Shown here one piece after another: positions 1-64,000 of a DNA stretch of 64,000 bases. This DNA comes from Anthoceros angustus. Taxonomy: Eukaryota > Plantae > Anthocerotophyta. The DNA lies in the NCBI GenBank assembly GCA_010909165.1, contig MU008170.1, positions 1,488,001 to 1,552,000 of the forward strand, in the 5' to 3' direction. Made by a program: the position numbers and the translations under genes. The notes beneath the pieces were generated by a model. That model worked only from the letters and a program-made list of their open reading frames with translations, made no database searches and was not told the DNA's origin. Position 1 is the stretch's first letter, and every line of letters starts with the position of its first letter.

Positions 1-3000
1 CCGTAGCACGTTCCGGTTCCGGTCCCGGTTCCGGTTCCGGTTCCGGCTCCCAATTAAGGAATCCTAGAAAAATCGAAAGTACGGGCATCGCCAAAGTCAG
101 CGCCCAGAAACGAATTTCTTAGAAACGTGTTCGAAGCTGCGGAGCGTGTCTGAGTTGACTCTGAGGCTCAATGGCTCAATGACGCAAGCCAATTCCAGTT
201 CTTTAGGGATCACAAATTGGAGTGGACAAAACTGTGAATTTGTAGTCCTTAATCCCAAGAAGCTTAGCACCTAGTGCCAGCTCCAAGTCAATTGGAATCG
301 TTTTTAAGTCAATAACATATAGAAGCTTGTCCTGTTTTTCGAAAAAAAGATTAAATGCATCTATGTTTTACGATTCCCTAGATTCCACACTTGTAGGATT
401 GATTCTCCATGGTGCTGCATCTACGAAAAATCACAAGAAAGTACTTGGGCGTGTCATGGTTACTATTGTGCCACATGTTATCTCGGAGTTTGAAACAAAT
501 TGGTTTTGTGTACGTGCAAGAGTGGTATTGGAGCATATTCAAGTGCATGATTCCTTATGAACTTAGGCGCATTGATTTCTTTAATCTTTTGTTTGTTGAT
601 TGTGCTTTGTCGTGTAAGTTGAGTTTTGGATTTAAAGGGTTTTGATGTCCATTGAGAAAATGGAAGAATAATTCCATGTGCTGCTTCTCTGCTTCTCAGC
701 TCTATCGTCTTGTCTCGTGAACATGCACTTGTGACCTCATGCAAATCACTTTAATGAATATGAGAGCCCCTTCCTTGTATCACCTGTGCATCATCATGTC
801 TCGTAAACTTAGGTACCATAAGTTCAAGGAATCCAAAGATTAAACTTCGGAATCAAAATGCATAATATGTAATATGCTTGTATAATAGACGTAAGCTATT
901 TAACATTGGTATACACAATTGTCATGTAGTGATTAATTATTCCCTAAAATTTGGGCATGTCAACGCGTTGTACGACATCATCTTTTATGAATCTTAAAAG
1001 AGGATGATGTGTAACAACCACGATTTATCTGGAAATTATTTTTCTTAAACTATGATATAATCATTTTGGAGAAAAATATAATTTTCTAATGGGTGTGAGA
1101 AGTTAATGCTTGCACTTCACTCAACATTGCATGTGAACAATCTACGGTTGAAATGCATGTTGTGTAGTATGTGAGTACCTTCAAAAGATTCCTTTCCAGC
1201 CTGCTTTCTAGTAGTATTTAAATGCATAACAGAAACAAAGAGTGAGAGTAACGTGGGTCTTCTTGGGGCAAGGGCTGCCTAAGCATTTGTAGTTTAAAAG
1301 AGTTTACTTTCATATAAGCCTTGTTGTTGACAAGGTGTAAGAATATTTATCTCGATTGATGTCATGTAAGTTTGTGCAACATGACATAGACACACGAATC
1401 AAATTTGTAGTCTCGGAACTACTCTTGGCGATATGGAATTTAGTTATGCATGTACACTTGAAATATAATTGTAATAGTGCCGAGGCATTCGTAATAGTTG
1501 TAGGTACTCGAATATCCCAAAACCAAGAGCAGAGCAAATTGAAAGTTCAGATTAATAATAAAAAATATTACATAAGGTAAAGAACATGGATAATCAATAT
1601 TAATTTTTTTTAATTCAAATAAAACTATTTGACTTGCAAAAGTTGTATAGAACTAGATTCTTAACCATTTCCATTGCCATACAAAGGGTATGTTCGAATC
1701 AGAAGACATTGTGCCCTTTTGAAGTTAATATAGGTATAATATAATTCCTGAAGATATTTAGACTGAAAATACGAAGTAATTTCTTATAAAAATAAAACAT
1801 AAGCGCCAAGCTCAGGTGACGCCTGCTGCCATACCACAGGCCGTAGCACGTTCCGGTTCCGGTCCCGGTTCCGGTTCCGGTTCCGGCTCCCAATTAAGGA
1901 ATCCTAGAAAATCGAAAGTACGGGCATCGCCAAAGTCAGCGCCCAGAAACGAATTTCTTAGAAACGTGTTCGAAGCTGCGGAGCGTGTCTGAGTTGACTC
2001 TGAGGCTCAATGGCTCAATGACGCAAGCCAATTCCAGTTCTTTAGGGATCACAAATTGGAGTGGACAAAACTGTGAATTTGTAGTCCTTAATCCCAAGAA
2101 GCTTAGCACCTAGTGCCAGCTCCAAGTCAATTGGAATCGTTTTTAAGTCAATAACATATAGAAGCTTGTCCTGTTTTTCGAAAAAAAGATTAAATGCATC
2201 TATGTTTTACGATTCCCTAGATTCCACACTTGTAGGATTGATTCTCCATGGTGCTGCATCTACGAAAAATCACAAGAAAGTACTTGGGCGTGTCATGGTT
2301 ACTATTGTGCCACATGTTATCTCGGAGTTTGAAACAAATTGGTTTTGTGTACGTGCAAGAGTGGTATTGGAGCATATTCAAGTGCATGATTCCTTATGAA
2401 CTTAGGCGCATTGATTTCTTTAATCTTTTGTTTGTTGATTGTGCTTTGTCGTGTAAGTTGAGTTTTGGATTTAAAGGGTTTTGATGTCCATTGAGAAAAT
2501 GGAAGAATAATTCCATGTGCTGCTTCTCTGCTTCTCAGCTCTATCGTCTTGTCTCGTGAACATGCACTTGTGACCTCATGCAAATCACTTTAATGAATAT
2601 GAGAGCCCCTCCCTTGTATCACCTGTGCATCATCATGTCTCGTAAACTTAGGTACCATAAGTTCAAGGAATCCAGCATTAAACTTCTGGAATCAAAATGC
2701 ATAATATGTAATATGCTTGTATAATAGACGTAAGCTATTTAACATTGGTATACACAATTGTCATGTAGTGATTAATTATTCCCTAAAATTTGGGCATGCA
2801 AATGTCAACGCGGTTGTACACGACATCATCTTTTTATGAATCTTAAAAGAGGATGATGTGTAACAACCACGTATTTACATACGGAAATTATTTTTCTTAA
2901 ACTATGATATAATCATTTTGGAGAAAAATATAATTTTCTAATGGGTGTGAGAAGTTAATGCTTGCACTTCACTCAACATTGCATGTGGAACAATCTACGG

Positions 3001-3730
3001 TTGAAATGCATGTTGTGTAGTATGTGAGTACCTTCAAAAAGATTCCTTTCCAGCTTTCCGTTTCTAGTAGTATTTAAATGCATAACAGAAAACAAAGAGT
3101 GAGAGTAACGTGGGTCTTCTTGGGGCAAGGGCTGCCTAAGCATTTGTAGTTTAAAAAGAGTTTACTTTCATATAAGCCTTGTTGTTGACAAGGTGTAAGA
3201 ATATTTATCTCGATTGATGTCATGTAGAAGTTTGTGCAACACAAGCAAAAAGCAAAGATTGTTTCCCAAGCAAACATAGCTGGCTCTCTAGTGTTTGAAA
3301 CTTTATAGGAAATAGCACTTACTCCAAGGTATCTATATATTGTCGCACCTTATAGCGGATAAGTACACTTGAAATATAATTGTAATAGTGCCAGAGGCAT
3401 TCGTAATAGTTGTAGGTACTCGAATATCCCAAAACCAAGAGCAGAGCAAATTGAAAGTTCAGATTAATAATAAAAAATATTACATAAGGTAAAGAACATG
3501 GATAATCAATATTAATTTTTTTTAATTCAAATAAAACTATTTGACTTGCAAAAGTTGTATAGAACTAGATTCTTAACCATTTCCATTGCCATACAAAGGG
3601 TATGTTCAGCAATCAGAAGACATTGTGCCCTTTTTGAAGTTAATATAGGTATAATATAATAAATGAACTAAAGTCTATATTAAATATATTTTAGAAAATA
3701 ATTTTACATATCTATAAAAATAAAACATAA
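1..3730. repeat. Tandem duplication of an ~1.84 kb AT-rich unit (1-1840 and 1841-~3730), each copy starting with a (CCGGTT)n microsatellite
   Basis: The sequence at 1 recurs at 1841, and ORFs 327/2166, 409/2248 and 478/2317 are identical. The first ~0.75 kb is near-identical; the rest differs mainly by small indels and one unalignable patch. Confidence 0.95.
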
Positions 3731-3744
3731 TCGTGATTATTCTA

Positions 3745-3834
3745 CAGTTATTGGCCGAGTTGGTCTACAAGAAGACGTCCTGTTGTCCATGCCCTGAATC
3801 GGATGGGCACGGGTTCGAATCCCATTCAGCCATA
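3745..3834 (+). pseudogene. tRNA-Leu-like degenerate sequence (pseudo-tRNA or SINE head)
   Basis: A-box-like TGGCCGAGTTGGTCTA at 3752 and B-box/T-arm GGGCACGGGTTCGAATCCCATTC near 3805-3827 resemble plant tRNA-Leu. The anticodon arm and acceptor stem do not pair properly. Confidence 0.45.
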
Positions 3835-4655
3835 CACGATATCGCTATGCATGCAAGATATTTTTAACGTAGGCTTACGTTGGTTGGAACGTGGCACGCT
3901 GTGAATACGTGAGGATTCCATCTGCTCCAGTTGCAAAGCTGCAGACGGAAAGCAGGAAGCGGCGGTAGGTACGTATAGACATCCCAAAAAACAGACAGGA
4001 AGACACGCATACTAGGATCGAGGGGGCCGTAGGAAGTGGGCGCGTACGGTCGGCGAGAAAGACACATTTAATGAGCCGGATTGAGGGGCGAAGTGCGCCA
4101 AAGGGCGCAGAACGAGAAACACCCGGCGATTGGCATTGGGGCTTGCGCGGAAAGCCGGCGCAAGTGTGGCAGCCGCAGTGGCCTGCAGCTCAGGCGCAGC
4201 GGGTGAAACCCGTTTGCCGCGCCCGTATGTTCTCGGCCCCGCCGTCCGGCGGCCCTCACGTTTGTCGCGCTTCCCTTCCGGGATACGCAACTTGCAACCC
4301 TGCGTCTCTACGTACGCTTTCCGGAAAGGGTTGGCCCCCGGAGATGGCAGGTAGTGAGAGGATGGAGCCATGCGTAGAGAGAGCATGCGTGGCATGAATA
4401 GCCACTTGTCGGACAAGCGCGGGTTGGCAAACCTGGACGGTCGACATCGGGATCGGGACCGGGACCGGGACCGGGGCCGCCACGAGTCTACGTGTCGCCG
4501 CGGTCTGGGGCCACTGACCCAAGTCGCGGCTCCACGGCATGCGCGACGGGACAGTCAAATGACCGGGCTGTGCGGGAAGTTAGCCGGCCCGGTTGCGGCA
4601 GTTTCCGGTCCCGGACGGGGGGCGGCGAAGGGAGAGACGTTGCGCCACGGCGTCC

Positions 4656-4679
4656 CATGCATGCATGCATGCATGCATG
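4656..4679. promoter_or_regulatory. (CATG)6 array of overlapping RY elements (CATGCA) upstream of the MYB gene
   Basis: Six perfect CATG units ~820 bp upstream of the MYB ATG. CATGCA is the known B3-domain (ABI3/VAL) binding motif; function here is inferred. Confidence 0.35.
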
Positions 4680-5494
4680 AGGCGCACATGGGCTGGTGAG
4701 AACGGTGACTGCTTTGCTCAAAGCATGGCTGCCGTGCCCACATGCGGAAAAATGGTCGAAACAGAGACCTCTGGGTCTGGGTCTGGATCTGGATCTGGGT
4801 CTGGGTCTGGCGCTGGCTTTGATGGAACCTATCCCTGGGTGGAGGGAGGCGAGGAGACGATTGGGGTGGGAGAGAGACGAGAAGCTGGCTCAGAATTATG
4901 GTGGAGATGGCCAGACAAAACTGTTTAAAGCAAGAAATGGGTGGGTTAGAAGAGGGGCGGCTTTCCGGGAGGATACCGGGAAGCGAGAGGGAAACGGTGC
5001 GGGGAGGGCAATGGGCAAGGTGTCAGCGGGAGGCGGGCCGGGGCAGGCCGGGCCAGGCAAGCTCTGGAGCGGCTGGCCCCGGCCCTGGAGGGAAGCGGGG
5101 TTTGGCTGTATCTGCGGGCTCTCAGGCGTCGAGGTCCTGGTCCACCTCGGCGGGGCGCACGGACCGGGAAGCTTCATCGCTCTTCCTGCCTCCTCTTCTG
5201 CCTGGCCCTGGCCAGCCCTGGCCCCGGCATCTCGCATCTGCGTTCCCCTCTCCTGGCCCGCCCCCCGCCTGGGATTACTACTCTTATACCTTGCTTGCAG
5301 CAGGAAGCTCACTTTCAAGGCAGCTGCTCCAAGTTCCCTCCCGCCGCTCCTCTGCTGTTTCCCTCCCTCCGGAAACCCACGCGCTCTGTACTACATACTC
5401 GCAGCGCGCGCTTGCCTCCCATCCTTTTGCTGCTCACGATTGCAAGCGCACTCGGCGCCCTCTTCTTCTCCTTCTCTGTGTCCCCTGGGCTGAC

Positions 5495-8006
5495 ATGACG
5501 AAATCCTCCGGACCCACGTCCTCCGGCGAGGAGGACGTGCGCAAGGGCGCTTGGACCGCCGAGGAGGACGATAAGCTCCGGGCTTACATCGAGAAGAACG
5601 GCACTGGCCATTGGCGCAGTGTTGGGCGCAAAGCAGGTGGGTGGGTGGGTGGGGCGACAAATTTCTCGCATGCAACGCTCTTGTGTTTGTGTGCAGCGAA
5701 GTGGCTTCTGTTTAAAACAATCCTGCAAATTGCGACATGCCGCGTTGTTGGGTTGGTTGCGTTGTGTTGCGTGAGGAAGGAAGGAAGGAAAGAATTGAAT
5801 GCGAATTCTGATGGGCTTCGCACTTGTGTTGTTGGGTTACAGGATTGCAAAGATGCGGGAAGAGCTGCCGCCTGCGCTGGACCAACTACCTCCGCCCGGA
5901 CATCAAGCACGGAAGCTTCACGCCGGAGGAAGAGAAGCTCATCATCGAGCTGCACTCCTCCTTGGGAAGCAGGTGATTGATTACGCACATCCTTCAAATT
6001 GAAGCAACAGCAGTCGCGTGACGTTTGTTTGCACTGTTGAGCAATTTTTGTATTGTATCTGCCGCATTGAAAATGCTCGCAACCAATTTGGCCGCAGCCG
6101 GAATGGGAGTCTAAGACGAGTGTTAAAGTTCGTGTTTGCTGGAGTCTGTGTAGAAAATGGTGGCTCGAAGGGCTTGTTCTCGTCTGGGTTGTGTGGCTGA
6201 CCGTCGTTTTGCTCTTCCTTCATTCCTTCCAGATGGTCGCTGATCGCAGCCAAGCTCCCGGGGCGAACGGACAATGATATCAAGAACCATTGGAACACTC
6301 GGCTCCGGAAGAAGCTGGTGGACATGGGCATCGACCCGGTGACCCACAAGCCCATCTCGGAGCTGCTCATCAATCTGGCGGGGAACATGGCGAATTGCAA
6401 GAGCGGGTCGGTGCCCAAGATGCTGGACGACGCCAGGCGCTGCTTCAGCGACGCCGCCATCAACAAGGCGGTGCAGGACTACGTCCTGGGCGGAGTCTCC
6501 GTGCTCTCACAAAGTGGGAGCAGCAACGCAGCCGCCGCCGCCGCCGCTGCTGCTGCTGCCGCCGTGCAAGAAATGGAGGCCAAGATGGAGCGGGCGGACA
6601 CCCAAGGCCCCCTCCACGCCCTGCCCTCCCAGGCTGCCGACAACCTGGTCACCTTCGCCGGGATGCCCGACATGCCCACCTTCTGCCCCGCCATCAAGAC
6701 CGCCTTCTCCTCCGACTCCGACAGCTTCAGCGACGGCAGCGATGTCGACACGCTGTCCTCGGGCGGCGTGACCTCGCATGCGGGCGCGGGGGGCTCCAGC
6801 TTGTCCTCCCGCAGGAAGTACGGCGGCAATGGTGGGCAGCACTTGTCGCTTCTCGCGAGGCGCGGGCTGGGGGCTCATTCCATCGTGATCGACTCGGATG
6901 AGGAGATCGAGTCCCCGAGGCGGGCCGTGTCTGCTCTGGAGCCGTCGGTGCTGAACAGGAAGACGAGGCTGTCGCTCCAGGAGGCCATGATCCAGGGGGT
7001 CGGGTTGAGGAAGAGGACGGCTGAGACCTGCAGCACCAGCGACGCGCCCCAGGCCGGGAGCAACAAGAGGCACCAGAGAGACCTGCTGCAGTGCCAGGAT
7101 TTCCCATCTCAGCAGCAACAGCAGCACCAACAACAGCAGCAACAGCAGCACCAACAACAGCACCAACAACAGCATCAACAACAGCATCAACAACAGCATC
7201 AACAACAGCATCAACAACAACATCAACAACAGCCTCTGCAACAGCATCACACCTTCAGTTTTATGGGTTCCTCTGCCATGGCTTCCTCCGCCATGGCATC
7301 CGGCTATGGTGGGTTCCAGACGGAGGCCATGGCGGTGGCTGCTTTGGCTCCTCTCCCGCCTGCTGAGCCTGGTTTTGGGATGGGGGAGGAGCAGGGGATG
7401 GGCTTCTCTTCCTCCGACTTCGAGTCCTCGCATCTGCTGCGGAGCTCGGGGCAGGAGGGCTATGGGGTGCCGGCTGCCAGCTCCAGCGACTGGTCGGAGG
7501 AGAGTTTGAGGCAGCTGCTGGAGCCGAGCAGTGGGTTCTGGAATGTGGAGCAGCAGCAGCAGCAGCAGCAAGGGAGGGGGTCTGGGGGCCGGGCTTCGTC
7601 CGGGAATGGGAACATGCCATTCAATGATATCTGCTCGTTGTTGTTCACTCCCAGAGCAGGAGATGGGTCTACTGCTGCCGGGGCTCATAGCACGTCCTTG
7701 CAGCTGGATTCGCCGATGGCGGCTGCCAGATGTGGGGGGAACGTGGTGGATGATTTCTTTGGGATTTCGCCCCTGGCGACGCCCAGGAGCTGGGCGGGGA
7801 GCTTCCCGCCCAATTTTGCATCCGAGACATGCAATTCGCGGTTGCAGCAACAACAACCCAGCAACAGCTGCGGGTCCAGCAAGCCCGACATCCCGGCCTG
7901 CTGGCAGGACGTGCTTCTGAGCACGCCCAAGAGCATGGGGCCCGACATGGCGCACTTCGACCTGCCCAGCCCCAAGGTTGTCACTCTCTGGGACTTCCAT
8001 GTCTGA
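5495..8006 (+). CDS. R2R3-MYB transcription factor, MYB80/MYB35(TDF1)-like; exons 5495-5636, 5843-5972, 6233-8006 (681 aa)
   Basis: Spliced product reads [23 protein letters not shown]|[27 protein letters not shown]|[28 protein letters not shown], with the two canonical R2R3-MYB GT-AG intron positions. The post-R3 motif GIDPVTHKP..(D/E)..CF.D resembles the MYB80/TDF1 clade. Confidence 0.92.
7110..7250 (+). repeat. CAG/CAA/CAY coding repeat giving a poly-Q/(HQQQ)n tract in the MYB
   Basis: Directly visible cagcatcaacaa-type 12-bp repeats inside the MYB ORF. Confidence 0.9.
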
Positions 8007-9439
8007 GCTGAAGTTTCATCACATCGATCACGTAAGCTATCCGGCTCCGGCTGGCATCACTTGCTGCATTCGTGTCATCGTGACGATTGATGTGCTTTGG
8101 ATTTCAAGTCTCCTGCCTGTGCTGGGCATGGCGGAAATCCTTTCTTCGGTGGGTGATTGGAATGTTCAGTCATACAATTTTCTTCCCCAACATTCAGTGG
8201 GTTGTATAGAGCACTCTCAGATTCTGCAGGGACAGATCATGGTGCCTGCAATCCCGTGTAATATATTCCTAGTAGCTAGCTTGCTCACTCGTGCTGCCCT
8301 CCATTCAGACACAGTCTGGCGGCTACATCTTCTACACTAGTTGTAGTGAGAGCACTCACTGCCCGGGAGATGGCCCAAATGGGCCTGTGTAAATTGTATC
8401 CATTTCCAAGAGTCTAGTCTAAAATTTCTCACATCCTTCTTCACTTCCCCACCACTATGTTGGAGCCCACCACTATGTTGGAGTTGGACCATCAAAGCAA
8501 CTCGCAAACTCTTCAGTTGATGGGATTCCCTCTTCAGTTGATTTGATTCCCTCTTCAGTTGATGTGATTCCCTCTTCAGTACAAGCACGGTCCATCCAGC
8601 TTCCACCGAGAAGACGAAGGCAAAGAGAATCGCCCCCACTGCCACCCCGATCCCTGGAGAATATTTAGTGGATATTATTATTATATCAATATTCTGTTGA
8701 TTTAAATATTGCATATTACTCTTAGTTCATAATGCTCGTGGAGACTGGAGAGTAGTCCTGGAAGGTCAGGATTTGATTATTCACCCTTTGGTGCGTGACC
8801 TTTGGTCTTCAAGCTATGTCTGCAGTCAGCCTTTTAGTCTTCCTTTGATATGCCTAGCTTTTTATATGGTAGTCAATGGTCATATCTGGCTCACAAAGTT
8901 CACTAGCCCCTCTAAGTTTCCCTTCCAGTGGGGTACAATGCACTGTGGTATAGGCTTAGGGTTGTGTTATTCCCTGATTATACCACTACAAAGTCTGTTC
9001 TTGGAATACAAAGCAAAGGCGGATGATACATCAACCTTTTGTCTCACAGGTGAATCCAGATTTGAGCGTAGAGCTAAAACCCCAAGCCTAACCAAGGCCG
9101 TACCTAAAAACGTTTGAGCTAAAATGTTTGGCAACGGTTATGTACATCGCCTCTTTCAAAATCGGAGTATTTGTGTTGACAACCTGGTGTTGCCTGCCAT
9201 GTGTGTGGGGAACGTCAGGTGCATGTGCATCGCCTAGCTGTTAAAGCTAGATTAAGGCTCTCCCGCGGCTAGTGAAGGGAAGGTCGTCCTAATATGATCA
9301 ACCACTGTGGTTCAATAGGTGCATGTGGTTCCAGCGCATTTGCTCAGAAAGGTCTATGAGCATCACCAAATCCCACTGCAAGTTGGGTCTAACTGGTATT
9401 CTTCCCGTTTCCCTTTTTCCAGATATGCCAGATGTTGAA

Positions 9440-9850
9440 TCTGTGCAGTTGCAAGAGCTTTTGAGGTTGTGGTACTGAAATTGTGGCTGCAAATTGGTTT
9501 CCTTCCTGAACAGAGCCTTTACTGGGGCATCCTGTTTCTGTCAATACAAGAGGAATGTTGAACTTGTGACACGGAGCCACCATGCCGGAGATAAGCTGGA
9601 TACCAGAAAGTCCCACCTGACAGTGGATACTGGATAGGTTTTGGAAATCATACTCACAGCCATGGTGCTCGAGAGCTTGATCTTGAAATCCAGTCCAGCG
9701 AGACCTGTAAGATTTGTCTCAGCGGGTGACACCTTTCCACTCCAAACATCTTCTTCTGTTCAAGAGTATTAACCTTGACTGAAAAACATACCAAGTCGAT
9801 GTGCAGATTTCTTGTAGATGCCACCAGATCGGTGCTCATCTCTGGATCTG
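9440..9850 (-). pseudogene. Truncated, frameshifted duplicate of the GH17 beta-1,3-glucanase gene
   Basis: Fragments MSTDLVASTRNLHIDL, LDFKIKLSSTMAVSMISKTYP and IPLVLTETGCPSKG match exons 3-5 of the gene at 19922-22100. Intron sequence is also retained (acataccaag, actccaaacatc). Confidence 0.8.
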
Positions 9851-10046
9851 CTGCCATCCAGGACGTGGTTCCCGACGATGTGCCTTGCCTGCCATGAGAT
9901 TGCACGTCTCCTGCCTGTGGTGGCCATGGGGAATCTGCATTGACAATCATAGTTCCTGCAACCCCTTGTAATGGATTCCTAGGCAGTCGTTCTTACGTAT
10001 CTTTGGATAAAATTCGTATCCTCCTAGTGGTAGGTATTGTGACGGG

Positions 10047-12430
10047 TGAAAACAGATCTTGTAATTTCCAGGCTGTTTGATCGAGAGATAACTCCCAGAT
10101 TTGTGTGTGTGGGCGATGAGTGTGGAGGCGAAGTCGCTGAACAGGTCGGGCATGAGTGGTTAAGGAGTGTTGAGGCTGATCTTAGGAAAGGCTAGGAGCA
10201 GCCTGTTTGTGTATAAGAACGAAAGCCTCAGGCTTCTCTTAACAAGGAGAAGGACATAAATAAGTCCTGACTTCGTATGCTGAGACTCCGTCAAACGCCA
10301 AGCTAGTTGTCTTGCATCTATTCCTTGTGCGATTGTTTGCAAGTCCAGTTCACAGTCTTAGTTGTTGTTGTAAGTAGCCCTGTTTTCCATACAAGGGTGT
10401 GCATCCTTGAGTACGATCCGTGGGCAGAGTCCTCAGCATCATCGTCAGGAACTGGCGTCCAGAGTTACAACGCTGAGACGAAGTCCCAGCTGGTCCTGTC
10501 ATCAGGAAGGACAAGTTCATGTCATTGCTCAGAGTTTCATGTATTTGTGAGACAGGCCTAGAGGCGATTGTTTGCATTAACCACTAAATGTACATGCGTG
10601 TTCGGTCATAGTTAGTAGGAATAGTATACCTTGTTACTTCATCTGTTTGACAGTGGCCCTATAACAGAACAGCTTGGGCCAGTGAAGTGAGACGATATTT
10701 CACAGTATCTATTATATAATACAAAATATCTAAACAACAAACTTGAATTTTGAATTTTAAAATTTAAAATTTGAGTTTTGTTTTAAAATTTTTAACACAA
10801 AATATATTATCACAGTTAATCTTCACTCTTATTTGTGTATCACACTCATCACAATATAAGAGATAGGGACTATTAAATAGGTATTTATGGAAAGTGTAAG
10901 GACTATACACAAACAGATTGTTAGCCTTCACGTTGTCATTGTTAAATGTTGTCCCTTGGATATAATGGGCGCTTTGAACAACTCGAATTATAGCCATGCC
11001 ATTGCTCACAATGGTTAGAAGCAGGACAAGCTTTGCATAATGAGCTCTACTCGGTATCATTGGGGGCATTATGTTCCTGCGCAATTACAAGGGAAGTCAA
11101 AAGATCAAGCCATGACACGGGATCTGCCTGTGAACACTTCGAGCATTGCACACAACATGTCTGGACCTGCAAGAATATAATTTTTTAGACCTGCAGAATA
11201 CAATTTTTTAGCTGGAAAACAACAACGCCAAACGGTGAAAACAGATCTTGTAATTTCCAGGCTGTTTGATCGAGAGATAACTCCCAGATTTGTGTGTGTG
11301 GGCGATGAGTGTGGAGGCGAAGTCGCTGAACAGGTCGGGCATGAGTGGTTAAGGAGTGTTGAGGCTGATCTTAGGAAAGGCTAGGAGCAGCCTGTTTGTG
11401 TATAAGAACGAAAGCCTCAGGCTTCTCTTAACAAGGAGAAGGACATAAATAAGTCCTGACTTCGTATGCTGAGACTCCGTCAAACGCCAAGCTAGTTGTC
11501 TTGCATCTATTCCTTGTGCGATTGTTTGCAAGTCCAGTTCACAGTCTTAGTTGTTGTTGTAAGTAGCCCTGTTTTCCATACAAGGGTGTGCATCCTTGAG
11601 TACGATCCGTGGGCAGAGTCCTCAGCATCATCGTCAGGAACTGGCGTCCAGAGTTACAACGCTGAGACGAAGTCCCAGCTGGTCCTGTCATCAGGAAGGA
11701 CAAGTTCATGTCATTGCTCAGAGTTTCATGTATTTGTGAGACAGGCCTAGAGGCGATTGTTTGCATTAACCACTAAATGTACATGCGTGTTCGGTCATAG
11801 TTAGTAGGAATAGTATACCTTGTTACTTCATCTGTTTGACAGTGGCCCTATAACAGAACAGCTTGGGCCAGTGAAGTGAGACGATATTTCACAGTATCTA
11901 TTATATAATACAAAATATCTAAACAACAAACTTGAATTTTGAATTTTAAAATTTAAAATTTGAGTTTTGTTTTTAAATTTTTTAACACAAAATATATTAT
12001 CACAGTTAATCTTCACTCTTATTTGTGTATCACACTCATCACAATATAAGAGATAGGGACTATTAAATAGGTATTTATGGAAAGTGTAAGGACTATACAC
12101 AAACAGGATTGTTAGCCTTCACGTTGTCATTGTTAAATGTTGTCCCTTGGATATAATGGGCCGCTTTGAACAACTCTGAATTATAGCCATGCCATTGCTC
12201 ACAATGGTTAGAAGCAGGACAAGCTTTGCATAATGAGCTCTACTCGGTATCATTGGGGGCATTATGTTCCTGCGCAATTACAAGGGAAGTCAAAAGATCA
12301 AGCCATGACACGGGATCTGCCTGTGAACACTTCGAGCATTGCACACAACATGTCTGGACCTGCAAGAATATAATTTTTTAGACCTGCAGAATACAATTTT
12401 TTAGCTGGAAAACAACAACTGCCAAACAGT
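10047..12430. repeat. Tandem duplication of an ~1.19 kb unit (~10047-11235 and ~11236-12430)
   Basis: Identical ORFs at an offset of 1189 (10160/11349, 10307/11496, 10350/11539); the differences are mostly single-base indels near the 3' end. Confidence 0.95.
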
Positions 12431-14749
12431 GAAAAGAAACTTAAAGCATGCCATGGGGGCTAGGCTCTCATACTATTCCCCTGTTTATTGTATGCCATGT
12501 TTCACTCTCATATCTGAGTGTAAATATTTAGAGGCACAACTTGGGAGGGGTCAAGGCCATCCTTATTAGCTACCTCAGACTTCTTATCTCTCGTTGTGCA
12601 GAGGGGCAAACACATTCCCAAAGACAGATTCGTTACATCGTGCTTACACAGAGATCTAATCAAGTTTCGTTTCTTCACCTAACAGGACCTTCATTAGGGT
12701 TTCTCAAACCTATTGTAATTTAGAAACTCCTCATATCGGGATTAAGCTATCTTTTGACTTTACGGTTGCGTGTCTGGGTCTTTTCCGTTAGTACCTTAAT
12801 TGCCTTGCATTCCCTCCTCTCCGCTCTTATGAGCTCGTTGAAGCAACATTCTTCAACTCATATCTGATTCCAGTTGTCGTCGTCCTGCCCTTATGTGTTG
12901 ATGCTGCTAACATATTTTGGATAATAAGATCCATATCTTTCGTAATATGTATACCATATGGTACATATACCCGGCTACCCATATTTATTCTTATTAGAAG
13001 CTAGCTCATGCTGCTCCCTTTTCATATATTGGTAGCTAATTTTCTAGGCTAGTTAATCACGATAAAGTTTTCTAGGCTAGTTGTACTAAGAGAACTCACT
13101 GCCCGGCAAATGGACCGCGCAAATGGACGCATATAGTCTAGAGCCTTGAATTATTGACCCTACTTCTTGAGAAAATTATATCCATGCCAAAGAGTCTTGT
13201 CCATAATTGTCCACACTCACTCTTCACTCACATCCGCGCTCATTCGTATGTTGGACCATTAAAGCAGCTCACAAAGGATGAGGTCGTTCCCATTGATCTA
13301 GGATTTATTTGAAGGCAACTTCAAGAGAGTCTGATCTCTTCAGTTCATAGGAAACAACTTTGTCACAAGAAGTTAGTTCATAGAGAACAACTTTGTCACA
13401 AGAAGTTGGTTGGGTCACACGAAATTTAGTGTGGAGCAATTGTGTTACAAGAAATTTGTTGGGTCTTACATGAAATTTTAGTTTAGTGCAAGCTTTGTAT
13501 GGGATTCCAGGTCGATGAAGACGATGAGGAAGAATAACCAAGAGATCGTGGCCTACACCATACCCCATTCTTCCATACACTTGGTAAATTTAATATTTAA
13601 TATAAGTATTAAATACTTTACTGTATAATTTGGCAAGACGTCTTATGCTTAACAGAGGCGTTCTTATAAATGTGTGTTCATTTGTTCTAAGCCATTTGGA
13701 CACACATATGACAAACAAACGCTATTTATGATCCAACCTGCCAAACTCATAGGCTCAACATAAAAATTAGTCCAATCTTAGCCAACACATAATTTGGCAA
13801 GCATTCTTTCATTTTAATGGGGTAAAATAGGGGTGAGTTACAATTGTGACGACAATAGTTAGATATATGATGGTATATTTTTTGCTAATTAATACTTAGA
13901 AAATTTTAGAAAAATAAACTTGGCTCACTTAGAAATTAAAATAACAGATAAAAGGTAATAGTGAAGGGTCAGATTTACCCTTTGGTATATGTCCTTTCGC
14001 TTTCTGGCTATTATATAGTCAATTTTTTAGTGATATGTCTTATAGTTCAAGTTGTTTATTCGATCGTCCTTGATCGTATTAGCCTCGCTAGTTTGACTAC
14101 CTCTTTGTGCTCTTTTGTGTGTGTTTAAGTTTCCTTGACAGTACATTCTAACCAATGGAGCGCAATTCATTATCTACTTCGAATGTGACATTAACAAGTT
14201 ATATGTGGGATATCATAAAATAGAGTACCTCATGTTAGATATCATTAAATTGAGCATAAAATTGATACCTGATGTTGCGGACATAGTTGATCTGCATATT
14301 ATAAAGTGAAGAGAGCTCTTCATTTTATAGCCAGTCCTCCCAGTGCCCTTACCTTCACCAAGTAATAAATTTAAAGGCTAAACATGTAAATATATTCAAC
14401 ACGTAACGAACACATTAGAAAGTATTTGGTCCATTTTCGAGAACATCCATGATATTTCTTCTGGTAATATAAAACTATATGATAGTGAAGAGAAGTTATT
14501 TATTTATTTATTTTGGATCTAATAAGCATAAACTCGTAGATAATAGATAGTAGTGAAAGGTGACATTCCCCTTTTGATATATGTCCTTTAGCTTTCTAGA
14601 TATGTATATAGTTGATATCTTAGTCGAAACGTTTGATAACTTGACTTTTATATTGCGGCCTTTATCATATAACCCTCACTAGTTTGAAAAGATAGCCCAT
14701 TGTGCTCTCTTACCTGCCTCACAATTTCCTTGACAATTGATACAGACTT

Positions 14750-16110
14750 AACTTATGGAGGGCAATTCGTCAACTTCTTCAAAATTTGAAGTCCACATTT
14801 GACATCCATATTTAATATGGATGTCATCATCCACAACCTATATGTCAACAAAGACTTCAAGAACAAAATTCCTTCGACCGGTCTCACTACCCTTGAGTTT
14901 GATGAGCGAATAAAACCTCTCGCCTTAGCCATGATCAATCCAAATCTTCTCCTAGGTGAAGCGTTTGGCAATGGTTTTCTTGGGGCACAAAGCAATCTTG
15001 GACAATGTGGCGGGGGGCGCCGCAGCCATGGCAGGCAAGAAGAAGGGCGACACGCTAAGGGACAACGTAAAAGTGGGGAGGCAAACCAAGGCAGAATTGT
15101 TGAAGAAGATCGAGGAACAAGAAGCATAAATCAAGCGGGCAAGAGAAGCTAGGGGTCCGGAGTTGGAGCGGCTGCAAGACGACTTACTTCATATACATGG
15201 CTCACTACTGCTGCCACCCATACCCGGGGCTTCACTAGTGGGCTCTAGCAAGGCACGCTGTGAAGGAGAGGCACCAGAGGGAAGAGGCTGCACGCCGAGT
15301 TAAGGAATCTGTGAGGGAACAACGGAAGATGCCATTTAAGCCTGCAACCGCAATTTTTCATTCCAAAACGGTTCGATAGAAGCGGATAGGGAGGAAGGCC
15401 AGAAGGAGCACGGGGAGGAAGAGCAAGAGGGGGAAGGCATACTTTGAGCTAAGGCAACTTCAATCCAGGAGGGGAGGACAAAGAGCACCAAGAAATCGCA
15501 AATCCCAGCAGCTTAGTGCACGCGCAACGAGAAATTACAAACCCCAGCAACCCGGTGTAGGAGAAGCAAGGAGTTGTAGAATCACAATGGATTGGAGCGA
15601 GCTTGGAGGCAAAGATACCATCAAACTAGGAGCAGCAAGCTCGCACTGGTGAGGAAGGGAAGGAGGGGGGAGAATTGCCGACATGTTTCAACAAATTGCT
15701 GGAATTTTCATCTTCCTATGAGGAAGCTGGGTCGGACAGTGAGGAGCCTGGATTGCAAAAATTATCGATTGAAGAGCAGAAAGACAAGGCAAACGCGGAG
15801 GTGGATGTCGAGGACATTCAAGGAGAAGAGGAGGTGGAGCGGAACCAGGCAGTCACGGAACTGCCACCCCTTGAATTGCCAATTTCATTGGCAATTACCG
15901 TAATATTATGCAATCACAAATCTGACCTCCCAAAGAGGGCGAGCAACTACAAGGCAAGGCAGAAGAGGTCATATCGAATTGAATTTTTGAAATGAGTTTA
16001 TCTTGTTTTGCATAGGAGTTGTAGTGCCCCCGCAAAAGTTTGAGTGTTTGTGTAGTGTGAGAGGTGTGCTTGCAGAAGGCACATTTTTTGTACATTATAT
16101 GTAACTGAAA
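14750..16110. mobile_element. Degenerate TE-like coding debris, including a broken zinc-knuckle-like peptide on the minus strand
   Basis: Purine-rich, stop-interrupted reading frames; CAFCKHTSHTTQT resembles a CX2CX4HX4C knuckle with the last Cys lost. The family is not identifiable by eye. Confidence 0.25.
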
Positions 16111-16339
16111 ACTCTATGATTTTTCTTCAAGTGTATTGTATGGAAAAGAAATAACATTCATGCAAAAACATGTTTTATTAATGTAGCTCAAATTCACAAC
16201 GTTGATCTACAAATATTATAAAACTATGTACAAAGAAAAAAACAAAGAGGTCATTGCAGCCATGGGGCATGTCATGTTAAAGAAGTTTTATATTTATATG
16301 CACATGTAGCATCCAAGTGGTACATTTTTATTTATGAGC

Positions 16340-17134
16340 TCAGTACTCTTCATCACAATATTGTTTATCCCGGTACTCTTGTTTAGAATAATAGTTCTGA
16401 TCTTCATCAAAACTTGGAGTTGGAACGTTATTATTACGTCGTTGGTAATACTCATTTTGTTGTTTTTGAATTCTTTGAAGTTTTTTCAGCAAATTATTAT
16501 GCTCCTTGCAAGCAGTTTTATTGTAGAACTCCTTGCAGGCAGTAGTTTCCTCGTATACCTTGTATGGCATGCAAGATTTTTGGATTTGAGTATCAAAAAT
16601 CTTCCGGCACCTTTTATCCAATAGAATAGTTTGTGCTTCTAAAATTAGTTGAAAAGCATTTGCAGCTCCATCTTCTTTGTTCTTGTCAGGATGTAGTAGC
16701 AAAGCTAATTTCTTATACCTCGTTTTAATGGTATTCGCATCTGCAAGTGGGTCAACTTGAAGAAGCCCGTACCAATTATACATGGGACCTGCTGAGCCCA
16801 AGGATAATTTATTTTGTTTTGCTGCAATTTCCACCTCCAAGATGGCGAGGAGGTGAGTAATATCGTTCAATCCTGATCATTAGGAACAATTAGTGTGTTA
16901 GTTCTACATGTAGTATTTACGTCTCGCACGAAAGAGGGGAAACATGGACATGGACATGCCATGTGTTAACAAGAAAACAAGAAAAGGGAAGAGTATGTTG
17001 TCTTCACCTGAATAAATACTCGGGAAAAGTTTTTGTGCTTGAAGTAACAAGTTTTTTGCTCCTTCAAGATCGTTTTCTCGTTTAATGCGAGCGCGCTTCA
17101 TTAATTTATTAATCTCCATCTTTGTTTTGTCCAT
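16340..17134 (-). CDS. DnaJ/Hsp40 J-domain protein; exons 17134-17008 and 16872-16340 (219 aa)
   Basis: WYGLLQVDPLADANTIKTRYKKLALLLHPDKNKEDGAANAFQLILEA is an intact J domain with HPD. The N-terminal helices (AKNLLLQAQKLFP..LLAILEV) are typical of plant type-C J proteins; one phase-1 GT-AG intron. Confidence 0.8.
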
Positions 17135-17268
17135 CCTCGTCACTTTAATGATAAGGAGGAAGGCTACTTCACTTGAGCCTTTAATGATATACAAAGCGCA
17201 GAGAAGGCAAGAGAAGCTAGAGCAGCATAATTAGTATTCTCTTGCAACTGTTCACCATTGCCCTGACC

Positions 17269-17278
17269 TTTATATAGG
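17269..17278 (-). promoter_or_regulatory. TATA box (CCTATATAAA) of the DnaJ gene
   Basis: Matches the plant TATA consensus on the minus strand, ~135 bp upstream of the ATG. Confidence 0.55.
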
Positions 17279-17280
17279 AG

Positions 17281-17620
17281 CTACATTGCCAAACTAATTT
17301 AGTAATTTTTAAATTAGTAAATACTTTTAATAAGATTATTTAGGACATAAGTAACCAACCATATGTGGCGCCAATATAGCATGCATGTATGCTCCTACAT
17401 TGCCAAACTAATTTAGTAATTTTAAATTAGTAAATACTTTTAATAAGATTATTTAGGACATAAGTAACCAACCATATGTGGCGCCAATATAGCATGCATG
17501 TATGCTCCTACATTGCCAAACTAATTTAGTAATTTTTAAATTAGTAAATACTTTTAATAAGATTATTTAGGACATAAGTAACCAACCATATGTGGCGCCA
17601 ATATAGCATGCATGTATGCT
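17281..17620. repeat. Three tandem copies of a 113-114 bp unit
   Basis: Units start at 17281, 17395 and 17508 (ctacattgccaaactaatttag...gcatgcatgtatgct). Confidence 0.95.
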
Positions 17621-18759
17621 TGTGAAGGTAGGGAACTAGGCTACAAGCGTATGTAGCATAGCATGCATGTATGCATGTGGAGGACAATGTCCATGTGTGC
17701 TCATAGTCAATGATCTCGAAGGGCAGTGTCCACATGTGCGCATGGCCAATGAGTCGGCCTACGCACATACACGTAGGTGGACAGGTATCGTGACTTGATG
17801 AGTCATTGACAAGCCATGTCTAATTTTATTGGATTGAGAGGCTTTATGAAAGGTGGCTAATCTTGGTAGGAAAGTGATTAAGATGCAATGATCAGAACTA
17901 CAGTAACCAAAATTGAATCATAACTATTCGATTCAGTGAAATCATAGAAATGGATGAGGCTCAATTTTTCTGAGATGTACAAGATTGTGGTCGCTGGATT
18001 GTGGATTTTCCTACCATGGGACTTGGGATTGAGGAGGGCTGATAGCTTGAGTGAACCAACTTCTGTTGCAAGCCTAAGCTTCATCGCCCTCGCCCAACAA
18101 CAGCAGAAACTCGCCCCTAGGCAGCTCAAACTTGCCGGCAACGTCAGCACACAAGCAGACCCTTTGGTTGCCGCACTTGCTGAGATATTTTCTTTTGCCA
18201 TGGGAGATACACTCCGACTGTTAGGAGGATTTGCTTTGGCTTGGAGAAGGGCGAGAAAGAGTACCACAGCTCATAGGTGCAAAAATTGAAAGACACTAAC
18301 TAAGGACCAAAAGCTAACCACCAATGCTAAAAGGACCTCGTGGTCTCGAGGTACGAACCCCTCGCCACGGAAGAGTTGAGTAAGTCTGTCCTCGACAAGT
18401 TGAATGCACGATTGGTGGCTCAGGGTGAGCTACCCGTAGTCTCTGGGGACAATGGCATTAGACAGGCTCTTGAGGTGTATGGAGAGGAGGTGGAAGAAGA
18501 GCACCTCATGAATCATGTCAAGCAGGATGATGTGAAGGATAGGCTCATCGCCTATGGAGAGGAAAAGATCTAAGCGCTGGTGGAGAAAGGGCCGGCGTCC
18601 CGTGCGAAGTCTCTTTGAGACGTTGTGGGCGTTGCTAAGAGACACCGTGCACAACTGCAGCGTGCTCCATGGCAGCGCGCTCAGCGGCAAGCCAATCGAG
18701 GATCTTCCTAGATGGAGTAGATGGAAGGGGCCTCTATGTAGCTCGAGATAGAGTGCAAG

Positions 18760-19160
18760 ATGCTTGCTTGTTTCTCATCCAGGAACAAGTTTTTCATCCT
18801 GGACGAATATCTGCATGCAACATGTTTCTCCACCTTTCCCATCCTGGAAGAAAGCTAGCCTACAACTTGCCTGCAACATGCTTCTCATCTTTTTCATCCT
18901 AGAACAACGCTCGCCTACAACATCTGTGTCATGTTCCTCACCCTGGAAAAATGTTTGCCACCAACATGTTGCTCGTTCCACACCTTATAACAACGCTTGC
19001 TTGCAGCATACTTCTCATCCTGGGACAATGCTCGGCTACAACATGTTCCTCATTCCGGAACAATAGTACCTGTCTGTAACATATTTCTCATCATGGAACA
19101 GCGCTTGCTTGCATCATGTTCCTCATCTTCCTCATCCTGGAACAATGCTTGCCTGCACCT
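18760..19160. repeat. Degenerate ~33-40 bp minisatellite (core cctcatcctggaacaacgcttgcctgcaacatgtt)
   Basis: About ten diverged copies of the ctcatcctggaacaa...tgcaacatg motif. Confidence 0.65.
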
Positions 19161-19921
19161 TCGTAGCGAGACTGCAACCGTTCACCATGGGTGTACCGAC
19201 AGTGCAAACATTCACGATGGTGCTGGATTCTGTCACGATCTCCCAAGGATCGTCAAGGTTGCAATTTAGATGGTCAATCGACTACTGTGCACAACCAGGA
19301 GTAGAAAACAGGTTCTCGCATCGTTGTACGAATCTGTACATGACAATGATGATGCAAGTGATAGACTTGACCACGGGTCGCATAGGCTACGAGCAAGAGA
19401 GCGGAATCCAGCAAGCCGAACCACTCACATTCTTGTAAGAGCATGCCAAAAATTGCCTGAAACAGTCTGTTCTGGACCCACCTTCAACAGATGTAGCATG
19501 ATGTGAAGTTCACACCAACAAGAGTCACACAGGTGAAGTAAATCTAAGCAGGCCTCAACAGAGTCGACCATAAGGACTGTGTGGATGGCAAAAAGGGTCC
19601 AGAGAAACTGCCGACTGCCTCATCACCTCCAGGGCAAGAACTTCAGGGGCAAGGAATCCTGGACAAAACAAGTTCCTATTAGGACAAAAACGCCCTCTCA
19701 GAAAATGAGCCACCCATTTAAGCAGCTTCTGCATGACCCCACCAGATATGCAGGACAGAGTCAAGCCCATCACAGGAAGTTCTGGCATGCATCACGACGG
19801 CGGCGGCCTTCTGCACAATTGACATACTGTTTACCATCAGCCAGGAGACTTGAGAAACCTGCCTACCATGCAGTGCGCACCGGATGAGATCTTACAGTGG
19901 CATGTTTTCAGATGTGCTGCG

Positions 19922-22100
19922 TCACCACCTTCCCCTTATGGTTTGCACAGAGTGGATCCTGTTCCTTTCGGGAGGACTTGGATCACCCGAAAATCCCGTC
20001 TCTTCAGATCCTCCTCCACCAGATTCTCCATTTCCACCTCCGTTTCCGCTTCCGCTTCCGCCTCCTCCAGCAGGCAGCAGATCCAAGGTGTACACTCTTT
20101 GCATGTCGGGCTCAAACAGTCCGAAGTTCCTCTCCGTTGGGGGTCCCGGTTTCTGGTCCTCATTGAACAGAGCGAAGATATAGGCGGTGATGGGAGATCC
20201 GGGCCTCAGGGGGGTGCCGTTCCCGGAGATGATGTGGCGGATGAGGTTGTCATTGTACGTGGCAGCGTTGGAGACGGAGGCAGCGGCTTCGTTCGAGTCG
20301 CCTTTGCTGGGCCATCCTGTTTCTGTTACTACAAGAGGAATGTCGGACTTGTGGCCCAGAGCTCCCATGGCCGAGATCACGGCATCCAGCTGTGCGTCGA
20401 ACAGGTTGCTGTACTGAAGCCCTGTTTGTGAGTCCTGGACGCCTGCGTTAGGTCCGAATGTGGCATACTCGAATGAGATGACGTCCATGTTATCCCTGTA
20501 CAGGCAGATCCTCATCATGTGATATTCGGGAACTGTTTCGGATCAGAGCAGAAGGCAGGAATTCATGCAACCCACTTACTTGTACGCAAAATAGGGGTAG
20601 ACGTTGAGCATGAAGACGGACTTGGTCTCAGCCAGGAAATCGAGAAAGTCGCTCATGAGTCCAACAAGATCAGGCCGGAAAGTCCCAGCTGATGGTGGAT
20701 ACGAATTGGAAAGCACACTAACAGCCATGGTGCTCGAGAGCTTGATTTTGGAATCCAGTTTCAGCGAAACCTGCAAAAGCCAGATTGGCCTCAACAGCTG
20801 ACAAATTTTCACTCCAAACATCATCTTGCCTTGAAGAGGAAAGCGTCACTCAAAAACATACCAAGCCCTTGTGCACATTTCTTGTAGCTGCCACCAGATA
20901 GCTGCTCATATCTGCATTCGCCGTCAGGACCTCGTTCCCCACAGACAAGGCAATGATGTCTGTGCTGCTGAACTTCACAATGTTATTCTGGAGCCAGTTC
21001 AGTGCCACTCTGCTGCTTTTTGCCAACTTGGGGATCTTGGAAAGCACGCGCAACGGTGTACAAGACGTGTCAATACTTGGAGGTCCAGAAGCAGCTCTCA
21101 AAGGAACTCAGGGGCTTGCGTATACCTGATCATTGGGCACCCCTGCAATGACCTTGATTCCCGAGTTGGCCAGGGCTTGAAGCACTGTGGGCTCGGCATC
21201 GAATATCCTCACCAGCCCCAGTCCTTGAGACCGGATCAAGTTCACCACTTGCGCAGGAGCAGGCAGATCATCAGCCACCCGCCCATAGCACACCCCAAGC
21301 TTGCTGTAGCTGTAGCCGCTGTCGATGCCGGTACCTCCCGGACTCCCTGCTCCACCTCCACTTCCTGTCCCGCTCCCTGTCCCTCCCGACCCTCCGGACC
21401 CTCCAGACCCTCCTGACCCTCCCGTTGCGTTGCTCCTCATGAGCGAAGGTGCGTCTCCAGACACTGCAACCACACTTCTTCAGAGCCAATCACATAGCAA
21501 AAACCAGCATCCCTCTGACCCATGCACCCGTGGCCACACACCATCCAAGAACCCATGGTCCTAACAGGACTGCATGGAAACAGCACCACTGTGAGAAACA
21601 CAGGAAAGCAATGCAGACATCCAGCCGACACACTGCACCAGAACCAACAGCTCCAGCAGAACCCAATGCGGTCACTCACGTTCGACGAGCGAGACGACGG
21701 AGACGAGGACGCCCACCAGAATGAGCACCGAGACCGAAATCGCCGTCTTATTCACATACCCAGGGCAGCATTTGTAGGAGGCGCAGCAGGAAGCAGTCCG
21801 GCAGCAACCGTAGGCCTCGAACCAGTCCTGCGGGGCGTCGTCGCCCGGAGGCGATCTCTTGTCCTCCTCCACCTCGGGCCTCACCAGCTCGTTGAGCAGG
21901 CGGGTGAAGGAGCTCACAGACTGCACCGTGGGCTGCAGCCGCAGCTTCACTGCCTCCACGGCCGGCTGCAACCTGGCCCGCGCAGCCCGCAGCTTCGGCT
22001 GCAGGCTCCACTTCGCACCCGCCACCGCCACCACCGGGGGCTCAGCCTCGGCCTCGGCCTCTGCCTGTGCCTCTGCCTGTGCCTCCACATTCGGATTCAT
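19922..22100 (-). CDS. GH17 glucan endo-1,3-beta-glucosidase with an N-terminal cytosolic extension and signal anchor; exons 22100-21680, 21463-21126, 21035-20862, 20770-20580, 20495-19922 (565 aa)
   Basis: Motifs LGVCYGRVADDLP, VRIFDAEP, SVGNEV (acid/base Glu), LNVYPYFAY, YSNLFDAQLDA, VVTETGWPSKG (nucleophile Glu), YIFALFNEDQKPG and ERNFGLF. All four introns are GT-AG and in phase. The 3' end could splice further. Confidence 0.9.
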
Positions 22101-23289
22101 GGCCCTCCTCCAACCTCAGCCCAGAGGCAAGCAACCAGCTCCAGCAGCTGCAACCGCACGACCCCCCCTCTCAGACCGCAATGCAGCCCCCGGGGCAGCA
22201 GAATCCCGCAATTCCCACCTTCCTCCACCTCCCCCTCCATCGCCCAACACCGGCATCCGCCATGCCTGCTCTCAGAATGCACGATGCCCAGTCGCCCACA
22301 AAATGTTCTTCCTCCCCCTGTCCCCAACGCGCCCGTAAATGCCACACCAACCGCCCACCAGAGAACAGAGATGTTAGCGCTTCCTGGGGGAATGCTCCCG
22401 TTGGAGCTGGCTCCCGCAGAGACGTCTCAGTCTCTTTCTTCTGCCAAAGGCTGGAGTCGGTGGCCTGGATGGATCCTGATGCGGGGACCGGGGACCGGGG
22501 ACCGGGCCTTCACTGTAGAGTTCCACCAGGTCCTCGGATTTAAAGCCGAGGCGCCTGTACAACGCCCCTTCAAAGCGAGCAGCAGCTGACAGCCTAGAGC
22601 CCGCGGCCATGTGACCTCGAGCTGCAGCCTCGCCTTTCCCCCATTGTTTGTTTATGCTTTTGTTACATACAAACAACGGTCCTCCAGCCCGCTGTTGTAC
22701 CGGAATCAGGTCGCCATGGACGCAACTTCACGTAACAGACATGCTTTCGCAGCAAGGCATTTGCTTCGTTCACATAACAGGCGAAGTACGCGCATTCGAG
22801 GTGATGGAGGTGATGCAACCAGCACGCCAGGATGATGACTCCGCTCGTGATTACTTCTAACAGGCTTGGTGGCCGCTCCATCACGCGTGTCGTGGTCCGT
22901 TACGCGCACTCCCGTTACGGATTTGCCACCTTGATCACGCCGACAGCCGACATGACAAGCGCAACAGAAAGACGGAACAGACAGCAGCATTCTGGCACAG
23001 ATGCGCTCAAAGTGTCCACTTTACTTGGACAATAATACATAAGCAGAGCAGCCACAAGAACAATAGCGTAGGGGACGGGACGGGACGGGACGGGATGCGG
23101 AGTCGGTTCTATGGAAAGACGGCTCTTGCTAAAACACGGCACTTACAACACGGCTCTGACGCATCTTTGTACGCAGGAGGCAGAAGTCGGTGGCCAAGAG
23201 GATCCAGCTACTAACCACGAAGGTGATTAGGAGCTGCGGTGACTCCTGTTAAAGATTAGTGTAGGCGAAGCCACAAGCTGGTTGCCGTT

Positions 23290-25734
23290 TCAGTACGGCC
23301 GGTAGCGGCGCCGCCGCTTGCGCTGGCAGCACCTCCCCCGCTGCCGCCTCCCTGCCTGTTCGGGAGAATGCCATGGCCTCCCATTCTACCACCACCACCC
23401 CCGCCTCCGCCCCCCTGTCTATATGGGGCAGACCCGCCTTGGGGGCCAGGTTGTTGCCTGCATGAGACATCCGTGGTCTTCAGGTCAGGGCCAGAGGCAG
23501 AGCTGCAGAGTACGTAGCCTGAGGCAAAAGGGGTTTTACAAAGAGCACACAATTGAAAACGACCAAAGGCTGGGGAAAGAAGGATTACAGGACATAGCCG
23601 ATGCGACCATCCGGAAGCATCATCGGCACCATTGTCATGCCCGCTGGAGGAGGACCTCTGCCGTATATGACAGGCTGCAGAGACCCAGGACGAATAGAGC
23701 ATGAAAAATCAGCACCGAAAATTGGAGATTTGTAACCAACCGTGTGCTGGCTTCGGCGTTTGCAGAAACACGAACCTGAGAGTAGCCCCTGGCTTGACCA
23801 TATCCGGCTGCCACAGCACCGTACATGTCGGCAGCATAGCCGAAGTTTACCCTAGTTTGATACTGAGGTAGAAGACCAGCTCTTTGAGGAGGATAGGCAG
23901 GCTCCAGGCCCGCAGGCCGCTTCTCAGCAGGAGGTTTGGCCAAGGACGTCTCCAGCCATCGCCCTGCAAGTGCACTCACCGTCAAGCGCTACTCTGGTGT
24001 CTTCGACGTGCTGTGCCCACATGCCAAGGCAGAAAGTAAAGCCACATACCTTCCAGCTCGTATCTCTCTGACTTCTCGATAGCTTTAAGAGCACTGCTGC
24101 GCTCGGCAAAGTGGACGAAACCAAAATCACGCTTGGCTTGCCCAGGTTTCGGTGCTGGCAACACCACCTTTGTGACTTCGCCGTGGTGCTCAAACAATTT
24201 CTGCAACTGCTCTTCAGTCACTGTGTCCGGAAGATTCCTTACGTATACAACCTTCACCTGCTACAAGCACGAACATACGTCAGTGTCTTCACACCTAGAT
24301 GCATTCGTCATGAACCACGATTACAACTACTACCTGCGACATAGCACTTGAATCAGAGCCACTCCGAGGATCCGCCCAGCTAATCGTGGGAGCATTGCTC
24401 CCGAGCCTGAAACTGGAGTTTGACATAACTCTTCTGGCATGATCAGCACAGGCATGATTATAGTACTCCACAAACGCAAAACCTCTATTCCTACTTGGAT
24501 TCTTCGGATCCTGCCAACACCAGCAGCCCAGCACCTGTCAGCTCTAAAGCATGGCCCGCAAGAACAGAATCCCGCAACAGCCCACATTGTGACAAGCAGA
24601 TAAGCTTCCAACCACGTGAAAAGCAGCAGAGCTAGCACGGATACAATGCACAAGGCTATCAAACTGCACTTTAAGAGGACAACAAAGAGTAAAAAGAAAA
24701 AGCTGAATACCTTAAGAAGCTCAACACTCTGAATTCCCGGCCCTTGCTCAGCAAGCACTTTCTCAAGCTCATCTTTATCCCACGCTTTTGGAATGTTACC
24801 CACAAAGAGTCGGTGCTTAGATTGCGAGTGGGAGAACCGCAACTTCTTACCCTGCAGTCAGCAATGTCCATACATTTGTCCCTGCCAAGTCAGAACTAAA
24901 ATAAGTATTCATGCACCCAACACACAAGGGCAGGATAAGACTGTAACCAACCTTCAACTCAGAATCGCTCAAACTCTCAATTGCTTTCTCCGCACTCTCT
25001 TTATTGGTGAATGTCACAAAAGCATATCCCTTGTTTTGTCCTGTGTCTTTATCCTTCAAAAGGCGCACCTAAATAGCACAGGGGAATGAAAAACAAGCAA
25101 ACATTTCCAACCACACACTTTGCCCTAAGGGGCAAGCACACAACAACTAACTCTTGCGAGCTTTGGAGAAACAAATTGTTTCATCACGTCATGGGGAAGG
25201 AAAAAGACATACCTCATAGATGTCCCCACAGGAAGAGCAGAGTGACCGAAGATCCTCCTCTGTGGTGTCACGAGTGATCCCACCGACAAAAACCTCCGAT
25301 CCATGAGGAGGCCGAGTGAGAAGCTCCTTGCTCTTCTCTCCATCGTCCTTCAACGGTTGTTTTTCTTCCTCGGCATGGACAACATCCTCAGCATCGATTG
25401 CATCGACTTCCTCCTCTACTGCTTTCACTTCCTGTGCTCCATTCCCAGCACCAGCTTCATGGTCCGTCTCATGCTCATCCTGGTAGCCGCCGCCTTCCTC
25501 CTCGGCCATGTCAAGATCAAGCCCCTCTTGACCATCCTGTTTGTCCTCATCTTCCTCCTCATCTTCCTCCTCCTCTACGTCACCATCACCGTCACCATCG
25601 ACATCCACCTCATCATCATCCACAAGCTCTTCAGCTTCCACATCCCCTTCAATATCAACCTGCTCTTCGTCATGGTCGTGGTCGTGTTCGTGGTCGTCAT
25701 GCAGCACCTCTGGGGATGCTTCTGGATCGGACAT
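23290..25734 (-). CDS. hnRNP Q/R-like (LIF2-family) RNA-binding protein with an acidic N-terminus and three RRMs; apparent 1-bp frameshift in the last exon
   Basis: PPHGSEVFVGGI, NKGYAFVTF, HRLFVGNIPKAW, RNRGFAFVEYYNHACAD, VKVVYVRNLP, RDFGFVHFAERSSAL and MVPMMLPDGRIGYVL lie across GT-AG exons. The family-typical C-terminus RRYRPY* ends at 23290 in a shifted frame; the uncorrected frame stops at 23256. Confidence 0.9.
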
Positions 25735-26944
25735 TGCCCTCTTCTTGCCTCGCGCAGATGCAAGCACCACCACCTGAGAAGTTCGTGTGCAGCTGTGGAG
25801 GAATAGGAGACAGGAGCATTTGCAGAGAGGGAGTGACAAGAGGAAAAGAATGAGGACATATGAGAGGGCTGCTGAGTGAGAATCTTGAAGGCAATGCTGA
25901 GAGGGCCATGAGAAAAGTGAGGATATAGCAAATATGTGACTCTGTGTATGTGAAGGACTGAGGAAAAAGACTACACTGCGAGAGGAGTCAGCTGACAGAG
26001 GCCCTCAATCAGCAAGAGAAGTACAGTATATAAGCCTTGTGAAAGTGATATCAATGAGGACGTCCCACATGTGCACAGAAGAACACACGCATTTCTCAGA
26101 GTTAAGCTGCTGCGCGAAAAATCGATGCTCCATGTCTTACCATGGTCTTTCAGTGTGGAAAAGAAGAAAGTAGGCATAATACCTCAGAAGCTACCAGTCA
26201 CACAGAATACCTCACAAGCTACTACTCAAACAAACAGCAGAGCGGTGCAAATGTCCACGAACGGTGCAGACCGTCGTGGGAAGCCAGGAGGCGAGCTAAT
26301 GCTTACCACGAAACTCTAGCGTCGGAATTGGCGGACGCACTTCAAGTCACGCACGCAAACCGAACTCAGTCAGCCTCAGCCAGGCAAGCAAAGCCATTCG
26401 AGCACACAACTGGGAGAGCCGTGAGATCGGGCCACCCCAGTAGCAGAGCAGGATGGAAACGATGCATCCCGTCCCCCAAGAGCATGCCACTACAGAGGCG
26501 CCCCAGTTTCAAGATCCCAGCGAACCCCCACAACTGGGCAACCCCTGCAATGCACATCCATCCATGACGCATATCAAACGGTGCAGCAAAGGGAGAGGAC
26601 GAAGACGTGGTACCTGACACGATGTGCCGCGGGCGGCAGTCGCAAGCACGGTGGCAGGCCACCCGGGGTCCCAGACGACCGCGTCCAGCTTTCTCTGCTT
26701 CTCTCTTGCTTCGCTACTGCAGCAACGGCTGCACCACTTGGGGCAGGCAGATGGCGCAATTCCTCCCCTCGGGGGTTTCGCCTCCTTAATTTTCTCACAC
26801 CCCCGTCCCACCTATTCTTCACCACCCCAACCCCACACTACCTTCCTCCTAGCTCCACATATATATATATATATATACGCTGCATTCGTATCTTTCGTTA
26901 CATATTTACTATAAATACTTTTGATTATTTGCAATCGTTCAAGT

Positions 26945-27110
26945 CCGTACAACCCTTAAGTGACACTTAGGGTTAGGGCGCGAGACTGAGACCTTAAATT
27001 GCAGCCGCACAACCCTTGTACGGAACTTAGGGCCCGAGAACGAGGCCTTGAGTTACAGCCGCACAACCCTTGAGTGGAACTTAGGGTGTGAGAACGAGGC
27101 ATTAGGGTGC
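26945..27110. repeat. Three diverged ~54-60 bp tandem units containing TTAGGG
   Basis: ccgcacaaccctt...acttaggg...gagaacgaggc repeated at 26945, 27005 and 27059. Confidence 0.7.
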
Positions 27111-27439
27111 CAGAAAGTCCTTTTGAAATTCTAACACATGTCCTACGAATGGATTGTAGCACGCGCAAGATTTGTTTCGAATATTATGATATGATTTTAC
27201 GGTCTCACAGACATTGTTATGTCGGGTTACATAATTCGAAAGTTGGTCCACCTGTGGGCGCACTTGGGCACTTGGTCCCTTGTGCGAGTTCTTAAGTGCG
27301 AAACCACTTGTATTGTAATGGTAACGTTAATTACTCATATAATATATGTATATAAAATATAAAAAAAGATTATTGAAGTTGATTAATTATTATGGTTTTA
27401 CAATAGTTCTTTGTAAGAAATTGAATTAGGAAATGTGAA

Positions 27440-27960
27440 AGTTATTTGATGAATAAAACACAGCAAATCTCTTGTATAGTATATGTAAGTGGGATAACTC
27501 TATGTACTCTACAAGAGTGTGGGAGAACACCCCCAATAGTTAGTGGAGAACTATTGGGGGTGTTCTCACCTTTCATGTAATATCCCAATATGTAGTACCA
27601 AATTTGTTTCCAAGCAGCAGACAACCACAATTTGAAAAGGTTTACTCTTTGTTGGGTTGTGTGAAACCAAAACACAGCTGAATATTAGCCAAGAGCATGC
27701 TTAGTATGGTAAAATTATCAGAATTTGCTGAAGTGTTTAGAGAAGATGTCTAGCCCAAGATATCGACAAATCCACTTCGATACATACTCTCACATAAGAA
27801 TTCCAACTAATCCCTCTAGTAACTTTCTTTTCTAGAAGAGTTCTTAACTCAGAATGTTCAGACTTTGCACGATACATATCAGATAATGAGGATTCCATCT
27901 TTTCTTTTCTGGTAAGAAAGAATGCGTAGAAGTACCTTGGTTTTCTCGCCATAAGGTACA
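27440..27960 (-). mobile_element. Degenerate LINE ORF1-like fragment
   Basis: YVRVCIEVDLS resembles the plant L1 ORF1 motif (ARVCVEVDLS); the surroundings are AT-rich and interrupted by stops. Confidence 0.35.
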
Positions 27961-28379
27961 CTCACACAATCTAAACCCTAAACCCTAAACATCATTCAGA
28001 CGGGGCATTACTAGATATCAAGGCTGAAAGTCCAACCGCGGATCACCAGTGTTCAGCCTCCAGGCGATGGTCCCATTGCCGAAGTTGCTATGCTGCGATG
28101 AGGTTTGAAGGAGCTTTCACCTTTGCCACCCAACGGCACGAGGTTACAAACACTAGTCTCCCTTCCCAGCTTCAAAGTTAGCCATCCACTTCAGATAGTT
28201 GGTATGTTTGGATGCTTTAATACCTGCAAAATCAGATCTGTGATGACAATGCCAAGCTGAGAACAAGCAAGGGATTGCCTGACATACCTGGATTCCACGT
28301 TTCTGAGACATAACAGAGAGTGGGCCGTTCGTCTGTACATCCTTCGGGATCGGAAGAAGGTCCAGAGCCCATAGCAAGC

Positions 28380-31300
28380 TCAATGGTGATCACCACAAGA
28401 ACACATCCCACCCTTGAAATGATGCACACGGTGTGCATCCCTGACTACTATCTCCCGCTGCTCAATCTTAGAGAGAATCTTACTTCCACTGTGACAATCG
28501 TTGCACATCCTCAAGTTTTTAGTGACTAAAAGAGGGGTTCCTTTAGGAGTGTGGAGGAGACCAAAAGCAATGGCAAGTTTCTCAGCATGTCCACAAAGGG
28601 CGTCTTCTTTTTCCTTTGCAGATATGCGCTTCAGAACCAGGTCAGTGACAGGAAGATGTCCCTCACCCTTCAGTTGTCTATTCAAAGTCTTCAGCTTGAG
28701 AGATATATCATCCCACTTCTCTCCCACAAGAAACTCATGTACCTTGTTGTCTACTTCAATCAAGGCCCTCGCTGGCATCTTGCAGGCACCTGCATTTTTT
28801 CTCAAGTTTTCTATCTCCTCTACATCCCTCCACCTGCCAGCACCCGCATAGATGCTCGACATTAGGACATAAGCACCAGCTTGGTGAGGCTCCAGCTGCA
28901 CGATACGGTTGAAGTAAGTTCTTCCTCTCTCTACATTGCCATAGCACTTGCAGGCATTCAGCAAAGACATCCACCCGACAATGTCGGGCTCCCATGGCAT
29001 ACTTTCTAGCAGGCATTCGGCGTCATCCAGACATCCTGCCCTGCCAAGAAGATCGACCATACATGTGTAGTGCTCAAGTGTAGGCACAATGCCAAACAAT
29101 TCTTCCATCATTGTGAAGTACTGCTGACCTTCTTCTACCCAGGCCACATGACAGCATGCAACAAGAAGAGCCGTAAATGTGGCTTCATTGGGTTCAACTC
29201 CCTGTGCTTGCATAGCTTGAAAACATTGGATGGCTCTCTCACAATCATTGTGTTGGCCATAACCATTTATGAGCGCCGTCCATGTCACAACATTCCTAGA
29301 AGACAATCTATCGAACACAATCTGGGCCTCCTCAAGCCTTCCACATTTGGCATACATGTCAACAAGAGTGTTTCCAACACTGATATCTGCTTCAAAACCT
29401 CCTTTGAAGAGCTGGGTATGGATCCGCTTGCCCTCACCTATGGCTCCCATGCTCGCACACACTTTCAGAATGCATGCAAAGGTTACTGCGTTTGGAGCCA
29501 CATCCATGCTCTGAAACAATGTGAGTGCTTCTTGACTGAGTCCATGCTGGGCATATACTGCTATCATGGAAGTCCAGATCACGACATCCTTGTTGGAGAT
29601 TTTGTTAAACACTGTACGGGCATCATTCAAGTACCCCCACTTCGCATACATGTCAATAAGAGCGGTCCCCACAGAAACATCTGTTTCAAGCCCCAATTTG
29701 AGGATCTGCTCGTGAATCCTCTTGCCTTCTTTCGTAGCTCCAATGCTTCCACAAAGTTGCAACACTGTCACAAATGTGGACTTTTCAGGAGTCACAAGGC
29801 TGTCCAGCTCCATTGCTCTGTATAGTTCTATGCCTTCTTGGGCATGCCCGTTCAGGGCATATCCTGCAATCATCGCATTCCATGTTACCACGTTCCTGAC
29901 TGGCAGACAGTCAAACACTCTCCTTGAATCTTCCACACTTCCACACTTTGCAAACATGTCCACTAGTGCACTCCCAACAAACAAATCTGCATCTAGTCCT
30001 CTGTCTACTATCTCAGCATGCATGCGCCTGCCCTCATGTAGAGATCCAATTGTTCCACAAGCTTTGAGGATACTAACAAGCGTCACAGCTGTCGACACGA
30101 CACCTGCTACTTGCATCCTGCCATATAGGTTCAGCACTTCTTCAGCAAACCTGTATTTTGCATACCCACCTATCATAGCGTTCCATGTCACCACATCCTT
30201 GGTCAGCAATCTCTCAAACACCGTGCGGGCATCGCGCAAGCTACCAGACCCAGCATACATGTCCAACAGAGCGTTCCCCACAGATACGTCTGATCCAAGT
30301 CCTTTTTCAAGGATCCGACCATGAATTCTCCTCCCTTCCTGCAACGCCCGTTCCCCTAGACCACTACATGCTTTCAATGCAGTCACATATGTTGTGCTGT
30401 CTGGCTCCATGCCATCCTGCTCCATCCTGGTGTAGAGAGTGAGGGCCTCTACATTCAGCTCATTCTGAACGTATGCAGTAGCCATGACATTCCACGTGAT
30501 TACGTCCTTGGTTGGAAGCCTGTCAAAGACACTGCGGGCCTCCTCCAGGCTCCCACACTTTGCAAACATGTCAACTAATGCACACCCGACAAACTTATCC
30601 AATTCCACCCCTCGTTTCAGAATTATAGCGTGAACCTGCTTACCAGCCTGAAGCGCCCCTAAGCCGCTACAAACTTTCAAGATTGTGGCAAAGGTCAGAT
30701 TGTTGGGAGCTGTCCTGCCATCCTCTTCCATACGCCAGAACAAGCGAAGAGCCTCCTGCCCAAGTCCAAGGTGGCCATATCCGCCTATCATAGTGGTCCA
30801 TGCCACAACATCCCTGCTCGGAAACCTGTCAAAAACCTTATGAGCATCATCCAACCTCCCGCATTTCACATACATATCCAGCAAACTGTTCCCTACAAAA
30901 GCATCCAACTCAAGCCCCTTCTCCACAATCTGCGAGTGAACACTCATCCCCTCTTTCAAAGCTTGCAGACTGCCACACACCTTCAGAACGCAAGCATATG
31001 TTACATTATCAGGACTCAACCCGCTGTGCACCATATCCATGAACAGTTCTAGGGCTTCCATCCCAAGTCCATTTTGCGCATACCCTGCAATCATAGCACT
31101 CCATGTCACCACATTCCGCACAGAAATTCTGTCAAACACTTCCCGAGCTTCATCCACAGCACTGCACTTCGCATACATATCCACCAGTGTACTGCCCACA
31201 AACACGTTCGACTCCATTCCAGCGCCCATCACATCAGCATGGACCTCCTTCCCTGAATTCACATCACCTGCACTTGCACAAGCCTTAAGCACAGCCACAA

Positions 31301-31859
31301 AAACATAGTCATTCGGCCTGACACACGACCCCCGCAGCTCCTTGTACAACCTGACACCCTCGTGAGCCTGCCCGTACTCAGCATAAGCTGCGATCATGGA
31401 AGCCCACACAAACGTGTCAGGTGCTGCCACTTTCTCAAACACCAAGCTCGCTTCCCGCAAGCTCCCTTGAGCAGCATACATGCGGATAAGGTGGTTGGCC
31501 AGAAAGGTGTCCGATTCCAACCCAATTTTCACGATTAGAGCATGGGCACGCCTGCCCACCGCCCAATCTTTCTTCTCGGTACAGCCTTTCACCAGCCGGT
31601 ACAACATGGGTGCAGACCAGGAGCTTCCATGTTGACTCATGTGGTCCAGTTCTCGTGATGCCTGCTCAAGTAACTCATTCCAGGCTCCATGCTCCGAGCT
31701 GCGTGGACGAATTTGCGTTTCTTGCCTGGCAAGTGAGGAGACAGTATTCGCTCCAAGAACCCAGCAAAAAGCACACGTTTGCTGCGTGGTGCGGGTGAGG
31801 CAGCTCAGAGAGATGAGCGAAGAGCCCTTGACACCATGGCACCTCCGGAAACGCCTCAT
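28380..31859 (-). CDS. PLS-class PPR protein with E1-E2 and a DYW:KP-type deaminase domain (candidate U-to-C organellar editing factor); true N-terminus uncertain
   Basis: An uninterrupted 1159-aa ORF with ~26 P/L/S repeats ending P2-L2-S2-E1-E2, followed by KMPARALIEV...LCGHAEKLAIAFGLL...KNLRMCNDCH...RDAHRVHHFKGGMCSCGDHH*. Confidence 0.95.
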   Translation of the reverse strand: MRRFRRCHGVKGSSLISLSCLTRTTQQTCAFCWVLGANTVSSLARQETQIRPRSSEHGAWNELLEQASRELDHMSQHGSSWSAPMLYRLVKGCTEKKDWAVGRRAHALIVKIGLESDTFLANHLIRMYAAQGSLREASLVFEKVAAPDTFVWASMIAAYAEYGQAHEGVRLYKELRGSCVRPNDYVFVAVLKACASAGDVNSGKEVHADVMGAGMESNVFVGSTLVDMYAKCSAVDEAREVFDRISVRNVVTWSAMIAGYAQNGLGMEALELFMDMVHSGLSPDNVTYACVLKVCGSLQALKEGMSVHSQIVEKGLELDAFVGNSLLDMYVKCGRLDDAHKVFDRFPSRDVVAWTTMIGGYGHLGLGQEALRLFWRMEEDGRTAPNNLTFATILKVCSGLGALQAGKQVHAIILKRGVELDKFVGCALVDMFAKCGSLEEARSVFDRLPTKDVITWNVMATAYVQNELNVEALTLYTRMEQDGMEPDSTTYVTALKACSGLGERALQEGRRIHGRILEKGLGSDVSVGNALLDMYAGSGSLRDARTVFERLLTKDVVTWNAMIGGYAKYRFAEEVLNLYGRMQVAGVVSTAVTLVSILKACGTIGSLHEGRRMHAEIVDRGLDADLFVGSALVDMFAKCGSVEDSRRVFDCLPVRNVVTWNAMIAGYALNGHAQEGIELYRAMELDSLVTPEKSTFVTVLQLCGSIGATKEGKRIHEQILKLGLETDVSVGTALIDMYAKWGYLNDARTVFNKISNKDVVIWTSMIAVYAQHGLSQEALTLFQSMDVAPNAVTFACILKVCASMGAIGEGKRIHTQLFKGGFEADISVGNTLVDMYAKCGRLEEAQIVFDRLSSRNVVTWTALINGYGQHNDCERAIQCFQAMQAQGVEPNEATFTALLVACCHVAWVEEGQQYFTMMEELFGIVPTLEHYTCMVDLLGRAGCLDDAECLLESMPWEPDIVGWMSLLNACKCYGNVERGRTYFNRIVQLEPHQAGAYVLMSSIYAGAGRWRDVEEIENLRKNAGACKMPARALIEVDNKVHEFLVGEKWDDISLKLKTLNRQLKGEGHLPVTDLVLKRISAKEKEDALCGHAEKLAIAFGLLHTPKGTPLLVTKNLRMCNDCHSGSKILSKIEQREIVVRDAHRVHHFKGGMCSCGDHH

Positions 31860-32485
31860 CTTCCTCTACAGCCCTGCAGGACAAGCCACCAGATCCCTGC
31901 AGCCTTGAGATGAGCCTGTACGGCCTGTACCATTTCTCCATAGGACATTCCACTATGAGACTCACAGAACAATTCAAGTCCCACGACCAGGTTTGCAATC
32001 CATCCTTCAAACCTGCACACGGGTGAACCTAGTTGATTTCCCACGCGAACAGCTTCCATTGTCCGTCTTGAAGTTCGAAATACAAGTTTGCTTGTGTAAA
32101 TGGATACCTAGCAAAAATGTTGGTGTAGGAAACAGGCTCGCAGTGGCATTGAGAGCTTTCGCTCCATTCAGTGCCATTGACAGGCTTTCGCTGCATCTGT
32201 AGCTGTGGCCACAAGCTTCGGGCCACATACATCATTAATGCATTTGGAGACTTTTATATAGATATTTCAAAGTATATATCCAGATGGACACACATTTATA
32301 AGAACGCCGTGATTAAGCATCCTGAGCTTGGATCGGTACTTAGATGGGGTGCCTAAAGGGAGTGGATGCCCTTGGTGCAAGTAGCTTAGGCACACCATGG
32401 TACAAGTTGTTAAGTACCAAGTCCCATGACGGAAATCCGTCCTTAGTGGACTTAAATAGAATTCTTCTTCTTCTTCTTCACACTT

Positions 32486-32681
32486 GGATTTTTTATTTTA
32501 AATTTTATTTCAAGGCCTGGGATTTTTATTTCAAGCCCTTAGGATTTTTTATTTCAAGTTTTATTTTAAGCCCTGGAGATTTTTTATTTCAAGTTTTATT
32601 TTAAGCCCTGGGGATTTTTTATTTCAAGTTTTATTTCAAGCCTTGGGGATTTTTTATTTCAAGTTTTATTTCAAGCCCTGG
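32486..32681. repeat. ~31 bp AT-rich minisatellite (ggattttttatttcaagttttattttaagccct)
   Basis: About six to seven tandem copies, some partial, are directly visible. Confidence 0.9.
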
Positions 32682-34795
32682 GAGCACGCCCATAGCGCAA
32701 TTCCAACTATAGACACACCAAAACCTTCCTCAGGTTGTGCTCCGGAGGAGGCAAAACAAGTCCGTTGTTGGCTGGCTTGCCCGTGTCCTCTTCCGCAAAG
32801 GTGTAGAGGTCGTGCCTATCTCGCACGCCTGGAAGACCTTGCCATTAGGATGATTGTCGATGGAGGAGTCGAGCCCTTTGTTGAAATCAATAATTACACT
32901 CCACCTAGAAGGAATCAGTGTAGGAAGGCTACAGAGCAGCCTCGTCGTCAAAGGCAGAGTAAGAGTGCTCAAATGGTGATGGCCGAATTATCCGTTGGTG
33001 ACTGTGAAGGGCGAGTCCATGCCATAGGGCTCTAGAAGATCGTCAGCGGTCTCCGGAAAACCGATTTAGAGTGCTTCGGAAGGATTCAAAGCGGCCAGAT
33101 GGTAGCTGCGGATTGTATCCCAAGTCGAAGGGCTGCGAGAACTCGAGCTTACTTGCAGATGAGTAGCATCACAACCAGCTACTGCTCCGCAGCTCCTCTT
33201 CCCGGTTGCGCGCCCCGATCATCCTCTTCCCGGTTGTGCGCCTAGATCATCCTGCCGAAATGGCGTGCTAGCTAGGTGCGTCCGCCATGTTGGAGTTTAA
33301 AGGCTAGGGACATCTGCAAAAGAAGGGGTGAAACTTCTGAATATCCCAAATGGCATGCCCTAGATAGTAGCATCCCATCCAAGCATTGATCGGTCCCAAG
33401 GCCGGCTTAACTGGGGAGTTCCAATGAAGTCAAGTAAGGGAGGACATTACCAAAGGCCCGAGGCTGTTTAAGTCTGCCTGCGCTGTTGAAAGGTTGGGAA
33501 AAAAAAAAGGATTGCCGTAGAGACGTGGATGAGAAAATGTGGACATTATCGGAAGCCGTGGACATAATAAAGAGAGATTCAAAATCCGACTGCTCCTTAT
33601 CGACACAATCATTCCGACCTACAGATGTGTCACAGGAAAAGACAAGCTTTTTGGTGCGGGGCCGAGACGAAACGAGTGCAACTCATCACGAGGCACACAA
33701 GGCCCGTTTAATAGAAAGAAGATGGCGGTGCGGTGGCGACGTTTGTGGCGACTCATTAATGCTGTCTGACGCTGATATTTGAGCTGGATAAATAAAATCC
33801 CTTTGCCCTTCACACGCCCGCGCCATTTCGCGGACGGTGGGGCCGGCGACTGTCCTTGGACTTAACTCTGCCGTTAACTGCGCATTAAAACTTCAGGCCG
33901 GCTTCCGCCTTCGCGCAGCCCTAGAGGTTCCCAAATTCCTCATCGGGAACATGGCCTCGGCTGGGAAGCGCTAGCCCCGGTGCGTGGAGCCCGGTGCCGC
34001 ATCCCGTTTCCCGCCGCAGCCGCAGGGCTATACGGGATCGCGATCTGCGTTGCAGTGGCCTTGTCTGCCGGGGCACGGCAAGGCCAGTCGCTCGGTCCCG
34101 ACGCGCACTCGACCTCCTTCCTTGTACTGGTGCGCCTGCGGTAGAGCAACAGCCAGCGGTGGCGGATGGCGGATGGGATGAGACTGTTGACGCACGCGGC
34201 CGCTGGCGATGGCGACGGAGCACCGAGCGCCTTCTGTCACGCTCGCGCTTGGTCGCCGCAGGAGATGGTGGAGTTGTGAAGTTCCTGTCTGAGGTGGTGT
34301 GGTGAGGTGACAGGCCGCCGCTGGCGCTTGGGACAGAGTTTCGGACGAGCGCAGAGGAAGGGAGAAAGTGAAGGGGCGCGTCTTGCAGAAGGGAAGGAAG
34401 GGATGTGAAAAATGGTGTGTGGAACGGCTCGGAGCCGTGATTTGAATGAGCTTGAGAAGAATATGGCAATTCTAAGCTCGTTCGAGGGACTGATGAGCGA
34501 GTGAGCGCCTCCTGATGCGAGAGTGGAAGGAGATTCGTTGGAAGAAGGCGGGAAGGTGATTAGGTTTTGCCTGGCCTGGGATGTTGCATGGATCTGGAAG
34601 TATGGGGGAAGCGAGCAGAGGAGGTGGAAAATTGGTGGAGGAGAGACTGCTGGCGGTTAAGTGTTTTGCCACACCTGGCCTGCGAGGTTCAGGGAGGGGG
34701 AGGAGGAGGGGAGCGGGGAGTTGGTGATTTGGTGTTGCCGATTACTTGCATGCGGTTGAGAGTCGCGGTGAGGGATCGTGGTCGAGGCCAGGAGA

Positions 34796-36592
34796 ATGGG
34801 AGGTCATGTTAGCGCCATTAAAGGGAAGCTTAGAGATTCTAAGAAGAGAGGCGGCAAAGCCCCGAAGTTGAGGATTGGAATTCTGGCGTTTGAGGTGGCG
34901 AATGTGATGTCCAAAGCTATGCAGCTGTGGCAATCCCTGAGTGAGCTGGAGATTCTGCGACTTCGAACAGAGGTGATTAAGGCGGAAGGTGTGTTGAATC
35001 TGGTGTCGGACAACGAAGCGCTGCTTCTTAGCCTCGCTTGTGAGGAGAAGCTGCAGGATTTGACTGCCGTGGCCGCCGCTGTTGCGCGGCTCGGGGGACG
35101 GTGTCAGGAGGCTGTGCTGCGGGGGTTTGAGCATATATTTAATGACATGATGAAGCAGACGATCGATGTGAGGTCGTGGGAGTTTTCCGCGAAGGAGATG
35201 GATTCGAAGATGAGGAAAATGGAGCGGTGCGTGATCTCTACCACGTCGTTGTACCAGGACCTGGAAGTTCTGGCAGATTTGGAGCAGACGCTGAAGCGGA
35301 TGCACGACGATGCGGCCAACACGCCGAAGGATGCTCTCGCGGCCATGGAGCAGAAGACTGTGTGGCAGCGGCAGGAGGTGAAGTATCTGAGGGACTTGTC
35401 GCTCTGGAACCGCACCTATGACAAGGTTGTGCGGCTTTTGGCCCGGACCGTGTGCACTATACATGGACGGATTGTGGCGGTGTTTGGCTCACCTATGCTC
35501 GGCTTGCCTCAATTCCCCCCTCGGCCGCTCAGCAATGGAGATTTGAGGCATGGCTTTTTCCCCCAACCTTCCTATCTCAGTTCTGACGGCACTCATCTGT
35601 CTGCCCGAGACGTCCATCTCTCCGACTCCCCTTCCACCTCCCCTACTCCAAACAGCTCCCGGTCTTGTGGAATGGCCATTGAGCTGTGGAGCTCCCCACC
35701 ACCTTTCAGTTCCATGCAGGAGAGGGACAGTGGTTCTCTGGCAGGTAGGGTTTCTACGGAAGTCCGACCTACCTTTTATCAAAATGACCTTAGTTCAGGC
35801 CCTCAGATCACGCAGCATAGGAACTCCATCTCTTCCTCTCCCAATTATCAAAATTCGCTTCTCTCCCACTCTCTTGTTTCCTCCGCAAATTCAAGGGTGC
35901 ATGGAGAGATCTCCCGAGCTAGCGGCTTCTATCAAGGTACTACTAGTCCAACAATTCCTCACTCTCATCCTTTTCATTCAGGTTCTCAGTACGGTGGTCG
36001 GCATTCTTCGGCTGGTCAAAACGGCCGCAATCAGGGCATGATGATGTTTCACCCGAAACATCGTATTCAAAATGCTCCTTCATCGACATTAGGAGGGTCT
36101 GCCCTTGCTCTCCACTATGCCAATGTGATCATCGTCATCGAGAAGATGGTGCGTTTTCCGCACCTAATTGCACAGGATGCGAGGGATGACTTATATCAGA
36201 TGCTGCCTAACAGCGTGCGAACGGCTTTGAGGTCGAGGCTAAGGGCTATTATGAGGGGTTACGATTCAACGAGGTATGATACTGGAATTGCTACTGATTG
36301 GAAGAGTGCCCTGGAGACCATTCTGGCCTGGCTAGCTCCCCTTGCGCACAACATGATTCGGTGGCAATCGGAGCACAATTTTGAGCAGCAACAGATGGTT
36401 GCCAGGACAAATGTGTTGTTACTTCAGACCCTCTACTTCGCAGATCAAACGAAGGCCGAGGCAGCTATAACGGAGCTGCTTGTAGGGTTGAACTATGTGT
36501 ACGGCCATGAGCAGGAAACAAGGGCAGCCGCGGCTGTGTTGGAGTACTCCAACCACGAGGAGTACGAGGAGTATCTTGATTGGCGTTTCTAG
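34796..36592 (+). CDS. DUF3475 + DUF668 protein (PSK SIMULATOR-related family), intronless
   Basis: N-terminal IGILAFEVANVMSK..EGVLNLVS and C-terminal TLGGSALALHYANVIIVIEK..DARDDLYQMLP..WLAPLAHNMIRWQSEHNFEQQ..LLQTLYFADQ are family hallmarks. The first ATG is at 34796 (MGGHVS). Confidence 0.9.
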   Translation: MGGHVSAIKGKLRDSKKRGGKAPKLRIGILAFEVANVMSKAMQLWQSLSELEILRLRTEVIKAEGVLNLVSDNEALLLSLACEEKLQDLTAVAAAVARLGGRCQEAVLRGFEHIFNDMMKQTIDVRSWEFSAKEMDSKMRKMERCVISTTSLYQDLEVLADLEQTLKRMHDDAANTPKDALAAMEQKTVWQRQEVKYLRDLSLWNRTYDKVVRLLARTVCTIHGRIVAVFGSPMLGLPQFPPRPLSNGDLRHGFFPQPSYLSSDGTHLSARDVHLSDSPSTSPTPNSSRSCGMAIELWSSPPPFSSMQERDSGSLAGRVSTEVRPTFYQNDLSSGPQITQHRNSISSSPNYQNSLLSHSLVSSANSRVHGEISRASGFYQGTTSPTIPHSHPFHSGSQYGGRHSSAGQNGRNQGMMMFHPKHRIQNAPSSTLGGSALALHYANVIIVIEKMVRFPHLIAQDARDDLYQMLPNSVRTALRSRLRAIMRGYDSTRYDTGIATDWKSALETILAWLAPLAHNMIRWQSEHNFEQQQMVARTNVLLLQTLYFADQTKAEAAITELLVGLNYVYGHEQETRAAAAVLEYSNHEEYEEYLDWRF

Positions 36593-38194
36593 TTTGGCTC
36601 TCAACAGGGCGATTCTCATCTGCCCGATCCGCATCTCTCACGCGCATCCAGCTGTTTTTGGCATCCAAGGGTATGCTTGAACTGTCTGTTGCGTTTTGGA
36701 TGGCCTGCTTCCCAAGTGCCTCATCCGACAAACTTTGCAAAGGGGGCCAGAAATTCCCGACTGACGATCGGGGAATCGGTAATTTAATGAGACGGGAGAT
36801 TCCTTGTTTTGTAGATACTACGACAGCGCTTTCATTGGGCATGAGACTCTTTGCAGCATGGCAAGGAGAACGTCATGATAACCAGGCCATCGCCGCCAAC
36901 CCTGACATTCTTTGAGCAACTATCCTCCCGCCGCAAGACAGAGATGACAAGAAGACAATGCCTTTGTCTAACTGATTTGTTGAGCACTACATACTCGGAT
37001 TTCGCACACATTGGAGCTGGTAACATGTAAAGTAAGTCGTTGCTGCATTCCTCCATTGTTTGTCCACTGTGTGCTTTTGTCAGGACAGAAAATAAAGTAT
37101 TTGTACTCCTAGGACGTAAAGCTTTGTCCTGGTCTCCCGAGACAAAGAGGTTGGGGGTTCCAAGGCCGGACCTGGAGCCTTCTTCGTCCGTGAGACCTTT
37201 GTTGCATGCCTACTGCACTTCGCATATCCAACTGCTTCCTCTGCTGTGTTTCACAGGTGTGTCAGCTGTCTTTCTCTTGCGTCACTTGCATGTACATACG
37301 TATGTGTATTGTGGCAATCGTCGCGTCCTTTACCTACGTCAGTACTGTATATTGTTCTTCTGTCGTCCACACGATCTCGGAGAAGTGCGCACTCTCAGAC
37401 AAACGACCGTGTCCCTTGTCAGGTCCTTGTCAGCTGTCTCGCACTGTTTTCTCATTATTTGACGGTTCCGTGGTCGACGCCCTTGGTGACACATGCTTGT
37501 GACTGGCTTTTGTTTGCCGTTAGTTGTGGCTCAGGTGAGACCTTCAGGGCAGTGCGGCACCCCCGCTCTTTTCTCCTCTTTTCGTAGTAAAAAATTGCCA
37601 CACGCCCTTTTCTTATCTTTTTTTATTTGTAGTAAAAAACTGCCACAAGTGGGCGACAAACATGCATTGCACGAACGGAAATCAAGCATCTAACGAACAG
37701 GCCTACGCAACGTCCTCCAACTCGTCACTCGTTGCGGGGTCATGGAAGGTCTTTCCGGCGTTCACGCCTGCCTTACGCAGCACTCGTCGAAGCGGCTGAC
37801 AGCCACAACTAGCTGGCGTTGCTGGTACGCAAACCTATCTTGTCTTTTTTAGACAAGATAGGTTTGATCTTTATTTTTTATGGATCTTGTTTTTTTTTTC
37901 CAAAAAAAAAAACAAGGTCAATAATCTTTACAAGTTGCCACAGGCAATTGGACCTGTCTGTGAATGGTTTTGAGCAGAGAGCACAAATTGAGCAACTGAC
38001 TGCTGCAAAAAAAAATCTGTACATCAAGTCGTCCAAATCAAGATCTGGGATAGCCCACAGGTCTGAAGAAAAACAACTCGGATTTGAGAAGAAGGTCTGG
38101 GGAAGGCAAACTTAGACTTCAATAGAAGGTCTAGAGAGATGGCAACTCAGACTTCAGAAGGTCGGAAAAAAACCGCTGTTGACAGGCAGCAGCC

Positions 38195-38625
38195 ATAGAT
38201 GAATTAGGCCTCAGGAGGGGCCACATCCTGCCATACGTGCCTCTGCACCAAGCACCGCAGATCGGACATAATCTTGTGCTTCCTCTTTGCCTTCTCCTCA
38301 TAATTACATGGCCAGAGCTCCTTGTCCTCTGCACTGTACACCTGATTTTACTTACGAAAACGGATGGCATTCATCCGTTGATGCCGATCATCACGTACCC
38401 CAAGCTCTCAAATTTGACAAGCGCAGGCATAGGTGAATGAGGCCTCAGGAGGGGCCACATCCTGCCCTATGTGCCTCTGCACCAAGCGCTGCAGATCGGA
38501 CATAGTCCTGTGCTCCCTCTTTGCCTTCTCCTCGTAATTACATGGCCAGAGCTCGCTTGTCCTCTGCACTGTACACCTGACTCTACTTACAAAAACGAAT
38601 GGCATTCATCCGTTGATGCCGACTT
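38195..38625. repeat. Diverged direct repeat of ~190 bp (38195-38390 and 38432-38625) upstream of the proteasome gene
   Basis: aggcctcaggaggggccacatcctgcc...ggcattcatccgttgatgccga occurs twice, with scattered substitutions. Confidence 0.9.
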
Positions 38626-38942
38626 CCGCTCATCACCTACCCTAAGCTCTCGAATTTGGCTCTCTGATCTGAAGACAGACCTACTTCTCCTCTCCTGATA
38701 CGTTTCCCTTGCTGCACATACTGAGCTATGGCATCTCCTGCTCCCGGCCTCAAGGCACCTCCGTAGCTGATGCTCATTCGCCATCACATTTCGAATCCTC
38801 CGTTTTTATCACCTAGGTATTAAAAACTCCTTTCTTACTTCTTACTGTAACTAGATAGGTACCTAATAACGCCTGTATCACAATCGCTGTAAATGCTAAC
38901 AAGGCGCGTATCTGGAAACCTAGGCCACACTGGTGTGTTGCG

Positions 38943-39984
38943 ATGGCGCGTTATGACAGAGCGATCACGGTATTTTCTCCCGATGGCCATCTCTTCCAGG
39001 TAGAGTACGCACTGGAGGCAGTGCGGAAGGGAAACGCGGCTGTGGGAGTGCGGGGCACTGACAATATTGTCCTAGGAGTGGAGAAGAAGTCCACTGCCAA
39101 GCTGCAGGATGCCAGGTCATGGTTGCTTGTGTCATCGGTTTCATGGCTTGCGTTGCGAATTGTGGTCTTTGAGGTCTACCTTGGAGCTTTGTTGAGCTGA
39201 GCTGAGCTGACGTGATTTGCAGGGCAAGAGAGTGCACACAAGAGCCGGTCACTGATGACCTAATTGTTTGTGATTTTCAGGACTGTGCGGAAAATTCTGA
39301 GACTGGATGAGCACATTTCACTGGCTTTTGCCGGATTGACAGCAGACGCTCGTGTTCTGGTAAATAGGGCTCGTGTTGAGTGCCAAAGCCACAGACTGAC
39401 AGTTGAAGACCCGGTGACAGTGGAGTATATCACTCGCTTCATCGCAGGTTTGCAGCAGAAGTACACTCAGAGTGGAGGTGTGCGGCCTTTTGGAATTTCC
39501 ACCTTGATTGTTGGATTTGACCCATATACCAATGTCCCCTCCCTCTACCAGACAGATCCGTCTGGGACTTTTTCTGCATGGAAGGCTAATGCTACGGGCA
39601 GAAACTCCAACTCGGTGCGGGAATTTCTGGAGAAGAATTACACAGAGACATCAGGGGCTGAAACTGTGAAGCTGGCTGTTCGAGCTCTTCTCGAGGTATG
39701 TAGGGGAAGTGTGGAGCTGTTATCTGTTTGTAAATGGTGATGGTGTGTGTCGTATGGGTACTCTGCCCAATGCAGTACACATCATCAAGTTCTTCATGCT
39801 AAGCCGTTATGCGCTCTAACAGGTTGTGGAAAGTGGCGGAAAGAACATAGAGATTGCCGTGATGACCAAGGAGACAGGTTTACGGCTGCTTGAAGAGTCT
39901 GAGATCGAAGAGATAGTCGCTGGCATAGAGGCAGAGAAAGCAGCTGCTGAGGCTGCCAAGAAGGGTCCACCAAGAGACACTTAA
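38943..39984 (+). CDS. PAD1: 20S proteasome subunit alpha-4 (alpha type-7); exons 38943-39115, 39281-39695, 39823-39984 (249 aa)
   Basis: [61 protein letters not shown] and [14 protein letters not shown]; the introns are GT-AG and in phase. Confidence 0.97.
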
Positions 39985-40874
39985 GAGCTTTCTTGTTCCT
40001 CTAGCGTATCACACAAGCTTGCTCCTATGGTACATCCCAGATTTGGAGGTCTTTCTTTAGTTACGTCAAGGACCCTTTTTCAAATGCACATTCAGGCTCA
40101 AGCTATTCAGGTGCAGACGGATTCAAGCTACTATACTCTATCAGTCACTGCAAAGTTATGTTATGTAGATCCAACCATGTCTAAGTCTCAACCAATTCAT
40201 AGAGTGCCATCGCGCGTTAATCTGCAGAACTTGCCTCATGGATATCTACATTCTCTGCATGCACCGACTTCCCACATTATCCGGCCATCGCACTCGCACA
40301 CACGGCCAAATAGACAGACTAAGTGACCTCCATCCCAGACCTGTGTTCAACTCCCAAATTGTCTTCTGTGCAAGTTTGATGGCCTGGAGGCACAAGAGCT
40401 CCCGGACTCCGCGTCTCGTTGATTGCCATTTCATATCGAGACCACATCCTGCCCGTCACAAGTGTCATGCTCTGCTGAGCGCCATGTCCTGGTTGCTTAT
40501 TAGGGTTTACCTATGTCCTGCTTCTTTAGTAGGGTTTTTAAGTGTTCTAAAATCGTAGTTCACGAAACACATCCAACCAGATGATGTACATGCGTTTACT
40601 GCGGACTACGTAGGTGTGGGTGTGACTGTTTCCACCCATGAGCTTCCATTTCATGTACACCTAAGTTCAGATTTGGGTTGACTCTAATTCGCGTTGAAAG
40701 GACTTTAGGAACCTGAAATCCGGGAAACGCAGCAACGCGCATCACCCATCTACAGCGTCTGTGAGGAATAGAAGAGACTGAATTGATGTGGGTTCTCAGC
40801 TTTTGGGGCATCTAACAGCGGTCGAGGCTTCCAGAGAGCGAAGATTGGGTGGATTCCTCTTTCCTGTACATGTG

Positions 40875-43425
40875 ATGGCTCCAGCTGGTGATGCTCCCTT
40901 CTCCAATACGAGTACACGCAGTCTGCCATTTTGCTCCTGCTTCTACTGGGTCCTGATGCATTGCTACCTTTCGCAGAGATTCCAGGTTACTACTTCGATC
41001 CAGTACGAAAGAAGTACTTCAAAGTACCGAAGAATCAGCATGGAGCTGGCCAAACTGTTGGAGGCAAGTCCCGTGAGGTATGTCGAGGGAGTACCATTTT
41101 GGATAGTTTGCGTTTGGGATTAAAAGGGCTTTTGATTGAGAATTCCGGTTTGGCAAGTTTCTCGGATGCTGTCAGTGGCTTGGACTGACCACGGAAGGTG
41201 ATTGTGCGGTTGGAATGTTAGGTTGCCGAGGAGAGGTTGCCTAGCAAGAGGCAAAAACGGAGTACCTCAGGTGGTGGTGGTGTGCTCCATCTCCTTGGTC
41301 AAAGGCAGGTATCTGGGCTTAGCAGTGCCCCGTTTCATCGGCGATGGATGGAAGGACAGTCACTTGAGCCGCAGGTATGTCTGATGGCATGTTGTTGTGG
41401 ATCTACGCCAGTAGCAGTGCCTGTTGAGCTTGTGAACTCTTTCAACCCTAGTCATGTGTGAAGTTTTGCAGCTTACCTTTATGTGTTCAGATATGGGAAT
41501 ACAGGAGAAAACGCGGGGGGGTTGTTGCTGACTTCGAGCAATTCAGTGTGGATACTGTTTCGGATGAAGGAACTTTGCAAGCAAATGTGCTGCTCACTGG
41601 GAATAAACTGGGGTTTATTCAGTAAGAAACAAGACAATCCTAGCAAGTGCTGCGCTGATGATGAATTCTTTGCAGATGTGCTGAGAATGAACTCTTTATG
41701 TAGGTCGTTCGAGGTGCTTCCCTCTTCGTCAATATTAGATGACGCTGGCAAGCGCCAGAAACTTCAGCGCCGACCATGGAAACTCCAACATGCAGAGCTG
41801 TCTAAGATGGAGCAGAGGGAGGCACCACAGCTGCTTGGTGGACTAAGCGAATTGATGAGGTCTACAATCACATCAATCAGGAGGCTCCAAGGGGCTGACA
41901 ACAGCAACAGAGCAGTGTATGTACTCCCTTACGTCATTGTGTCTGTGTGGCATTGGGAAGCTCTAATTTCTGATTGTTGGCTTCAATGTCAACAGAGTCT
42001 CTGGCTTAGGGTGGTCTGGAATGGGCCATCCACCTCATCATGGAACTGCGGGGCTGTCCGTAGTAGAAGTGTTAGGCATGCATAACGAATCCAGTTTTAG
42101 GATTAATAGGAGAGCGTTGTACTGTCCACAGCTGGAAATATTGACATCGAAGAGCAGCCCCACTGGGGCAAGAGTCGCTGTGGGTATGAGTCTTGGTGGC
42201 CTTAGTTCAAACTGTCGTTGATGTTTGTTCTCACAACTCCTTTCAAGCCTTATGGCCTACTGTTAGTCAGCTATGTGGTCAATTTAATGGTGTGCACTGC
42301 AACTTGGCAGGCACAAGACGTGGCCCTGCTCTGATTTCTGTTGAAAGTGGTAACTTGCAATGGCTCCGTAGAAGAACCTATGCTACATCTACATTTGCTT
42401 TGGAGTTTGACAGAACAGTAAGTTTGTCTCGTGATGTGATTTGGGAAGGGGGAACCACATCTGCTCGAGTTTGGCAGAATTATGCATGCCTTAGGTGTCT
42501 CAGAGCAGAATCGGGTCGCAATGCAGGGGGACATCATCTTCTGTGGATTTGCAGCCGGGCGTATTGGTTCCATAGACATACGTGATCATCACCTGCCTGG
42601 ATCGGCAATGGAGATGGATTCTTGTGTCTGCAGGTGGGCTGGAAACCTCCACAGAGTACTTTTTGGTGCTTTGTGAGTCCGACGAGTAACAGTGTGTTGA
42701 CTGTTTGCAGCATTGTGGCACTGGAGTCCAACGAATTTTACCTGCTGGCAAGTACCATGAAGGGACAGGTTAATCCAAATCTCCAAGCTGTTTTCAATCT
42801 TTGGGGTTGCAAACCACTTTCCGTTGTGGGAAGAAAGTGGGCAGGTCCTATGTGAAACTCAGGCTCTCCAGTGACCACACTTGCATCATCGTTGTTGGGT
42901 CAGATACAAAGATGGGACAGGCGCAACAATAGGATGCCTGTTTGTTGCTATGAAGGCAATGTTAACAGTAGCTCCCTTCTCCAGCTTGGTGTTGATGGTA
43001 GGGAGACACTGCTCCTATCTGGTGAGTGACACAATTGCGGATCATTTTGCTACTCAGACGCAACAGAAACAGAGTTGTAACTTTGTCCACGTTTCAGGTG
43101 GCGAGGATAGAGCTGTTCGAATCTGGAGTCTTGCTTCTGGGAAATTACTAGAAGTTAGGGAAGACTTTCCTGGCGTAATCGCTTGTATGCGGAGGCCAAT
43201 TTTTACTGGTACTGTAATGTGGCACTTAGCCTTGTGCAATTATTTTACATCCCTGTATTTGTTTCACCCAATTTGATATTGTGGACTTCTTGTGCAGGAT
43301 GGAGTGAAGATGTCGCCCGTGGATCACAGCACAAGAGGTTTGCAGTCAATCATAGCTGGGCGATGTGGATGGCCCCACAATCCGAGGCTGGGAGTCTCTT
43401 CTACATGCACAGTACCGGAGGTTAG
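40875..43425 (+). CDS. DCAF4/WDR21-like WD40-repeat protein, multi-exon (internal exon boundaries not all resolved)
   Basis: MAPA|EIPGYYFDPVRKKYFK resembles the DCAF4 N-terminal motif. Later exons give WD-like segments: YLLASTMKG|IQRWDRR (WDxR-like), CYEGNVNS and SGGEDRAVRIWSLASGKLL. Confidence 0.75.
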
Positions 43426-43938
43426 GTGACGATATGATTGGCGGCAAACACACAGCAATATTCTGAGCAATTTCTAGACTCCTTCAAGGTAGTTCGGGAC
43501 TTGATTGCTATATGCTTTTCACTTGGTACTCACGCGCCCTTGTCTAACAGTCGTCATGTAGATATGGCTGCAGAAAGCTGTTTTTGCGTCGTGTATCGGG
43601 TGGTCAGCAAACGTGCCCCGCATCCAACTTCACTGTCAGGTATATCATCTCTGCTGAAGTGACATTATTTGACAGAATTTTTCATGTCCAGCATTACCTA
43701 CACGTTTCTCGAGCAACGTTATTCTGCAACCACTCTGAAATTTTTGCAGGAGACATTTGTGAAACGAGGAGCAGATTTTGGGGAGGTTAATGAATGGTTC
43801 CTGACTGACATCTCTAGATGGACCCCTTGCAGACCATTTATGGATATGCTGAGTTGTTTAGGTCACGCGAGCGAGGCTGAGATAACATGCTGGAGAGATT
43901 GATGAATAATGTGTCGAAGTCCCTAGATCCCTTTCAGA

Positions 43939-46900
43939 TCAGATATGGAGATGCTGGGGTGTCCACTGGAGAGTCATGTACAGTTTACCGGAGCTCGCGC
44001 CAGTGAGCTTGAACTCATCAGAATACTGTCCGTCTTCTATCACCCTTGTGAGCGTGAGCACAACCCTACCAAGAAAGTCCTGATGACAGAGGGTGGATGT
44101 CCTGGTCAGATACCGTGACCTTCGAATGCACGAAACTCATATTGAACTGAGTCTGTGATAGAACTGAGTCTGCTCGGCAGGATAGGAGACTAACCCGGCC
44201 AAAAGTGTCGTGATCCCAGATCTCGACAACGAGGAGGTCATGGTTCGCATCCTCCACCAGAAAGTCGAATTCTTGATTCCAAGTCGGGTTCAGATCCTGG
44301 AAGACGATCTGTCATGCTCTGGATCAGCTCATTGTTAAGCTTTGTCTTACAATGAAAATACTGGAGCATCCAGGAGTTCTTACTTTGGTCTTCTTCTTTG
44401 TTGAGTCATTTTTCTTCATGCACAACGAGGCGTAGGGGTCGCTGGTGCCCAAATAATCTGCGGCTGTGAGTGCTTCAGCCCGCTCGACCGTGACGGTTAA
44501 AATGCCACGAATAATTTCCTTGTTCCTCATGATAGAAGATCGGTGCTCTCTTGTACGTGGAAACAAGGCAGCCGAAGATCCTTCACCCAGGTTCAGCGAC
44601 GAAACTCGTGTCGAATTGTTATCCAGGTTTGCGATTATTTGCTTACCCTTCACGCTTGCACGCGCATCAGGTGCTTGAGGGTGATAAAGAAGCTCCACGT
44701 GTACCTGCATGTTGTACTCACATTGAATGCCATTCTGGAAAATAAAATCGGAACAGAGAAAATTCTTCGATACCATGTGCACTGTGCTCGTAGGCTGTCA
44801 ACGCGAGTTCCCACATGGATTTGATGGGGACAATTTACCTGACCTCTGTACTTGGTGCTCTTTGTGTCCTCAAGATCCTTTACCAGGCTCAGCCATTTCT
44901 CGACTGAGACCCAGGGCTGCAAATCCTTCAGGAACACTTGTGCAACCCCAAGCAGTTGACTCTCCTGCAGCCCTTCTTCATCAAGGACACGAATCACGAG
45001 CTTCTGTGCTTCCAGATCCTCGACCTCCAGCTCGAAGTGCTCATCCCATACCGGATTCAGTTCGTTGCCCTGGCATTTTCCAGATATTCAAAACAGGATA
45101 CCGCGGTAACTTCATTACAGCACTTCATAAATCGCAATTGGCTTGGTGGCAGAGGTTATGAAAGTGAATCTCGAATGTATCGGGCGTACTTGATTCTTAC
45201 TATGGTCCGGCTCCTCTTCATGTAGCTTGGTACAGGCCTGACATACAGTAGGGCAAACGGGTCCGACTTGCCAACCACATCTTTGTTTGGCAAATCCGTT
45301 GCCTGAACCAATCTGACATTCAGCATACCAATCGGTTTTGTGGTTAGAGCCTCGGGGCTGTGAAACAACACGTTGCGTCTCTTCGGCAGAAGATTCCGGG
45401 GAAGGCTGCACAACAACAAGGCACCACCAACAGGGGTGTCACGTAAGGACATAGGTACTTTCCACATACGAATGGAGCTGGTACAGGAAGATATATCTGT
45501 CCATACTTGTCATATCCTGACAAGACAGGAACAACTTGTCTCATGGGCCATTCCACTGTATCCATAATAGCTGTTCTCAGCATTCCCTGCACAATTTCCC
45601 ACATCCAAGGTTCAACCTACTGAAAGAGCAGGGAACTACTCGTCAATCCTACTATGTATATTGAATGCGTGCAATGGAATTCTTGGTAAGAATAGCATTC
45701 TGATGAAAAGGAAGTCTTCTCACATACGTCTAGCATACCGAATAGTCCGGGAACGATGCTCCTCTCCCCGCCAACCACCTTAAGTGTGAAGTTCAACCTT
45801 TTCTGTCCACACGAACATGATATGCATCTGAAAAAGAACGGACTCTTCTTTCTCTCATCTACAGTTGACATAATAAGCAGAATGCAATCAAGTGAGATGG
45901 GTTCGGTGGGATCGGGCAAGTACCTTGTTGATCAAGGTGTACGTAAATGCTCCAAAACAGGGGAGCTGATCTACTAATGGCTTGAAGACCAGACGGAACA
46001 CTCCATTGATGCCAAAATCCTTCACCTGGGAAGGATTGATATGTCACTTTTGGACAGGCTTGGCCTTAGGATGAGCAGGCAAGCTTTACCAACCCGGGAA
46101 TGCTACCTGAATTGGGAGCGCAACACCTAGCAAGGTCCCCACAGCAAGAATAATGCTTGGATTACCGTCCCACTGCATCTCGACATCCATGGCAATTTCC
46201 CCCTCTGTTGAGCTTTCAACCATCTGTACTCCTGCGACAGCACACCACCTTGAAACACTGTAACAAGTGCTGTAAAGCCCGACAGACCGAAATTAGTGTT
46301 TTTCCAACAAACCAGACCTAGAAACTGAGGAGCGATTGTGCCAAGAGTAAACTTCTGAAATTTGAGCGACGCCAGAACAGTCGGCCGGTAGTACTCCAGA
46401 ATCGGCTCCAGCGACTCCTTGCATAGTTGAGATGCCGCCTGCTTGTGAAACAGTGCCTCAAAAGTGTGCACGACCAGTTCTTGGACTTTCGCATACCTAC
46501 TGCAATTCTCTGTATGAATCCAATGTTTCCTCACAAGTATTGCTCAGACTGTTAGCCTGAAGAGGAAAGAAAGACGCACCTCATTCACAAGAGGCCAGAC
46601 CTTGACCATCTTCTCGTTCAACCACCCTACCTGCCACCCACACTTCGGTTGTACGCAAATTCCACTTGCTGCTGACAAAAATTTGAATCTTGAGACCAAC
46701 AATCTTACCTTCTCAAGCTCTGCAAACACAATCCACCTTGGGTACACAGCTTGAGGGAACAGCCTTCTCAGGTCCTGCAGATTCATCCTGGATAGCACCG
46801 CCGTATTTACCGCCTGCAAAATGCATCCTCGGTCATCAACGAGCCAGCCATCAATATGCAGTCTGTAGCTCCCTGCCATCACGTATATCTAGACATGCTT

Positions 46901-47157
46901 CCGAGATAATCTATCCTCAGGTCTTCTGTAGAGTGAATGCGTTCAGAGTCTTCAGGAACATTCTGAGCCTCCAGAGCTCCTTGGAAGCATACAGCAGAAA
47001 GCGAAAGGCAAAGCAGCAGACGAGAATTTACAATTCTTCGACGGTGCTTGGAGCGCCTCTTTGCAAGTATGCTGAACAGCCAGATGATCAAGATGCCAAT
47101 CGGAATTCCCGCCATCGTTCCGATGACGAAATTGGAGGTGAAGATGCTTCTTGGCAT
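43939..47157 (-). CDS. Synaptotagmin (SYT4/SYT5-like): N-terminal TM, SMP domain, two C2 domains; multi-exon
   Basis: TM GIPIGILIIWLF; SMP WLNEKMVKVWP, LKFQKFTLGTIAPQF and MQWDGNPSI; C2A VQATDLPNKDVVGKSDPF and NELNPVWDEHF; C2B GTSDPY, LNPTWNQEFDFLVEDA and WDHDTFG. Stop at 43939. Confidence 0.92.
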
Positions 47158-47938
47158 GGCTGTGAGTACCAGTAGCAGCTCTCCCGGGGCCAAGCAATCC
47201 AGGCAAGATTGAGATGGATGAGAGGATTCATTGGATTTCAACTTGCAATTGCAAATGGCTGCATGTAGCCAGCGGTGCTAGCCAGTAGTTCGGGTTTACA
47301 CAACGGCATTGCCAAGACGAGATGCGCCAGCCGTGCTTGCCAGCAATGCCGAGCCGAGGTGCGCTCGCACCGATACCGGAAGATGCTGCCAAACCGGACG
47401 TCCCGATGATGCCGCTCCAAGTGTTACATACTCCAGTGCTCGGAGCAGATCGGGAACAACGAAGAGCACGCTTGCAAGCTTTGCCAACAGTGTCATACCT
47501 GCATGAACCTTGGCCTCGTCGCCCGGACGGCAAGAATAAAACGGGCTGCCGCCTTCTCCCGTTAGCCACAGCCGTTAGGTCGTCCTATGTTGTCAAGCAT
47601 GTGGATAGATAGATAGCCTTTCAGTTTCTCGTGGACGGAGCACCGACAAGAACGGATTCCTGACTGACGAGGAGGTGCATTGATCTGGAGTCCAGTGCGT
47701 GGCAAACCAAGCAAACTGGAGTAGCTCAAGTACAACTGGAAGCTGCTGCAGCTATGGCAGGGCTTGATGATAACGCAGAGCGAGGAACAGCAAGAGAGAC
47801 AGACAGTGCGAACACTGGCAAGGCGTGCCTCAACACACCTAAGAAAAATCCTAACCATCCTCAAGCTTCAAGCTTCCTTCCTACTCCTTCCATAACCTTA
47901 CTAGCCAAGAGCAGCAAGGTGCTGCGTGCAGTGCACGC

Positions 47939-48244
47939 TCAGGGGAAGTAGTCCGGCCAGATATGGTAGTAAGTGTCCCGCTGCACCTTGTTCAGCGCCT
48001 TGTTCCACTTGAACTCGTACGTCTTCTTGCCCTTCTTGCGCGCCGCCTTGAGCTGGTGATTCTCGCACACCATGGCCCAGTCGTGCCAGTTCCAGGCGTT
48101 GCAGTTCTGCTCCCAGTAGTAGGGGCACACGAAGGAGTAGACGGAGAAGGCCACCGCGCCCCAAAAAATGCTGCTGAAGGCCTCCCGGTCGGAGTGCGGC
48201 ACCCCGGGGTCGCCAGTGTACGCGGGCCCGAACATCTTCTCCAT
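47939..48244 (-). CDS. Small (101 aa) conserved-type plant membrane protein of unknown function, intronless
   Basis: MEKMFGPAYTGDPGVPHSD..(TM)..PYYW..NWHD..YEFKWNK..RDTYYHIWPDYFP; strong GC3 codon bias. It resembles, from recall, a conserved uncharacterised plant family (GNAYRGDPGVPH..WPVYFP). Confidence 0.8.
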   Translation of the reverse strand: MEKMFGPAYTGDPGVPHSDREAFSSIFWGAVAFSVYSFVCPYYWEQNCNAWNWHDWAMVCENHQLKAARKKGKKTYEFKWNKALNKVQRDTYYHIWPDYFP

Positions 48245-48603
48245 AGCTGCCTGCTGCTTTCCCGACCGCAGAAGGCGAATCCGCGCTGTGAGGACACTCA
48301 ACCGCGAGCTTGCCAGAACCGGGCTCTAAAACCCAGGCTCTTGTAAATAGAAAGTGCGATGAACCCTAAGGTGTGGAATATAAAGACGCTGGGATGTTGC
48401 GCTAGAAGTGCGTCTCAAAGTCGGCACAGGAAGGTGAGCGGAACGCGGAAGAGGAATAGGCTTCAGCAGCATCAGGCAGTACATAGCAGCAGGCCGGGGC
48501 AGAGGGGAAGAGAGGAGAGGTTTGTTCACATCCTCACCACCGGGAGCAGGTTGTGGGTCGCGTTGGATACATCCATCAATGTCCCAGACCTTCGGGCAAC
48601 AAC

Positions 48604-49907
48604 ATGGGGGAAAGCTCTGCCATACTGTCGCCAGCAAACAGGAGAGTCCACGCAAATCCGTTCGGATCTCTGCCACCACCCAAGCCGTATGGATTGCCGG
48701 AGCGGAATGAGCCGGAGGTGGGATGGTTTGCCATGGCCCGCAGGCACCAGTTTCTGCTCTTCATGCTGGGCATTCTCACCTTCCTCTGCACCGTCTACCT
48801 CTACTTCGCCATCACCATGGGGGCTGGAGACTCGTGCGCGGGGCTGCAGGGGACGCAGAGGGCGGCCTGCCGGGTAGCTAAGGGCGGGCTGGGGCATCGC
48901 CGGCTGCTGGAGGATGAGCATGAGTATCTGGCGTTGCCTTCTTGTGAGTTGGGGCAACTGGGGGAGGGAGCTCTGCTCTTTGATTCCGTGTAGGCCGAGG
49001 CTGAGTGCGTTGATTTTTTGCAGCTAGTGGGATGTTGAAGGAGGGGAGATCCGGTGGAGATCTTGCTGTGCGGAGGTTAGATGTGCTTTTCTTGAGGACT
49101 ATGGGTTATGCGGTGTTGACGCAAGCATGGCGTGGGATCCTGACGTATTTCTTGCTGTAGGCTGCGGGGATGTAAGTCGCGTGTCGCGCATGACGGTGTA
49201 GCGGCCTTGTGGGTACTGTTTCTAGATCCAGTGTCTGGGAGGTTAGTTGCGAGCATAACTTTCCGAGTTACAGAGACATGGGCATGTCTTCTTTGTGTTG
49301 CAGGAGGAAGTTCTGGCCAAGTTGATCCTAGACTACCATGGTTTTTTCTGGTTTTGCAGTTATTCGGCTTACCTGAAGGACTCATCTCCAGGAAAGAGAG
49401 TGCCCTGCAGCTTGAGCAGGAGTGTCGATGGGTGAGTGGGCGTCCCATTTGGACTCCCTTTTACTTTGGTACAGCCATTTTGAACAACCGCTGATCCTGC
49501 AGCTGTGTACGTATTCAGGTGTTTTGCACCCAAGACCAGTGAGGAGGGATATAACATGATCACTGCAATTGCTCTACTGAAACATCAACCGAGCAGGTAT
49601 GGAACTGGTAGCAAGGACAAGTGCTCGTCGTTTGGATGTGGCTATGTGAGGTTATTGACGGGAGTTGTTTGGTTTTCATGACAGACAACAAGCAATTGAC
49701 ACCCTCTCAGAACTAGATAGGATACTGCGACCTGAGGGGATTCTCGTCTTTTGGGACACAGAAGCCATGTTGGAGGTGGTACAGGAGGCTGCTCCATCGC
49801 TGAAATGGCGTATCATTCCTGACGAATCCGGCTGGATTTCATGGCTTTCCACTATTACTATCAAGAAAGCGGGAGGCGATGTGGGAGGGGCCAGGTCATC
49901 TCTTTAA
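48604..49907 (+). CDS. Type-II membrane protein with a degenerate C-terminal PMT/Methyltransf_29-like segment; exons 48604-48943, 49024-49075, 49161-49241, 49360-49431, 49519-49596, 49685-49907 (281 aa)
   Basis: Exon 1 carries the TM FLLFMLGILTFLCTVYLYFAITMG plus CxGLxGTxxAxC. Five GT-AG introns of 80-118 bp keep the frame open to IDTLSELDRILRPEGILVFWD..SLKW. The unspliced alternative stops at 48993. Confidence 0.65.
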
Positions 49908-50910
49908 CACCTGAACAATTTTGCCTAGGTTGTCATACTTGCAGAACTTGGTGTCCTGGGGTGATCGTTTTCCATTTCATTGTGCATGGATTTGCACATT
50001 TAACTGGCCGGCCTGGGTGCCAAAAGTCGCCCACGCATTTCGCAGATGGTCGTTTAGCTATCTGTTGATTGTGTTCACTCTTCGGATGCCAATGCTATGT
50101 AAGGGGTTTTGTACGATTTTTTCCTGTTCCAATACACATTGATTACAATGATTGCATTATGTTTGGATGTCGTGGGAGATGATTTCATTTTCTTACGATA
50201 AAGAAAAATATATCTATTAAATCAGTAAATTCGAATAATATTTAATAATTCAAAATAGAAGGAATCCTGCTATTAAACCTGCAGCACTTACCTTCATGGT
50301 ACTTCCTAAACGCAGTGGATGCCTTGCCTAAAGGAAGTGGATTCCTTAGAACAATGCTTAAGCTAACGCCTTGTACCATGCCTTAGCGTTATTAAGTATC
50401 CATGATAAGAAAGATTTTTTCCTCCATCCATGACAAGAAAGACTTTTTCTATTTACCAAGGTAGTATTAATCACCTTCATCTAATTTAGGTTTATGAGAG
50501 TTGAAGGTGGAAAACTTTTTACAGAATTTATAAATATCTGTGTATTTGGTTTAATAGAGATTGAAAAAATGCCTTTTCAGAAAATACCCTAAATATATAG
50601 GAGAGAAAAAAAAAGAAACAGAAAAATCCATAATTTGCAGGAGAGGAACAGAAAAAAAGAGAATTTCATCAAAATACTTTTTGTGAAAATTGAATTTGGA
50701 AAACGCCACACATACTGTATAGGAGAAAAACAAAAGAACATAGAGCTTATCCTCAAGGTACATAATACTATATATTAGACATAATACTACATATTAGAAG
50801 CAAGGAAATTAAAAGTTTGTAAGTAAATGAATATAAGCCAACAATAAGATGTATAGAGTATATAACTAATATGGTATTTATTGTGAGGGACCCTATACCA
50901 ATACCAATAG

Positions 50911-51734
50911 GGGTGGTAGTAGATTCTTATGGAATGCCGATCTGGTCACGCGGCATCTACATTTTTTTTAGGGTTGTGGACAAAAAAAATAGTCTCACCG
51001 CATATGGCAGAACTATTTCGGTATGTCACGCATGACCACATCAGTCGGGGCTGTGGCCCCCCGATGTACCGATGTCGTCAACCTACCCGATGATGCACAC
51101 AAAGTTTTCACGGTACAGAAACTTTTTTTCTCTCAGGTTTAGGGTTGCGATTAGGGTCATTTGTGTTTCCGTGTCATTGCGGCATGCATCTGGGCGCCGT
51201 ATGTGAGTGGTTGCATTTGCGCCGCGCTTGCCGTTTGCAATTGCGTTTGCGCTGCACTCATCGTTTGTGTTTTGCGCGCACTCATCGTTTGTGTTTTGCG
51301 GCACGGCCGAGCGCTTGTTACGTAAGGCCGCGTTGTTTGGCACCGCCACACGGGTCAGCAACGCTTTCCTAGGTCACGCAGTGCCACATAGCATACCCTG
51401 AAACAAGCTTGTACCAGAAGGACCAGCAGAAGAAGGGCTTCCATGAAAATAGTCGCACAGATACAAGGCTTGCACCCAAAAAAGCCTGCAGTGCACAAGT
51501 GTAAAGTTCAAAGGGCTTACTGGACCACATAGCGCTGATCCCTACCCATGTTAAGAAAGTTTTTGCCCCGCATATGAACCTACCGAACCTGATGTGGTAC
51601 GTATTATATGTGTTTTGTACGTAAGTATCGAAAGATGCCGTGGCATATTTCCGTAGCGTACACCCAAAAAAAACAAAGTCACACACACGAAGCCAAGTGA
51701 CCAGATCGGTATTCCATAGATTCTACTACCATTT
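50911..51734. mobile_element. Non-autonomous TIR DNA transposon (MITE/MULE-like)
   Basis: The left end tggtagtagattcttatggaatgccgatctggtcac is an inverted repeat of the right end gtgaccagatcggtattccatagattctactacca. There is weaker internal symmetry (accacatcag) and no clear TSD. Confidence 0.7.
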
Positions 51735-52008
51735 GATTCAATATTCACTTCTTATCTATCTTTCTTTAATATAATATTTTTCATGAAATAAAATAAGATA
51801 GGTACGCAAATTATTTATTAAAAAAAAGGAAGGACATTATTCCAAACGCAGAGATGGGTAAATCGATCGACACCAAGACATTGGTTTGTCAGCTGCCACG
51901 TACTGCCGTTTGAAAACCGGGAGTACGTGGCAGCTGACAAATCTCCGAAGATGGACAAATCAGGAGGCGAGAGGCCGCATCGTAACTTTCCAGCGCGTCC
52001 ATGCATAG

Positions 52009-53568
52009 TCAGAGTGGTGGGACTTGGTGCAGGTCGACTGTCTTGGATCCTAGGGCATCAAACCGCGGAAAGAAAGTGCCGAAGGAAAATTCTTGCGGAC
52101 CATAGGGCTCCTCTTTCTCTGGGTACGTATGCTCGGGCACCTGTTCCCACTTGCTCTCTTCCGACTTGCACATGAAAACAGACATGTTACATGGGCGACA
52201 AAAATCCAGAACATAGAACATATCCAAACTCCCTGCGATTTGGAGGCTCTCTGCGCTTAAGGAACGGTAACGCAGGCAGGGCTTGGGCTCGGGGAGGCAG
52301 AACTTGGGCTCCGGTATGGGCCTGGATTCGTGGACGACAGCCCGATCCTGGTCCTTCGAAAACCTGGTAAGACGAAATTGCCACAACGGGCAATATCCAA
52401 ATTCAAGAAGCGCAGGGGCTCTGTGACGGCAGTCGGACTGCCCAGTAGTACTGTCCTCCACAAAGAGGCAAGGGCATTGCCACCAACCTTGCAATGCGAT
52501 TAGGGTACCGGTAGCACAATGCATGTCCTCGAACCGATCCTGCTTCACCAAGTAGGCCACAATTCGCAGACTCCTGGGACTGGTGAAGTAGAATAAGCTG
52601 AAGAGCAAGTAGACGACGTCTTTGGCCGTTGTGCAACCTGCTTGGTGAAGAAAGGTACAGGTAGTACCGAAAGGGAGGCTCAAAGTATCTCCCTCCCTCC
52701 ACCGATCTTCACCAGAATCATAGATGTCAACCGTACACGAGTCATGTCGCCGACGGAAGTGAAGGATTTTGAAACTCTTGGTGTGGTCGTCCACGATAAG
52801 CTCATGCGCGTACTCGCCATGATCGTAGTACCGAGCTTCATCAGTCACCCAGTAGAAATCACGTCTGGGAGGAGGAAAAGCCACCTCCTGCCAGGCCCCG
52901 CGCAAGGGATTGCCCACCCAGTATCGGAATCTTTGACAAGCCCGGGTCCTAGGCCTCCCGCCAGTGTACCGCCAGTAACGCCAACGCTCCCGCAGCAAGA
53001 CCAGACCCGAGTCGCCTCCCGCGCCTTTGCCCACCTCCACCTCGCTGCCTTCGTCCGTGGGCAGCCGGATGTTATACCACCGGGAAGAAACTGGGTCGAA
53101 GGCGAGGCAGATTGTATTGCGGCTCTCGCGGAAAGGCAGTCGGTCGACGCCACGGTAGATTGTGTTGCGGCGGTCGAAGCTCGGCACCATGCTCGATTCG
53201 AAGCGAGGCACCGTGCGGCAGATCAACAACCAGGGCTTCCTCTTCTGGGGACCCTCAAATGCATGAGACGTGATGAATCGGTTCCACGCCCTGCTCACTG
53301 ATCGCAGCTGAGCCAGACACACTGCCGGTAACCGAGCTAAGATGTTCTCCACCACATCCTCCGGCAGCTCCTGTATCGGGCACCGCCCGGATCGCACTTG
53401 TGCCAGGCGGAGTGCGGGAAGCTGACCGAGCACTATCCCAGGCACATCCTCCTCGTCGGCCACCGCTACCTCCTCTGTGGCCGGCATCTCCAGCCCCGCC
53501 TCCGCCCCCGCCGGTAACGGAGCTAACCTGTCCCCTCCGGCAGCTCCTATATCCGGCATATCCCGCAT
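52009..53568 (-). CDS. F-box protein with a divergent kelch/FBA-like C-terminus, intronless
   Basis: LPEDVVENILARLPAVCLAQLRSVSRAWN is an F-box. AFDPVSSRW, VGNPLRGAW and DIYDSGEDRW are propeller-type motifs. The 519-aa ORF is open. Confidence 0.85.
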   Translation of the reverse strand: MRDMPDIGAAGGDRLAPLPAGAEAGLEMPATEEVAVADEEDVPGIVLGQLPALRLAQVRSGRCPIQELPEDVVENILARLPAVCLAQLRSVSRAWNRFITSHAFEGPQKRKPWLLICRTVPRFESSMVPSFDRRNTIYRGVDRLPFRESRNTICLAFDPVSSRWYNIRLPTDEGSEVEVGKGAGGDSGLVLLRERWRYWRYTGGRPRTRACQRFRYWVGNPLRGAWQEVAFPPPRRDFYWVTDEARYYDHGEYAHELIVDDHTKSFKILHFRRRHDSCTVDIYDSGEDRWREGDTLSLPFGTTCTFLHQAGCTTAKDVVYLLFSLFYFTSPRSLRIVAYLVKQDRFEDMHCATGTLIALQGWWQCPCLFVEDSTTGQSDCRHRAPALLEFGYCPLWQFRLTRFSKDQDRAVVHESRPIPEPKFCLPEPKPCLRYRSLSAESLQIAGSLDMFYVLDFCRPCNMSVFMCKSEESKWEQVPEHTYPEKEEPYGPQEFSFGTFFPRFDALGSKTVDLHQVPPL

Positions 53569-54709
53569 CGCACCGTGCCAGGCGCAGTGCGGGAAACTGA
53601 CCGGACATCAACTCCAGCAGCTCCTCTGGCCGGCCTACCCCGGCCTCCACGCCTTTCACTCGTGATAGGACAGGAGAGCCGGGGAGGGGAGCTTTTATGC
53701 AAAGCTTAAGCCAACCCCTGACCCGTGCATTCCCAGCCCTAATACCAAAGCGTGTGCTCCACTTCAATTCTGGAGTTGACACTGAAAGATGAGGACAACA
53801 GCGACACAACAGCCACCCGGACTGGCGTTGGGCGGGCCTAGGCTCACAAGCTGTAGTGCCATGTCAGGAGATCCTCGCAACAGCCCCAACTGCAGCCCCC
53901 GCGGTCGCCTCAACCTGCAAAGCAATTGCCCCGCGGCATCAGCCACCGGCAAAAGACATCCGAAGTTAACAGAACCTCAAGGAAGATGTATAAGATTACT
54001 GCATATGTTTGAGGGGTACCCAACTTACATAGGTAGTAGATTTCAACCACCTATACTATACAAAACATCTTTCCCCACAAACTCCAACGAGCGGGATAAA
54101 GGATGCCAACATCCTAGTTCTCCTACAGAGCTGCCACCTTGAGGCGATCAAGGGAGTATGCCCACCTGCAACGATACCACAGTCCAAACACTTACTAAGC
54201 CTGAGGTCCTACAAAATGCTCCACGGTCACCTAAACAAAGGACGCGGCTGCAGACTGTACAATAAGATCTGGTACTCCTAAGTGAGCTAGAAACAAAGGA
54301 TGCCCTAAGCTCCAAGAGAAGGGAACTAGGTTCCCCTCCACTGCATCCATGAAGGGATAACTACCCTTGCAATATCTGCCTTGTAAGGTAAGGCACATGT
54401 CGAAGGCACCCCTGCCCAGCCGATATAACCACAACAACTTCCTGCACCAAACTATTTCTCGCAGGAGACTAGCGGAAGCTCACATTCAGCCCATGTCACC
54501 CTCTCTTCTCTTCAACGGTTGTGTTATCACTGTCACAGTGCTTCCTGTCACCTAGGTACACGAAACCATGTCCTCTGGACAACAAGGCACCAAAAGCATG
54601 GGCACATCCATGACTCAGTTGCACAATATGAACCAGAGATTTGTCTCTGATCACGCCCCGAAGGAATACCACCACACCACAAGCTTATTGCACAGCAGGA
54701 CCCATTGAC

Positions 54710-55951
54710 CTAGAAGGAGTTCATCTCCAGAAGGTAAGTGCGTCTCTTCACAAGAATGCTGGCAGCAGTATTGAAAGGCTCTTCAAACGCAGTAGCCACT
54801 GGCTCTTCAAATGCTCCAGACGAATACGAGGATGCGCAACCATCAGCATCCCTCCGACCTGGCTCCTGGATTTTCAGATAGTCCCCAGTGAGACGCTCCT
54901 CCCTCTTCACCTGTGTCTCACTAGGTCTAATGGCTACCAAGGTAGCACCATTAAGCCTGGTCCCACCGGGCAGCTCCAGACGTGGAGCGTACCACAGTTT
55001 CATGTTCAGTGCCGGGACCTGAGTCCGGTTAGCAGATGCAGACGGAGCAAGAGGCTTGTCTCTGAATTCGTGCAACTGTTTATGATCCATGCAGAGCGTT
55101 CCCTGGCCATCCGCGTCAGTGAGCACCAGCTTCTCCAGCGTCGGATGCTCTGCTATAATCTGCTGCAGGAGGTAATGCCTTGCCGAAGCGGCGATCAGCG
55201 AAGATATAGTCCACACAACCCTGAGCTTCAACTCTCCATCCGTGTAAAAGGACTCGGGAATACTCCCACTGTCATCCTGCTGCACACCGGCAACATCACC
55301 CCCCTCATCCCCCCCCAAGAGCATATCTTCCCCCCTATCTTGCGCCACGAGTCCTTCCAACTTCTCCACCTTCCCGTCCTTGGCCACCTGAGCAGTAGAA
55401 GCGGCACCTAGAATGACGCAGCTCTCAAGACTACTCCCAAACTCCGCCCGCCACTTCAACAACACTCCCTCGTCCACCCCGAGCTCTCCCCCGGGCAGCT
55501 CAATCCTCAAGTTCCGAATCTCCTTAAAGTTCTTCAGCACCTCCACGGGCGAGTGGTGCGAAACCTCCGCCACAATAGCCTTCTTCGGAGCCAGTAGATG
55601 CTGCAGCGCCTGCAACGGCTTCACGATGCTCCCTACCACAAACCGCATGAAATGGCTCAGCAGCCCCCGCCCCTTCCCGTGAATACTCCCGTCCTCCCCG
55701 GATATAACGCAGTCCACCTTCACCACAACGTTGTCCACGAGCGGCGCGAAATCATGAAACCGCTTCGACACCGCACAGCACCTCCCGAGCGCCTTGATAT
55801 CCGCGAGCTTGTTGAATATAAGCAGCAGCAGCGAGTCCGGGAGCTGGTCGAAATGATCCACTCCCGAGCTCTCCACCTCCATGCAGGCCAGCACCGTCTG
55901 CCTCCGGCAACTCCTCCCAAGGTCCACCACAAGAGACACCTCCTTATGCAT
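54710..55951 (-). CDS. F-box protein, AUF1/AUF2 (At1g78100/At5g46170)-like family, intronless
   Basis: DHFDQLPDSLLLLIFNK..ALGRCCAVSKRF, HHSP..VLKNF..LRIELP, LKWRAEFGSSL, SIPESFYT.G.LKLRVVWTISSLIAASARH and RRTYLLEMNSF*. An alternative start lies at 55882. Confidence 0.92.
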   Translation of the reverse strand: MHKEVSLVVDLGRSCRRQTVLACMEVESSGVDHFDQLPDSLLLLIFNKLADIKALGRCCAVSKRFHDFAPLVDNVVVKVDCVISGEDGSIHGKGRGLLSHFMRFVVGSIVKPLQALQHLLAPKKAIVAEVSHHSPVEVLKNFKEIRNLRIELPGGELGVDEGVLLKWRAEFGSSLESCVILGAASTAQVAKDGKVEKLEGLVAQDRGEDMLLGGDEGGDVAGVQQDDSGSIPESFYTDGELKLRVVWTISSLIAASARHYLLQQIIAEHPTLEKLVLTDADGQGTLCMDHKQLHEFRDKPLAPSASANRTQVPALNMKLWYAPRLELPGGTRLNGATLVAIRPSETQVKREERLTGDYLKIQEPGRRDADGCASSYSSGAFEEPVATAFEEPFNTAASILVKRRTYLLEMNSF

Positions 55952-56955
55952 CCTCCTCCACTCCAACAAACACCGGCCAAGCCTTCCAAGATCACAACAC
56001 TCGGTCCTCTACGTCAAATCCACATCCACCGCCGATCCAAACGCGCAACCTCCTCCATCTAGCTCCCTTCCTCCAGCACAGCCCCGAACCCTGCAAGAAA
56101 GCTCACAAGAACCTGCACCGAAGTCCACCCCGCGGTGCAGCGATCACATCAACTCCAAACCGAGTTTCCAGAGGCCCCGACCGCCAAATCCCACTCCCGC
56201 CTCGCCGTCACGCTCGAACGCATCCGCATCCGTTCTCCCACACTGTGCAGACGAACCACGCCCGCTCACGCTAATGCGCTTGGCATCAGCAGCTAAGGCA
56301 GACGGATTAGCGAATGGTCGGCGTCAGGGCGGCGACGGTCGGGGCTGGGCCTGCGGCTTCCGCGAACCTTCCTCCGGCCGGGCCGTCCTACTCCGGGGCT
56401 GCACATGCCGCACCTACTTCCACCTGAGGGGCGACCCTGCCACCGGCATGCCGCTTCACCACCTCATCCTCATCCGCCCGGCTCCACGCTCCCACACGCC
56501 GCGGCAACAGAGACGCCAGCAACACAACGGCAGCGACAGCAGTAGCTCTGGAGAAGCTTCAAGGCCGTGGGCAATGGCCGCTCGCGCCTCGCCCGCCTTG
56601 GCCCCGCGCGCCAGGTCTAGACGTCCTGCGCCATACATGCCGTCCCCAGGCGGTCCAGGGGCGCGCTAGGCCTGCCGCTCCCGGCGGCCCGTCTCCAAGG
56701 GTGTCACTCGCTGCAAACCCTGGAAGCTTCGCGGCTTTGACCGGCTGCTAGGGGAGGGTTTACCGGCACAGGGATAAGCCGGGACCCGCTCTTGACCGGT
56801 CAACGTGGGAAACGCACGCGCTTTCGCCTTTCGCCGCACTCGTCTCGCGTCTTGTATAGCCATTTTAAATGCTATTATTCTGGCAACAAAGCGCGTGTCC
56901 TGCCGTCTCCTGCTCCTCCACCTGAGCATGGGCACCTCGCTTTGCCTTCAAATAT

Positions 56956-57157
56956 CCCATCCTACTATTAGATGTCGATTTCCAGTGGGGTAATAACACT
57001 GGTAGGAACGGCCGACGTATCGGGCATTCTCGTTCAAGCATTCTAAGGTTGGCAACCCATCCTACTCTTAGATGTAGGTTTACAGTGGGGTAATAACACT
57101 GCTAGGAACGACCAACATATCGGGCATTCTCATTCAAGCATTCTAAGGTTGGCAACC
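56956..57157. repeat. Two tandem copies of a ~100 bp unit
   Basis: cccatcctact..cagtggggtaataacact..caagcattctaaggttggcaacc occurs twice. Confidence 0.9.
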
Positions 57158-57479
57158 TTGGTTCTGAAGAGGACACGGCTGGTTGTGGGCAAGATGCCGA
57201 ACAACTGTTTGAACGTCATCTTTACTTCTCAATAAGTGATATCTTCTACAAGGGAGTATGTGTAAGCGGCATCGTGCGAGATGGGCGACTAGGGGCACCA
57301 GGAGCACAGAAAGCTGGGAATTAGTTCCCCCTTTGATCTTGGGAACAGGCTCAAGTAGCCCGCACCCCTATTCGAGCACGTATTCAAATGTTGTTCCTTA
57401 CTAGAGTTCGGCTAACTATGGTTAGTTGCCCCTAGGTTAGTCACTCACTTTAACTAACCTAATGTTCTAGTTAGCTACC

Positions 57480-58790
57480 CTCATGCTGCGGCTACCATCT
57501 ATGCCGTCACGGCCCTCTGGCCAGAGATCAGCTGGCTCAGTGCAGTGTCTACCATAGCCTGGCAATTGACTATGTCCTTCACGGCTGGAGCTTGCTCAAT
57601 CCGCCGTGACATCCTCCTCCTTCCTCTAGCTCTCCGCAGGAGGACTTGGGTCCAATCCATCCGTTCTGAACTTGGCCAGATGTTGGAAAGCGTCCACAAA
57701 GTTCCTCTTATTCAGCACGTTGATTGACCTTTGCTGTCCCTACAACACTAGCCACATACCTGGTGGTGGAATATTCTTCCATATGTCGACGAAGGCGAAT
57801 TCGATTGCGGTGGCCAGGTGAGTTGTAAGCAAACTCAGCAAGTGGCAATGCTTCTTCCCAATTCCTCTGACGGTCGTGGCAGTAAGGACGCAACAAATCC
57901 TCCATTGTTTGGTTTTGCCTCTCGCTGGCGCCGTCAGACTGAGGATGATAAGCCGAGCTCAAACACTGCTTCATGCCCAAGCTTGCACAAAACTCCTTCC
58001 AAAACTAAGACAGGAACTTTGCATCTCTATTTGACACAATTTCTTGTGGCACACCATGCAGGCGAACTATCTCCTTCAAGAACAAAGGCACTAGTTACGT
58101 GGGCTTTGATCGTGCCCTTGACGGGAATAAAGTGAGCAAGCTTGGTGGCTCTGTCTACACACACACCCTGTCATGTCCTCTGCGTTCTCGGCAAGCATGT
58201 CACAAAATCACAAGTCATGCTGGCCCACTTCTCTGCTGGCACCTCTAACGGCATAAGCAAGCCTGCTGGTGCTCTTCTCACTGCTTTGGACTGCGGACAA
58301 GGTAAGCACTCCTGCACATAATTGATGAACTATTTCTTCATGCCTTGTCACCATACATGCTCCTTCAAGTGCTGATATGTCTTATCTATCCCCATGTGTC
58401 CTACTATTGGTGCATCATGGGCATCATGCAATAAGGAAAGCTTCAATTCCGAGCAACTCTCGGGTATGCATAACCTTCCCTTCTTGAACAAACATCCTTG
58501 GTGGATGCTGTAGCAGTCTCCCAATTCCGTCGGCCTGCAAGTTAAGAGATTGTCTTCTAGCCTCTGCAAGATGCTGCTCAAAGTAGCATCTTCAAGTAAC
58601 TTGTGCCGCACTTCTCTCCATAAATTTGATTCTAACTTCAGTGTCATGTTGCTGCAGCGTCTCCTTATGATCCGTGAACACTATGAATTCTGAGCCATAC
58701 AAGTAATGTCGCCAAGTCTTCAGAGCATAAATTACTGCAAGCATCTCCTTGTCATGTGTCTTTGTAATTCTTCTCGGCCTTGAAGCTTTA
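57480..58790 (-). mobile_element. Degenerate Ty3/gypsy pol fragment (RNase H, integrase Zn-binding domain and core)
   Basis: [30 protein letters not shown] (RNase H), LHDAHDAPIVGHMGIDKTY (HHCC) and SSAYHPQSDGASERQNQT..LPLAEFAYNS (integrase); stops, frameshifts and deletions are present. Confidence 0.9.
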
Positions 58791-58799
58791 CGGACTTAC

Positions 58800-61700
58800 A
58801 TTTCTCCCTTCTTGTTGCACCGGTGGCTTGTAGTTCTCAGCGTCCATTTGCATTGCCTCTTCAAGCGATTAGTGCGGTGTGGACTACGGACTTCCACAGG
58901 GGTTAGAAATTAGGTAGGATTTTGTTTTTGTGGAGAGAAGGATAAAATGAGGAGGAAATAAGCACGGTTAGCACTCGGACGGCACTCGGAGTATACTCGA
59001 CTCGGAGTGAGGCGTACCTAGACCTCGATGGCGGCGTAGCAGGGTAAGTCCGGACCCACTCCGACCCGAGGCGGGATAAATCGCCGAAAGAAGTTGGGCG
59101 TAAGGGCGGACTAAGCGGCCGGTGGGCGAGTGGAGGCGGGCATCAGTCGGGGCCGTAACCTTGCGAGGCCGTTATAGCGGTATTCACGCGCAGGCTGCTT
59201 GGCGTAAGTGCAGCGGAGTAAGGCAGTCTGGCGGCGTAAGGGCGAGTAAGCCATGCGGACCTCAGCGATTCACAGACGGGGAAAGGCGCCCTCAGCGGGT
59301 TACTCCGGCGTGGTCGCGGAAGAAGGTCATTTTATTTATGACCTCGAGACAATTCTCGCGATCTCTTGCGCTCATGATCCGGCTCTCTGGCGGTATCTCG
59401 TGGGACACTCGGGCGTCTTGTGCGCGGCTCACCGTTGAGGTCGGGAGCGACAGCGAAGGCTCAGCGTGCGGCGGTCTCGACAAGCGGCTCGGCAAGGGAG
59501 GAGAAGGCGATGGCACCCAAAAGCCCAAGTTTGGGAGCCATGGAACCTTGTGGGCGCAACATTGTGACCGGCGCTATCCGGACTTTGGGCTCTGGCTCCG
59601 AGGCGGGAGGTGCGAGAGTGGCATTTGGATGTGTTCCAAATGGTGCGGACATTGTGATGTCACTCTGGTCGGGAGTTTGCGGAAGATCTTGGCGGTCAAT
59701 AAGGAGGTGCGGTCAAGAACCTCGGGAGGACCAAGGCGATGGACCTTGGAGGTCTGAGGCGGCCTACCGCCCAAGGAGGAAGAGGGAGTGGTGCGGGCCC
59801 CTCAAGGCGAAGGGAAGATAGGTCGACCACGGCCGATGCTAAGGCACAGGGCCAGCGGACCCTGTGTTGGGCGATATCCGACTGTTGGGCCGGTCGAGTC
59901 GAGGCGGTGGCGGATCATCGTCACTGGAACCTACTCACCAAGGTGGATCACCTTGGTGATAATCTATTAGTGTTCACACTTGCGGCCGGGAAGAAGGCGG
60001 GAGGAAGGATTATCTTCCCGGTTTGCGAGGCCGTTATAGCGGTATTCACGCCGCGCTTGGCGGCGTAGGCGATGCAGCGGCGTAAGGCAGTCTGCAGCGG
60101 AGGCGAGTAAGCCATGCGGACCTCAGCGATTCACAGACGGGGAAAGGCGCCCTCAGCCCGGTGTTACTCCGGCGTGGTCGCGGAAGAAGGTCATTTCTGC
60201 CTCGAGACAATTCGCGATCTCTTGCGCTCCATGATCCGGCTCTCTGGCGGTATCTCGTGGGACACTCGGGCGTCTTGTGCGGCTCACCGTTGAGGTCGGA
60301 GGCGAGCAGCGAAGGCTCAGCGTGCGGCGGTCTCGACAAGCGGCTCGGCAAGGGAGGCGATGGCACCCAAAAAGCCCGGAAGTTTGGGAGCCATGGAACC
60401 TTGTGGGCGCAACATTGTGACCGGCGCTATCCGGACTTTGGGCTCGCTCCGAGGCGGGAGGTGCGAGAGTGGCATTTGGATGTGTTCCAAATGGTGCGGA
60501 CATTGTGATGTCACTACAGTCGGGAGTTTGCGGAAGATCTTGGCGCGGTCAATAAGGAGGTGCGGTCAAGAACCTCGGGAGGACCAAGGCGATGGACCTT
60601 GGAGGTCTGAGGCCTACCGCCCAAGGAGGAAGGGAGTGGTGCGGGCCCCTCAAGGCGAAGGGAAGATAGGCCCGGCCACGGCGATGCTAAGGCACAGGGG
60701 CATAGCGGACCACCAGCGGTTGGGCGATATCCGACTGTTGGACGGTCGAGTCAGGCGGTGGCGGATCATGTCACTGGAACCTACTCACCAAGGTGGATCA
60801 CCTTGGTGATAATCTAATGGTGTTCTGCAGTGCGGGGAAGAAGGCGGGGGGAAGGATTATCTTGCGGTTTAGCGAGGCTCATAGCTCGGGGCGAAGCCTT
60901 CGCCATCGGCATCCCCATACGATCCATGTATGGGGCATTTGAACTCCTCGGAAGGAGGCTTGGCGGCGCTCGGAAAGGCGGAGGCCTCCGGAAGTGGAGG
61001 CGGGCAAGGCCCGGGAGGGAGGCAGTCGTCGAAAACCAAGCGGACTCGGGAGGAGGGCGGCGGGAGGATTCCGGACTCCATCGCTGAGCGGACCCCTCAC
61101 CACCCAGTATGGGAAGCAATTCCGCCTCCCTCCTCGGTGCCCCAAGCAGGCAGCCGATCCAGCGAGGCGGCCCGGCCCAGCGGCCCGCCCGGCCATCACT
61201 CGGTGAGGCCGGACCGAGGAGAGCAGCGCAAGACCACGGCTACCAGCGCGGCACCCGGTCGGTGCAGTACCTCTTCCCTGCGGGTGGCAAGCGGAGGAAG
61301 CGATGGGAGGCGAGAAAAGGGCCCGAGGCGAGAGGACAGCGGCGGCCGCATCGAGCAGTCATCGCCCGGCGGAAGGGCAAAAGGCGTGCTCCGGACTCCA
61401 TCACCTCCGAGCCCAGGAGAAAAGGCGGAGAAGGCTCATGACCAAAGGGCCAAGGAGGAAGCTCGGGGCTCGGCCTCGGGACCTAAGGGTCTGATTGGGT
61501 CGGAGAACCCAGTCCGGACTTGCTCGGGGCTGCGGTATGGAGGTCCTTGGCCGGACCGTGAGATCTGGCTCCCTCGGACTTTGTGGGAGCCTCACGGCGG
61601 CCGTGGAGAAACACAGCGGGTCACAGCTACCGTCATGGGCGGTATGCTGCAGAATGCATGCGGGATGGCGAGGAGGAGGTGGAAGCCACCGGGCGCATGG

Positions 61701-64000
61701 TACTCCTCCGGGAGGCGGTTGGAGGAGCCAGGCGAGAAGGAAGGCCAGCTCTCGGCGGATTGAGGAAGGAAGCCGGGAGGCGGAGGAGGAGGTCTGGTCC
61801 ATCCGCAGGCCGGACCAAATTCCTTCAGTGGAGGAAAGTGAGCGAGAGGCCCAAGCGGGCGGAGGACCTCTGCAGGCGGGCGTGGCGGGCGAGGGCCTTG
61901 GGCGGAGCAGGCGGGATCTCAGGCCCGGCGGACGAGCCAAGGCTGGAGGCTCGGTGGTGAGGTGGAGGCGGAGGCCACGCAGCGGGCCGATCGCGATCAC
62001 TATCGGCGTGATCGGGCCGGTGGAGGCGGCGGGAGGCGAGCCAATCGGCCGAGCAAGTGGCCGAGCAAGCAGTGAGGTGAGGAGGCAGCCGGGAGATTGG
62101 GGACCTCGAGTGCAGCGGGAGGTAGAAGGCGGCGGGGAGGCTGGAGGACAACAAGGACACCTTGGGTTGCAACTCCAAGATGCATCAGGCGGAGGGGTTC
62201 TCAGCGAGAATCCAAGACTTGACGAGAGGTGGGCGCCTCCAGCTCCGCTTGAAACGGAGGAGAATAGGCGGCGGTGCAAGGAGTTCGGCGTCGCAAGGTT
62301 GCGGCGGGATGTGGCGGAAGCCGAGAGTCGGACGGGGATACCCGCCCTGGAGAAGGAAGTGGAGGACCTCAGGAAAGAATAGCGAGGAAGAAGCCTTTGG
62401 AGGAAAAGGTTGCTCGTCCGGTTGCGAGGCGAAGGAGCTCGGCTCCATGGCCCATAATGGCGGGCTGGAACAGCACAGGAGGAGGAGGAGCGTCGGCGGC
62501 GAAGGTTGCAAGAGTAGAGGCCCTTGGCGGCCTCAAGAGTCCGCCCGCCCTACGGTGGTAAGCAGCCGGAGGCAGGCGGTGGGCGATCTGCTCGATTCTG
62601 GAGCACCTCGGAGGAGAATGGGTGCTCGGGCTCATGTGGAGGAGGCGATTGACAAGTCGATTCCGACCGCCTACTACAGCGAGCTCCTCAAGGCTCTGGA
62701 GGTCTGCGCCACCCTAGGCGGGAGGTGGACTTCGGAAGGATGGAAGGAGGCGAGGAGGCGGACCGGGGCAGCTGGCCAGGAGTCCTAGGGCTGTTTGGCA
62801 GCAGCGGCGGCGGCGAAGGCAGCGGAGGAGGAGGAAGGCGCCACAGGAGGTAAGCACTCGGCACCCTCGCATGGAAGGGCGAGGAGGATCTTGGAGAGGG
62901 GAAGGGTGCAAGGGCATTCGGGAACCAAGGGAGGCTCGGTGGATGAACCCATGGCTAGCCGGTGGAGGCATGCCAGGAGCACGAGGTCGGACTTTGTCCG
63001 GACTCTCAGAAAGGCGGATCAGGGTCCGGCCCCAGAAATCTGGACTTAGGGATCCAGGACTCTGGTGAGTCGGACCACGAGGTCCGGACCCGAGGAAGGT
63101 TGGGTCGAGGCCGGACCCGAGGCAAGTCCGGTCCCAGGGCCGGACTCCGGCAGCCGAGGCCGGACCCAGGCGATCCGGTCCCAGGGCCGGACTCGAGCCG
63201 GAGGCCGGACCCGGAGGAAGGCCGGACCTAGAGGTCCGGACTCGAGTCGAGGGTCTGAGGTCCAAACTCGGGAGTGGGGAGAGCCACGATCCCAACCCAG
63301 ATCCAGCCCTTGGAGGCCCCTGCGCGAGGCCCGCGAGAGAGAAGAGGGAGGCGAGAAGACTTGGTGGTGGCCGTTGTCGAGGGCCGCCGGTGGCGCTCAG
63401 CAGACCCTCGGGAAGAGGAAGGGTCCGCCTCGCGGATCATCCGATTAGGTGCGCCGACCGGAGCTCGGCTTTGGGCCGCCGGTGCCAAGAAGGAATCGGG
63501 GGCCATCCGGCCCCAGCAGCGATAGGCGGAATAGGCGAGGTAGTAGGCGGTGGTTAGGGCCTGTGGCGGCCTCATTTCGAATAGAGGTGTAATAAAGCGC
63601 CGACCTTGGCGTAGTATAAGAGGCTAAGGGCCTGAATAAATCATCTTTCTCTTGGTGTTGATGCGTTCTTGCAGACCTTTGTGTGTCTTCTTGCTAACGT
63701 GAGTCACGAGTCAGCGGCGAGCACGGCGGCTCGGGAGATTGATCGGTCACGGTAGCCGGACCTAGCGTGTTGTGGTGTGTGCGGGGAAGGGTGGCGGTGA
63801 CCCGTGCTCGTCCGGGCAGCCCCCCCGGCAGGGAGTGTGGCGGAGGAACTCGGGAGGCGTCTGAGCCGGACGGAGGCCGTGGAGCAGCGGAGGAGGTCGG
63901 GCCCATGTAACCAGCGTCTTTTCTAAGGTGAGTGCGTGCGGAGGAGAGGAAAGGGCGGAAGTGTGAGTGGCAGATATGAGCGTCTGAGGTGACAGGTCCT
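58800..64000. mobile_element. GC-rich repetitive region, probably TE-derived and unclassified
   Basis: It begins abruptly at the end of the gypsy pol fragment, has high GC/CpG and G-skew, long low-complexity ORFs in several frames, and short ccggac repeats at 63050-63260. No recognisable domain. Confidence 0.4.
59150..60830. repeat. Tandem duplication of an ~0.85 kb GC-rich unit (~59150-60010 and ~60020-60830)
   Basis: ttgcgaggccgttatagcggtattcacg...caccaaggtggatcaccttggtgataatcta occurs twice; the differences are dominated by small indels. Confidence 0.92.

Follow-up and report, generated by a model that had tools for sequence, protein, structure and literature searches.

An intact hornwort gene for a PLS-class PPR-E1-E2-DYW:KP protein, a candidate native U-to-C RNA editing factor of the D-x-H subgroup

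Catalogued since 2020, the DYW:KP proteins are confined to lineages with U-to-C editing (PMC9478123, PMC11845758, PMC11332814), and they are defined by an altered PG box, an HAE motif, a missing xHP segment and a terminus other than DYW, with the DRH and GRP subgroups in hornworts (PMC9478123). The HAE motif supplies the zinc-binding His and the catalytic Glu, its Ala being specific for the DYW:KP class (PMC9478123). The synthetic KP2, KP3 and KP6 have U-to-C editing activity, for which K88, the proposed nitrogen-donor lysine (PMC11845758), is essential (PMC9478123, PMC11845758, PMC11332814), and in human cells KP6 works in either direction (PMC9478123). The DRH subgroup, described, as far as the citations in PMC9478123 go, by Gerke et al. 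2020 and Gutmann et al. 2020, was the basis of the designer protein KP1; the three designs with editing activity in E. coli did not include KP1 (PMC9478123). In the literature searched on DYW:KP editing we found no native DYW:KP protein with demonstrated activity.

Here we describe a native gene of this kind in the hornwort Anthoceros angustus, found in a stretch of 64,000 nucleotides (the window; contig MU008170.1, positions 1,488,001 to 1,552,000), in which all coordinates below are given. We compare it with the hornwort forms, with the synthetic KP proteins and with canonical DYW:PG enzymes, and discuss in which direction it would be expected to edit.

The gene, its transcript and its surroundings

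The first-pass annotation had reported a DYW:KP-type domain at 28380-28790. These 411 bases turned out to be the 3' end of one unbroken minus-strand reading frame of 1159 codons, so that they take in only the last 133 residues of the encoded protein. The architecture of the gene, as it follows from the list of reading frames, Pfam, an exact contig of the sequencing run X1 and a manual partition of the repeats anchored on S and P motifs, is the following:

27756 to 32135, minus strand: probable extent of the transcript, taken from the limits of X1 coverage, with a leader of about 276 nt carrying short upstream reading frames, the coding sequence and a 3' UTR of about 620 nt
28380 to 31859, minus strand: complete intronless coding sequence of a PLS-class PPR-E1-E2-DYW:KP protein, 1159 aa and stop
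31614 to 31859, minus strand: N-terminal 82 aa, presequence-like for an organelle as judged from composition (rich in R, S and T, the first 46 aa almost without acidic residues)
28983 to 31613, minus strand: PPR array of 26 motifs, L-S-(P-L-S)x7-P2-L2-S2, aa 83-959
28782 to 28982, minus strand: E1 (34 aa) and E2 (33 aa), aa 960-1026, from the partition and from the Pfam E_motif at residues 973-1034
28383 to 28781, minus strand: DYW:KP deaminase-like domain of 133 aa, aa 1027-1159, assigned by profile scores and an AlphaFold model

On the whole protein Pfam finds several PPR families, the E_motif and, at residues 1067-1158, DYW_deaminase with an E-value of 4.5e-35, and this combination, together with the many PPR matches, excludes a chance resemblance to a PPR-DYW gene. 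Motif lengths in the partition are 35, 35 and 31 residues for the triplets and then 35, 36, 32, 34 and 33 for P2, L2, S2, E1 and E2; the canonical lengths of P2, L2 and S2 are 35, 36 and 32, as in the C-terminal motifs here. The manual partition and Pfam thus give the layout of the PLS class, with P-L-S triplets followed by P2-L2-S2, E1, E2 and DYW. Reading the 17 P and S motifs (L motifs skipped) through the PPR code, as we take that code to apply, returns a target of roughly U-a-A-G-U-A-?-U-U-Y-A-?-G-A-Y-A-G.

An exact contig of 3528 nt from run X1, which comprises 29 Mb of contigs, covers 28351-31878 with zero differences and nothing skipped. Exact contigs of the same run lie at 27756-28343, 31849-32014 and 32012-32135, and depth drops outside 27756-32135, in contrast to the DNA run of the same sample (X2), whose depth is even over both borders. 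The X1 contigs fit a single unspliced mRNA of about 4.4 kb, the RNA label of this run being a guess of the tool, and the gene is apparently transcribed. Contigs of two related species, B (DNA) and C (probable RNA), span most of the gene with some 5-6% of differences, that is, about 94-95% DNA identity. Of the 161 differences of species B, at least 34 are located in the 3' UTR, of which its contig spans 450 nt.

Some details of the transcribed region are worth recording in their own right. The putative 5' leader (31860-32135, minus strand) carries several short upstream reading frames, the TGA of one of which overlaps the main ATG. Position 31793 is A in the DNA run X2 vs G in the window and in X1, which changes a CGC codon of the presequence into TGC (R23C), and is most likely an ordinary polymorphism or an assembly difference. 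Reading frames antisense to the gene, for example that at 29070-29825 on the plus strand, were set aside as by-products of a repeat-rich coding strand.

The adjoining reading frames belong to ordinary plant genes of the DUF668/DUF3475, F-box, Myb and RRM kinds. A single-exon frame of 604 aa with DUF3475 and DUF668 lies at 34778-36592 (plus strand), and F-box frames lie at 52009-53568 and 54710-55969 (both minus). At 24847-25839 (minus) there is an acidic frame, rich in Asp and Glu, which ends with the start of an RRM domain continued in a second frame, so that a multi-exon gene for an RNA-binding protein is probably located just downstream of the PPR gene. On the other side, some 150 bp before the start of the transcript, an element of about 150 bp (32280-32430) is extremely abundant in the DNA runs, with a summed contig depth of about 65,000 in X2 and about 34,000 in a further run, X3, vs a baseline of about 14; the RNA-like runs contain it too. 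One possibility is a short interspersed element or MITE of very high copy number that related species share. Beside it, at 32468-32698, stands a tandem array of an AT-rich unit of 35 nt (a 70-nt reference copy recurs every 35 nt).

Class and fold of the deaminase domain

For the class assignment 263 relatives were collected by a word-indexed search with the C-terminal 200 aa and by an exhaustive HMMER search starting from the final 169 residues (3061 matches at E<=0.001); 261 DYW domains, the query among them, were taken and sorted by diagnostic characters. A short HAE type lacking the xHP segment accounts for 26 of the 261 and includes the query, and each of these 26 has a Met (M92) before the first Cys. 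The landmarks of the query domain are these:

28752 to 28781, minus strand: variant KP box KMPARALIEV, aa 1027-1036; its first K is near-invariant in all DYW domains, and its second position, here M, is mostly K in KP domains
28581 to 28589, minus strand: HAE within LCGHAEKLA, aa 1091-1093, with the zinc-binding His, the KP-specific Ala and the catalytic Glu; H101 and E103 of our alignment A1 are invariant
28491 to 28520, minus strand: KNLRMCNDCH, with K88 (28518-28520), M92, the CxxC zinc ligands and the His, CNDC-H being aa 1119-1123
28395 to 28424, minus strand: HHF (aa 1146) and CSC (aa 1153-1155), presumably the ligands of the second zinc site, as we take from DYW:PG structures; H156 and C165 are invariant in A1, and C163 is at least 90% conserved
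28383 to 28391, minus strand: C-terminal triplet D-H-H at the end of the reading frame, DRH-like in keeping D and the final H; GDHH is followed by the stop at 28380-28382

The landmarks picked out at first pass are all confirmed here: KMPARALIEV in place of the PGxSWIE box, HAE for HSE, the intact CNDC and HHF..CSC ligands, the GDHH end, and a short region after VHEFLVG, where a gap of four residues faces the 'shpq' of the synthetic PPR-DYW protein 9kfx, the xHP segment being absent. The box reads K-M-P-A-R-A. It keeps P-A-x-A and the leading lysine (K37 of A1, at least 90% conserved across PG and KP domains), and the eponymous K is replaced by M. Counted from the first K the domain has 133 aa, or 132 as PMC11845758 numbers it. 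The query retains every one of the ten invariant columns of A1, among them H and E of HAE, CxxCH, a D, H and F of HxF and the last C, and K88 is found in 260 of the 261 DYW domains.

Class profiles built without the query scored it at 225.9 bits for the short HAE (KP) type, 203.3 for a fern-type HAE with one extra residue, 187.2 for the HCE type and 170.9 for canonical PG, and it is 57-71% identical to short HAE domains vs 44-56% to PG domains. In an IQ-TREE phylogeny of 102 domains the canonical PG/DYW clade (SH-aLRT 98) leaves the query outside. Among its same-class neighbours, short HAE domains with GDRH, GGRP and similar ends, the query is sister to a protein that we call P0002 (support 83), the two standing just outside the DRH+GRP core group (support 94). 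A constraint joining the query to the PG clade was not rejected in an AU test (p-AU 0.43), a result that we regard as uninformative because the inter-class backbone is weak on 139 columns and the PG stem can be re-attached; class membership is therefore based on the profile scores and the diagnostic characters.

Both kinds of evidence, and the PG clade that excludes the query, bear out the class named in the first-pass annotation; of the checks it had suggested, profile scoring preferred KP by 55 bits, and in the tree the query fell outside the canonical PG clade. Since the domain shows the characters by which the class is defined in PMC9478123, we assign it to DYW:KP, closest to the DRH form; the sequence comparison supports a placement nearest to the D-x-H (DRH-like) forms described from hornworts. 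With the DRH subgroup it shares PLS-type PPR motifs with E1 and E2, a short DYW domain without xHP, P-A-x-A, HAE, K88, M92 and a terminal D-x-H, and the sequences nearest to it end in GDRH. It differs in M instead of K at the second position of the box, in DHH instead of DRH, and in L/L where the DRH core has C/T.

An AlphaFold2 model of E2 and the DYW domain, built on an alignment of 112 sequences, has a mean pLDDT of 93.7. Foldseek superimposes it on 9kfx_A with a TM-score of 0.91 and an rmsd of 1.8, and returns OTP86 (7o4e, 7o4f) and DYW1 (7w86) at probability 1.00; the DYW structures matched, by sequence or by fold, were all of the PG type. The model confidently predicts the cytidine-deaminase-like DYW fold with HxE, CxxC, H and CxC ligands. 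With canonical DYW:PG enzymes (OTP86, DYW1, 9kfx) the query has in common this fold, HxE, CxxC-H, HxF, CxC and the equivalent of K88; unlike them it lacks PGxSW, xHP and the DYW terminus, has HAE for HSE and M for V before the first Cys, and the PG profile scores it 55 bits below the short KP one.

Relatives and the natural range of the MP box and the DHH end

The nearest relative in the protein collections is P0002 (1090 aa, Logan runs SRR33208241 and SRR33208242), with 57% identity; region-based and full-length searches and an exact look-up in these collections returned nothing closer, and the 94-95% copies of species B and C were seen as contigs only and are absent from the protein-collection matches. 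P0002 is colinear with the query across the whole PPR array, with six gaps over 1092 columns, and shares its DHH end; it differs in having the usual KKPAKA box and, as called, in the absence of the first ~70 residues. The code is carried by the fifth and last residues of the 17 P and S motifs, and 26 of these 34 are identical, vs 55.5% over the whole array (binomial p = 0.0095); T/S or pyrimidine-to-pyrimidine equivalents account for several of the differences. In the paralog P0003 (52% identity, ending in VDH) only 14 of the 34 are identical. P0002 is probably an ortholog of the query, and from this contrast the two proteins probably bind the same RNA site.

The first-pass annotation had also singled out MP for KP and DHH for DRH as deviations that could alter activity or direction of editing, and this part of its interpretation is not supported, in contrast to the class and the nearness to D-x-H forms, which are. 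It is true that K is the majority at the second box position of the short HAE domains (20 of 26), that the terminal triplet most often has R in the middle, and that a terminal change, F133H, influenced the direction of KP6. Against a difference from ordinary DRH proteins caused by these two residues, the 26 domains have M at the second position in two cases, L in two, R in one and Q in one, that is, other than K in six, and in the literature K88 alone is conserved in all KP domains (PMC11845758). The third position is P in 20 of the 26.

The termini vary in a similar manner: GDRH ends five domains (SDRH and GDRHVV occur as well), GGRP three and DHH three, next to GVDH, GDAH, GDNH, GDHR and others. 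The middle residue is thus free (R, H, A, N, V/D and others), D and the final H being the commoner ones, and it is this variable residue that is altered in the query, which retains D and the final H. DHH ends the query, its probable ortholog P0002 and a third protein, P0122, and so is stable and not a fresh lesion; it looks like a stable trait of the query/P0002 lineage. As far as the compared domains tell, MP and DHH are neutral variants within the natural range of the family, and we consider it very unlikely that they change activity or direction.

The same comparisons speak to the integrity of the gene. A reading of the locus as a pseudogene or an artefact was rejected, with its frame intact, its RNA-like contigs exact and its invariant columns all kept. 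For the gene to encode a catalytically silent RNA-binding protein, or to be an incipient pseudogene, would be extremely improbable in our opinion: the frame of 3.5 kb is unbroken, the ten invariant DYW columns are retained, the gene is apparently expressed, copies of 94-95% identity occur in two related species, and the specificity residues are conserved with P0002. On the sequence as it stands, the protein is a rather ordinary representative of a large known family, with nothing in it that appears mechanistically distinctive.

Proposed function and the direction of editing

We propose that this nuclear gene encodes an organelle-targeted RNA-editing factor of the PLS class. Its 26-motif array would bind a stretch of about 25 nt in a single transcript of the chloroplast or mitochondrion. 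In PPR editing factors S2 binds a base four nucleotides 5' of the edited one, and here S2 would accordingly lie opposite position -4. The DYW:KP domain would then turn the downstream uridine into cytidine, using the Zn/Glu centre with Lys88 as the nitrogen donor, in the manner suggested for the synthetic KP2, KP3 and KP6 (PMC11332814, PMC11845758). We think it rather probable, with some reserve, that the query is a native factor for U-to-C editing, of the D-x-H (DRH-like) subgroup of hornworts. The direction is something we infer for it, since the literature searched offers no native KP protein of shown activity, KP1 is missing from the designs that edited in E. coli, and the residues linked to direction are mixed.

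The GRP-based KP2 and KP3 and the fern-based KP6 belong to the same domain class as the query and share with it HAE, CxxC and K88 (PMC9478123, PMC11845758, PMC11332814), but they are consensus designs, and the GRP types lack the terminal Asp which the query has. KP6 has E64, L113, D116, I119 and F133, against G, V, A, V and H in the query. The comparison bears directly on the direction. The combined changes E64G, L113V and F133H turn KP6 into a C-to-U-only enzyme, and G64, V113 and H133 are exactly what the query carries naturally. It also has L/L at KP6 positions 6 and 17, without the Cys and Thr, favourable to U-to-C, that are present there in the DRH core. The query may thus be of the KP class by descent and yet edit C-to-U, or in both directions, in vivo rather than U-to-C only; the bidirectional action of KP6 in human cells, and the place of the DRH-based KP1 outside the designs with U-to-C activity, would agree with that.

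Such a reading remains, in our view, a minor possibility. G64, V113 and the terminal H are common to the D-x-H group as a whole, which is distributed in step with U-to-C editing, and as these direction-linked states are largely shared across the group they do not single out the query. The query has A116 and V119, both favourable to U-to-C when placed in KP6, and it keeps K88, HAE and M92 intact; effects measured with a fern-consensus protein in human cells may not transfer to a native one. A narrower version, in which the query/P0002 lineage would represent a natural KP-class enzyme with shifted or dual direction, derives from the DHH end, the position outside the DRH+GRP core, the missing Cys and Thr, and the presence of G64, V113 and H133, and we give it only a slight chance. 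If it were true, the two proteins would make a native pair for mapping the determinants of editing direction.

U-to-C editing by a native factor of the D-x-H subgroup is the reading that we retain for the query, and it is in this respect that the gene may be of use. In the literature searched, U-to-C activity is represented by synthetic consensus designs only, and these stall as RNA-protein crosslinks; the designer version of the D-x-H subgroup, moreover, was absent from the active designs. An intact and apparently expressed native gene of this subgroup, with a probable ortholog, offers a usable candidate for a first native assay of a DYW:KP protein.
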